Source: a virus (lineage: Duplodnaviria; Caudoviricetes). From it: a DNA stretch of 36,717 nt. The notes below the pieces were generated by a model. The model made no database searches. It was not told the DNA's origin and saw nothing but the letters and a program-made list of their open reading frames with translations. The stretch is from IMG/VR virus record IMGVR_UViG_3300047400_000088, positions 1 through 36,717 of that record; one strand, given 5' to 3'. Shown here one piece after another: positions 1 to 36,717 of this stretch (its first letter is position 1; each line of letters starts with the position of its first letter). The position numbers were made by a program, and so were the translations under genes.

Positions 1-166
1 CGCTGGACTGGGGAAAGCCCAGCCTGCGCAAGAACATCCTGCAATGGATGACCTACAAGGGCATCCAACCGAGCGCACAGCAGGGATACGGAAAGAACAA
101 GGCAGCGGGCAAGGTCAGCACGGCTACTGCGCTGGACAAGGCGCGCGAGATGGCCTACCTCATCAG
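1..166. repeat. Terminal direct repeat (left copy); circular-assembly overlap
   Basis: 1-166 equals 36552-36717 except T128 vs C36679; the ORF reads through the junction; unit genome about 36,551 bp. Confidence 0.95.
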
Positions 167-314
167 CCGCAAGATTCACCGCGAGGGTTACAAGGGCAGT
201 AACTTCTTTACTGATGTATTCAAGGATGGCGGCGTGGGCGATGTAAAGCAATTAGAGTATGAATTGTCGGCGGCGATGGGCCGGGCCATTCGCGTCGAGT
301 TACAGATTATCTGA
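2..314 (+). CDS. 3' part of the neck/tail-completion-type virion protein that starts at 36296 and crosses the circular junction
   Basis: Reading frame continues from 36296 (...KNILQWMTYKGIQP...ISRKIHREGYKGSNFF); location among morphogenesis genes. Confidence 0.6.
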   Translation, partial: LDWGKPSLRKNILQWMTYKGIQPSAQQGYGKNKAAGKVSTATALDKAREMAYLISRKIHREGYKGSNFFTDVFKDGGVGDVKQLEYELSAAMGRAIRVELQII

Positions 315-316
315 TT

Positions 317-342
317 TGCCACCTTCAGGCAGATGTGATATA
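317..342 (+). promoter_or_regulatory. Putative phage late promoter, copy 1 (TGCCA-N12-TGTGATATA)
   Basis: Same bipartite motif at 7083, 9412 and 35482, each ending 5 nt before an ATG. Confidence 0.65.
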
Positions 343-347
343 ATGGC

Positions 348-1574
348 ATGGCAATTACCATCGGAAATTTATACCCGGTAAGCACCGGCGGCTATTATCC
401 CGCTTACAATGACATGGTGATGACGGCCAGTAGCACCAGTACCGGCCAGCCAAACTTCAAGTATGTGGTCGATGTGTATGTGTCCGGGTCGCAGGTGGCC
501 CGGCTGAAGTATAGCCCGGATGCCAACGGCTACCTGACAGCAAACGTGCAGCGCATCGTGGAGAACTACCTTGCCAGCGACATTTCCACGTCCGACAATG
601 GATTTAAGCAATGCCCCAACAGTATTGTACAGGTGCAGATCAAGGTAGGCGAAGAATATGGCACTACCCCGGCTATTTACCCCAACCTCGGAACGAAGAC
701 CATCTATGCCATCAACACCTGCGTAGATTGGGATGAGCGGCTTTCGTGGGACGATTCGCAGTACCTGCTGGACGTGAACACAGCGGCTTTCCTCACCTCG
801 CAGACAGCTTTCGACATTCAGCCAGGGCAGAACGCATGGGTTCACATGATCAGGGACACCACGAACAAGCCAGCCAAGATGCGGGTGCAGACGTTCAATG
901 GCGGTGGCGGCCTCATCGCGGAGTATCGCGTAGCCAACACTTATGCCACGGTGAGCAGCACCAATGACCGCTTCCTGCGCTTCCCGTCCGGCACAGGCAA
1001 CCTTGCCTCCATCCCGTCGGGCAGCATAACGGTAGTAACCGGCGCGCTTCCCATCATCACGGGCAGCGTAGCCAGCTATTCACTTACGCCGCTGGACAAC
1101 AGTAATAACCCGGTCGGTGCCGGCATAACTTATAACGTGAAGGATGCGAACTGCCGGTTCACGAACTATCGGCTGCACTTCCTGAACAAATACGGCGGGT
1201 TCGATTCGGTAAACTTCTCGCTGGTATCGCGCAAATCGCTCACTATTGACCGCAAGAAGTACCGGCGCACCTATGGCACCAATGCGGCCAACGTGTGGGG
1301 ATACAGCCAGTCTAACACGCTGGAGACGGTGTATGACGTGCAGGCCCCGGTGAAGGTGAAATTGAACAGCGACTGGCTCACGGAAGCGCAGAGCGCATGG
1401 CTGGAGGAGTTACTCACCAGCCCGAAGATTTACTGGGACAAGGACGGCACGAACCTTCAACAGGTATCGCTGTCGGATACCGCCTATGAGCCGAAGCGCA
1501 AGGTGCAGGACAAACTGATCCAACTGTCGATTGAGATCAACCTCGGATTCATCAAAAAGCGTCAGCGGGGATGA
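348..1574 (+). CDS. Tail tip/baseplate-associated structural protein (distal tail-like)
   Basis: 408 aa beta-rich ORF; C-terminal 'FLNKYGGFDS...LNSDWLTE...WLEELLTSP' segment as seen in Bacteroidota siphophage tail proteins. Confidence 0.6.
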   Translation: MAITIGNLYPVSTGGYYPAYNDMVMTASSTSTGQPNFKYVVDVYVSGSQVARLKYSPDANGYLTANVQRIVENYLASDISTSDNGFKQCPNSIVQVQIKVGEEYGTTPAIYPNLGTKTIYAINTCVDWDERLSWDDSQYLLDVNTAAFLTSQTAFDIQPGQNAWVHMIRDTTNKPAKMRVQTFNGGGGLIAEYRVANTYATVSSTNDRFLRFPSGTGNLASIPSGSITVVTGALPIITGSVASYSLTPLDNSNNPVGAGITYNVKDANCRFTNYRLHFLNKYGGFDSVNFSLVSRKSLTIDRKKYRRTYGTNAANVWGYSQSNTLETVYDVQAPVKVKLNSDWLTEAQSAWLEELLTSPKIYWDKDGTNLQQVSLSDTAYEPKRKVQDKLIQLSIEINLGFIKKRQRG

Positions 1575-3802
1575 ACACGCAGCTATTGGTGAAGCGACCT
1601 GCCGACACGGCATATACCGATGTTGACTTGCTCGATGATGTGCCGTACTCGATCACGTACAGCGTGGCCGATATACGGCAGCCGGACAAGCGCAGCGGCT
1701 CATTCTCCAAGACCATCGAGATACCGGGTAGCGCGACCAATAACAAGTTGTTCGAGTTCATTTTCAACGTAAACATCGCCACGGCCACGTTCAACCCGAA
1801 CCTGAAGTGCGATGCGGTGCTGCTTCAGAACGGCGTTGAGATTTTCCGGGGATCGCTGCGGCTGGCGCAGATACATGTGTTTGAAAAGACGCAGATCACC
1901 TACGATATCGAACTGTACGGCAACACCAAGAACATTTTCGATGCAATGGGTAATAAGTACATCACCGATCTTGATCTTTCTGCGTATAACCACTTGCGCA
2001 CGGCGGCCAACATCGTAGCGTCGTGGACGGCCCCGTCCAGCAATGGCTACGTGTACCCGCTCATCAACAACGGGCTGGATGGTATCCTGTCAGGAGCATA
2101 CCCGCAATGGTGGAACATTCACATGTTTCCGTGGATTTATGCCAAAACAATCATCGACCGCATATTCACAGAGGCGGGATACACATATACCAGTAACTTT
2201 TTTAACGCGAGTTTATTCAAAGCACTTATAGTGTCGCCAAAGGTTTTAGGCGACACGCGCAAGGGTGTTGTGTTTACAGGATCGGCAACCATTGATTCAC
2301 AGGTGGCCGGTGCCTATATATTATATGGAACGCTTGAAGTAGTAAGATACGATGCACTACTTGGAACCACAAGCGTTATCGCCACGACGCCCATAACCGG
2401 CACAAACTACTCCGGGCCTGTAATCTTCAACCTCTCCAGCGCTCCGATAGATATTGGATATGGCGATCAGGTTTATATGCGCATCAATATGGGCGGCGGC
2501 CTGACGTACCCAATCAAAATAACCAGCGCGGCACTTGTTGGCACTTATCCAGACGGTTCAGGGACGTTCTCCGCAGGGACGAATACATCGGTAAACTATA
2601 CCATCACGGCTCCGGCACAGGTAACGGTTCAGTTTCAGACCAAAGTGGATCCCAACAACGTGTTTAGCCTTATTACCTATAAGCACACATCTCCTTCAGT
2701 GAATGCCTCCCAGCATCTACCCGACAAGATTCTGCAAAAGGATTTTGTGATGGGCATCGTGAAGATGTTTAACCTGTTCATCGAGGTGGACAAGAACACA
2801 AGTAACAACCTGCTGATCGAGCCGCGCAACGACTACTACGCAGCCGGTGGTGTGAAGGACTGGACCGCCAAATGGGCAGTCGATCAGGAAACGCAGGTTA
2901 CGCCGATGGGCGATCTCAACACGCGGCAGTTCTATTTCCACTACAAGGAGGATAAGGACTTTTACAATAACCTATACACCAACGGCGACAGCATCAATGG
3001 GCAGGCATACCGAGGCTGGGCCGAGGTGTTTGGTGAGAAGAAGCAGGATATCGCCAACGACTTTCAAACGCAGGTACTTGAGATCGTGCCGGTGTTCAGT
3101 CCTACCATTATCGCGGCGTTGGGGAACACGAACATCAGCGTCCCATCAATAATTACGAAGGAGCCTGCCACGCAGCCGGACAATAGCTTTAAGGGAAACA
3201 TCCGAATCCTGTATTACGGAGGAATGAAGACGTGCCAGAAATGGCTGTTACAAGACGGACTATCCGGCGTTACCGCATATCTGCAATATCCATACGCGGG
3301 CATGGTTGATGATCTGCAAGCGCCAACGATTGACCTGTGCTTTGGTCAGCCGAGGCAGGTGTTCTATACAATGAACTCGCCCGGCAATTACACCACGAAC
3401 AACCTGTACAACGCCTATTGGTCGCAGGACATCACCGAGCGCACCGACCGGGACAGCAAGATCGTTACAGCATGGTTTTGGCTCACGCCGGCAGACATTC
3501 AACTGCTGGACTTCCGCAACACGATAAAAGTGGATGAGCAGTATTACCACATCAACAAGGTGTTGGAGTACTGCCCCAACGCAACCACGCTTACGAAGGT
3601 TGAGTTGACGAAGCTCACCGCTGCCGTACCATTTACGCCAAGTACAACGGGCCAGGTCATCGCATTTAGCCACGGCACGGGTGGCGTAACGCGCGGCGGC
3701 AACACCAATACTACCGGATCTGGCAAGGGGACGGTGGTAATCATCTCTGGTGGAAAGAACAACCCATTTGTAAGCACTAACGCAGAAATTCTACATGGAT
3801 AA
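1571..3802 (+). CDS. Large tail tip/hub structural protein
   Basis: 743 aa; N-terminal 'ADIRQPDKRSGSFSKTIEIPG...NN' and 'QKDFVMGIVKMFNL' motifs typical of Bacteroidota phage tail proteins; ATGA overlap with the upstream gene. Confidence 0.65.
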   Translation: MNTQLLVKRPADTAYTDVDLLDDVPYSITYSVADIRQPDKRSGSFSKTIEIPGSATNNKLFEFIFNVNIATATFNPNLKCDAVLLQNGVEIFRGSLRLAQIHVFEKTQITYDIELYGNTKNIFDAMGNKYITDLDLSAYNHLRTAANIVASWTAPSSNGYVYPLINNGLDGILSGAYPQWWNIHMFPWIYAKTIIDRIFTEAGYTYTSNFFNASLFKALIVSPKVLGDTRKGVVFTGSATIDSQVAGAYILYGTLEVVRYDALLGTTSVIATTPITGTNYSGPVIFNLSSAPIDIGYGDQVYMRINMGGGLTYPIKITSAALVGTYPDGSGTFSAGTNTSVNYTITAPAQVTVQFQTKVDPNNVFSLITYKHTSPSVNASQHLPDKILQKDFVMGIVKMFNLFIEVDKNTSNNLLIEPRNDYYAAGGVKDWTAKWAVDQETQVTPMGDLNTRQFYFHYKEDKDFYNNLYTNGDSINGQAYRGWAEVFGEKKQDIANDFQTQVLEIVPVFSPTIIAALGNTNISVPSIITKEPATQPDNSFKGNIRILYYGGMKTCQKWLLQDGLSGVTAYLQYPYAGMVDDLQAPTIDLCFGQPRQVFYTMNSPGNYTTNNLYNAYWSQDITERTDRDSKIVTAWFWLTPADIQLLDFRNTIKVDEQYYHINKVLEYCPNATTLTKVELTKLTAAVPFTPSTTGQVIAFSHGTGGVTRGGNTNTTGSGKGTVVIISGGKNNPFVSTNAEILHG

Positions 3803-4407
3803 TGGCAGCAGATACTTCATACACGCGCATAATTGTAAAGCAAAGCGATACGCCTGGCGAAACCGCAACGGTTCCCGCAAGCGATGACCATACCGACGGA
3901 ACATGGCTTACAACCGATATTTATATCGGCGAGGCGTTACTGAACACCGCCGACAACATTCTGTATTACCGAACTGATCCGGGCATTATGTCCGTGGATT
4001 TGTCATCCAGCGACAACAAGGTGTATATGGTGGAGGTGGATATCGCATCCCCGGATATGCTTGCCATTCATACCACGCCAATCACAATCGTTGCCGCAGA
4101 CGGCGCAGGTCGTGGCATTGAGGTTATCAGCGCATCAATTTCAGAGAACATCGGGACGGATGCTTATTCGGCAGGCAAACTGAAGCTAAAATGCTCGTCG
4201 GCCACCATTCCGCAATTCACCGATGAGGAGATTTTGAAATCAACCGCTAAGCGTTGTGTGAAGATGTTGCAGGTGGATAGTGCGTATGCGGCCACGGATA
4301 CGCAGATCGTCGGCGGCGATGCTGTTGTGCTTACCGCTGATGCCAACCCAACCAGCGGCAACGGGTCGTTTAAGGTGTTTGTTCACTATCGCTACCTGGC
4401 GATCTAA
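3802..4407 (+). CDS. Putative minor tail/virion protein
   Basis: 201 aa, translationally coupled; 'GEALLNTADNILY' fibre-anchor-like motif followed by a beta-sandwich-like region. Confidence 0.5.
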   Translation: MAADTSYTRIIVKQSDTPGETATVPASDDHTDGTWLTTDIYIGEALLNTADNILYYRTDPGIMSVDLSSSDNKVYMVEVDIASPDMLAIHTTPITIVAADGAGRGIEVISASISENIGTDAYSAGKLKLKCSSATIPQFTDEEILKSTAKRCVKMLQVDSAYAATDTQIVGGDAVVLTADANPTSGNGSFKVFVHYRYLAI

Positions 4408-4416
4408 AAATAACTT

Positions 4417-6474
4417 ATGGCAGACGAGGTAGCAATAAAGATAAAGCTGGATGCGGCCGAGGGCGCGCGCAGCGTAAAGGAGTTGAAGCAGTCGATCCGC
4501 GACCTGACTGGAGAGGCTGTTGCCGCTGGTCAGCGCGGAGATGCAGCCATGCGTACGGCATACATCAATGCGGCGGGCAAGGCAAAAGAGCAGTTGCGTG
4601 AGCTGAACAAGGAAATCAAGCTGTCGGGCGACGCAGTAGGAAAGCTGCAAGCCGTTCAGGGCGTAGGAATGGGCATTGCGCATGGGTTCGAGGCAGCAAA
4701 GGGTGCGGCAGCCCTGTTTGGCGCATCCTCGAAGGACGTTGAGGAGCAGCTATTGAAGATTCAGGCCGTCATGGCCTTTACGCAGGGCATCACCGGGATA
4801 TTTGAGGGGGTGAAGGCCATCAACATGATGAGTGCCTCTTTCGGCATAGCGGCAACGGTTTCAGAGGCATTTGGCGTATCTGCTGCAGCAGCAGAAGCAA
4901 TGGCCACGGCAGGCATTACCGCGCTGATAGGCGCGCTCGTGGCGATCATTACCAACTTTGACAAGGTAAGCGAATTTGTAAAAGAGCACAGCGCGCTCAT
5001 TCGGGATTACCTACTTTCGGTGATTACCCTGGGGATATACCCCATTGTTAAGGGGCTTATGATGCTTACGGGGCAGATGGATCAGGTATCCCACGCCGCA
5101 GAGGTGAATGCCGCGAAGATGGCATTGCAGGCGGAGGATCACAGAAAGAAGGTGGATGAACTGTCCGGCGCATACGACAACCTTCACGATAAGGTTGAAA
5201 CAACGCGGGAGGCCAATGTGCACACGCTCTCCGTGCTTGACGATCAGATCAGGCTGATGAAGGCGCAAGGTGCGAGTGCGGACGAGATCTATCAGGCCGA
5301 AAAAAAGGTGCTGGACATCAAGATCGCGCAGGCGAAAATGGAGCGCGACGAGTTGCTGGCGCAGGCCGAGCTAAACAAGCTCGTCAGCGCAAAGTGGCAA
5401 CTCGAGGATATGTACAGCAAGGCAACAGGGGGCAAGGGAATTGGCTTCACGGCAGAGGATGAGGAGAAACTGAAGGCGCAGGATGACCTAATTAATAAAC
5501 TTGAAACTGATCAGCAAATTCTTGGCCTCGATTACATTAAGACGATTGATAAGGCTGCCGCCGCGACAATCGACAAAGCAGATCAGGCAGAAACGGAGTG
5601 GGAGAAGGCATACGACAAGCAAATGAATGACGTTGCAAAGCAGTGGGAGGATCAGCTGAATAAACGCGACGAGGCGCAGAAGCAATTTGACGATGCGCAG
5701 CGCTCACAGGAAGAGCAAGACCTGAACAAGAAGCTGGATGCCATCGGCAAAGAAGGTCAGGCTTGGATTGATGCCGGACTGGATCAGGTTCAGGTGGAGA
5801 AATGGGTGAATGATCAGAAACTGAAAGTGCTAAAGGATTATCACGACAAGGTCAAGGAGGAGCAGGATAAATTGTCGGCAGAGGCACGCGCCTCGCATCA
5901 GAAAGATTTGGATGATGAGTGGAAGGACGACATGGATGCGTGGGGTAAGCGGGCAGATTTGGCAAAGAGCTACACGCAATCGCTGATATCGCTGAACGAG
6001 ACCGTTACAAACATTGAACTCGCGAAGGCGAAGGGCAATGCTGCGGAGATGGAGAAGATTCGCCGGCATTCGTTCGAGCGAAACAAGGCCCTTCAGATTA
6101 CGCTTGCCATCATTGACGGGTTCAAGGCCGTTACATCTACGCTTGCGCAATACCCGAAGACGGACATGGGGATATCAATGTGGGCGACCATTGGGGCTGA
6201 GATCGCCGTAACGGCGGCATCTATTGCCAAGATCGCGGCCACGCAATACCAATCGAGCGGAAGCGGCTCCGGGTCATTCTCCCCTCCTGCAATAAGCACA
6301 AACCCATCGACCGACATATATGGCGGCCTCCAGCAGCAAAGCACGGTGCTTTCAAACCTGCAAAGCCAGTCCAATGCAAAGCAGCCCACGGTGAAAGCCA
6401 TCGTGGTAGAAACCGACATCACCAAAACCCAAAACCGCGTGAACACCATACAGGAGCGCGCACAAATCAGCTAA
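4417..6474 (+). CDS. Tail tape measure protein
   Basis: 685 aa, Ala-rich and helical, with central hydrophobic segments and a long coiled coil. Confidence 0.8.
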   Translation: MADEVAIKIKLDAAEGARSVKELKQSIRDLTGEAVAAGQRGDAAMRTAYINAAGKAKEQLRELNKEIKLSGDAVGKLQAVQGVGMGIAHGFEAAKGAAALFGASSKDVEEQLLKIQAVMAFTQGITGIFEGVKAINMMSASFGIAATVSEAFGVSAAAAEAMATAGITALIGALVAIITNFDKVSEFVKEHSALIRDYLLSVITLGIYPIVKGLMMLTGQMDQVSHAAEVNAAKMALQAEDHRKKVDELSGAYDNLHDKVETTREANVHTLSVLDDQIRLMKAQGASADEIYQAEKKVLDIKIAQAKMERDELLAQAELNKLVSAKWQLEDMYSKATGGKGIGFTAEDEEKLKAQDDLINKLETDQQILGLDYIKTIDKAAAATIDKADQAETEWEKAYDKQMNDVAKQWEDQLNKRDEAQKQFDDAQRSQEEQDLNKKLDAIGKEGQAWIDAGLDQVQVEKWVNDQKLKVLKDYHDKVKEEQDKLSAEARASHQKDLDDEWKDDMDAWGKRADLAKSYTQSLISLNETVTNIELAKAKGNAAEMEKIRRHSFERNKALQITLAIIDGFKAVTSTLAQYPKTDMGISMWATIGAEIAVTAASIAKIAATQYQSSGSGSGSFSPPAISTNPSTDIYGGLQQQSTVLSNLQSQSNAKQPTVKAIVVETDITKTQNRVNTIQERAQIS

Positions 6475-6476
6475 TC

Positions 6477-7073
6477 ATGGCAACACCTACCAACCTCCCT
6501 ATCTATCGCATGGTGCTGAAGCCCGGCGACGTACTCAACTTCGGCGTGGACGCTATCGCCCTCGTGGACGAGCCGGCCATCGAGCGGTACTTTCAGGCGT
6601 TCAACAACCAAAAGCCGATGTGCTTCCAGGTATCCAACGAGGAGCAGCGCATCATCACCGGGCCGCTGATGATCGCCGATCTGCCCATTTACCGGCGCGA
6701 CGCAAACGGCGAATATATGGCTGTCTTCGATGCAGGTACCATCAAGCAGATAGCCCTGAAGTTCTTTGCGCTGGGGAACAACAAGAACGTGAACGAAATG
6801 CACGACCCCACGGCGAAGGTTCCCGGCGTGATCATGTTCGAGAGCTTTCTGATTGATTCATCGCGCGGCATATCCACTCCAAAGGGATTTCCTGCCGTTG
6901 CCGACGGGTCATGGTTTGGCAGCTATTACGTCGCCAATGATGACGTGTGGGCAAAGGTTAAGGATGGCACGTTCCGGGGCTTCTCCGTGGAGGGCTTTTT
7001 TGAGCATGTGCCGGATACGCCGGTGAGCGACGAGACGGCAGCCCTTGCTATCATCGATGCGGTTCGAGGTTAG
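6477..7073 (+). CDS. Prohead serine protease (XkdF-like)
   Basis: 'IITGPLMIADLPIYR', 'NEMH', 'ESF', 'GSWF', 'VKDGTFRGFSVEG' motifs; sits upstream of scaffold and capsid genes. Confidence 0.85.
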   Translation: MATPTNLPIYRMVLKPGDVLNFGVDAIALVDEPAIERYFQAFNNQKPMCFQVSNEEQRIITGPLMIADLPIYRRDANGEYMAVFDAGTIKQIALKFFALGNNKNVNEMHDPTAKVPGVIMFESFLIDSSRGISTPKGFPAVADGSWFGSYYVANDDVWAKVKDGTFRGFSVEGFFEHVPDTPVSDETAALAIIDAVRG

Positions 7074-7082
7074 CTAAAACAT

Positions 7083-7109
7083 TACCACTATCGCATGATT
7101 TGTGATTTA
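7083..7109 (+). promoter_or_regulatory. Putative phage late promoter, copy 2 (TACCA-N13-TGTGATTTA)
   Basis: Intergenic; ends 5 nt before ATG 7115. Confidence 0.6.
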
Positions 7110-7114
7110 TAGTC

Positions 7115-7774
7115 ATGAGCATTACCAAGACCATTCGCGATATTGTAGGCCAAGATAAGTTCGAGGCCGTTCGCGCCGCACTCGGCATGAATCCCATGCC
7201 CCCGGCCGCTGCACCCGCAGCCGATGACAAGACGAAGTGTACTGACTACCCGCAGGACAACGGAAGCGTGTTGAGCGTATCCGGCGACCTCGTTGCCGGC
7301 TCCGCAGTTACCATCACCACCGACAACAACACCGTGCCCGCTCCCGATGGCGATTACACCATCACCATGCCAGATGGCACGGAGCAGGTCATCACCGTGG
7401 CCTCCGGCAGCATTACCGCCGTGGCTCCGGCGGCACCTGACCAACCCGCAGCACCCGCAAGCACCGACGCCCCGCCGACCACCGACATGACCGCGCTCGT
7501 CGAAGCGCTGAAAAAAGCAGGCGTGGCTATGAAGTCCGACCTGCCCAATCATACAGCAGACTTCGCGGCCATGAAGGCAGAGAACGAAGCCCTGCGCGCC
7601 GATCTGAAGAAGGCCAACGAAGCAGGTCAGGCCATGTTCTGGATCGTCGAGAAGCTGGCCGAGATGCCGGCAGAAGAAAGCGCGGCCCCGGTGCAGTCCA
7701 CCTTCAAAAAGACCAAGAGCGACCGCCTCGCGGACATCGCTGCCGGGATTGAGAAACTGAAAACCGCAAAGTAA
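7115..7774 (+). CDS. Capsid scaffolding-type protein
   Basis: Between protease and capsid genes; 'PAPDGDY...DG...ITV' repeat-like motif, PA-rich linker, C-terminal coiled coil. Confidence 0.65.
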   Translation: MSITKTIRDIVGQDKFEAVRAALGMNPMPPAAAPAADDKTKCTDYPQDNGSVLSVSGDLVAGSAVTITTDNNTVPAPDGDYTITMPDGTEQVITVASGSITAVAPAAPDQPAAPASTDAPPTTDMTALVEALKKAGVAMKSDLPNHTADFAAMKAENEALRADLKKANEAGQAMFWIVEKLAEMPAEESAAPVQSTFKKTKSDRLADIAAGIEKLKTAK

Positions 7775-7816
7775 CCACCACCAACCAAGTCATTCACCAC
7801 CTAAAACCTTTTTACC

Positions 7817-8746
7817 ATGGCATTTGATGTTTCAGCCCTCACGGATTACGTCGATCAGACCAGCAAAGACCTTCTGACGAAGGCGCACTTTGCAAACGAA
7901 ACCAGCAGCTATGCAACCAAGCAGCCCGGCATCAAGAGTGCCGAGGCCCTGCAAATCCTGACCACCGGGCCGATCCCGCAGAACGGAGCGGCCTGCGGAT
8001 ATACCTCGTCCGGCAGCACCACGTTCACGCAGCGCACCCTGACGGTGAAGCCCGTGAAGTGGCAGGAAGACCTTTGCCCGCGCACTCTGGAGGCCAAGTG
8101 GACGCAGTTGCTGCTCTCCGCTGGCTCCAAGTACAGCGAAAAGGACATCCCCTCGATGGTGATGCAGGACATCGTCCGCGTCATCAATGAGCAGTTGGAG
8201 ACCTGCGACTGGCAGGGCGACACCAACGCAGGCAGCGCGTACCTGAACAAGTATGATGGCCTCGTGAAGGTGATCACCGGCGCATCCGGCATTCTCGTTC
8301 CCACGGCAAGCACGTTCAACAGCACGAACTGCCGGACAATCATGAAGAACATCATCAACAAGATCCCGGCTGCCCTCAAAGGCAAGTCCACGGTGAAGGT
8401 GGTGCTGGGATACGATGCGCTCGAAGTGTATCGTCAGAAGCTGATGGACGATAACCTGTACCATGTGCCTGCCGGCAACGGCGTGGGTACCATGTATGCC
8501 GAAGGTTCGGTGTACGAACTGGTGCCGGTACACGGTCTCGACGGTCTGTACAGCATCAGCGGCCAAGCCTGCGTGTTCGCATTCGAATGGAGCAACATCT
8601 TCATGGGCTGCGACATGCTCAACGAAGAAGAAAAGGCGGCCATGTGGTACAGCCAGGACTTCGACGTGGTGAAGTACTTCTTCAGCATGAAGCGTGGCTG
8701 GCAGGTTGCCTTCCCGCAGCAGATCGTGGCTTACAGCAACAGCTAA
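7817..8746 (+). CDS. Major capsid protein
   Basis: 309 aa after protease and scaffold; strongly biased codons; followed by a terminator; 'WQGDT...DGL' motif. Confidence 0.85.
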   Translation: MAFDVSALTDYVDQTSKDLLTKAHFANETSSYATKQPGIKSAEALQILTTGPIPQNGAACGYTSSGSTTFTQRTLTVKPVKWQEDLCPRTLEAKWTQLLLSAGSKYSEKDIPSMVMQDIVRVINEQLETCDWQGDTNAGSAYLNKYDGLVKVITGASGILVPTASTFNSTNCRTIMKNIINKIPAALKGKSTVKVVLGYDALEVYRQKLMDDNLYHVPAGNGVGTMYAEGSVYELVPVHGLDGLYSISGQACVFAFEWSNIFMGCDMLNEEEKAAMWYSQDFDVVKYFFSMKRGWQVAFPQQIVAYSNS

Positions 8747-8773
8747 GAGCAAACAACCTGAAACAACGGAGAG

Positions 8774-8802
8774 AGGGCGGCCCACCAACGCCGCCCTTTT
8801 TT
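8774..8802 (+). terminator. Intrinsic terminator after the capsid gene
   Basis: AGGGCGGC / GCCGCCCT stem with 8-nt loop, followed by a T-run. Confidence 0.85.
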
Positions 8803-8837
8803 CTAAACAGAAACACCAACCAAAAAACACCAGCAGC

Positions 8838-9356
8838 ATGGCTTGCGCACTAACACAAGGGTTTCCCCTCGACTGCCGCGATAACGTAGGCGGCATCAAA
8901 CAGATTTACGTCGTAGAGCTGTCCAACGTCTCCAGCTTCACACCCTCCAACCAGTCGGGCATCATCACCTCCATTACGATGGCTGGTCTAACCAAGTTTT
9001 GGACGTATGCCTTCGAGAAGGAGACCGGCTCCTTCGAGGACGGCATCCAAACCAGCGACCCCAACGGCACCGTGTTCTACGAGCCGACTGTGAACATCAT
9101 GATCCGCAAGATGCAGGCTGCATCGCGCAACGAGTTTAAGTTGCTCGCGCAGAACCGCTTGGCGATCATCGTACTGGATCGAAACGGCAAGTATTGGGCC
9201 GTGGGCTTCAACAACGGCATGGAGCTTCAGCCCTCGAAGGTACTCACCGGCAAGGCGATGGGCGACTTCAACGGCTATGAACTCGTGTTCAAAGGCAAGG
9301 AAGAACAGCCGGCGCAGGAGGTCAGCGCGAGCATCATCTCCGGCATCGTTCAGTAA
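8838..9356 (+). CDS. Major tail tube protein
   Basis: Likely start MACALTQG..DCRDNVGGIK (ATG 8838 after an A/C-rich leader); 'NGTVFYE', 'DRNGKYW', 'GDFNGY' motifs. Confidence 0.75.
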   Translation: MACALTQGFPLDCRDNVGGIKQIYVVELSNVSSFTPSNQSGIITSITMAGLTKFWTYAFEKETGSFEDGIQTSDPNGTVFYEPTVNIMIRKMQAASRNEFKLLAQNRLAIIVLDRNGKYWAVGFNNGMELQPSKVLTGKAMGDFNGYELVFKGKEEQPAQEVSASIISGIVQ

Positions 9357-9380
9357 GAATCAGCGGTTTAGTTTAAGGAA

Positions 9381-9410
9381 GGGTAGCAGAGATGCTGCCC
9401 TTTTTTTTTT
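9381..9410 (+). terminator. Intrinsic terminator after the tail tube gene
   Basis: GGGTAGCA-GAGA-TGCTGCCC hairpin followed by T10. Confidence 0.9.
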
Positions 9411-9411
9411 A

Positions 9412-9437
9412 TGCCAATTACATGAATATGTGATATA
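9412..9437 (+). promoter_or_regulatory. Putative phage late promoter, copy 3 (TGCCA-N12-TGTGATATA)
   Basis: Immediately after a terminator; ends 5 nt before ATG 9443. Confidence 0.7.
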
Positions 9438-9442
9438 GAATA

Positions 9443-9838
9443 ATGATGCTACTCCGGCAATCCCAATCGAATACAGTGCACCTGACCCTATCGGAGAAGA
9501 ACACGCTGGTGTATCCGTATTACTATCTCGTGGGGTTGAAGAATGACGAAACCGGCGTGGAGGCATTCTGCATCGCCGGACAGGTATACTCAACGCCTCG
9601 CGTGGACGGCATCGTCATTCAGTTGGGCGTGAATGACCCGACCCACGGCAAGATCATCCTGTCGCAGACCGGCTTCTACCATTACCGGGTATTCGCGCAG
9701 TATTCAAACGTAAACCTGGATCCGGTCAACGCCAACGTGCTCGTGGAGATTGGCAAGTGCAAGGTGCTTCCGGCAAGTTATACCGCGCCCACGGCATACA
9801 ACGGGCAGGACAAATCAATCGTAGTTTACAATGGCTGA
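9443..9838 (+). CDS. Small virion protein (Ig-like beta sandwich) upstream of portal
   Basis: 131 aa, 'G.Y.Y.V.AQ.S..NLDP...VE.G' pattern. Confidence 0.5.
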   Translation: MMLLRQSQSNTVHLTLSEKNTLVYPYYYLVGLKNDETGVEAFCIAGQVYSTPRVDGIVIQLGVNDPTHGKIILSQTGFYHYRVFAQYSNVNLDPVNANVLVEIGKCKVLPASYTAPTAYNGQDKSIVVYNG

Positions 9839-12014
9839 TACACCGAAAATCGAAGTGCTGCGCCTCGCTTTCGAAAACCACAAGGTTCCCGAGATGATCG
9901 CCACCGCCGCAGCGGGCACGCCGTGGGTGATGTATGGCGAAAAGGACAATTACCCGCAGTACCTGACCACGCTGTTTAACCGAAGCGCGAAGCACAATGC
10001 CATCATTACGGGCAAGGCTAAATACATCTACGGCAACGGCCTCGTATCAAAGGGTGGCCTGATGCTTGGCGCGGCGAATGAGTTGGAGAACTTCGGCGAC
10101 CTGTCAAAGAAGCTGATCCTGGACTATGAGTTATACAACGGCTTCGCGGTTGAGGTCATTTGGAACAAACTAGGCAGCGGCATCGCCTCGCTGAAGCACA
10201 TCGATTTCTCGAAGGTGCGCACGGACGTATCGGAGAAGATTTTCTACTACTCGCCGACAATGGGTAACCGCGCCCACTTCTACAAGGATAATGCTGTGGT
10301 GCAGTACAAGCCCTTCGATCCGGCCAAGCCACGCGGCCGGCAGTTGTTCTATTTCCGCGACTACCGGCCCGGCACGGAGATCTATCCCCTGCCCGATTAC
10401 ATCGGCGCTGTTGCTGCCGTGGAGACTGACGTGGAGATCGTGAACTTCCACCTCAACAACCTCAAGAACAAGTTTGCGGCATCGAAGATCATCAACTTCA
10501 ATAACGGAACGCCTACCGAAGAGGAGCAGCGCACCATTGAGGGGCAGATCAAAAAGAAGTTCACCGGCACCGACAAGGCCGGATCGTTCGTACTGACGTT
10601 CAGCGATGGAGCGGACAAGGCACCTACCGTGCTTGACGTAACTGCCGGCGACTTGGATAAACAATTCATTCAACTTCGTCTTGACGTTACACAGGATATC
10701 TTCACCGGCCACAAGATTACCAGCCCCATGCTTTTTGGCATTAAGACAGAGGGACAGCTTGGCGGTCGCACAGAAATGCTGGTGGCCTATGAATTGTTAA
10801 AAGCCACCTATACTAGTTTGCGCGCAAAAGAAATCGAGAATGCCATAAACTATCTGTGGCAGTTCAAGAATGCACAGAAAGCGCCCGGCGACTTCGAGTT
10901 TCAGCCCACCGCGCCGCTGACTATCGAGTGGAGCGAGCAGACCATGCTGGAAATTTGTACCCCGGACGAGCTGCGCGATATGATGCAGATACCCAATGCC
11001 GGCGGCGAGAAGAACACACTGGCACAATTGCGCGATATGCCGAAGGGCCTCGCTCCGGCTATCCTGCCCGTGATGACAGCGGATGAGCAGCGCGCACTCA
11101 TCGGACTTCCGGCCATTTCTGCGCCAGCAGTATCCGGCCAGCCCGGTCCCGCTCCGCAACAGCAGGCGCAGGTGAACGACAACCTGAAGAACCTGACTGG
11201 GAAGCAGCACATCCAGGTGATGCGCATCATCCGGCAGTTCACGCAGGGAAAGCTCACCGAGGCGCAGGCCCGGACGCTACTGAAAAGCGGGTTCGGCCTG
11301 AATGACGACGACATAAACTCCCTTCTCGGCATCCAGCCAACACAAGCGCCGGCATCAGCAACACAGCACCACATGGCCGCGCAGACCATGAGCGATGACG
11401 AGAAAAAGCTGGTAGCTGCCTTTGCGAAACGCGGACGGGAGCGCACCAAATTCACGAGCATCCGCAGCCGCTCGGTGTTCCTGAAGTCGGATGAGGAGCG
11501 TGTAGATTCGGAAATTGAACTCATGGAGAGCCGGCAGGCATTCATGTCCTCAAAGGATGGCCGTATCCTTCAGATTCTTAAAAACGACCCCGCCACGCCG
11601 GTAGAGGAGATAGCAAAGGCACTAAATATGGATGCGGCGGACGTGGCCGACAAGATCGACAGCCTGCGAAAGGAAGGATACATTGGTGGCAAGGCAGGCG
11701 CATTGATCGTAACGGAATCGGGCCTCGCAGAGATGGATTCGCTGCCCTTCACCACGGAGTTGTCCATCGTGTATTCGTATGACGTGGCTCCGGGCCTCGG
11801 CCCTACCCTGCTGAAGACAAGCCGCGAGTTCTGTGTGGAGATGTGCAACATGAACCGCTACTGGACAGGCATGGAGATCGCGGACATCAGCGTGGAGATG
11901 GGTTACGATGTGTGGGAGCGACGCGGTGGTTTTTGGCGGCACAAGGGTACCGGCGTAACCACGCCCTACTGCCGGCACGTGTGGACGCAGGTTCTTGTAC
12001 GGGAAAACATCTGA
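9831..12014 (+). CDS. Portal protein with long C-terminal extension (winged HTH plus MuF-like Cys/His tail)
   Basis: 'YGEKDNYPQYL...SAKHNAII', 'YPLPDY', 'HKITSPMLFGIK' portal motifs in the first ~390 aa; HTH-like 'RILQILKNDP..VEEIAKALN' and 'SREFC...CRHVW' at the end. Confidence 0.85.
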   Translation: MADTPKIEVLRLAFENHKVPEMIATAAAGTPWVMYGEKDNYPQYLTTLFNRSAKHNAIITGKAKYIYGNGLVSKGGLMLGAANELENFGDLSKKLILDYELYNGFAVEVIWNKLGSGIASLKHIDFSKVRTDVSEKIFYYSPTMGNRAHFYKDNAVVQYKPFDPAKPRGRQLFYFRDYRPGTEIYPLPDYIGAVAAVETDVEIVNFHLNNLKNKFAASKIINFNNGTPTEEEQRTIEGQIKKKFTGTDKAGSFVLTFSDGADKAPTVLDVTAGDLDKQFIQLRLDVTQDIFTGHKITSPMLFGIKTEGQLGGRTEMLVAYELLKATYTSLRAKEIENAINYLWQFKNAQKAPGDFEFQPTAPLTIEWSEQTMLEICTPDELRDMMQIPNAGGEKNTLAQLRDMPKGLAPAILPVMTADEQRALIGLPAISAPAVSGQPGPAPQQQAQVNDNLKNLTGKQHIQVMRIIRQFTQGKLTEAQARTLLKSGFGLNDDDINSLLGIQPTQAPASATQHHMAAQTMSDDEKKLVAAFAKRGRERTKFTSIRSRSVFLKSDEERVDSEIELMESRQAFMSSKDGRILQILKNDPATPVEEIAKALNMDAADVADKIDSLRKEGYIGGKAGALIVTESGLAEMDSLPFTTELSIVYSYDVAPGLGPTLLKTSREFCVEMCNMNRYWTGMEIADISVEMGYDVWERRGGFWRHKGTGVTTPYCRHVWTQVLVRENI

Positions 12015-12019
12015 ACGCT

Positions 12020-12592
12020 ATGGCAAACGTCCTATTCATAAACGAAGACGCGCTACGGCAGGCATCGCTGCTGAATGAGAACGTGGACATGAAGCTCATC
12101 ACGCCGACGATCCGGCTAGCGCAGGAGAAATATGTGCTGCCCTTGCTCGGCACGGGCATCTACAATGAACTGAAGACGCAGATCGCAGCCAACACGCTGA
12201 CCACGTTAAACAAGACCCTGCTGGATGATTACGTGCAGCCGTGCCTTGTATGGTGGATCATGAGCGAAATACCCGTGAATCTCACCTATCGCCTATCGAA
12301 CAAGGCGGTTATGAAGAATAGCAGCGACAACGGCCAGCCAGCAGAGATGAGCGAACTGCTTGCGCTGATGGATCGTGCGAAGGATAATGCGCAATGGTAT
12401 AGCGAGCGCGTAACGCTCTACCTCGTGCAGAACGCAGCCAACTACCCGCTGTTCGACAATCCGGGTAACGGCATCGACACCATCCTTCCGAACCGAAAGA
12501 ACTTCTCCAAAGGAATGTACCTCGGTGAGCCACGCGAAACTTTTGGTCTCCCGGTATTCAGCGACCGAGAACACTACATGAACCGCCGATGA
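12020..12592 (+). CDS. Head-tail adaptor protein
   Basis: Follows portal; 'NVD..LI.P.I..AQ..Y..P.LGT..Y..L' pattern; start reassigned to ATG 12020. Confidence 0.7.
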   Translation: MANVLFINEDALRQASLLNENVDMKLITPTIRLAQEKYVLPLLGTGIYNELKTQIAANTLTTLNKTLLDDYVQPCLVWWIMSEIPVNLTYRLSNKAVMKNSSDNGQPAEMSELLALMDRAKDNAQWYSERVTLYLVQNAANYPLFDNPGNGIDTILPNRKNFSKGMYLGEPRETFGLPVFSDREHYMNRR

Positions 12593-12744
12593 ACAAACCG
12601 CAAAATGTAACGGGGAAAGTCATTAAGCGATTAAAGGACTACCTCGACAAGCAAAGTCAGAATGTACAGCCTCAATCAGATAGAAAAGACGCTGCAAAAC
12701 TTCGTCAATGCGCACCAACTCCTAAACAGCTACGGATTCGGTGA
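12589..12744 (+). CDS. Small basic hypothetical protein (51 aa)
   Basis: ATGA-coupled to the adaptor stop; MNKPQNVTGKVIKRLKDYLDKQ...; overlaps the next gene. Confidence 0.35.
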   Translation: MNKPQNVTGKVIKRLKDYLDKQSQNVQPQSDRKDAAKLRQCAPTPKQLRIR

Positions 12745-13144
12745 GCTTGCCGATGTTGCGCAGGGCGTAACGTCATACACGATAAATAAGAACGCGAGCG
12801 GAACAAACGACCTCGTGTATCCATCCATGTGGGCTACGCCAACGCCGTCAGGCATTACACGGCATTGGATCGAGTATAAATTATCGATCCTCGTCTTCGA
12901 CCTCGTGCATAAGGACGAGAGCAACAAGATCGAGGTGTTGAGCGACACCATTCAGATACTGGAAGACCTCATCAACTACCTGCGCCAGCCGGCCTATGAG
13001 GACTACTTCAGCATTGACAACGAATATTCATTCACAGCCGAACCATTCACGGACAAGTTCAATGACGAGGTGAGCGGCTGGGCGATGGAGATCACGATCA
13101 AGGTTCCCAACGAAAACAACATCTGCACACTCCCTGTATCATGA
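12662..13144 (+). CDS. Tail terminator-like protein
   Basis: 160 aa, acidic; 'YPSMW', 'VLSDTIQILEDL', 'EPFTDKFND.VSGW' pattern. Confidence 0.65.
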   Translation: MYSLNQIEKTLQNFVNAHQLLNSYGFGELADVAQGVTSYTINKNASGTNDLVYPSMWATPTPSGITRHWIEYKLSILVFDLVHKDESNKIEVLSDTIQILEDLINYLRQPAYEDYFSIDNEYSFTAEPFTDKFNDEVSGWAMEITIKVPNENNICTLPVS

Positions 13145-13908
13145 GCATATCGAAGGTCATTCAAAAAACATTGGTCGGCCTTGCTGCCGACTTTTCAGGC
13201 TCAAACCCTACACCGCCGCTTGGGTGCTTGTGCATCGAAACCGATACCGGCGTGGCGAAGATTGGCGACGGCGCGACTGCCTACAATTCGCTGGCAGCAA
13301 TAAAGGGATCGCTGTCCAATGCCTTAACAGCCAGCACGGGCCTCGCCTTTGTTTCCGGCAGTTCCTTTGACGGTTCGGCAGCCCGCGCGCTGAAGCTGGC
13401 CAACACCGCCGTAAGCGCCGGGAGCTATACCAATGCTAACATCACCGTAGATGCGCAGGGTCGCATCACGGCAGCGGCCAATGGCAGCAGCGGCGGTGGT
13501 GCTGGCTCTGTGCTGGGATGCGTTTACTATGACCCGGGTAGCGCGCAGAACAAGACCACAACATCATCGTCAGGTGTTGCTATGGATACTACGAACCTGC
13601 GAATTTCATTCGTGGCACCTTCTTCGGGTGCCGTTGAATGTGTAGGCGGCGCTTATGCCGGCGCTGCCGTACAGGGCGCGTTCGTCATCATGGAGTCAAG
13701 CACCATAAAGGGCGGTTTGTTATCCGGGTCGACGGTCATGCCTACCTATGGCCGGTGCAAGATAACGGGCCTTACCCCGGGCAACACGTACACCTATGAC
13801 CTCGGCATTGCTTCGGCTTCCGGCGGCACGTTCAGCGCAAAGTATGGCGGTGGTGCAGTACCGGCAAGCGGGTACGGCCCTGCATGGTTTTTAATCATCA
13901 CGCAATAA
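13141..13908 (+). CDS. Tail fibre / receptor-binding protein
   Basis: N-terminal 'NP....G...ETDTG..KIGDG.TAYNSL' (Mtd/hyaluronidase N-terminal-like); 'GSYTNANITVDAQGRITAA' fibre repeat; G/S/T-rich tip. Confidence 0.8.
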   Translation: MSISKVIQKTLVGLAADFSGSNPTPPLGCLCIETDTGVAKIGDGATAYNSLAAIKGSLSNALTASTGLAFVSGSSFDGSAARALKLANTAVSAGSYTNANITVDAQGRITAAANGSSGGGAGSVLGCVYYDPGSAQNKTTTSSSGVAMDTTNLRISFVAPSSGAVECVGGAYAGAAVQGAFVIMESSTIKGGLLSGSTVMPTYGRCKITGLTPGNTYTYDLGIASASGGTFSAKYGGGAVPASGYGPAWFLIITQ

Positions 13909-13918
13909 CATAAAGAGC

Positions 13919-14308
13919 ATGGCAATCACAAAAACAGTACCCTGGAAGTTCGGCATCACGGCCAGCTACTTCCGTATTCGCTCCATCGACTTCGCGGCAG
14001 GCGTTCGCTTCGTTGTCCGCATGGCGCTTTACATCGACAAGGCGCATCGAGATTCTGACCCGGAGAACCCAGCGCAGGAGTTCGAGTACCGAATCCCCAT
14101 CGTGCCGGTAGAGCCGGGCGCTACGATCACCATCATTACCGGCAAGGACGAGCAGGGCAACGATATCACGGAAACAATCACGCCGCAGGTGTTCACCATC
14201 GACAAGACGGGTAATCTGCTGGAGCAGGCTTATGATGCGATCATGACACTTGATCCACGCCTACTGAATGCCGGGCTAATTGATTTGAGCGACGGAACAA
14301 AAGCATAA
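13919..14308 (+). CDS. Tail-fibre-associated protein / chaperone
   Basis: Directly after the fibre gene; 'YFRI...QAY' pattern. Confidence 0.5.
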   Translation: MAITKTVPWKFGITASYFRIRSIDFAAGVRFVVRMALYIDKAHRDSDPENPAQEFEYRIPIVPVEPGATITIITGKDEQGNDITETITPQVFTIDKTGNLLEQAYDAIMTLDPRLLNAGLIDLSDGTKA

Positions 14309-14315
14309 CCGGCAC

Positions 14316-14594
14316 ATGACAAAAGAAACTATCTCCGTGTCAAAGAAGTGGCTCGACATCGCTGCCAAGTGGGTATTCGCCGGCATGTTCGGCCTGTTTT
14401 CATTCTTCGCCAAGCAGGTGTACGACGAATTTGAAGGCGTGATAAAGGCCACCGGGTACAATGCCGCCGAGATCCGGCGCGTGGAGCAGAAATCTGATCT
14501 GAACTATCAGGAAGCACAGGACGACATACGCAGGATCGATGAGATGCTCGATGCGAAGCACGAGGAGTTTTTGTCTATGGACAGACCGCACTAA
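14316..14594 (+). CDS. Single-pass membrane protein with coiled coil (holin/antiholin-like)
   Basis: Hydrophobic WVFAGMFGLFSFF followed by a charged helix. Confidence 0.5.
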   Translation: MTKETISVSKKWLDIAAKWVFAGMFGLFSFFAKQVYDEFEGVIKATGYNAAEIRRVEQKSDLNYQEAQDDIRRIDEMLDAKHEEFLSMDRPH

Positions 14595-14595
14595 G

Positions 14596-14856
14596 ATGGC
14601 AACACGCCGGAAGATAAAGCACCCTGTAACGGTGGAGGCCAAACTGGGAAGGCACAAGGCCGTTGGGCTGGCCTATAAGGATGCGGGTGTTACGATGATC
14701 GACCCGCGTCAGGAACCAAAGGACTATCTCGATACACTCATTCACGAATACCTCCACCACTTGTTCCCCGAATGGAAGGAGAAGGCCGTAGCCATTGCGG
14801 GCACTGCCATTGCTGACTATTTGTGGGAGCAGGGATACCGAAAAGTAAGCCAATGA
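14596..14856 (+). CDS. Small HExxH zincin-like protein
   Basis: 'IDPRQ...YLDTLIHEYLHH.FP' motif; start reassigned to ATG 14596. Confidence 0.6.
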   Translation: MATRRKIKHPVTVEAKLGRHKAVGLAYKDAGVTMIDPRQEPKDYLDTLIHEYLHHLFPEWKEKAVAIAGTAIADYLWEQGYRKVSQ

Positions 14857-15908
14857 GAACACCATCAAGGAACGCCATCGGCCGCGCAAAGGGTCAGCTA
14901 GCGCAGCAATACGCAGTGAAGTACCCAGAACTTCCAACGCTGACGCTGGCAAAGAAGATGTTTCACGACTTCCCGACCATATTCTCCAGCATAGAGAACG
15001 CAAGAGATGCGATTCGATATAGGCGCGGAGAGTCGGGCAAGCTGGACAGGGAAAAGGCGGCCAGCTCGGGCGGCCTTGTTGTTTCGAGAAAGAAAAAGAC
15101 ACTGAACCTGTTGAATCAATCAAAAAACCCGTTCGACCTACCCGAATCCATCGCTCCGAGCAGAGCGGACTATGTGCTTCCGGCCTCCTGCACCAGCGTC
15201 CTTTGGATGAGTGATATTCACATTCCCAACCATGACGCGGAGGCGCTGGAAACGGCCATCCGCCATGGCGTGAAGAATAAGGTGAACTGCATCGTGATCG
15301 GCGGCGACCTGTTGGACAATACGCCTTTCAGCCGCTTCGATCATAAGCCAACGCTCAATGATACGCGGCAGTATTTCATGGATTGCATACGATTTCTCTC
15401 ATCGCTGCGCCGAACATTCCCGAATGCCAAGATCATCCTCATGGAGGGCAACCATGACGCATGGTATAAGCGGTGGCTCATCACGAAGGCACCGATGCTT
15501 TTCAATGACAGCTACTACCAGTTGCCAGAGCGGCTAGGCCTGAATAATTTTAATATCGAATTTGTTGCCGAGGAGCGGCTTGTTCGTGCCGGGAAGTTGT
15601 TTTTGGCACATGGCCACACGCTTATTCGCGGCGTGTTCGCCCCGGTCAATGCAGCGCGCGGTGTATTCCTGCGCTCGAAGGCATCAACCCTGATCGGCCA
15701 TGTGCACAGCACATCGAACCACAGCGAATCAAACCTGAAGGGGGATATCATCAACTGCTACTCCGTGGGCTGCCTCTGTACGCTGCACCCGGACTATGAC
15801 CCGCACAACACGAAGCACAATCAGGGATTCGCGCATATAGAAATAGACCCCAAGACCGGGGAGTACTTCGTGCGGAATTTTCGCATTCAAAACGGAAAAA
15901 TCTACTGA
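14853..15908 (+). CDS. Calcineurin-like metallophosphoesterase with N-terminal basic helical domain
   Basis: SDIH, GGDLLD, GNHD, HGH and GHVH motifs. Confidence 0.9.
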   Translation: MRTPSRNAIGRAKGQLAQQYAVKYPELPTLTLAKKMFHDFPTIFSSIENARDAIRYRRGESGKLDREKAASSGGLVVSRKKKTLNLLNQSKNPFDLPESIAPSRADYVLPASCTSVLWMSDIHIPNHDAEALETAIRHGVKNKVNCIVIGGDLLDNTPFSRFDHKPTLNDTRQYFMDCIRFLSSLRRTFPNAKIILMEGNHDAWYKRWLITKAPMLFNDSYYQLPERLGLNNFNIEFVAEERLVRAGKLFLAHGHTLIRGVFAPVNAARGVFLRSKASTLIGHVHSTSNHSESNLKGDIINCYSVGCLCTLHPDYDPHNTKHNQGFAHIEIDPKTGEYFVRNFRIQNGKIY

Positions 15909-15909
15909 T

Positions 15910-16221
15910 ATGATAAAAAAAATCATCGACTTCATCACATGGTTGCCAAAGGAGCTGGCCAGCATGTTCAGCGACCGGGCATCGTTCTTCAGCCTGAAGC
16001 GCATTGAGCGGGCCATTTGCTTCGGCACGGCCATCGCGTTCGAGTGGATATACTTCCGCGAACACCTGCACACAATCACCACGGCAGAGGTGCTGATGCT
16101 GACCGGGCCGCTGTTCGCAATGGCCGGGCTGGAGGTGGCGATGACGCAATCCGAGAAGAAGATTACACAACTGGGCGGGAAGGTGGACCAGCCCGTGACC
16201 AACGAAAAACCAGACGCATGA
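15910..16221 (+). CDS. Holin-like membrane protein
   Basis: Two hydrophobic segments, 'FSLKRIER' motif, charged C-terminus; lysis context. Confidence 0.55.
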   Translation: MIKKIIDFITWLPKELASMFSDRASFFSLKRIERAICFGTAIAFEWIYFREHLHTITTAEVLMLTGPLFAMAGLEVAMTQSEKKITQLGGKVDQPVTNEKPDA

Positions 16222-16817
16222 AACCCATTCTTAAAGACATCGGCGGCCAGATATTGAAAGGCGCGGGCATCATGGCCCTGATCCTGATCGTGCTGCGGCT
16301 GCATTTCTGCACGGGCAACCATTTTCCCGATTCCGGGAAAAAGATCATCGAGCGCACCGAGTACCGCGACACGGGCACTTATCGGGTGGTGGTCCAGCAG
16401 GTAGCGCCGGTAACGGTCATCCAGACGCGCACCGACACCCTGCGCCTGACCCATACCGACACCGTTCACATCATCCATGATTACTTCACGCAGAAGGTGT
16501 ATCGCCGGATGCTGGTGAATGACACCAACCTGACAGCCACGCTTCAGGATACCGTGTTCCGGGGCGGGCTTTTGCGCGGATCACTGGACTATCACATCAA
16601 CCGCCCTATTCGCACCTACACCATCACGCAGCAGGCCAAGCCGACTCGCAAGCTGTTTATCGGCGTATTCGGCAGTTATTCTGCCATGACGCGGCCGGGT
16701 ATCGGCGCGGAGCTTCTGTACATTAACAGACAGGACCGAGGCATACAGGCCGGCTTCGACTTCCTCAACGGCGCGCCGATGGTGGGGCTGTTCAGCAAAA
16801 TTTCAATTAAAAACTAA
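16218..16817 (+). CDS. Spanin-like lysis protein
   Basis: N-terminal TM segment, 'DT' repeats, C-terminal alternating beta strands; start reassigned to ATG 16218. Confidence 0.55.
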   Translation: MKPILKDIGGQILKGAGIMALILIVLRLHFCTGNHFPDSGKKIIERTEYRDTGTYRVVVQQVAPVTVIQTRTDTLRLTHTDTVHIIHDYFTQKVYRRMLVNDTNLTATLQDTVFRGGLLRGSLDYHINRPIRTYTITQQAKPTRKLFIGVFGSYSAMTRPGIGAELLYINRQDRGIQAGFDFLNGAPMVGLFSKISIKN

Positions 16818-16821
16818 TTGA

Positions 16822-17037
16822 ATGGGCTGGCAGATTATTCGCTCGGAAGATGGCTTAACGGCCCACATAGTTCCCGTGGACGATATTGAGCCGCACGACG
16901 AATCCATGTACTGCCTCTGCAAGCCAAAAGAGTGGGTAAATGACCACGGCCTTGTGCTGTACACGCACAACTCTTTTGATGGTCGCGAAGTCGCCGAACG
17001 ATTAATGGAAGAAATGAATTTAACCAAACAAAAATAA
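16822..17037 (+). CDS. Hypothetical metal-binding protein
   Basis: 'HIVPVDD..PH....CLCKP...HNSFDGRE' His/Cys pattern. Confidence 0.55.
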   Translation: MGWQIIRSEDGLTAHIVPVDDIEPHDESMYCLCKPKEWVNDHGLVLYTHNSFDGREVAERLMEEMNLTKQK

Positions 17038-17042
17038 ATATC

Positions 17043-17345
17043 ATGGAAAATGTACCTACCGAAAACAACTCGAATGGCAATGGCGAAGCCCACGGCACAG
17101 ATTTTTCTTGGGCCCTTTACGCGCTGAAAGGCGGAAAAAAGGTAGCCCGATCAGGTTGGAATGGATCAGGAATGTTTCTTTGGCTATGCAAACACACGCC
17201 AGATGCAATATTTCAGATTGATTTTAACCATTCATATCCCGTTGGCGATTACATCGTCATTAAAACTGCACAGGGAACCGTAGAATCAGGATGGCGCCCC
17301 ACTTCCGCAGATATGCTGGCAGAAGATTGGGTTGTGGTTGAATAA
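17043..17345 (+). CDS. DUF2829 family protein (Tad2-like anti-defence sponge family)
   Basis: 'FSWAL.ALK.GKKVARSGWNG.GMF' and 'W.PT..DMLAEDW' are the DUF2829 signature. Confidence 0.8.
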   Translation: MENVPTENNSNGNGEAHGTDFSWALYALKGGKKVARSGWNGSGMFLWLCKHTPDAIFQIDFNHSYPVGDYIVIKTAQGTVESGWRPTSADMLAEDWVVVE

Positions 17346-17427
17346 CTTTGAAGGATGAAAAAACTCATTTGCGGGCTTGATGTTTTGGAGCATGGCAGAG
17401 CATTGAGAAGAAACAAACTATAATCCA

Positions 17428-18075
17428 ATGATACAACTGACCTACCAGCAACTGAAAGCCGCCGTGGAGGCGAAGGGCTATGCTTTCTTCGACAAAGGCG
17501 ATCATAACCTCAACATCGTGGGCATCCGATCGGTTGATGAGTTCACCAATGCCTTTGACGACACGCTTTGCTTCGCATGGCGCGAGAATGGCGATGAGAA
17601 GGTACTCTGCCTGCCCGGAACGACAAAGCCCGGCACATATGGCGCGGCATTCAATCCTGTTACCGTAATGGGTGTTACCGGCACCGGCGTACTGATACCC
17701 GGCCAGTACCGGGGCTGTTGGGAATGGCATGACTGCCCAGATGCGGATTTCGGCGACTGGAACAAGACGTGGAGCGGATACCCGTATATGCAACAGGTGG
17801 GCGCACTGAAGTTGTGGCGCGACGGCAATCGGGATACCGTGATCGATCATGTATACGAGCAGGAGGGCATGTTCGGCATTAATCTGCATCAGATGAGTAT
17901 GAACTCGGCGCGAGCCGAGGACATGAGCGGTCAGGTGAACAACTGGAGCGAGGGCTGTCAGGGCGCGCGCCTGCCGGATTATCTGCCGGCAATCCCGGTG
18001 ATTCGGGCTGCGGTTGCTGCCTATGGTATCCGATTCAGCTATACCCTACTGATGGAGACTGACCTATCGGTTTAA
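17428..18075 (+). CDS. Putative endolysin (YkuD/L,D-transpeptidase-like His/Cys catalytic motif)
   Basis: 'NIVGIR..FDD..TT.PG..PGQY..RD.N.D..FGINLH...WSEGCQ'; last gene of the lysis block. Confidence 0.65.
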   Translation: MIQLTYQQLKAAVEAKGYAFFDKGDHNLNIVGIRSVDEFTNAFDDTLCFAWRENGDEKVLCLPGTTKPGTYGAAFNPVTVMGVTGTGVLIPGQYRGCWEWHDCPDADFGDWNKTWSGYPYMQQVGALKLWRDGNRDTVIDHVYEQEGMFGINLHQMSMNSARAEDMSGQVNNWSEGCQGARLPDYLPAIPVIRAAVAAYGIRFSYTLLMETDLSV

Positions 18076-18121
18076 TTACGGCAAAATCACCATAATTATA
18101 AAGCATTTTTATCTACTGAAA

Positions 18122-18195
18122 ATCAATCAGTTACGCCGTATGCGTAAAAATAGTTTTGAATTTGTGTCGCAAATTCAAAAATTGGTATATATTTG
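18122..18195 (+). promoter_or_regulatory. Bacteroidota housekeeping-sigma early promoter with overlapping 11-bp inverted repeat
   Basis: -7 TATATTTG at 18188-18195, TTTG at 18161-18164; TTTTGAATTTG-N5-CAAATTCAAAA at 18154-18180. Confidence 0.75.
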
Positions 18196-18237
18196 CACTA
18201 TCACTATAACAAACCAATAACTTAAAAACTTTTTACG

Positions 18238-18486
18238 ATGGATAAAATTGTAGTAATCGGAGGCATTCATGCGCGTAAGTTCACCACTTACCTGAAGAAC
18301 GCTGGGGCAATAGTGGAGGCAAACACTCCGACCTTTAAAAAGGTAGTGACCACTGAGGGCACCGTCTTGTTTAGTGCTATCAAGTATCGCAATGGGTGGT
18401 GCGCGCGAGTGCGTGAATCCGAACTCCCTGCCTTTCGCCGTTTTTTCAACTTGCCACCCATAGGTTCACTGATGAGGCTTGCATAG
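18238..18486 (+). CDS. Early hypothetical protein
   Basis: First ORF after the promoter; A/T-rich leader; stop codon lies inside repeat unit 1. Confidence 0.6.
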   Translation: MDKIVVIGGIHARKFTTYLKNAGAIVEANTPTFKKVVTTEGTVLFSAIKYRNGWCARVRESELPAFRRFFNLPPIGSLMRLA

Positions 18487-18542
18487 CATAGGTTCACTGA
18501 TGAGGCTTGCATAGCATAGGTTCACTGATGAGGCTTGAATAG
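18459..18542 (+). repeat. 3 x 28-bp tandem repeat CATAGGTTCACTGATGAGGCTTG(C/A)ATAG
   Basis: Units at 18459-18486, 18487-18514 and 18515-18542; one mismatch in unit 3. Confidence 0.95.
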
Positions 18543-18601
18543 CCGAAACGTGCGCTGCTCCCTGAAAAGGTAATGTCCTTATACCGGCGCACGTCTTAAC
18601 C
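18519..18601 (+). ncRNA. Hammerhead ribozyme (type I topology)
   Basis: CUGAUGA core at 18525-18531; stem II GGCU/AGCC; GAAA at 18545-18548; 10-bp stem III (18548-18557 with 18585-18594); GUC cleavage triplet at 18593-18595; stem I GGUUCA/UUAACC with one mismatch. Confidence 0.85.
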
Positions 18602-18632
18602 ACAAACCACTATCATTAAAAACTGTTCACAA

Positions 18633-18710
18633 ATGAATACTTACCGAAAGTATTGCCCTAATGTGTATTGTGCCCAATGCACGGAAAAACACGAATTGTC
18701 CATGAAATGA
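18633..18710 (+). pseudogene. 25-aa ORF resembling the N-terminus of Bacteroidota DUF3560-type proteins (truncated remnant)
   Basis: MNTYRKYCPNVYCAQCTEKHE then an early stop; resemblance recalled from memory, not searched. Confidence 0.4.
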
Positions 18711-19060
18711 CAACCATTAACATGAGTAGATTACAAGTTAAGTACGAATGGTGCTACGAAACCATTGATGAGCATGGCGACATCATTGACAATGATTTTG
18801 CAGACAAACTCGCTGATCTTATACCTCCACAAGAAATACATCAACTATGTTTAGTGCGCAGCGAAGGCGATGAAATTGACGGAGTGCAAGATCGATGGTG
18901 GGCCTATGTTGAAGTCGGTAAATTGCCGGATAATTTTTCCGATGAAATGGGAGTGCTGACTGATATTGCCGTTCCGAAGAAGTTGAAGGATGAGTTCAAA
19001 AAAAAGTATAATGAGCACCCAAGAATCAAAGCGCGATGCGAACATGAAAGCGAAAACTAA
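18707..19060 (+). CDS. Early hypothetical acidic protein
   Basis: ATGA-coupled start at 18707 (alternative 18722); 'YEW..E..DEHGDIID..F' motif. Confidence 0.65.
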   Translation: MTTINMSRLQVKYEWCYETIDEHGDIIDNDFADKLADLIPPQEIHQLCLVRSEGDEIDGVQDRWWAYVEVGKLPDNFSDEMGVLTDIAVPKKLKDEFKKKYNEHPRIKARCEHESEN

Positions 19061-19226
19061 GCGCAAGTCCGGCAGCGGCGGTAAGCGACCAGGAGCAGGC
19101 CGACCAAAAAAAGAAGCAACCAAGCGTATTACCATTCCTAAACGACTGGTACCAGAGGTGATTACCTTTATTGCTTCGTTCAATCCAGTTTTCAATAAAA
19201 AAAATAACAATATGAATATCAAATGA
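19044..19226 (+). CDS. Small DNA-binding protein (GGxRxGAGRP plus ribbon-helix-like)
   Basis: 'GGKRPGAGRPKKEATKRITIP' motif. Confidence 0.65.
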   Translation: MKAKTKRKSGSGGKRPGAGRPKKEATKRITIPKRLVPEVITFIASFNPVFNKKNNNMNIK

Positions 19227-19259
19227 TTGTATTGTATCTGTGTAAATATATTACTTTTG
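19227..19259 (+). promoter_or_regulatory. Putative Bacteroidota promoter
   Basis: -7 TACTTTTG at 19252-19259 with upstream TTG in an AT-rich gap. Confidence 0.55.
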
Positions 19260-19297
19260 TATATACAGAATCAACATTTACATTATACATTAGCACC

Positions 19298-19528
19298 ATG
19301 CAAGAACAAAGAACAAGATTAAGCCCAAAGATTGTGTCAATGCTACGAACCAAACACGGCGTTAGATGCAGGATGCGAATAGCGTTAAATCTACGCGTAA
19401 GTGATCAGACTGTGTATAAGTGGCTTAACAGCCCTGAACTTGATATAAGGCTTACTACCCCTGATGTGCTTCATGTAATTACTGATGAATTAAAAATCCC
19501 CAGTACAGAACTTCTTGTTGTATCTTAA
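19298..19528 (+). CDS. Cro-like HTH regulator
   Basis: 'RIALNLRVSDQTVYKWL' helix-turn-helix; start reassigned to ATG 19298. Confidence 0.65.
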   Translation: MQEQRTRLSPKIVSMLRTKHGVRCRMRIALNLRVSDQTVYKWLNSPELDIRLTTPDVLHVITDELKIPSTELLVVS

Positions 19529-19559
19529 AAAAAAAGGGCGAGTCACAACACCCGCCCTT
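19527..19559 (-). terminator. Hairpin with minus-strand U-tract (terminator-like)
   Basis: A9 followed by GGGCG...CGCCC stem; U-tract only on the minus strand. Confidence 0.45.
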
Positions 19560-19575
19560 AAAAAAACCAAAAGCG

Positions 19576-19836
19576 ATGCAAAAATACAAAGAATTATCTG
19601 AATTTGCAAAATCGCGCCTACGAGCCGACTTCGCAAACGCTAATGATGCCGATGAACAGGTCGCGGTAATCGAACAGGCAATGGCCCTGGGCCTGCCAGA
19701 ATTGGTGGCTGAATTAGAGGACGATCTCAACGAGAACGATCCGGAACTATACCGGCATTGGTTGCTGATGAAAGAACAGCAGCGCAATGAACATGCTGCT
19801 AATGCATATCATGATGAACTATACCAAAACCTGTGA
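19576..19836 (+). CDS. Hypothetical protein
   Basis: 86 aa acidic helical ORF with A-rich leader. Confidence 0.6.
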   Translation: MQKYKELSEFAKSRLRADFANANDADEQVAVIEQAMALGLPELVAELEDDLNENDPELYRHWLLMKEQQRNEHAANAYHDELYQNL

Positions 19837-19839
19837 GTC

Positions 19840-20136
19840 ATGACAGCAATAGATATTCAAATGGAACGCGCACAGCATGAAAAAGTGCAGCAAATCCTTG
19901 ACCTTATCGAACAGAATAATGCGCGAGAGGAATCGGTGGCCAATGAAGTAGCGTTGTGGGATATCACCCTCGATTGTCTACGTGCAAATCTTTGGCGTAA
20001 GCACGGTTGCTTCATGTTTGAAAGCATAGCCGAAAAGCGCGAGCGACTTGATAAGTACCGCGCAATCAGTAAACGCCTTGCTAGTTACTACAATGCCGAG
20101 AGGGCAAAACTCAACCGCATAAATCACAACTTATGA
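19840..20136 (+). CDS. Hypothetical protein
   Basis: 98 aa helical ORF, tightly packed. Confidence 0.6.
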   Translation: MTAIDIQMERAQHEKVQQILDLIEQNNAREESVANEVALWDITLDCLRANLWRKHGCFMFESIAEKRERLDKYRAISKRLASYYNAERAKLNRINHNL

Positions 20137-20258
20137 AGATATCGCACTACATCCTTCAACTTCGCGCCATTGCTTCGGAGCAATGCCTGAAGTTGAACCG
20201 GGCAGACCACTTCAGATACTGCCTTGCACTACTCAAACGTGGACAACAACTAAACTAA
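20133..20258 (+). CDS. Small hypothetical protein (41 aa)
   Basis: ATGA-coupled; fills the gap before the SSAP gene. Confidence 0.4.
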   Translation: MKISHYILQLRAIASEQCLKLNRADHFRYCLALLKRGQQLN

Positions 20259-20262
20259 ACCT

Positions 20263-20859
20263 ATGACCGAAATCGCAAAACAACCGGCGCAACAACGAGT
20301 ATTGCCAGCCATTGCCGACCTCTATCAAGATGTTGAGGCTGCGGCGAAGAATAATGAGCTGAACATTTTACTCAATCAGGAGCCGCCGGCCTCGTGGGTG
20401 AAGGAAAACAAATTCGCCAACAACACGCGATACATCCCCATTGAAAAGGTCGAGTATCTGCTCACGAGCATCTTCATCCAATGGCGAGTAGAGATAAAGC
20501 AGACGCAGGTGATCGCTAACAGCGTGGCCGTATGTGTGCGCCTGCACGTCCTGAACCCGGTTACCGGCGAGTGGGATTGGCAGGATGGCGTAGGGGCCTC
20601 CCCGATCCAAACCGATGCAGGGGCCTCGGCTACCGACTTCTCGAAGGTGAAGGCAGCGGCCGTGCAAATGGCATACCCCGCTGCCGAGAGCTATGCGGTG
20701 AAGGATGCTGCAGAGAAGTTGGGTAAGCTGTTCGGAAAAGACCTGAACCGCCGCGACGTGGTGGATATCACGCCGAAGTTGGAGAAGACACGCGAGGCTC
20801 TCGAAGGCCGCCTGAAAGAACTGAAAGCCATCACCACAAAACAAACTGCCAATGCCTGA
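20263..20859 (+). CDS. Single-strand annealing protein (Rad52/Sak-like)
   Basis: 'YIPIEKVEYLL..IF..W', 'QDGVGA', 'A.S.A.KDAA..LG..FG.DL' motifs; paired with an exonuclease. Confidence 0.75.
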   Translation: MTEIAKQPAQQRVLPAIADLYQDVEAAAKNNELNILLNQEPPASWVKENKFANNTRYIPIEKVEYLLTSIFIQWRVEIKQTQVIANSVAVCVRLHVLNPVTGEWDWQDGVGASPIQTDAGASATDFSKVKAAAVQMAYPAAESYAVKDAAEKLGKLFGKDLNRRDVVDITPKLEKTREALEGRLKELKAITTKQTANA

Positions 20860-21535
20860 ACTATTCCAAGCACACGCCGACTGGCTGCAAGAGCGCACCG
20901 GGCGCATCACCGCCTCCGATGTTCACAAGATCATGGGTCGAGGTAGAGCCAAAGACAAGTACTTTAGCGATCAGGGAGAAACGTACTTGCGTTGTAAGAT
21001 TGGCGAACTGCTTACCGGCGAGATCGAGAACGGAGGACGCGCGAACACGCTGTCAATGGAGTGGGGCGCAAGCCACGAACATGAAGCCATTGCCCGGTTC
21101 GAGAAGGAAACTGGCCGCGCCGTGCAGGAATACTTCGGCGTTACCAACCCCAAGTTCTTCGCGCTCGACCTGTTCAGCGGCGGCTCCCCGGACGCGCTCA
21201 CCGATACCCATGTCATTGAGATTAAATGTCCGTTTAACAGGGGCGAACACGTCCGGCACCTTGAGGACGTATACGATACAGAATCGCTGAAGCAGATCGC
21301 ACCGGAGTATTACTGGCAGATACAAATGAACCTGCTGGCCTGTGAGCGCAATGCCGCTTACTTCATCAGCTATGATCCGCGCGTGATCTACCATAAGCTG
21401 CAATTCCTCTGCATCGAGATTGACCGGGTGCACGAAGACATTGCATTGCTGGAAGAACGCCTGATGGAGGCGAAGAAATACATGAACAGCCGCATCGAGG
21501 TGCTTCGAGAGAACTTTCAAACAGAACAAGCATGA
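20852..21535 (+). CDS. YqaJ/lambda-exonuclease family 5'-3' exonuclease
   Basis: 'W..ER.G.ITAS', 'WG..HE..A', 'GGSPD', 'IEIKCP', 'YYWQIQ' motifs. Confidence 0.9.
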   Translation: MPELFQAHADWLQERTGRITASDVHKIMGRGRAKDKYFSDQGETYLRCKIGELLTGEIENGGRANTLSMEWGASHEHEAIARFEKETGRAVQEYFGVTNPKFFALDLFSGGSPDALTDTHVIEIKCPFNRGEHVRHLEDVYDTESLKQIAPEYYWQIQMNLLACERNAAYFISYDPRVIYHKLQFLCIEIDRVHEDIALLEERLMEAKKYMNSRIEVLRENFQTEQA

Positions 21536-21651
21536 CCGCAAACAACCTCTTCGCCATCGCCTGCGCATACATGGCGCTGTGCGCGGTGATAATCGGCTTC
21601 ACCGCCATAGCCCATAACGCACACCGCAAAAACCGCCACTATGAAGATTGA
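21532..21651 (+). CDS. Small membrane protein (39 aa)
   Basis: ATGA-coupled; one hydrophobic helix followed by a basic tail. Confidence 0.45.
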   Translation: MTANNLFAIACAYMALCAVIIGFTAIAHNAHRKNRHYED

Positions 21652-21784
21652 GCACTTGCGCTACCTACTCATGGTGAAGCGCGACACCCTTCATTGCATG
21701 ATTCATCGCGGATCCGATGTAACACAGGTGCGCCGCGATATCCGATTCCTCGAAAACGAAATCAAAAAACTAATCCAATGCTGA
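21641..21784 (+). CDS. Small hypothetical protein (47 aa)
   Basis: MKIEHLRYLL...; fills the gap and overlaps both neighbours. Confidence 0.4.
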   Translation: MKIEHLRYLLMVKRDTLHCMIHRGSDVTQVRRDIRFLENEIKKLIQC

Positions 21785-22176
21785 CAACAGAAATACCACA
21801 AAGACAGACCAGCGAGATACTTGCGCACGTGGCCATGCACGCCGCCCTTTATCCTGCGGTTGCCTCAACAGAAGAAATCGAAACGGCAATAACCATAGCC
21901 GCCAACGAGCTTTCCGTGGACTACGAAGACGTTATCGGTAAGCGCAGGTTTCGCGATATCACCACCGCCCGCCAATATTCGGTTGCCCTTGTTCTAACGT
22001 ACTTCCCTGGAACAACACTAAGCGCAATAGGCGAGGTTATGGGTGGGCGTGACCATAGTACCATCATTAACCAACGTCAGCAGTTCTATGACCTTTTTAT
22101 AACGGAAGAGAAATACCGGACTGCATACGAATCAATCGTTCCCATTTTCCTTTCAGCAATAAGACCAAAGTCATGA
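21778..22176 (+). CDS. DnaA C-terminal (domain IV)-like HTH protein
   Basis: 'KRR.R.ITTARQ....L......TLSAIG...GGRDHSTII' motif. Confidence 0.85.
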   Translation: MLTTEIPQRQTSEILAHVAMHAALYPAVASTEEIETAITIAANELSVDYEDVIGKRRFRDITTARQYSVALVLTYFPGTTLSAIGEVMGGRDHSTIINQRQQFYDLFITEEKYRTAYESIVPIFLSAIRPKS

Positions 22177-22472
22177 ATGCGATCCAAGGAGTTATTGACT
22201 GGACTACTGTTGTCCATACAAGTGAGAACAACGCGGCCAGCGAGGCGCACCTTGAGGCTAACCGCTTCAAGTTCACCGGGCAATGCGCAGTGGTATTCAG
22301 CCTACTTCAAAAGGGTAAGCGCCTGACCTGTAAGAGTGCAATGAATGATTACGGTATTGGGCATCTGCCGCGCCGTATCGCAGACCTGAAGGCTGCCGGC
22401 ATGAACATCCTAGATCACTGGCTTACGGATAACGAAGGCAAGAAAATATGCAAGGAATATTTTATCGCATGA
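22173..22472 (+). CDS. Winged-HTH protein (HTH_39-like)
   Basis: 'L..GKRLT...A...YGI..L..RIADL...G..I' pattern. Confidence 0.7.
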   Translation: MNAIQGVIDWTTVVHTSENNAASEAHLEANRFKFTGQCAVVFSLLQKGKRLTCKSAMNDYGIGHLPRRIADLKAAGMNILDHWLTDNEGKKICKEYFIA

Positions 22473-22690
22473 AGATCCTCATCCTTTCCCTACTGTTACC
22501 GATCCCCGCCGGAGATAACCAGGTGCCGGTTAAGTTGCCCGATACCCGGCAGACTTACCTGATGCGCCTAAACAATGAAGCCGATAGTTTGTGCGCCGAA
22601 CACTTAAAACGTGGAGCCAATAACAGCGCACAGTTCTTCCATGTAATTAACAGAATTGATTCAATGATAAGCATCATACATCATGACTAA
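22469..22690 (+). CDS. Hypothetical protein with signal-peptide-like N-terminus
   Basis: MKILILSLLLPIPAG; ATGA-coupled. Confidence 0.45.
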   Translation: MKILILSLLLPIPAGDNQVPVKLPDTRQTYLMRLNNEADSLCAEHLKRGANNSAQFFHVINRIDSMISIIHHD

Positions 22691-22949
22691 AAAGCATCTT
22701 AAATACATCGGCGCAATGTCAGGTTTCCGCTGTTATATAAACAGCGAGGGGTTTATCGAGGGATACAAATCCACGGGGAAACCTCCGTTAAATAACGTCG
22801 GTCGCGCCCTAGACAAATACAAGCGCATTGAGCGAGTTGTCTCGAATTGTCGCGACACTCTTTCGTTCGCAGAATTTGTCGAAGGAAGAAAACCAAAAAG
22901 ACTAAATGAAGAAAAATACACAAACCAAGAGCTTCCTATTTCATTTTAA
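22683..22949 (+). CDS. Hypothetical protein
   Basis: 88 aa basic ORF in the operon. Confidence 0.55.
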   Translation: MTKKHLKYIGAMSGFRCYINSEGFIEGYKSTGKPPLNNVGRALDKYKRIERVVSNCRDTLSFAEFVEGRKPKRLNEEKYTNQELPISF

Positions 22950-22960
22950 CGAAGATCACC

Positions 22961-23350
22961 ATGCCAATTAAACTTAAACAAACCGAATCGAACCTCCAGC
23001 AGCAATGCGTGAAGTGGTTCAGGCTTCAGCCGGAGTTCCGCAACTACGACGGCAACGACCTGACCGGCCATCTATTCAGCATCCCAAATGGCGGCAAGCG
23101 CAGCGCAGTTACCGGGGCAATAATGAAGCGCGAAGGGGCGCGGGCTGGTGTGGCTGACCTGTTCCTGATGAAGCAGACCGACTATTACGCCGGTCTATTC
23201 ATCGAATTGAAGGTAGGAAAGAACAAGCAACAGGATACGCAGATTGAGTTTGAAATTGACTGCAAATGGGCAGGATACAAATACGCCGTCTGCCGCTCGC
23301 TGGATGAGTTCATCGCCACCATAACCGATTACCTGAACGATAAACCATAA
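22961..23350 (+). CDS. VRR-NUC family nuclease (putative resolvase)
   Basis: 'E..LQ..CV.WF', 'IPNGG.R', 'G...GVADL', 'LFIELK...Q' motifs. Confidence 0.9.
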   Translation: MPIKLKQTESNLQQQCVKWFRLQPEFRNYDGNDLTGHLFSIPNGGKRSAVTGAIMKREGARAGVADLFLMKQTDYYAGLFIELKVGKNKQQDTQIEFEIDCKWAGYKYAVCRSLDEFIATITDYLNDKP

Positions 23351-24147
23351 TGGCAAAAGAGGATTTCTGCTTCACGTATTACGATGGCGATGCCGCCCGC
23401 GATATGAGCCACATGACAAGGCTACAACGGGGTGCATACGGTGACATCATCAGCGCAATACGTAAGTTCGGGCATATTTCACTTGATCAGGCGCGCATGA
23501 TCTTGAGCCGCGATTTTGACGAATGTTGGCCGGCCATTCAACTTGTTTTGAAGTCCGACGGGGCCGGAAAATTTTACATCGAATGGCTTGAAAATTCGCT
23601 AAACGCAATGCGACGGTCTTCCGCCAAGCAACGCGAGCGCAGGAACTCTTTTCTTGCAAAAAATCAAAATAATTCAACCGCGGTTGAACCACGGTTAAAC
23701 CACGGTAGTCCACCGGTACAACCTATAATAAAGATGGAGATGGAAATGGAAATGAAAAAGGATTTTGAACTTAAAGGGGGTATGGGGGAAAACAAAGACT
23801 TCGTGGACTTCGAAATTTTAACCGAAGAAATTTTGAAGGGCAACGACCCGCAATGGGAGGTGCTACTGATGAGCGACAGAGATGGCGCAATCAGCTACGA
23901 TGCGGATGGGGTGCGCGGCCATGAAGCGAAATGCATTCGGGATAAATCCGAGTTCCGCACAGCGCAGCACTTCCGAAAGTCGCTCTATGCCTATCTGAAA
24001 ACCATATACAAACGCAAATCAGAAAATCAACAAAATGGAAACTTCAATCGCAAAACAGCAGGAAAGAACCAGCTCACCGTTGCCGGTGCAGCAGACTTCC
24101 TTCGCGGCCTCTCTGACACGCCGCCCGGAACTGCAGCAGGTTCATAA
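23350..24147 (+). CDS. Replication initiator (DUF1376/YdaU-like N-terminus)
   Basis: 'F.YY.GD...D..HMT..QRGAY' N-terminus; internal iteron-like repeats; 'MEMEME' linker. Confidence 0.75.
   Translation: MAKEDFCFTYYDGDAARDMSHMTRLQRGAYGDIISAIRKFGHISLDQARMILSRDFDECWPAIQLVLKSDGAGKFYIEWLENSLNAMRRSSAKQRERRNSFLAKNQNNSTAVEPRLNHGSPPVQPIIKMEMEMEMKKDFELKGGMGENKDFVDFEILTEEILKGNDPQWEVLLMSDRDGAISYDADGVRGHEAKCIRDKSEFRTAQHFRKSLYAYLKTIYKRKSENQQNGNFNRKTAGKNQLTVAGAADFLRGLSDTPPGTAAGS
23676..23719. repeat. Iteron-like 11-bp tandem near-palindromes (putative replication origin)
   Basis: AACCGCGGTTG / AACCACGGTTA / AACCACGGTAG plus a degenerate fourth unit, flanked by A-rich tracts, inside the initiator gene. Confidence 0.6.
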
Positions 24148-24859
24148 CGCGATGCAGTCGCCGCTGGTGAAGGACAGTACGGATCGGGAGTTGGGTCAGG
24201 CGCTGGTGCAGATCGCCTTCCTGACTGGATCGGCCGCGCCTTCGCAGGATATCGCCCTGCCGCTGGTTGCCTTCATCCGCAAGACCTTCCCGCTAATCCG
24301 GGCCGGGGAGCTCGCTTTGGCCGTTGAGATGGATATTGCCGGCAGGTTCGGTGAGGCCCGTGAGCCGTTCAACAACATCAGCCCAAAGTACCTGCAAGCG
24401 GTGATGCAGCGATACGAGGCAAGCATTCGCCAGGACTACTGGAAGGAGTGGCAGGCAAATAACAATACCATTAAGGAGCCAACGCTGGAAGAGAAGGAAG
24501 AAGGCAACCGTAAGTGGGTTGCCAGGTTGAAGGAAGAAATAAATGCATGTATTGAAGATGGCAGAACGCCTCGATGGATAACCGAGTGTTATCGCTATTT
24601 GGTTAAGAACGGATTGATTGCGCTGAAGAAAGAAGATACAGCACCGCTGTGGGAGCGAGCCAAAGAGGCGCGTAGGGTTGAACTGAAGCAGAAGCTATCG
24701 AGTGGTGCCGCCTTCGCAGAGATCGCGCACATTAAAAACACACTCGCAAGGTACGATGAGGGTCACGTTGGTGATTTTGACCGCTATGCACTTTCGTTCA
24801 AAGCGAAGGAGTTAGCCGTAATGGATTGGATTACATCACGGAATGGGGAGGTGATATGA
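24035..24859 (+). CDS. Putative helicase loader / replication accessory protein
   Basis: Follows the initiator in the lambda O-P position; helical, 274 aa. Confidence 0.45.
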   Translation: METSIAKQQERTSSPLPVQQTSFAASLTRRPELQQVHNAMQSPLVKDSTDRELGQALVQIAFLTGSAAPSQDIALPLVAFIRKTFPLIRAGELALAVEMDIAGRFGEAREPFNNISPKYLQAVMQRYEASIRQDYWKEWQANNNTIKEPTLEEKEEGNRKWVARLKEEINACIEDGRTPRWITECYRYLVKNGLIALKKEDTAPLWERAKEARRVELKQKLSSGAAFAEIAHIKNTLARYDEGHVGDFDRYALSFKAKELAVMDWITSRNGEVI

Positions 24860-24887
24860 CCATAGGTGACAAAAAATCTATTTAACT

Positions 24888-24962
24888 ATCAATGAGTTAT
24901 GAAGACTTTGAAAAATAGTTGTAAATATATTTGTATTATATCAAATACTTGGTGTATATTTG
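24888..24962 (+). promoter_or_regulatory. Bacteroidota promoter driving the modification island
   Basis: TTTG at 24930-24933, 21-nt spacer, TATATTTG at 24955-24962; shares upstream boxes with the promoter at 18122. Confidence 0.8.
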
Positions 24963-24994
24963 TTGCATAAATCAAAAAAAGTGAAATTGATTCG

Positions 24995-25177
24995 ATGAAA
25001 AAAGCAAAGAACATACACCTAACGGAAGAAGCGATAAAAGCACTTACTATTAAGGCAATAGAACACGGTTCTAATTTTAAGAACTACGTAGAAAGTAAGT
25101 TAGAAGCACTCGCCCAAGTATCTTACGGCTTTGCCGAAAAGAGGAAGAAAAAAAACACAATTAAAAATAAAATTTGA
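24995..25177 (+). CDS. Ribbon-helix-helix regulator
   Basis: 'KNIHLTEEAIKALTIKAIE.G.NFKNYVE..LE' pattern. Confidence 0.75.
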   Translation: MKKAKNIHLTEEAIKALTIKAIEHGSNFKNYVESKLEALAQVSYGFAEKRKKKNTIKNKI

Positions 25178-25181
25178 CTTT

Positions 25182-25442
25182 ATGAATATATTGCAACGAG
25201 CCGATAGCATAGTTAATGCTAGACTAGAGGAAAATCATAGGAATTACGGTGATTTCAACGAATCAATGCAAAGGATGGCTAATATTTTTAATGCATTGAC
25301 CGGCCATAACTTGTCTGTAAAGGATATGTTTATCGCGATGGTTGCTTTGAAATTTTCGCGCGAGTCATTTTCACACAAAGAAGATAATTTGCTGGACGCT
25401 GTAGCATATATCGGTGCACTAAATAACTACTTAAATTCATGA
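25182..25442 (+). CDS. DUF6378-like helical protein
   Basis: 'IL..A..IVN.R......YG......RMA...MVALK.SR....K.DN..D..AY' pattern; start reassigned to ATG 25182. Confidence 0.7.
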   Translation: MNILQRADSIVNARLEENHRNYGDFNESMQRMANIFNALTGHNLSVKDMFIAMVALKFSRESFSHKEDNLLDAVAYIGALNNYLNS

Positions 25443-26296
25443 AGACAGGTATCGTTGGGGTTATCAATAATCCGGCAACATCTATTAATTCACATTCAGC
25501 GGGAATGGTGAATATCGTCTCTAAGTTGTTTAATGCCGACGTCTTGACTGAGAACGATAATTGGGATGAATACGAAAGACTCATCATCTACCATGGCGTA
25601 AATTTTGTGCGAGGATCGTATAATATTATCGGCGGGATGAATGATAAGATTATTTGCCGAGCAGGTAAAGTTGCAAAATTTAATGGGCATCTATATTCAT
25701 TAGATGGTTTTCAATTAAATGATTTTTCGAACAAAAGAAAATTAAAACTATATGATAATCATGCGACTATTGCCGAGATAGAACTCCCGCATAGAGATAA
25801 ACTACTAATTGGAGATAGTCATTCCGTGTCGGTCTGGAGGGATATTTCTTTCACCATACAAAGAATGGATGGAAAAACATTGTATGGTTTTTTGAAGAAC
25901 CCTATTGTTGCTGATTATTATTACTTTGGCAACATTGATGTTAGGTTTCATTTAGCGCGCCAAGTTGATCCTATTGATGCAACCAAAGATCTTGTAAAAA
26001 GATACATTGCACATGCTAAAATAAACAACGCGACTGTGACATGTTTGCTTCCGGTTGAAAATGAGGATCGCAAAATACCTTCGACTGGATTGTATAAGAA
26101 AAAACCATTTTATGGGTCAAGAGAACTACGTTCTAGGTTAGTTGAGGTGTTTAACAGTGAACTCCTTAGCTCTGGATTGGTTGTTCATCAATGGCCAATA
26201 AGATGGTATGATGATATAAGTTATTATCAATCAGAGGTGATGGAACCAAAACAGTCGGTGCATATCAGGCCAAAATATTACGCTAACAATATATAG
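25439..26296 (+). CDS. Hybrid protein: T4 beta-glucosyltransferase-like N-domain plus SGNH-like domain (putative acyltransferase/esterase)
   Basis: N-terminus MKTGIVGVINN...EYERLII..N....NIIGG; C-terminal half IGDSHS, FGNID, SVH. Confidence 0.5.
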   Translation: MKTGIVGVINNPATSINSHSAGMVNIVSKLFNADVLTENDNWDEYERLIIYHGVNFVRGSYNIIGGMNDKIICRAGKVAKFNGHLYSLDGFQLNDFSNKRKLKLYDNHATIAEIELPHRDKLLIGDSHSVSVWRDISFTIQRMDGKTLYGFLKNPIVADYYYFGNIDVRFHLARQVDPIDATKDLVKRYIAHAKINNATVTCLLPVENEDRKIPSTGLYKKKPFYGSRELRSRLVEVFNSELLSSGLVVHQWPIRWYDDISYYQSEVMEPKQSVHIRPKYYANNI

Positions 26297-27265
26297 ATGA
26301 CGATCAACAAGCACGTTTTAGAGGCCTTAGATGAGTATCACGAGAGGAGTTTGCTCATGCAGGGGGCGCGTTATGATAAGACCATTGACGTAACAAGTAA
26401 GCAACTAAAAGATATGGTCAATGATGACTTGATTTTTTATGTACCAATCTATGACATGCTTGATAGAAAATATGCAGCATTTTCGTCGTTTCCGGAAGCC
26501 CTTCGCCTAAGAGAGAGTGATCCCAAAGGATATGGTATAAAGTACAAAGATCATAACGTGCAAGAAGGCATTGATCACTTGATGTTGCTATATTTGTTCA
26601 GACTATGTGGGTCAGGCATTAACTATAAGCCGCAATCCCATGGATTTGGCAACTTCTGGATATCAAACATGGTATTAGAAGGTAAATACACTTACAAAGA
26701 ATGGCTAAACTCAATTCCTGAGGCGAAGTTTAGTGATAACAAAGGTTATATGCTGCCACAATTCACGATTGGCCTTAGAAATTTTATTTTGCAACACTCC
26801 GAGGATCTTGTCGCGTATATGTATGACGCCATGTTGAGTCGTACAACACCGATGTCTATTATTGAGTTGGTTGATACCGGAAATGCGTGGATGAACAATT
26901 TAGGGTTTAACAAAACAACATTTGTGTTAAGTGCCTTTGCGGCTGACGTTGCTGAGTATTATCCAAAATTAATTGATCAATGGTCGATGATCTATGCAGG
27001 AACTAATGCCAGGCGTTGCATTAGAGCTATATTTGGAAAATCATCACAATTTGATGCGATAGATTTTCTTAGCAAAAGATACAACGCTACGCCATACTCT
27101 ATAGAGGACTCAAGACTATGTGATCCAGTGCGATATTTTTTAGAATATCAATCTAAGTATCATATAGAGAATAACGATGGTGTTATCTATAAAAATAATT
27201 CAATATTAAAGAAAACATGGACACTGGACGAGTACCAAGATTTTACTCTACGACTTCGGGGGTAA
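26297..27265 (+). CDS. aGPT-Pplase / 5-hmdU DNA kinase (HMUDK)-like helical protein
   Basis: 'DDLI..VPIYDMLDR', 'LFRL', 'F....FAAD...Y...GTNARR.I..IF', 'IED..LCD..RY' match the family's conserved blocks. Confidence 0.65.
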   Translation: MTINKHVLEALDEYHERSLLMQGARYDKTIDVTSKQLKDMVNDDLIFYVPIYDMLDRKYAAFSSFPEALRLRESDPKGYGIKYKDHNVQEGIDHLMLLYLFRLCGSGINYKPQSHGFGNFWISNMVLEGKYTYKEWLNSIPEAKFSDNKGYMLPQFTIGLRNFILQHSEDLVAYMYDAMLSRTTPMSIIELVDTGNAWMNNLGFNKTTFVLSAFAADVAEYYPKLIDQWSMIYAGTNARRCIRAIFGKSSQFDAIDFLSKRYNATPYSIEDSRLCDPVRYFLEYQSKYHIENNDGVIYKNNSILKKTWTLDEYQDFTLRLRG

Positions 27266-28065
27266 ATAGCGATGCTATCTACACTAAGGATGAATATCTT
27301 GAAATGGTTAAAGACTTCGAGAGTTCGTTTCCAAGTCCTATTGTAGATGACTTTGATGGACGAATAATTGTACGTGAAGATCTTCTGGAAGTTGGTTCCA
27401 AAGCCAGGGCAGGTGAAGCGTTGATATCCTCCGTAGATAATGATACTATCGTGTATGTACAGCCAAGATTCGGATTTGCAGGCATATCTCTAACTAAACT
27501 ATGTAAAATGTACAGTAAAAAGCTCGTGCTTTTTATGCCTGCTTCCAAGGAAGTATCTGAGCACCAAGCATATTGCATTGAGCATGGCTGTGATGCACAT
27601 TTTTATCGTGTAGCCGCAATGCCAAATTTGAATCGCATCGCGAAAGCATATGCTAAAGATACAAATTCTTTTTTTATACCGCTAGGATTGCGTCATAAGC
27701 TCGTTACGGCAATGATCATTAAGACAGCGTGTGAAATAGAAGAGCCTAAAAGATTTTGGACAGCATTCTCAACTGGTGTCTTAAATCGTGCCTTGCAAAT
27801 CGCGTGGCCTAATTCAGAAGCTTATGGTCTTGCCGTAGCTAGAAATATTAAAGATGGTGAGAAGGGTAGGGCAACAATCATTGGTCACTATCAATATTTT
27901 GAACAGAATAGTAAAATCATTCCACCGTATGCCAGCGCGTTAAATTACGATGCAAAAGTGTGGGAATACTTACAAGAAGGGGACTTATTTTGGAACGTGG
28001 CAGGCAACATAAAGTCTAGTATAAATAAAACAAACATAAACTCAAACGTAAAATGGAAAAAATGA
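27217..28065 (+). CDS. PLP-dependent fold-type II enzyme (DNA-modification decarboxylase-like)
   Basis: 'VREDL...GSKAR' (Schiff-base Lys), 'FIPLGL', 'STGVL', 'NYDAKVW', 'LFWNVAG' motifs. Confidence 0.85.
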   Translation: MDTGRVPRFYSTTSGVNSDAIYTKDEYLEMVKDFESSFPSPIVDDFDGRIIVREDLLEVGSKARAGEALISSVDNDTIVYVQPRFGFAGISLTKLCKMYSKKLVLFMPASKEVSEHQAYCIEHGCDAHFYRVAAMPNLNRIAKAYAKDTNSFFIPLGLRHKLVTAMIIKTACEIEEPKRFWTAFSTGVLNRALQIAWPNSEAYGLAVARNIKDGEKGRATIIGHYQYFEQNSKIIPPYASALNYDAKVWEYLQEGDLFWNVAGNIKSSINKTNINSNVKWKK

Positions 28066-28364
28066 ACCTAACAAATGAATTTGAACCAGTAAGACAATGG
28101 GCAATCAACAGGTCACTGTACAAACAGGGCGATGTTAAAACGCAGTTTGTAAAACTCTTAGAAGAAGTTGGAGAGTTGTCGAGTGCTATTTTGAAAAACA
28201 ATGACGCCGAAACAATAGATGCCGTAGGCGACTGTGTTATAGTGTTAACAAACCTTGCTGCTTTGAAGGGGTATAATATAGAGGACTGTATTAACGCAGC
28301 ATTTTCGGTCATAGCAAAAAGAAAGGGAAAAATGGAAAATGGCACATTTGTCAAAGAAAAGTAA
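28053..28364 (+). CDS. MazG-like dNTP pyrophosphohydrolase
   Basis: 'KLLEEVGEL', 'DAVGD', 'I..RKG.M.NG.FVKE' motifs. Confidence 0.9.
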   Translation: MEKMNLTNEFEPVRQWAINRSLYKQGDVKTQFVKLLEEVGELSSAILKNNDAETIDAVGDCVIVLTNLAALKGYNIEDCINAAFSVIAKRKGKMENGTFVKEK

Positions 28365-28755
28365 ATCGCGTTTACTTTACAGTAATATTGCTCGCGCTGT
28401 GGCTGAATGTTCTATGGCGGTACGCGAGAAAGTGGGTGCAGTAATCGTGCGCGATGGCAACATATTGTCTTATGGATACAATGGAACGTTGCCAGGAACT
28501 GACAACACATGTGAAAATAATAATAAAACAAAGAAAGACGTAGTCCATGCCGAGATTAATGCAATAGCTAAGTGTGCAAGATCAACGGTTAGCACAGATG
28601 GGGCCGAGTTGTATTGCACACTATCTCCGTGCGAGGAATGCGCGAAACTTATTGTGCAATCCGGGATTATTGCCGTCTATTACACAAAGGAGTACAGGGA
28701 TACCAGTGGACTAGAATTATTGTTAAAATCAAAAGTAAAATATGGGAAAATTTAG
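28339..28755 (+). CDS. dCMP deaminase
   Basis: 'KVGAVIV....GYNG', HAEINAI and SPCEEC zinc motifs. Confidence 0.93.
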   Translation: MAHLSKKSKSRLLYSNIARAVAECSMAVREKVGAVIVRDGNILSYGYNGTLPGTDNTCENNNKTKKDVVHAEINAIAKCARSTVSTDGAELYCTLSPCEECAKLIVQSGIIAVYYTKEYRDTSGLELLLKSKVKYGKI

Positions 28756-29377
28756 CACAGCACAAGATGCTTTTGAATTTTATTACAAAAAGATATCAAC
28801 CAAAGGCGAGGCGTCTTCCGGCACTAGATATTTGCAAAACATCGGATTCTACATATCCAATCCTTTGCAAAATAAAATCAACACAAAATACAGGAATTGG
28901 AAAGAAGACTACGCGGCAACTGAATGGGAGTGGTATCTATCAAAGAATAGAAGCGTAAGCGAGATAAAGAAAAAAGCAAAGATATGGGACTCGATGCATC
29001 ACGGCGATGATATTGTCAACTCCAATTACGGGTATCAATGGGGCAGGAACAACCAACTCCAATATGTTATCGACGAGTTAATTAGGAATAAGGACTCTAG
29101 AAGGGCGGTTATTACCATATATGATGGTAAAGAACATGAGATGCACTCGCTAGACACGCCATGCACGTTAAATGTCGTGTTTAGTATATCAAATGAAAAG
29201 CTCAATATGTCTGTTCTTATGCGTTCAAATGATCTGTGGTATGGTTTTTGCAATGATCAATACTGTTTTAGTTTACTGTTAAAACTAATTGCAGATAAAT
29301 TAGGTATTGAAATTGGTTGGTATTATCATTTTGCCAATAACTTACATTTGTACGAAAACTTTTTGCATAGAGATTAA
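28742..29377 (+). CDS. Thymidylate synthase-superfamily enzyme, probably dCMP hydroxymethylase-type
   Basis: 'NSNYG', 'DSRRA', catalytic 'PC', 'MRSNDLWYGFCND', 'NLHLY'; Asp at the position of E. coli TS Asn177. Confidence 0.85.
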   Translation: MGKFSTAQDAFEFYYKKISTKGEASSGTRYLQNIGFYISNPLQNKINTKYRNWKEDYAATEWEWYLSKNRSVSEIKKKAKIWDSMHHGDDIVNSNYGYQWGRNNQLQYVIDELIRNKDSRRAVITIYDGKEHEMHSLDTPCTLNVVFSISNEKLNMSVLMRSNDLWYGFCNDQYCFSLLLKLIADKLGIEIGWYYHFANNLHLYENFLHRD

Positions 29378-29391
29378 TTCAATCAGTAATC

Positions 29392-31194
29392 GTGTCATCC
29401 CTTGTAAATATCATTTGCAGTGATCCTGAGTATTTACAGGCATGTAAAACTATCACTAAGGGTTCAGCGCTTGCCGATGATCTATACCAAGAGGTCATCC
29501 TTTGCCTGCTAGAAAAGAGCGAAACAAAGCAGCGCGAGATCGCAGAAGGTGGATATATCAAACTTTGGTTCGCCAAAACGGCATGGCAAATGTGGACGAA
29601 TGAAAGGTCAAGTTTTAGTAGGATACATCGCGGCAAACTTGGCATCATACAATCTTTCGAGAATTATCAATTTGCAAGCCCAGGGACTGACGACGAAGTG
29701 GAACCCCGTGACGAGTATGACTGCCACTCGTCCGATATCAATAACGCCGAACCCGATGATCGCCGCGACATCGAGGAAGCCCTCGCGCTGCTCGAGGGCG
29801 ATGGCAACTACACGCAGTCTTGGTTTGATCGCAAGATTCTTGATGTATATATGGAGTATGGTAGTGCCCGCGAGGTCAGTGAGCGTACCGGCATTATAAG
29901 ACCAACAATAGATGCAAGCATACGAAGAAGCAAATCACGATTAAAAAGAAAGATGGAACATAAGCACATCCGCATCCTTATCGTCTGCCCACGAGAATAT
30001 TCGGGCAGCGACTTCTACCGAACCCTCATCCCGCATCTGCACCTGAACTTCAATCACCCGGACGACTTCGAGGTAGTGCAGATACCCACAATGGACGCGG
30101 AGCACATCCAAACGCCCGAAGGCAACGTGCCGCTATTTGAATACCTGAATGGCTTTCACATCGCGGTATTTAGCCGGCAGTTGTCGCACTACGGCAACAG
30201 CAAGAAGATAGCCGACGGCCTGCGCGCGATGGGTACGCGCATTGTGCTGGACATCGATGACTATTGGCATGTGCCAAGTACGCACGTTCTTTATGAAGAT
30301 TACCGGGCGATGAATTTGCCGGCACATCTGATCGCCGACATGCGCTTGGCAGACCACATCACCACCACTACGAGCATCCTTGCCGATGAGATACGCAAGG
30401 TGAACACCAATGTAAGCGTGTTACCCACGGCCTATGACCCCGACCGGCAATACATGCAGCCCGGCCACACCACATACTCACGTACCCGCATCGGATGGAT
30501 GGGTGGTATCTGCCATCGCGACGACATCGACCTATTGAGTGCGGGCATTCAAAAGTTGCACAGCGACAAGAGCCTGGAGGGCCGATATCAGCTAATCCTG
30601 GGTGGCTTTAACCTCCAGCAAAGCCGATGGGAGCCAGGCAAGCCTGATTCAGATGGGCGAGTGATGTACGAGCCGGTGGTCCTTCCATTTTGGCAGCAGG
30701 AGTACGTCCATTTCGAGCGTGTATTCACCAACGACTACAAGGCAGTCGGCGAGCAGTACATGAAGCACCTGCATCGGGGCAATACACTTGGGTGGGATGA
30801 TGAGGAGAATGAGCCATACCGCCGCATATATGGCCGCCCGGCGGGCGAATACATGCAGGGGTATGCCGACTTCGACATTGCGCTGGCCCCATTGAAGGCA
30901 AACAAGTTCAGCCGGTGTAAGAGTCAACTGAAGCTGATCGAGGCAGGGTTCTTCAAACTGCCCCTGATTTGCTCGGCCACGGAGCCGTACACCATCGACG
31001 GCAAGCATGGTCACAACTGCCTGATGGTTCAGGAAAGCAAGGGACACAAGGACTGGTACCGCTGCATGAAGATGCTCCTGAAGGACGAAAGCCTGCGCCG
31101 GGAGCTGGGCGAGAACCTGCACAAGGACGTTCAGAAGTACCACATCCGCGAGCAGATCGGCGCTCGCATTGACCTATACAAGCACCTCTACTGA
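29392..31194 (+). CDS. Fusion of an ECF-like sigma-70 factor (aa 1-187) and a GT-B glycosyltransferase (aa 188-600)
   Basis: 'ADDLYQEVIL' region 2; 'SAREVSERTGI...TI...IRR' region 4 HTH; then 'DIDDYW', 'RIGWMGG..H..D', 'DIALAPL...F..CKS.LK.IEAG'. Confidence 0.85.
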   Translation: MSSLVNIICSDPEYLQACKTITKGSALADDLYQEVILCLLEKSETKQREIAEGGYIKLWFAKTAWQMWTNERSSFSRIHRGKLGIIQSFENYQFASPGTDDEVEPRDEYDCHSSDINNAEPDDRRDIEEALALLEGDGNYTQSWFDRKILDVYMEYGSAREVSERTGIIRPTIDASIRRSKSRLKRKMEHKHIRILIVCPREYSGSDFYRTLIPHLHLNFNHPDDFEVVQIPTMDAEHIQTPEGNVPLFEYLNGFHIAVFSRQLSHYGNSKKIADGLRAMGTRIVLDIDDYWHVPSTHVLYEDYRAMNLPAHLIADMRLADHITTTTSILADEIRKVNTNVSVLPTAYDPDRQYMQPGHTTYSRTRIGWMGGICHRDDIDLLSAGIQKLHSDKSLEGRYQLILGGFNLQQSRWEPGKPDSDGRVMYEPVVLPFWQQEYVHFERVFTNDYKAVGEQYMKHLHRGNTLGWDDEENEPYRRIYGRPAGEYMQGYADFDIALAPLKANKFSRCKSQLKLIEAGFFKLPLICSATEPYTIDGKHGHNCLMVQESKGHKDWYRCMKMLLKDESLRRELGENLHKDVQKYHIREQIGARIDLYKHLY

Positions 31195-32111
31195 TGAAAT
31201 ACGTTTTTATCTGCGCGGATGACTGGGCCAACCTGCAACACGAGTTGGCGCAATCGCTACGCGCTGCCGTAACGTCGGATGACACGGTGCAGGCCGTGAA
31301 ACTGCGGTCGCACCCATTCGGGTATGACCACCAATGCCCAATGCGCACGGTGGAGCAGATGGCAGAAATGTCCGCCGATGCGGACGCGGTATTCATCACG
31401 CACAGCGATCACGAGCTATTGCCATACGTGAACCGCAGTAGCCGGATCATCCCCATTCACACAGGAACAAAGTACCGGCAGAACGCGCAGGCGATCAATG
31501 AGGCGTTCTCATTCACCGATCTACAACTGACCGACCAGACCGAGTTCTTCGGTCTTGGCGCAAAGAATCTACGGTACATCACCGTGCCGGTAACAATCGA
31601 CAAGTGGCAGCTATTCAGCCATGAATCCAGCCGCCCCTACATCGTGGGCCACTACCCCAGCAACCCACACGTGAAGGGAACCGATCGCATCATTACGATG
31701 ATGGCGCAGGTACGCACTCCCCATCGCTTTGATTACAGCACGACGCGGCTGCCTCACCCGGATCACCTGCGGCGCATTGCCAACTCAGACATCTATGTGG
31801 AGTTGTTCGCCCCGCAACAGGGTGGTCGCGAATACGGATGCTACGGCGTTACGGCCTTTGAGGCGGCAGCAATGGGTCGCGTCGTGGTTACGCAGAACCT
31901 TCACCCTGAGATATACGAGGAGGAGTACGGCTCCTGCCCCTTCATCCTTGCCGAGAATGAGGGCGATTTCATCGCCAAGATGGACTATGTACTGAACATG
32001 CCACCGGCAGAACTGCGCGACCGGCAGACGAAGCACTACATGAAGATGAAGGAATACCACAGCCACAATGAAACCGGCCTGCGCATCCTAAACTACCTGA
32101 ATAAGCCATGA
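31194..32111 (+). CDS. GT-B (GT4-like) glycosyltransferase
   Basis: 'H.PSN...KGT', 'DIYVE', 'YGVTAFEAAAMGRVVV' motifs. Confidence 0.8.
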   Translation: MKYVFICADDWANLQHELAQSLRAAVTSDDTVQAVKLRSHPFGYDHQCPMRTVEQMAEMSADADAVFITHSDHELLPYVNRSSRIIPIHTGTKYRQNAQAINEAFSFTDLQLTDQTEFFGLGAKNLRYITVPVTIDKWQLFSHESSRPYIVGHYPSNPHVKGTDRIITMMAQVRTPHRFDYSTTRLPHPDHLRRIANSDIYVELFAPQQGGREYGCYGVTAFEAAAMGRVVVTQNLHPEIYEEEYGSCPFILAENEGDFIAKMDYVLNMPPAELRDRQTKHYMKMKEYHSHNETGLRILNYLNKP

Positions 32112-32221
32112 CCCCCAACGTCCAACCACGCGACCCGCGCCGGTTCTCATACCCGGCAGCCATTGCATTTAGCCTGCTCATGTGGGCAATAATCTTAAAA
32201 CTGTCAGGATGCCATCTGTAA
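32108..32221 (+). CDS. Small membrane peptide (37 aa)
   Basis: ATGA-coupled; hydrophobic AAIAFSLLMWAIIL. Confidence 0.4.
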   Translation: MTPNVQPRDPRRFSYPAAIAFSLLMWAIILKLSGCHL

Positions 32222-33021
32222 CCATTCTTTTACTCACCATTGACCGTTACGAGGTAACGAGCAAGGTAATCACGCAGGCCCTGCTGAATGCCGGCCACAC
32301 ATTCACGCTGCATGTGCATGACAACGGCAGCAGCGACGTTGCCATTCAGAAATGGGGGCTCGACCAGTCGCGCCAGTACAACGGCAAGTACACGCGCAGC
32401 GAATCCAACATCGGCACCACGCAGGCCCTCAACATCATGATGCGCGGCACCAATTCCGATTACTATGTTTTCATAGGTAATGACATTGCGCTGCCTCCCG
32501 GATGGCTGAAGGCAATGGTAGAATACGCCGAAGCCATACCGAACAGCGGCATGGTGGGCATCAATTGGCGACCGCTGGAGTACCCGGCAGCCGTGGTGAA
32601 TGGTAAACTCACATGGCCCAGCAAGCGCATCTTCGGCGACGTGCTGTTCGGCAAGCATGTACGGCAAGCCATCGGCGAACTGTGCGAGGACTACGGGCCT
32701 TATGGTCTTTGGGATAGCGATACGGCGGTGCGGTGTGAGATGGCCGGGTTATTGAACTACTACATCGCCGACCTTCGTAGCGAACACATGACCAACGACG
32801 TAGGCGAGGACAGCGACTACCGGCGCATGAAGGACGCATCGCTATCGACAGCCAAACCCATCTACTCTGCCAATGTTGAGCAGTACAAGACTACGGGTCT
32901 AATAAATTTGAGCTATGAAAAAGGATACAAAGAAACCCGGCCAGCATGGTACGGCAAAGATTCGGGGGTGGATCAGCCTTCAGGAACAGGCCCCGAAGGA
33001 CTACAAGGCCAAGTCGGTTAA
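32209..33021 (+). CDS. GT-A (GT2 family) glycosyltransferase
   Basis: 'VTILLLT..R', 'DNGSSD', 'NIG...ALN', 'GND' (DxD variant), 'YGLWDSD' motifs. Confidence 0.85.
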   Translation: MPSVTILLLTIDRYEVTSKVITQALLNAGHTFTLHVHDNGSSDVAIQKWGLDQSRQYNGKYTRSESNIGTTQALNIMMRGTNSDYYVFIGNDIALPPGWLKAMVEYAEAIPNSGMVGINWRPLEYPAAVVNGKLTWPSKRIFGDVLFGKHVRQAIGELCEDYGPYGLWDSDTAVRCEMAGLLNYYIADLRSEHMTNDVGEDSDYRRMKDASLSTAKPIYSANVEQYKTTGLINLSYEKGYKETRPAWYGKDSGVDQPSGTGPEGLQGQVG

Positions 33022-33033
33022 ACTGAAAAAGAC

Positions 33034-33336
33034 ATGGAAGCCACCATCGAACTGATGCTCCTACCCTTCGCAGCCAACTTCCTTGTGCTGACACCGCCGG
33101 TCATGTGGCTGCGCGCCGCCAAGTGGCGTTACCTGAAGGAATTACGACGGGATCCAAGCCTCCCGTTCTTCAGCGTCCGGGTCAAACCCTTTGACTGCGA
33201 GTCATGCCTGACATACTGGGCATCCTTGTTAATAACAATGGCGTATAATATGCCTCTATCAGATGTTGTAATTTTGCCAATGACACTTGCATGGGCAGCC
33301 ATGCAGATACGCAAGCACCTACCAGTTTACTTATGA
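33034..33336 (+). CDS. Membrane protein with CxxC (DUF1360-like)
   Basis: 'KPFDCESCLTYW' flanked by hydrophobic helices. Confidence 0.6.
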   Translation: MEATIELMLLPFAANFLVLTPPVMWLRAAKWRYLKELRRDPSLPFFSVRVKPFDCESCLTYWASLLITMAYNMPLSDVVILPMTLAWAAMQIRKHLPVYL

Positions 33337-33554
33337 CACCCGGACAGATACAAACCCTCGAAGACAACCGCGATCTGTGGGTGCTGATGCGCGACCACGG
33401 ATACCTACCCAACGGTACCCAACACCGGGTACAAGCCGTGGTGAATGTGTACGTGGCCCTGACCGGCAGCATCCCCAACATCTCATGCCCGCCATGCCTG
33501 ATAGACGCATTCCGGCATGTGTACAATAGATTGGACAGCATATCTAAAACATAA
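33333..33554 (+). CDS. Small CxxC hypothetical protein
   Basis: 'SCPPC'; ATGA-coupled. Confidence 0.55.
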   Translation: MTPGQIQTLEDNRDLWVLMRDHGYLPNGTQHRVQAVVNVYVALTGSIPNISCPPCLIDAFRHVYNRLDSISKT

Positions 33555-33558
33555 CACC

Positions 33559-34008
33559 ATGCCAGCACCTAAAGGAAATCAATTTTGGAAGCTCCGCACC
33601 AAACACGGTCGCAATAGACTATGGGAAAGCCCGGAAGTTCTCTGGCAGGCTGCAACCGAATACTTTGAGGCAATGGACGCTCGCACAGATTGGCAACGTA
33701 CTGAGTTCGTCGGAAAGTTTGGAGAACGTCAGACGGTAACGCTTAAACCGCCGTACACGCTCATGGGACTGATGATATTTCTCGACACTAACATTGTGAC
33801 ATTCATGAAGTATGAGAAACTGGAAGATTATGTTGATACCTGCACGCGTATACGGGATATTATAGCTAACCAAAAATTTGAGGGTGCAGCGGTAGGAGCT
33901 TACAATGCGAACCTTATTTCCCGCGATTTGGGTCTTGTGGAGAAGAGCAACACCACGATCGCCATTGAGCAGCCGATGTTCCCGGATGAATCAAAACCAA
34001 AAGAGTAG
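33559..34008 (+). CDS. terS: Terminase small subunit (P22 gp3-like)
   Basis: 'MPAPKGNQFW....HGR', 'YT..GL..FL', 'QKFEGAA.G..NANLI.RDLGL' motifs. Confidence 0.9.
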   Translation: MPAPKGNQFWKLRTKHGRNRLWESPEVLWQAATEYFEAMDARTDWQRTEFVGKFGERQTVTLKPPYTLMGLMIFLDTNIVTFMKYEKLEDYVDTCTRIRDIIANQKFEGAAVGAYNANLISRDLGLVEKSNTTIAIEQPMFPDESKPKE

Positions 34009-34324
34009 CATGGTTGAGTTAATGGCATCGGTGAAGTTAAACGAGTGGCTGGCGCAGAACGAGATTGCGGAATGCGACTTTGTTTCGTTTGTCGTGAACA
34101 AGTCGAACGAATCGGTTTATGGCGCGGTGTTCAACACCGACAAGGGCCTTTTGTTCCAACAGCACAAGTGGAGAGCAGTGAACAAGGACAAACCGCTGCC
34201 CCGTGTGTCTGCCGAGATGCAGTACAGCCATAAGCTCGTAAGCGATTATATATTCATATCATTCAGGAGAATTGAGCCTATTGAATATACGCGAATTGAA
34301 GTCATTGACATGCAATCGGCATAG
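33986..34324 (+). CDS. Hypothetical protein inserted between terS and terL
   Basis: ORF fills the gap; start at 33986 or 34010. Confidence 0.55.
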   Translation: MNQNQKSSMVELMASVKLNEWLAQNEIAECDFVSFVVNKSNESVYGAVFNTDKGLLFQQHKWRAVNKDKPLPRVSAEMQYSHKLVSDYIFISFRRIEPIEYTRIEVIDMQSA

Positions 34325-34326
34325 TG

Positions 34327-35496
34327 ATGTTCAAGCGAACGACGGCGGTCAATAAGTTGTTGGCCCTCACGAAGCGTAAGCGGATCATTCAAGGTGGTAC
34401 CTGGGGCGGCAAAACCTATGGCATCATCGCCGTGCTTATAGACTATGCGGCAAAGAATCCGGGGCGGAAGATTACCGTGGTGGCCGAGACTATCCCGGCG
34501 GTAAAGGAAGGGGCGCTTCAGCAGTTCCGGGAGATCATGCAAAAGACCGGTCGATGGTACGAGCCCAGGTACAACGCCGTGGAGATGGCCTACACCTTCG
34601 CCAACACGACAAAGATTCAGTTCAAGAGCTTCGATACCGAGGGCAAGGCGAAGGCAGCCGGCAAACGCGATGTGCTGTTCCTGAACGAGGCCAACCATAT
34701 CCCGTTCAACATTGCCGATGCGCTTATGATACGCACCGAGGGACAGATATGGATCGACTTTAACCCGGACAATGAGTTTTGGGCGCATACCGAAGTGTTG
34801 CCGGCCCCGGATGCTGAATTTCTGCTCCTCAAGTACACCGACAACGAAGGCTGCCCGGATACCATCATACAGCAACTGAAACAGCGGCAGGAGCAGGCGG
34901 CCACATCATCCTATTGGCGCAACTGGTGCAGGGTGTACATTGACGGCGAGATCGGCACCCTCGAAGGCGTGATCTATCCCGACTGGAAGCCGGCGAAGGA
35001 AGTGCCGGAGATCATCCGCAAGGAAGCTGCCGTGGTGTATGGGTTGGACTTTGGCTTTAACGTGCCGACCGCACTCATCCGGGTTTACCTCATCAAAGGC
35101 ATGATGTACGCCGAAGAGTTACTATATGAAACCGGCCTGACCAACAGCGACCTCATTACCCGCATAGTGGGCATGGGCATACGAAGAGGCGCGATGATGT
35201 ACTGCGATGCAGCGGAGCCGAACCGTATCGAGGAATTGCGCCGTGCAGGTTTCAACGCAAGGCCGGCGGACAAGGACGTAAAGAAGGGTATCGACACGAT
35301 TCGGCAGCAGGCCCTATTCATCACGCAGGCCAGCCTGAACCTCACGAAGGAGATACGCGGGTACAAGTACGACAGCGATAAGGACGGCAAACTGCTGGAG
35401 TTTCCCGTGAAGGAGAATGACCACGCAGTCGATGCGATGCGCTATGCCGCCTACACACATCTAAAATCACCGACCGGCGTTTACCACGTCCGCTAA
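34327..35496 (+). CDS. terL: Terminase large subunit (PBSX/Terminase_3 type)
   Basis: Walker A 'QGGTWGGKT', Walker B 'LFLNEA', 'DFNP', nuclease 'GLDFGF', 'DHAVDAMRY'. Confidence 0.95.
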   Translation: MFKRTTAVNKLLALTKRKRIIQGGTWGGKTYGIIAVLIDYAAKNPGRKITVVAETIPAVKEGALQQFREIMQKTGRWYEPRYNAVEMAYTFANTTKIQFKSFDTEGKAKAAGKRDVLFLNEANHIPFNIADALMIRTEGQIWIDFNPDNEFWAHTEVLPAPDAEFLLLKYTDNEGCPDTIIQQLKQRQEQAATSSYWRNWCRVYIDGEIGTLEGVIYPDWKPAKEVPEIIRKEAAVVYGLDFGFNVPTALIRVYLIKGMMYAEELLYETGLTNSDLITRIVGMGIRRGAMMYCDAAEPNRIEELRRAGFNARPADKDVKKGIDTIRQQALFITQASLNLTKEIRGYKYDSDKDGKLLEFPVKENDHAVDAMRYAAYTHLKSPTGVYHVR

Positions 35497-35507
35497 AAAG
35501 GGATATA
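35482..35507 (+). promoter_or_regulatory. Putative phage late promoter, copy 4 (TACCA-N12-AGGGATATA)
   Basis: Ends 5 nt before ATG 35513. Confidence 0.55.
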
Positions 35508-35512
35508 TGAGT

Positions 35513-36205
35513 ATGCAACTACCGAAGTCATGGGCAGAAGTTACCATCGGGCAGTTCATTGAGGCCCGGCAGGTGCTATCTGCTGAATACACGCTGGAGA
35601 TAGACCGGCAGGTGAATCTGCTTGCGGTGTTCAGCGGTAAGGGCAAGGCAGAGATCGAGGACATGCCGATGAACGAGTTTAAGCAGGCCGTAGAGCGGCT
35701 GGCATTCCTTTCCGACCCCTCCACTATCAGTACCAAGATACCGGCATTCTTCACGCTAAAGGGCCGCATTTATGACGTTCACCGTAACATGAACACGATC
35801 ACGGCCTACCAGTTCGCCGACCTGAGCAGCCTGACGGCTGACCCGAAGGTGATAACTGACAACATGCACAAGATACTTGCCGTGCTGTGTGTGCCACGGA
35901 AATACGTCTGGATGAAGGGCAAGTACGATGGCGAGGCTATGCCGGCGGTGGCAGAGTTGTTCTACCGGCGGTTATCCATCGAAGTGGCGCATCCGCTGTG
36001 TGTTTTTTTTTGCAATCTTTTGCCGGCCTTGCAAAAAACTACGCTGGACTATTCGGAGAAGCAACTACGGCAGATGGAGAAGACGATGTTGAAGGAGTTG
36101 AAGACGATCCAGCGGAGGCGTTCGCGCGAACGTGGGGCTGGCACTTCACCTTCGACGCGCTTGCCGGAGGGGATCGGACAAAATGGGATTTCTTCGGAAA
36201 CATGA
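35513..36205 (+). CDS. Tail assembly chaperone (G-like, zero-frame product)
   Basis: MQLPKSWAEVTIGQF...; contains T9 slippery run at VFF. Confidence 0.65.
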   Translation: MQLPKSWAEVTIGQFIEARQVLSAEYTLEIDRQVNLLAVFSGKGKAEIEDMPMNEFKQAVERLAFLSDPSTISTKIPAFFTLKGRIYDVHRNMNTITAYQFADLSSLTADPKVITDNMHKILAVLCVPRKYVWMKGKYDGEAMPAVAELFYRRLSIEVAHPLCVFFCNLLPALQKTTLDYSEKQLRQMEKTMLKELKTIQRRRSRERGAGTSPSTRLPEGIGQNGISSET

Positions 36206-36303
36206 AGGCTATAGAGTTTCTCAACACATTGGCCTTCTTTAAGGTGAAGCGGCAGCGCGAGGAAGAGCGTATCCGGCAACTTAAAAGCAGGGCCAATGGC
36301 TGA
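36003..36303 (+). CDS. Tail assembly chaperone T-like segment reached by -1 frameshift
   Basis: T9 at 36003-36011 (T TTT TTT heptamer at 36004-36010); open -1 frame FLQSFAGLAKNYAGLFG...WGW...ALAGGD..KWD with no ATG start near the slip site. Confidence 0.7.
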
Positions 36304-36717
36304 AGGCGAGATCATACAGCGCACCATGAATGAGGTGCTGAACGACTACGGGGAGCGTGTCGTGGCGGCCCTGAAGGACAACCTGGAGTTTCGAAAGAAG
36401 CTGGCCAGCCGTCGCCTGTCGGATAGCATCAGGTTCAAGATCATGAGCCTTGTGGATACGACCACCTTCGAACTATCGCTGGCCGATTACTACAAATTCG
36501 TAGATAAAGGGCGCGGCCCCACCAAGAGCGGAGGCGGCCCGATAAAAGGCCCGCTGGACTGGGGAAAGCCCAGCCTGCGCAAGAACATCCTGCAATGGAT
36601 GACCTACAAGGGCATCCAACCGAGCGCACAGCAGGGATACGGAAAGAACAAGGCAGCGGGCAAGGTCAGCACGGCTACCGCGCTGGACAAGGCGCGCGAG
36701 ATGGCCTACCTCATCAG
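36296..36717 (+). CDS. Neck/tail-completion-type protein (HK97 gp10-like), continuing to 314 across the junction
   Basis: MAEGEII...ASRRLSDSIRF...YYKFVDKGR.P...; open to the window end. Confidence 0.6.
   Translation, partial: MAEGEIIQRTMNEVLNDYGERVVAALKDNLEFRKKLASRRLSDSIRFKIMSLVDTTTFELSLADYYKFVDKGRGPTKSGGGPIKGPLDWGKPSLRKNILQWMTYKGIQPSAQQGYGKNKAAGKVSTATALDKAREMAYLI
36552..36717. repeat. Terminal direct repeat (right copy)
   Basis: Matches 1-166 with one synonymous difference. Confidence 0.95.

Follow-up and report, generated by a model that had tools for sequence, protein, structure and literature searches.

A seven-gene operon on the + strand of a small, apparently complete phage genome (the window, i.e., the whole stretch of 36,717 nucleotides analyzed here) very probably directs hypermodification of cytosine in some form. 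For the specific route proposed, in which g2 esterifies 5hmC in DNA, replacing the kinase, g3 puts a side-chain-linked amino acid in place of the ester and g4 decarboxylates the product, we consider the chances to be about even. Slightly lower we place the broader proposal that the BGT-SGNH chimera represents a widespread ester activation of 5hmC, upon which exchangeable HhH transferases add amino-acid-derived groups or, in the sister module of 44RR2.8t, myo-inositol.

Operon structure and conservation of the gene set

The operon occupies positions 25182-29377, and its genes abut or overlap, the gaps between successive ones being -4, 0, -49, -4, -26 and -14 bases:

g1, 25182..25442, + strand, DUF6378 protein, 86 aa (Pfam)
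g2, 25439..26296, + strand, BGT-like N-domain and SGNH-fold domain, 285 aa (predicted structure, hhalign)
g3, 26297..27265, + strand, HhH-fold aGPT-Pplase-like protein, 322 aa (predicted structure, motif)
g4, 27217..28065, + strand, fold-type II PLP enzyme, 282 aa (PHROG, hhalign, Pfam)
g5, 28062..28364, + strand, MazG-like pyrophosphatase, 100 aa (Pfam, PHROG)
g6, 28339..28755, + strand, dCMP deaminase, 138 aa (Pfam)
g7, 28742..29377, + strand, TS homologue, predicted dCMP hydroxymethylase, 211 aa (Pfam, signature)

The GC content of the operon is 0.380, compared with 0.529 across the remaining window, and promoter and terminator counts were no higher than chance level. Coordinates, Pfam matches and predicted structures confirmed the earlier, sequence-only reading of this region as a single operon of DUF6378, BGT-SGNH, HhH, PLP, MazG, deaminase and TS genes. 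The gene-neighbourhood survey proposed in that reading showed the cassette to recur across the best 80 of the 219 IMG/VR loci fetched by g3, many of them with incomplete flanks: the SGNH and PLP genes were each present in 77/80, DUF6378 in 69/80, TS in 65/80, the deaminase in 46/80 and MazG in 35/80. The linkage of the cassette genes is not due to chance. In prokaryote genomes only three loci were detected, every one on a MAG contig. The literature searched contained no description of the cassette; the 2013 computational paper naming the aGPT-Pplases and its supplements, which lay outside that search, may list such neighbourhoods.

Predicted hydroxymethylase and nucleotide-pool genes

The g7 protein matched the thymidylate synthase Pfam family (E 4e-27), its nearest solved relatives being MilA and T4 gp42. 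Residues D138, C141, D164 and D172 of g7 correspond to L143, C146, D169 and N177 of ThyA, while C141 and D172 align with C148 and D179 of the T4 enzyme. The dCMP-hydroxymethylase signature was read by the rule of PMC13326640: the position of ThyA L143 is acidic (D138), ThyA D169 is kept as Asp (D164) and not replaced by the hydroxylase Asn, and at ThyA position 177 g7 carries Asp, in contrast to the Asn of the M6 dUMP hydroxymethylase and of co-encoded ThyA copies. The cytosine-type signature noticed earlier was thus borne out, all 114 of the 114 full-length non-redundant module TSs sharing D/C/D/D, and the assignment of g7 as a predicted dCMP hydroxymethylase producing hm-dCMP is well supported by sequence. 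A TS was encoded in the flanks of only 77/125 g2 clusters and in 13/25 related records, mostly partial. As to a source of 5hmU, Pfam searches of 68 proteins (66 window ORFs) matched neither a dUMP hydroxymethylase (Asn at 177) nor TET/JBP.

The remaining small genes appear to be accessory. A role in dNTP-pool control is possible for g1, which matched DUF6378 (E 7e-13); this family was encoded in 98/125 g2 clusters and was replaced by Nmad1/DUF1599 in eight loci, none of which held DUF6378, and hhalign related it significantly neither to Nmad1 (P 1.7) nor to MazG. The g5 product, matching MazG (E 1e-5, with PHROG in agreement), is likely a dCTPase, and that of g6 (dCMP deaminase Pfam, E 2e-22) likely feeds dTMP synthesis.

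BGT/SGNH chimera and the missing DNA kinase

The predicted model of g2 (pLDDT 91.8) comprises a BGT-like domain at residues ~1-110 and an SGNH-fold domain at residues 118-285. The predicted structure matched SGNH esterases with VIA Z 11.7 and rmsd 3.0 over 154 aligned residues, and the N-domain was related more weakly, by hhalign, to residues 1-102 of T4 BGT (P 91, E 1e-6; one of 2000 control shuffles scored higher). Together these matches substantiate the BGT-N/SGNH hybrid proposed from the letters alone, the BGT link being a modest one: the alignment was confined to residues 1-102, the second GT-B domain was not matched, and conservation of D100 was not clear among relatives. Neither Pfam, including PF09198 (T4 beta-glucosyltransferase), nor the PDB gave a match (Foldseek at E<=0.001; g2 profile against PDB sequences).

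Within the family, which amounts to 477 clusters at 50% identity, S127 (136/136), H275 (134/134) and E269 (134/134) are invariant; the Ser of SGNH block I and the His of block V are present, and the Gly of block II (G145) is kept in 111/137. The SGNH consensus includes an oxyanion Asn in block III and an Asp in block V. In g2, block III reads G164-N-I-D167, with Ile (133/136) at the usual place of Asn, and block V has no Asp three residues before H275, the invariant E269 lying six residues before it. Because of these two non-canonical positions, acyl transfer by g2 is considered putative.

The kinase family PF18748 (5-HMUDK) was detected in 0/44 related records, including 0/11 of those at least 90% complete, the M6 and ViI controls being positive. 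The window contains no P-loop motif besides that of the terminase, and at up to 5 kb from g2 no small P-loop kinase recurred across 311 loci, apart from two dNMP-kinase-like cases. A divergent kinase could escape PF18748. The sequence-only reading had pointed to a single aGPT-Pplase-type gene with an SGNH protein instead of a second one; the SGNH protein is indeed in the operon, but the notable gap is the P-loop DNA kinase (a second HhH gene occurs in 46 distant loci-cluster members). Most plausibly, the SGNH protein g2 stands in for this missing kinase, as a predicted enzyme esterifying 5hmC in DNA.

Transferase-like protein and PLP enzyme

The predicted model of g3 (pLDDT 90.4) has the HhH glycosylase-like/aGPT-Pplase fold. 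Foldseek matched it to ADDT-annotated viral models (E 1e-10, TM 0.73), and PaMx11 gp46 (VIA Z 8.3) was tied with an 8-oxoG glycosylase (Z 8.3). Residues E270, D271 and C275 are kept in 80/80 relatives, and E-x(3,4)-C is kept in every HhH type; E270 and C275 correspond to the catalytic pair of PaMx11 gp46, E243 and C247, by motif and not by superposed coordinates, and the Glu...Cys spacing is the longer one of ViI gp247. At the sequence level, hhalign of the g3 families with M6 gp51, M6 gp55 and ViI gp247 was not significant, g3 matched neither ADDT nor HMUDK_hel in Pfam (59 relatives gave a single weak HMUDK_hel match, E 0.002), and there was no match in cultured phages, in the single-sequence viral scan or, by Foldseek at E<=0.001, in the PDB. 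The assignment of 26297-27265 to the aGPT-Pplase/HhH superfamily, on which the sequence-only reading hinged, is therefore upheld by fold and by the Glu...Cys motif; the term 'HMUDK-like' fits just its helical domain, the protein having no kinase part. Fold and motif suggest that g3 is a nucleophile:DNA transferase (E270...C275).

The g4 protein, taken earlier for a fold-II PLP enzyme, proved to be homologous to the decarboxylase gp52 of M6: it matched phrog_7093, the family of M6 gp52 (E 4e-31), and showed full-length homology to gp52 itself (hhalign P 95.7) with K62 falling on K36. This Schiff-base lysine is present in 78/78 relatives. The match to the PALP Pfam family (E 3e-4) was below the family cut-off.

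Exchangeable modules and cultured relatives

Of the 14 long g2 relatives, ten carry a fused HhH domain, which may precede or follow the g2 part and belongs to one of two types, and all five long g3 relatives (5/5) are g2 fusions; an HhH gene was also found in 143/163 loci fetched by g2 alone (a redundant set). Among 125 g2 clusters, the PLP gene was paired with the g3-type HhH in 78/83, while inositol synthase and a HAD-like phosphatase occurred in 24, never with the PLP gene or the g3-type HhH. This exclusion around g2 suggests one constant first enzyme with an exchangeable kit of transferase and nucleophile. A search of cultured phages for the inositol kit with a kinase gave 19 records; in the one examined, Mendera, the kit lies in a deazaguanine cluster.

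In Aeromonas phage 44RR2.8t, ORF233c (phrog_17781) fuses a g2 domain (29% identity) to an HMUDK_hel-like HhH, in a genome with gene 42 and the T4 cytosine-replacement set and without BGT. Its HhH, however, is of the inositol-module type, and it adjoins an SGLT-type symporter, whereas the present operon has a PLP enzyme. In Aeromonas phage 25, g2 lies beside a UDP-galactopyranose mutase gene and a 358-aa gene without Pfam or PHROG matches, which we read as glycosyltransferase-like; a prediction that these neighbours would be PLP and HhH genes proved wrong. An HhH of either type was not found in the genomes of phage 25 or PTm1 (the second TS of the latter being of the D169N hydroxylase type), and thus g2 can exist without the transferase.

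Proposed pathway and its alternatives

In the first step, g7 would convert dCMP to hm-dCMP, g5, g6 and perhaps g1 shifting the dNTP pool; since no dNMP kinase or polymerase was found in this phage genome, incorporation would depend on host kinases and polymerase, and substitution is probably partial. In the second and weakest step, g2 would bind the base via its BGT-like domain and, by means of Ser127 and His275, move a group, most likely an acyl, onto the hydroxyl as a leaving group. Cys275 of g3, judging by fold and motif, would then add to C6, the ester would depart and the amino acid would attack the exocyclic methylene, after which g4, as its homology suggests, would take off CO2. As a radical-SAM isomerase is lacking, the alpha-amine of the amino acid must stay free, and a side-chain link is expected, as for the ViI serine. 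If serine is used, a product of 344 u would become aminoethoxymethyl-dC (300 u), the equivalent of 5-NeOmdU on cytosine. By analogy, the modification likely protects from host nucleases.

That phage 25 and PTm1 hold g2 and no detectable HhH gene would also agree with a different course, in which g3 condenses the nucleophile directly with 5hmC, eliminating water, decarboxylation by g4 follows, and g2, later or in parallel, acylates the adduct (amine, inositol or sugar) or ester-caps other 5hmC. Terminal acetylation has a precedent in PaMx11 gp48 and carbamoylation of 5hmC in PMC8670742; moreover, cysteine-catalyzed condensation of 5hmC without activation exists, thiols being joined to it by a C5 methyltransferase according to PMC7176277, so that an activator may not be needed. 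We nevertheless hold this course to be unlikely, as one acyltransferase with a nearly invariant active site must accept amine, inositol and sugar adducts, 5hmC itself is the acceptor suggested by the BGT-like domain, and all characterized transferases of the HhH fold need a leaving group. With activation and transfer unchanged, g4 might instead act on a free small molecule and supply the nucleophile as a beta-replacement or elimination product, like inositol synthase and phosphatase. Mutual exclusion of the PLP and inositol genes in the 125 clusters and the closest solved sequences of g4, weakly matching cysteine synthases (E 0.01), fit such a role, but since g4 shares its family with the M6 decarboxylase gp52, shown to act on DNA, it seems quite improbable.

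Modified T formed by hm-dCMP deamination, the other branch of the sequence-only reading, would require g6 to produce hm-dUMP and 5hmU DNA to be hypermodified. Although g6 lies within the operon and 5hmU is the substrate of all characterized aGPT-Pplase and PLP partners, the deaminase is present in 5/11 near-complete related records and missing in 6/11 (in one of these six the cassette lies at the record end), dUTPase or ThyA is often co-encoded in related loci, cytosine-modified contigs combine TS and PRA-PH with a deaminase (PMC8670742), and 44RR2.8t combines its SGNH~HhH fusion with gene 42 and the T4 set. This branch is consequently disfavored as very improbable, while that of an amino-acid or acyl hypermodified cytosine is supported. 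It also seems very improbable that the enzymes form a glycosylase or salvage set or work on free nucleotides. Among solved folds g3 is closest to a nucleotide hydrolase, that of queuine salvage (Z 9.8), with glycosylases next, and the lack of a detected phage dNMP kinase or polymerase would suit such a set, yet the BGT-like domain, the gp52-type partner, the Glu...Cys motif and the matches to ADDT-type models are those of DNA-acting systems.

Relation to known systems and significance

With the thymidine hypermodification systems of ViI (5-NeOmdU), M6 (5-NedU) and PaMx11 (5-AcNmdU) (PMC8989533, PMC11472151), the proposed esterification-transfer pathway shares a TS-family hydroxymethylase, a Glu...Cys HhH-fold transferase and a fold-II PLP enzyme belonging to the family of M6 gp52; it differs in the dCMP-type TS, the absence of the 5-HMUDK kinase and of a radical SAM enzyme, the added BGT/SGNH protein and a g3 without significant similarity to gp51/gp247. 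T4 glucosylation of 5hmC (gp42, gp56, cd, beta-gt) has in common with it the dCMP hydroxymethylase signature, the pyrophosphatase, the dCMP deaminase and the BGT-N-terminus-like domain, but here the SGNH domain replaces the UDP-glucose-binding half, and there is no dNMP kinase or polymerase. The closest cultured TS to g7 (56% identity) lies near a carbamoyltransferase in Bacteroides phage BF486P2, with a 5-carbamoyloxymethylcytosine-type gene set; phages of that type (PMC8670742) share TS kin, accessory genes and O-substitution of 5hmC, whereas here the carbamoyltransferase is absent and HhH and PLP steps are added.

In the literature covered, cytosine is hypermodified by the transfer of sugars or carbamoyl groups, and amino acids are transferred to thymine only, in dependence on the DNA kinase; the cassette combines both branches, seemingly without a kinase. 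Because the survey of PMC8989533 picked contigs by that kinase, the g2 family could not be seen there. If true, the proposal would mean that DNA can be activated by a new chemistry and that two or more bases are undescribed, of which the inositol base (419 u) would be isobaric with glucosyl-5hmC and easily misassigned; it would also provide new DNA-modifying enzymes, with an amine handle on 5hmC useful for labelling, and a candidate activity for the clade-1 aGPT-Pplases, which are dispensable in the M6 lysate reaction. As 44RR2.8t is in culture, the family is open to experimental testing, and the proposal, if right, would answer the question raised in PMC2993671 of the protection of gene-42 Aeromonas phages without glucosyltransferases.

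Genomic setting of the cassette

The window is an entire virus record (36,717 bases, completeness rating 100%) in which bases 1-127 are found again at 36552. Its genes include those for a terminase, a portal protein, recombinases and glycosyltransferases, and no DNA polymerase was recognisable among them. The features discussed below are the following:

25182-29377, + strand, cassette g1-g7, including g1 (DUF6378), g5 (MazG) and g6 (dCMP deaminase)
25439-26296, + strand, g2, BGT/SGNH protein (285 aa)
26297-27265, + strand, g3, HhH protein (322 aa)
27217-28065, + strand, g4, PLP enzyme (282 aa)
28742-29377, + strand, g7, TS homologue (211 aa)
24995-25177, low-GC 60-aa gene (phrog_8755) immediately upstream of the cassette, a possible regulator, with no counterpart found in the 80 related loci
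29392-33021, three normal-GC glycosyltransferase genes, of which the first carries a fused ECF-sigma-like domain
17043-17345, Tad2-like anti-Thoeris protein (Pfam E 5e-23)

All seven cassette genes abut or overlap their neighbours, in agreement with the single coupled operon proposed in the sequence-only reading, and they lie in a stretch (~24800-29400) with a GC content of 0.38 vs 0.53 in the remaining window, which marks the cassette as having been acquired as a block. The glycosyltransferase genes are probably not cassette members, since the first of them had a BLAST match in just 9 of the 80 related loci.

TS homologue and the probable source of hydroxymethylcytosine

The best solved relatives of g7 are MilA (E 6e-16) and T4 gp42 (E 1e-15), and its signature positions are occupied by D138, C141, D164 and D172. 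According to the published residue rule, Asp at ThyA N177 specifies dCMP, an acid at L143 hydroxymethylation, and Asn at D169 hydroxylation (PMC13326640); by this rule hm-dCMP is the expected product of g7. The cytosine-type signature claimed from the sequence was confirmed throughout the module, D/C/D/D being present in 114/114 full-length TS ORFs among 121 non-redundant ones (of the other seven, two were partial with D/D and five too short for scoring). Asn replaces Asp in M6 gp58 and in the nine scorable of ten co-encoded ThyA copies. The closest cultured TS (56%) belongs to Bacteroides phage BF486P2 and lies near a carbamoyltransferase. As the only P-loop motif in the window is that of the terminase, host kinases would have to carry hm-dCMP further, and substitution in DNA would presumably be partial; a TS homologue alone gave trace incorporation in E. 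coli (PMC13326640).

Predicted transferase g3 and PLP enzyme g4

The predicted model of g3 (pLDDT 90.4; 374 relatives) matched ADDT-annotated viral models (E 1e-10, TM 0.73) better than the PhiW-14 helical domain. Of the solved chains, that of the queuine salvage enzyme scored highest (Z 9.8), PaMx11 gp46 and an 8-oxoG glycosylase being equal (Z 8.3 each), and Foldseek placed gp46 in the top row, yet with E 0.59. HMUDK_hel occurred in 10-13% of members of the Atlas neighbours. Residues E270, D271 and C275 are invariant (80/80); gp46 uses E243 and C247 (PMC11472151). The Glu...Cys spacing is gp46-like in M6 gp51, whereas in ViI gp247 it is one residue longer, as in g3; sequence-level similarity of g3 to either protein was not significant. 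The ADDT-model matches and the Glu...Cys motif uphold the assignment of 26297-27265 to the aGPT-Pplase/HhH superfamily; by fold and motif g3 may work like an AADT, and it forms a separate clade.

The PLP enzyme g4 shares a PHROG with M6 gp52, and the two align over their full length with K62 on K36. Since gp52 and ViI gp226, which decarboxylate adducts on DNA, require a free alpha-amine (PMC8989533), and no radical SAM gene recurs in related loci, we infer an amino acid linked to the base through its side chain. In Erythrobacter phage R6L a g4-family domain lies inside a ParB/DNA methyltransferase fusion protein (L084:4816-7238). A gene of 187-189 aa follows the PLP gene in L096:5910-6479 and L020-L023, and is once fused to g2 (N-terminal part of P0247); it has a Cys...His...Asp pattern, judged by eye, and may be an extra tailoring enzyme.

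BGT/SGNH protein g2 and the apparent absence of a DNA kinase

In the predicted model of g2 (pLDDT 91.8) residues 118-285 have the SGNH fold. Residues 1-92 align with T4 BGT 1-102 (P 91; 1/2000 shuffles scored above; E 0.008 against 1bgt), N62-x-x-G-G falling on BGT N70-F-F-G-G, a BGT region which we take to handle the flipped base. The family comprises 477 clusters. S127, H128, H171, R211, R231, E269 and H275 are invariant across the window protein and those 136 of the best 150 relatives that are shorter than 400 aa; the Asn usual in SGNH block III and the Asp usual in block V are missing from their positions.

The 5-HMUDK DNA kinase profile PF18748 was found in 0/44 related records (43 virus records, 11 of them at least 90% complete, and phage 44RR2.8t), with both controls, M6 and ViI, positive. 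Short P-loop ORFs near g2 (21/311 loci) read as helicases, terminases and similar, and two as dNMP kinases.

Module survey

The neighbourhood pool of 307 loci gave 125 clusters at 90%; the inclusion of 80 loci retrieved with g3 biases the g3 counts upwards, and cluster labels derive from profiles built on the very same loci.

Partner genes of g2 in 125 clusters
g3-type HhH with PLP: 78
g3-type HhH without PLP: 12
Inositol synthase, HAD-like gene and HMUDK_hel-type HhH: 23
Inositol genes, no HhH visible: 1
PLP alone: 5
None of these: 6

Among loci fetched by g2 alone (redundant), 143/163 had an HhH gene. Fusions of g2 to HhH account for 10/14 long g2 relatives and 5/5 long g3 relatives; in six loci (L131:10095-11909 and five similar ones) the g3-type HhH is fused to TS rather than g2, with no PLP gene nearby. 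A second HhH paralogue (EDKTC motif) lies between the g3-type and PLP genes in 11/125 clusters (e.g., L199:3352-4458, L109:2500-3465). A sister module (24/125 g2 clusters; L095:2386-4867, L186:10142-11335, L171:7562-8728) encodes myo-inositol-1-phosphate synthase, a HAD-like phosphatase, HMUDK_hel-type HhH and sometimes an FkbM methyltransferase, and so points to a base carrying inositol (or methyl-inositol) that would be isobaric with glucosyl-5hmC; masses of predicted bases were calculated from formulas and ViI values. Inositol synthase is present in 16 Stenotrophomonas phage records, in Mendera within a 7-deazaguanine cluster with GTP cyclohydrolase, QueC and QueE (L348:4101-9627).

Cultured g2 matches came from 43 phage records (38 Aeromonas, 3 Tenacibaculum, 2 Stenotrophomonas). 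Phage 44RR2.8t, where g2 is fused to an inositol-type HhH and adjoins an SGLT-type symporter, has D-type gene 42 and ThyA and lacks BGT; phages 44RR, 31 and 25 are described as having genes 42, 56, denB and alc and no glucosyltransferases (PMC2993671). Between motA and nrdC.10 there is a natural cassette swap: where 44RR2.8t has symporter and g2~HhH (L081:4408-8388), phage 25 has g2 standing alone together with UDP-galactopyranose mutase and an unassigned gene of 358 aa (L347:1668-4939). No HhH gene was found in phage 25 or in PTm1; the latter has a hydroxylase-type TS.

Activator, cytosine and thymine readings

The many fixed Arg and His residues of g2 suggest a phosphate-bearing donor or DNA contact, so that its chemistry may be phosphoryl or other ester transfer. 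Activation of 5hmC by g2 has about an even chance: g2 occurs without HhH in phage 25 and PTm1, cysteine-catalysed thiol coupling to 5hmC needs no activation (PMC7176277), and in PMC8670742 the enrichment of aGPT-Pplase1 in cytosine-modified contigs is nominal only (4 vs 34, corrected p 1), with none for PALP or inositol synthase. The ordered mechanism (g2 activation, g3 transfer, g4 decarboxylation) could equally be right or wrong.

Of the hypermodification pathway first proposed, the cytosine branch is supported. Modified T via hm-dCMP deamination is unlikely, the deaminase being present in only 5/11 near-complete records and 37/125 clusters and being a usual accessory gene of cytosine-modifying phages (PMC8670742). 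No description of the cassette was found in the literature searched, the 2013 paper defining the aGPT-Pplase family lying outside that search. The cassette very probably serves cytosine hypermodification in some form, and its g2 step is possibly an activation chemistry new to DNA modification.

Follow-up and report, generated by a model that had tools for sequence, protein, structure and literature searches.

A phage gene joining a T4 beta-glucosyltransferase-like domain to an SGNH fold, and its possible part in priming 5-hydroxymethylcytosine

What might a phage do to its DNA with a protein that has the N-terminal domain of T4 beta-glucosyltransferase (BGT), but a domain of SGNH type in place of the one that binds UDP-glucose? 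This question is raised by a 285-amino-acid open reading frame at 25439..26296 on the + strand of IMGVR_UViG_3300047400_000088. The record is a whole virus of 36,717 bases, 100% complete by CheckV, and its full length is referred to here as the window. A sequence-only reading had noted a BGT-like beginning and GDSH, GNID and SVH motifs in this protein, and had proposed a base-flipping acyl- or aminoacyl-transferase that acts on a hydroxymethyl base in DNA; the reading frame and the quoted motifs are present as it described them. The record carries terminase, recombination and head genes. A Pfam scan of 56 of the 168 listed ORFs found no DNA polymerase, and the terminase was the sole P-loop match. 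Elsewhere in the window are a Tad2-like anti-Thoeris gene (17043-17345; PF11195, E 5e-23) and a weak match to Mtd_N, the major tropism determinant (13141-13908; E 0.001). The public runs that hold the window are aquatic or freshwater metagenomes, which may be its own source, and no RNA run is among those listed.

AlphaFold models of the whole protein and of its N-domain were compared with known structures, as the sequence-only reading had suggested. The N-domain returned BGT first, and the C-domain returned SGNH proteins first.

The N-domain comprises residues 1-117 (25439..25789, + strand), and its model has a pLDDT of 96. In a Foldseek search of the PDB the T4 BGT chains occupied ranks 1-3, the best with E 8.3e-3, prob 0.98 and TMq 0.53. 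The top match by VIA was BGT 1c3j (Z 6.2, rmsd 3.8, 99 aligned residues, 21% identity), the next row having Z 4.9. A VIA Z of 6.2 alone is middling, and neither the Foldseek nor the VIA score is strong by itself. The sequence profile of the family agrees with the structure searches. That profile matched T4 BGT with probability 95%, E 2.9e-8 and a score of 50.2, where 60 shuffled BGT sequences reached at most 17.8; the whole-length profile gave a probability of 88.8%, with the N-x-F-G-G loop in register. The Pfam model T4-Gluco-transf was weakly matched by 5 of 122 family members (best E 0.0024). The N-terminal part is thus like the N-domain of T4 BGT, as had been proposed. The N-x-[F/I]-G-G loop (N62-G66) aligns with BGT residues 70-74, a loop that we take to have a part in base flipping; the literature searched gave no confirmation of that role. 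Among 126 diverse members N62 is found in 120, F64 in 89, G65 in 107 and G66 in 111, and the window copy has Ile64. The same 126 members show no conserved column at the place of the acidic residue near BGT position 100, which is presumably the catalytic base of BGT.

Residues 118-285 (25790..26296, + strand) adopt the SGNH fold in the full-length model (pLDDT 93). The top VIA rows over this region are SGNH proteins (Z 11.3, rmsd 3.0, 155 aligned residues), and the best 40 rows are all of SGNH/GDSL type by title or fold. Foldseek also returns SGNH proteins, with no row reaching E 0.001, and it aligns 1bgt with the full-length protein only poorly (TMq 0.25, rmsd 16.2). The C-terminal half is therefore of SGNH type and not a UDP-glucose-binding domain, as the sequence-only reading had it. 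A glucosyltransferase can be ruled out, since the protein has no sugar-nucleotide domain.

The motifs were borne out in part, in that the GDS serine and the C-terminal histidine fit the SGNH pattern, while the block III asparagine and block V aspartate positions are non-canonical. Block I is almost invariant in the 126 diverse members (G125 in 125, D126 in 126 and S127 in 124). H128, H171, R211, R231 and E269 occur in all 126, and H275 in 125; R169 and T147 are near-invariant and, like R211, R231, H128 and H171, lie outside the SGNH blocks. The domain also has a family-specific basic loop at 207-231. A candidate for block II, G145 (108/126), was placed against that block by a profile alignment alone, which was not significant (probability 2.4%), and a profile built from five ordinary SGNH proteins matched the family only weakly. 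Block III reads G164-N165-I166-D167, that is G-N-I-D against the canonical G-x-N-D. The place of the canonical oxyanion asparagine is held by isoleucine in 121/126, and N165 (105/126) may stand in for it. In block V the place of the triad aspartate, position 272, is glutamine in the window copy and is not conserved. On the model and the conservation, S127 is the predicted nucleophile and H275 the predicted base, with E269 as a candidate acid. By its fold the domain belongs to SGNH, and it departs from the canonical pattern in blocks III and V.

The fold, the GDS serine and the C-terminal histidine are held in common with SGNH O-acyltransferases and esterases such as OafA/OafB, OatA, PatB and TesA. 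OafA/B have an atypical oxyanion hole and lack the block III motif, as here (PMC7448272). The present protein differs from these enzymes in having no triad aspartate at His-3, in its G-N-I-D block III and in its N-domain like that of a DNA enzyme. No SGNH enzyme that acts on DNA bases was found in the literature searched.

The family is large. Clustering at 90% gives 293 proteins, and at 50% identity there are 441 clusters, collected at E values up to 0.001; we estimate that about 1500 stored viral stretches carry one family motif. Homologues occur in 43 isolated-phage records (38 Aeromonas, 3 Tenacibaculum and 2 Stenotrophomonas), and the 23 matches in bacterial genomes are mostly on MAG contigs with phage-like neighbours. 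No useful match came from PDB sequence searches, whether the query was the protein or its profile; there is no Pfam or NCBIfam model, and PHROGs places the family in two unnamed families. No account of it was found in the literature searched. Iyer et al. 2013 (NAR gkt573), which lay beyond the reach of that search and is said to have defined the aGPT-Pplase clades, may mention the family. The BGT-N/SGNH architecture is real, and undescribed as far as these searches reach.

We turn to the genes around it. The + strand genes overlap or abut across 25131-29377. A DUF6378 gene (25131..25442), present in 137/160 related loci, ends with its stop codon overlapping the start of the hybrid gene. Directly after the stop of the hybrid gene begins a gene for a helix-hairpin-helix (HhH)-type protein (26297..27265) resembling the HMUDK_hel / amino acid:DNA transferase clan. 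It is followed by a PLP enzyme (27217..28065), a MazG-like nucleotide pyrophosphatase (28053..28364) and a dCMP deaminase (28339..28755), the last two assigned by family match, and by an enzyme of thymidylate-synthase fold (28742..29377). The MazG-like protein likely removes dCTP. All of these genes lie on the + strand. The cassette, 25001-29400, forms a low-GC island of 36-39% against 50-59% over most of the record, and this composition across its whole length indicates that it probably arrived as one unit. Two contigs from public runs, covering 23866-30332 and 24966-31010, include the hybrid gene with no differences within it, though the window may itself come from these runs. Since single contigs bridge the borders of the island, an assembly artefact is ruled out.

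Some further features of this region may be recorded. An imperfect inverted repeat of 15 nt (24986-25000 / 25253-25267) lies at the island. The count of promoters and terminators is at chance level (22 vs 17.0 +/- 4.5). Three glycosyltransferase-like genes of ordinary GC content lie 3' of the cassette at 29392-33021 and are not kept beside it in relatives; the first of them has a long N-terminal part with a faint match to sigma-70 region 2.

The synthase indicates which base is involved. Its best PDB matches are MilA and T4 gp42, and it has aspartate at positions 143, 169 and 177 in E. coli numbering, the residues that mark a dCMP hydroxymethylase (PMC13326640). The same three residues are found in 95 of 101 distinct synthase frames. 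One aspartate of the window enzyme aligns with a T4 residue that is read as Asn in entry 6l18. The hydroxymethyluracil (hmU) branch is ruled out by the aspartate at 177, where the dUMP-specific residue is Asn177, and the 5-hydroxycytosine branch is ruled out for the window by the retained Asp169. The proposal of a hydroxymethyl base as substrate is thus supported, and from these residues the base can be narrowed to what would be cytosine. In several T4-like loci a C5 cytosine DNA methyltransferase gene lies 3' of the hybrid gene (L178 7945-9156, L183 8056-9255, L184, L186 and L190).

The two genes immediately downstream recall the hypermodification of thymine. The HhH protein of the window has no direct Pfam match. 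Its neighbours in the ESM Atlas are clusters named HMUDK_hel and AADT (features 0.97, TM 0.62-0.69), and E270, D271 and C275 are present in 97/97 rows of an alignment that takes in seven of the eight fusions of the window type described below. This trio recalls the residues E222/T223/C226, which are catalytic in a clade-2 transferase (PMC13458397). A profile of the protein gave no significant match to M6 gp51, gp55, P0189 or P0240. Its assignment as a putative HhH enzyme draws on the ESM Atlas look-alikes and this one motif. The PLP enzyme belongs to PHROG 7093, which it matches with E 3.7e-31 and which phage M6 gp52 matches with E 2e-159; the pairwise identity of the two proteins is 20%. M6 gp52 is a demonstrated DNA-amino-acid decarboxylase (PMC8989533). 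The nearest PLP relatives in isolated phages, at 30% identity, are those of Erythrobacter phage R6L and Microcystis phage Mae-JY30 (L170 and L171). They are annotated as DNA methylases and stand in another context, with ParB-like genes adjoining in Mae-JY30.

How constant are these partners? We compared 183 loci, of which 153 are distinct and 83 have enough flanking sequence. The cassette of the window, with an HhH gene of its clade and a PLP enzyme, is termed type A. In type B there is instead a gene matching Pfam HMUDK_hel. It is accompanied by a small HAD-like gene, an inositol-1-phosphate synthase and a dNTP pyrophosphatase, and in many cases by an FkbM methyltransferase. A representative lies at L155 9060-13329, and others are in L076, L142, L154, L157-L160, L178, L182, L184, L190 and L192; the DxDG motif of the small gene was read by eye, and it has no family match. 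The type A HhH gene occurs with the PLP enzyme in 89 of the 153 distinct loci and without it in 16; the PLP enzyme alone is present in 20, and the type B HhH gene accompanies the inositol synthase in 16. A further 3 have the inositol synthase only, 9 have none of these and no locus is mixed, many of the partial ones being short contigs. In the 83 distinct well-flanked loci an HhH gene of either type is present in 75 and the pyrimidine synthase in 70. Eight of the 83 have the PLP enzyme and the synthase with no nearby HhH gene. The eight contigs of this kind that were searched are 4-20% complete, and in other contigs the HhH gene is displaced. Fusion also links the two proteins. Of 14 listed representatives that exceed 440 amino acids, 10 carry an HhH domain as well, which in eight is akin to the window partner and in two is HMUDK_hel. 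A point against the priming role considered below is that M6 gp55, which resembles HMUDK_hel, could be dispensed with in M6 lysates (PMC8989533).

Two variants of the type A arrangement may be mentioned. In some T4-like cassettes a second gene of about 320 amino acids, with a faint resemblance to the HhH profile (E 1e-4 to 3.6), lies between the HhH and PLP genes (L183 5106-6092, L194 304-1266, L195 4766-5755 and L196 2118-3077). In L042, L044 and L045 the type A HhH protein and the dCMP hydroxymethylase form a single fusion of about 605 amino acids, and these loci have no PLP gene.

The relationship between the cassette types is informative. In a FastTree tree of 65 thinned family members, type B copies appear at several points within type A clades, with 9 label changes as a raw count that includes two unlabelled isolates. 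The type B copy L006 is 71% identical to the type A copy L092, and only 36% identical to other type B copies; between L178 (type B) and L186 the identity is 74%, L186 being labelled type A on an incomplete HhH frame. The hybrid enzyme thus stays nearly the same while the genes downstream are exchanged, in keeping with an initial step that both types share and with hmC as the common substrate. A further indication comes from the C-termini. Tails resembling the QLxLF-type clamp motif (PMC4549789) end 78/120 close relatives, which are not independent of one another, against 1 in 3114 internal 10-mers. Elsewhere in the cassette such tails are found in 0/100 synthases, 0/57 MazG proteins and 2/61 deaminases. 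Their presence on relatives of the hybrid and not on the nucleotide-level enzymes points to DNA as the substrate, in keeping with the sequence-only reading, although the tail is absent from the window copy and is found in only 4/139 distant representatives.

In the thymine pathways a kinase, a required step, makes the hydroxyl a leaving group, and a cysteine-dependent HhH enzyme then exchanges that group for an amino acid or amine (PMC8989533, PMC13458397). Searches for the M6-type DNA kinase (PF18748, M6 gp54), the one type that they covered, found none in the window record, in two relatives that are 95-98% complete or in 44RR, and in a control the M6 genome was matched at E 1e-19. A single-sequence gp54 model found no match in the 183 loci. 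In L188 a P-loop gene adjoins the synthase. As far as these searches for the M6-type kinase go, the hybrid protein is not part of a standard kinase pathway. With the kinase slot empty, and the constant gene being a hybrid of a domain for hmC with an SGNH domain, we infer by analogy that O-acylation could be the priming step. We give about even chances to the proposal that the protein O-acylates 5hmC in DNA, creating a leaving group in place of the thymine-pathway kinase. The proposal draws on the genes that partner and fuse with this one, on conserved residues and on folds seen in predicted models. The constant pairing of the hybrid gene with an HhH gene of transferase-like kind, which the sequence-only reading had not noted, suggests that the ester would be an intermediate rather than the final mark. 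The protein would then do for cytosine what the activation step does in thymidine hypermodification, probably by way of an ester.

The pathway might run as follows. The synthase (28742-29377), judged by its signature residues, would make hm-dCMP, which the host polymerase would incorporate into DNA. The BGT-like domain would present the base, Ser127 would take an acyl group from a donor such as acetyl-CoA, and His275 would help its transfer to the 5-CH2OH, acetylation being the simplest case. By analogy with the clade-2 transferases, Cys275 of the HhH protein would add to C6, the carboxylate would leave, and a nucleophile would add to the exocyclic methylene. A PLP enzyme needs a free amine, and the glycine route gains one only through a radical-SAM isomerase (PMC8989533). 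No such isomerase was seen among the scanned ORFs of the window and the PLP decarboxylase is present, so that serine is the likely nucleophile there, probably giving a cytosine of aminoethoxymethyl type. In type B cassettes the nucleophile would probably be inositol. An inositol-linked cytosine is isobaric with glucosyl-hmC, and the cultured phage 44RR may already have it. The whole scheme, in which a widespread class of phage enzymes, each an acceptor domain of glucosyltransferase kind joined to a serine acyltransferase, would esterify 5hmC to ready it for kinase-free group transfer and so give undescribed cytosines, amine-bearing in the window and inositol-linked perhaps already in 44RR, is one we hold tentatively, at somewhat short of even odds.

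Isolated phages provide a complication. Phages 44RR, 31 and 25 of Aeromonas have gene 42 but no glucosyltransferase, and the modification of their hmC was an open question in 2010 (PMC2993671); PMC1524935 adds nothing further on it. In Aeromonas phage 44RR2.8t (L001 6408-10388, ORF234c-233c) a sodium:solute symporter lies directly before a fusion of the hybrid protein with a type B HhH domain. No inositol synthase was found in the 44RR2.8t genome, and with the symporter next door the nucleophile may be imported through it. In the complete genomes of phage 25 and PTm1 the hybrid gene is present, and no type A or B HhH gene was found. Both copies are diverged, that of PTm1 lacking R211 and E269 and that of phage 25 lacking G217 and S273. 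The PTm1 synthase has the 5-hydroxy-dCMP signature E143/N169/D177, and a 5-hydroxy base cannot form the methylene intermediate, which counts against a priming role in that phage. In these two phages the protein must do something else, perhaps acylating a sugar. In Tenacibaculum phage PTm1 (L215 10914-13852, ORF165-167) the synthase homologue stands beside a nucleotidyltransferase-kinase and a histidine phosphatase, and from its genes the phage may carry glycosylated 5-hydroxycytosine. In phage 25 (L003 3668-6939) a UDP-galactopyranose mutase and a 358-amino-acid gene, glycosyltransferase-like by eye, lie beside the diverged copy, where 44RR has the symporter and the HhH part.

These two phages bear most directly on the main alternative, in which the HhH enzyme uses hmC as it is, and the hybrid protein adds a final acyl cap to the group last attached (a PLP-derived amine, inositol or a sugar), or to hmC itself as the end product. 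Capping would cover phage 25, which has the mutase and no HhH gene, and PTm1, with its 5-hydroxycytosine signature and sugar-nucleotide genes beside the synthase. It also has precedents: the SGNH enzymes with atypical oxyanion holes, OafA/B, are sugar O-acetyltransferases (PMC7448272), the GNAT acetyltransferase gp48 of PaMx11 performs a terminal acetyl step (PMC8989533), and O-carbamoyl-hmC is an end product (PMC8670742). However, enzymes that are 71-74% identical would have to serve acceptors as unlike as aminoethyl and inositol, the HhH step would be left without the leaving-group activation that thymine pathways need (PMC8989533), and the two isolates without HhH genes are just those with diverged copies. 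We consider a capping role unlikely, and give it a real share of probability because phage 25 and PTm1 have no HhH partner.

The aminoacyl transfer that the sequence-only reading had also envisaged would have an activated donor supply an amino acid, which the protein would join to hmC as an ester for the PLP enzyme to act on. DltD is an SGNH-like aminoacyl transferase, and the 8/83 loci with the hybrid gene, PLP enzyme and synthase and no nearby HhH gene would suit such a route. These HhH-less contigs are small fragments, however, and the displacement of the HhH gene in others weakens the point. The route leaves the HhH fusions and the 16 inositol-synthase cassettes without a PLP enzyme unexplained; since a 71-74% identical enzyme serves cassettes of the latter kind, we regard it as very improbable. 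Most SGNH structural matches are hydrolases, and the Ser-His pair might instead hydrolyse an ester intermediate, or the invariant R211, R231, H128 and H171, with the near-invariant R169 and T147, all outside the SGNH blocks, might transfer another group, such as phosphoryl. No other conserved enzyme of the cassette could make the ester or activate hmC, however, and the role of the basic residues may be no more than the binding of DNA or CoA. Hydrolysis or non-acyl chemistry thus appears improbable, and O-acylation as a priming step is the reading that we prefer.

Comparison with characterized systems places the proposed priming step in context. With T4 BGT (b-gt, PF09198; PDB 1c3j/1j39/1qkj) the protein has in common the fold and sequence of the N-domain, the N-x-F-G-G loop and the pairing with a dCMP hydroxymethylase; the second domain of BGT is a UDP-glucose-binding Rossmann domain, where the present protein has SGNH. 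The thymidine hypermodification systems of M6, ViI, PaMx11, PhiW-14 and SH-Ab 15599 combine 5-HMUDK, an amino acid:DNA transferase and a PLP decarboxylase (PMC8989533, PMC13458397). What the cassette has in common with them is a synthase for a hydroxymethyl pyrimidine, a PLP enzyme from the family of M6 gp52, a putative HhH protein whose motif is Glu...Cys, and a modular set of downstream genes. It differs in following the cytosine rather than the uracil branch, in that no M6-type kinase was found, in the constant BGT-N/SGNH hybrid and in having a second type with inositol synthase. The nearest demonstrated chemistry to the proposed step is the O-carbamoylation of hmC. The 5-hydroxymethylcytosine carbamoyltransferase is likewise a phage enzyme paired with a dCMP hydroxymethylase, and puts an acyl-type group on the hmC hydroxyl, as proposed here (PMC8670742). 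It is a 63 kDa protein of another family that uses carbamoyl phosphate and ATP, prefers single strands and acts on nucleotides, and its product is the final modification. Six Pfam accessions were looked for in four supplements of PMC8670742, and none was present.

If the priming step is as proposed, an ester in place of a phosphate would be a new chemistry for activating a DNA base, and a pair of enzymes writing chosen groups onto 5hmC would provide a labelling tool for epigenomics. Hypermodification with amino acids and polyols would be extended from thymine to cytosine. For the phages that have gene 42 and no glucosyltransferases, the hybrid protein offers a testable answer to how their hmC is decorated, and one of them, 44RR, is in culture.
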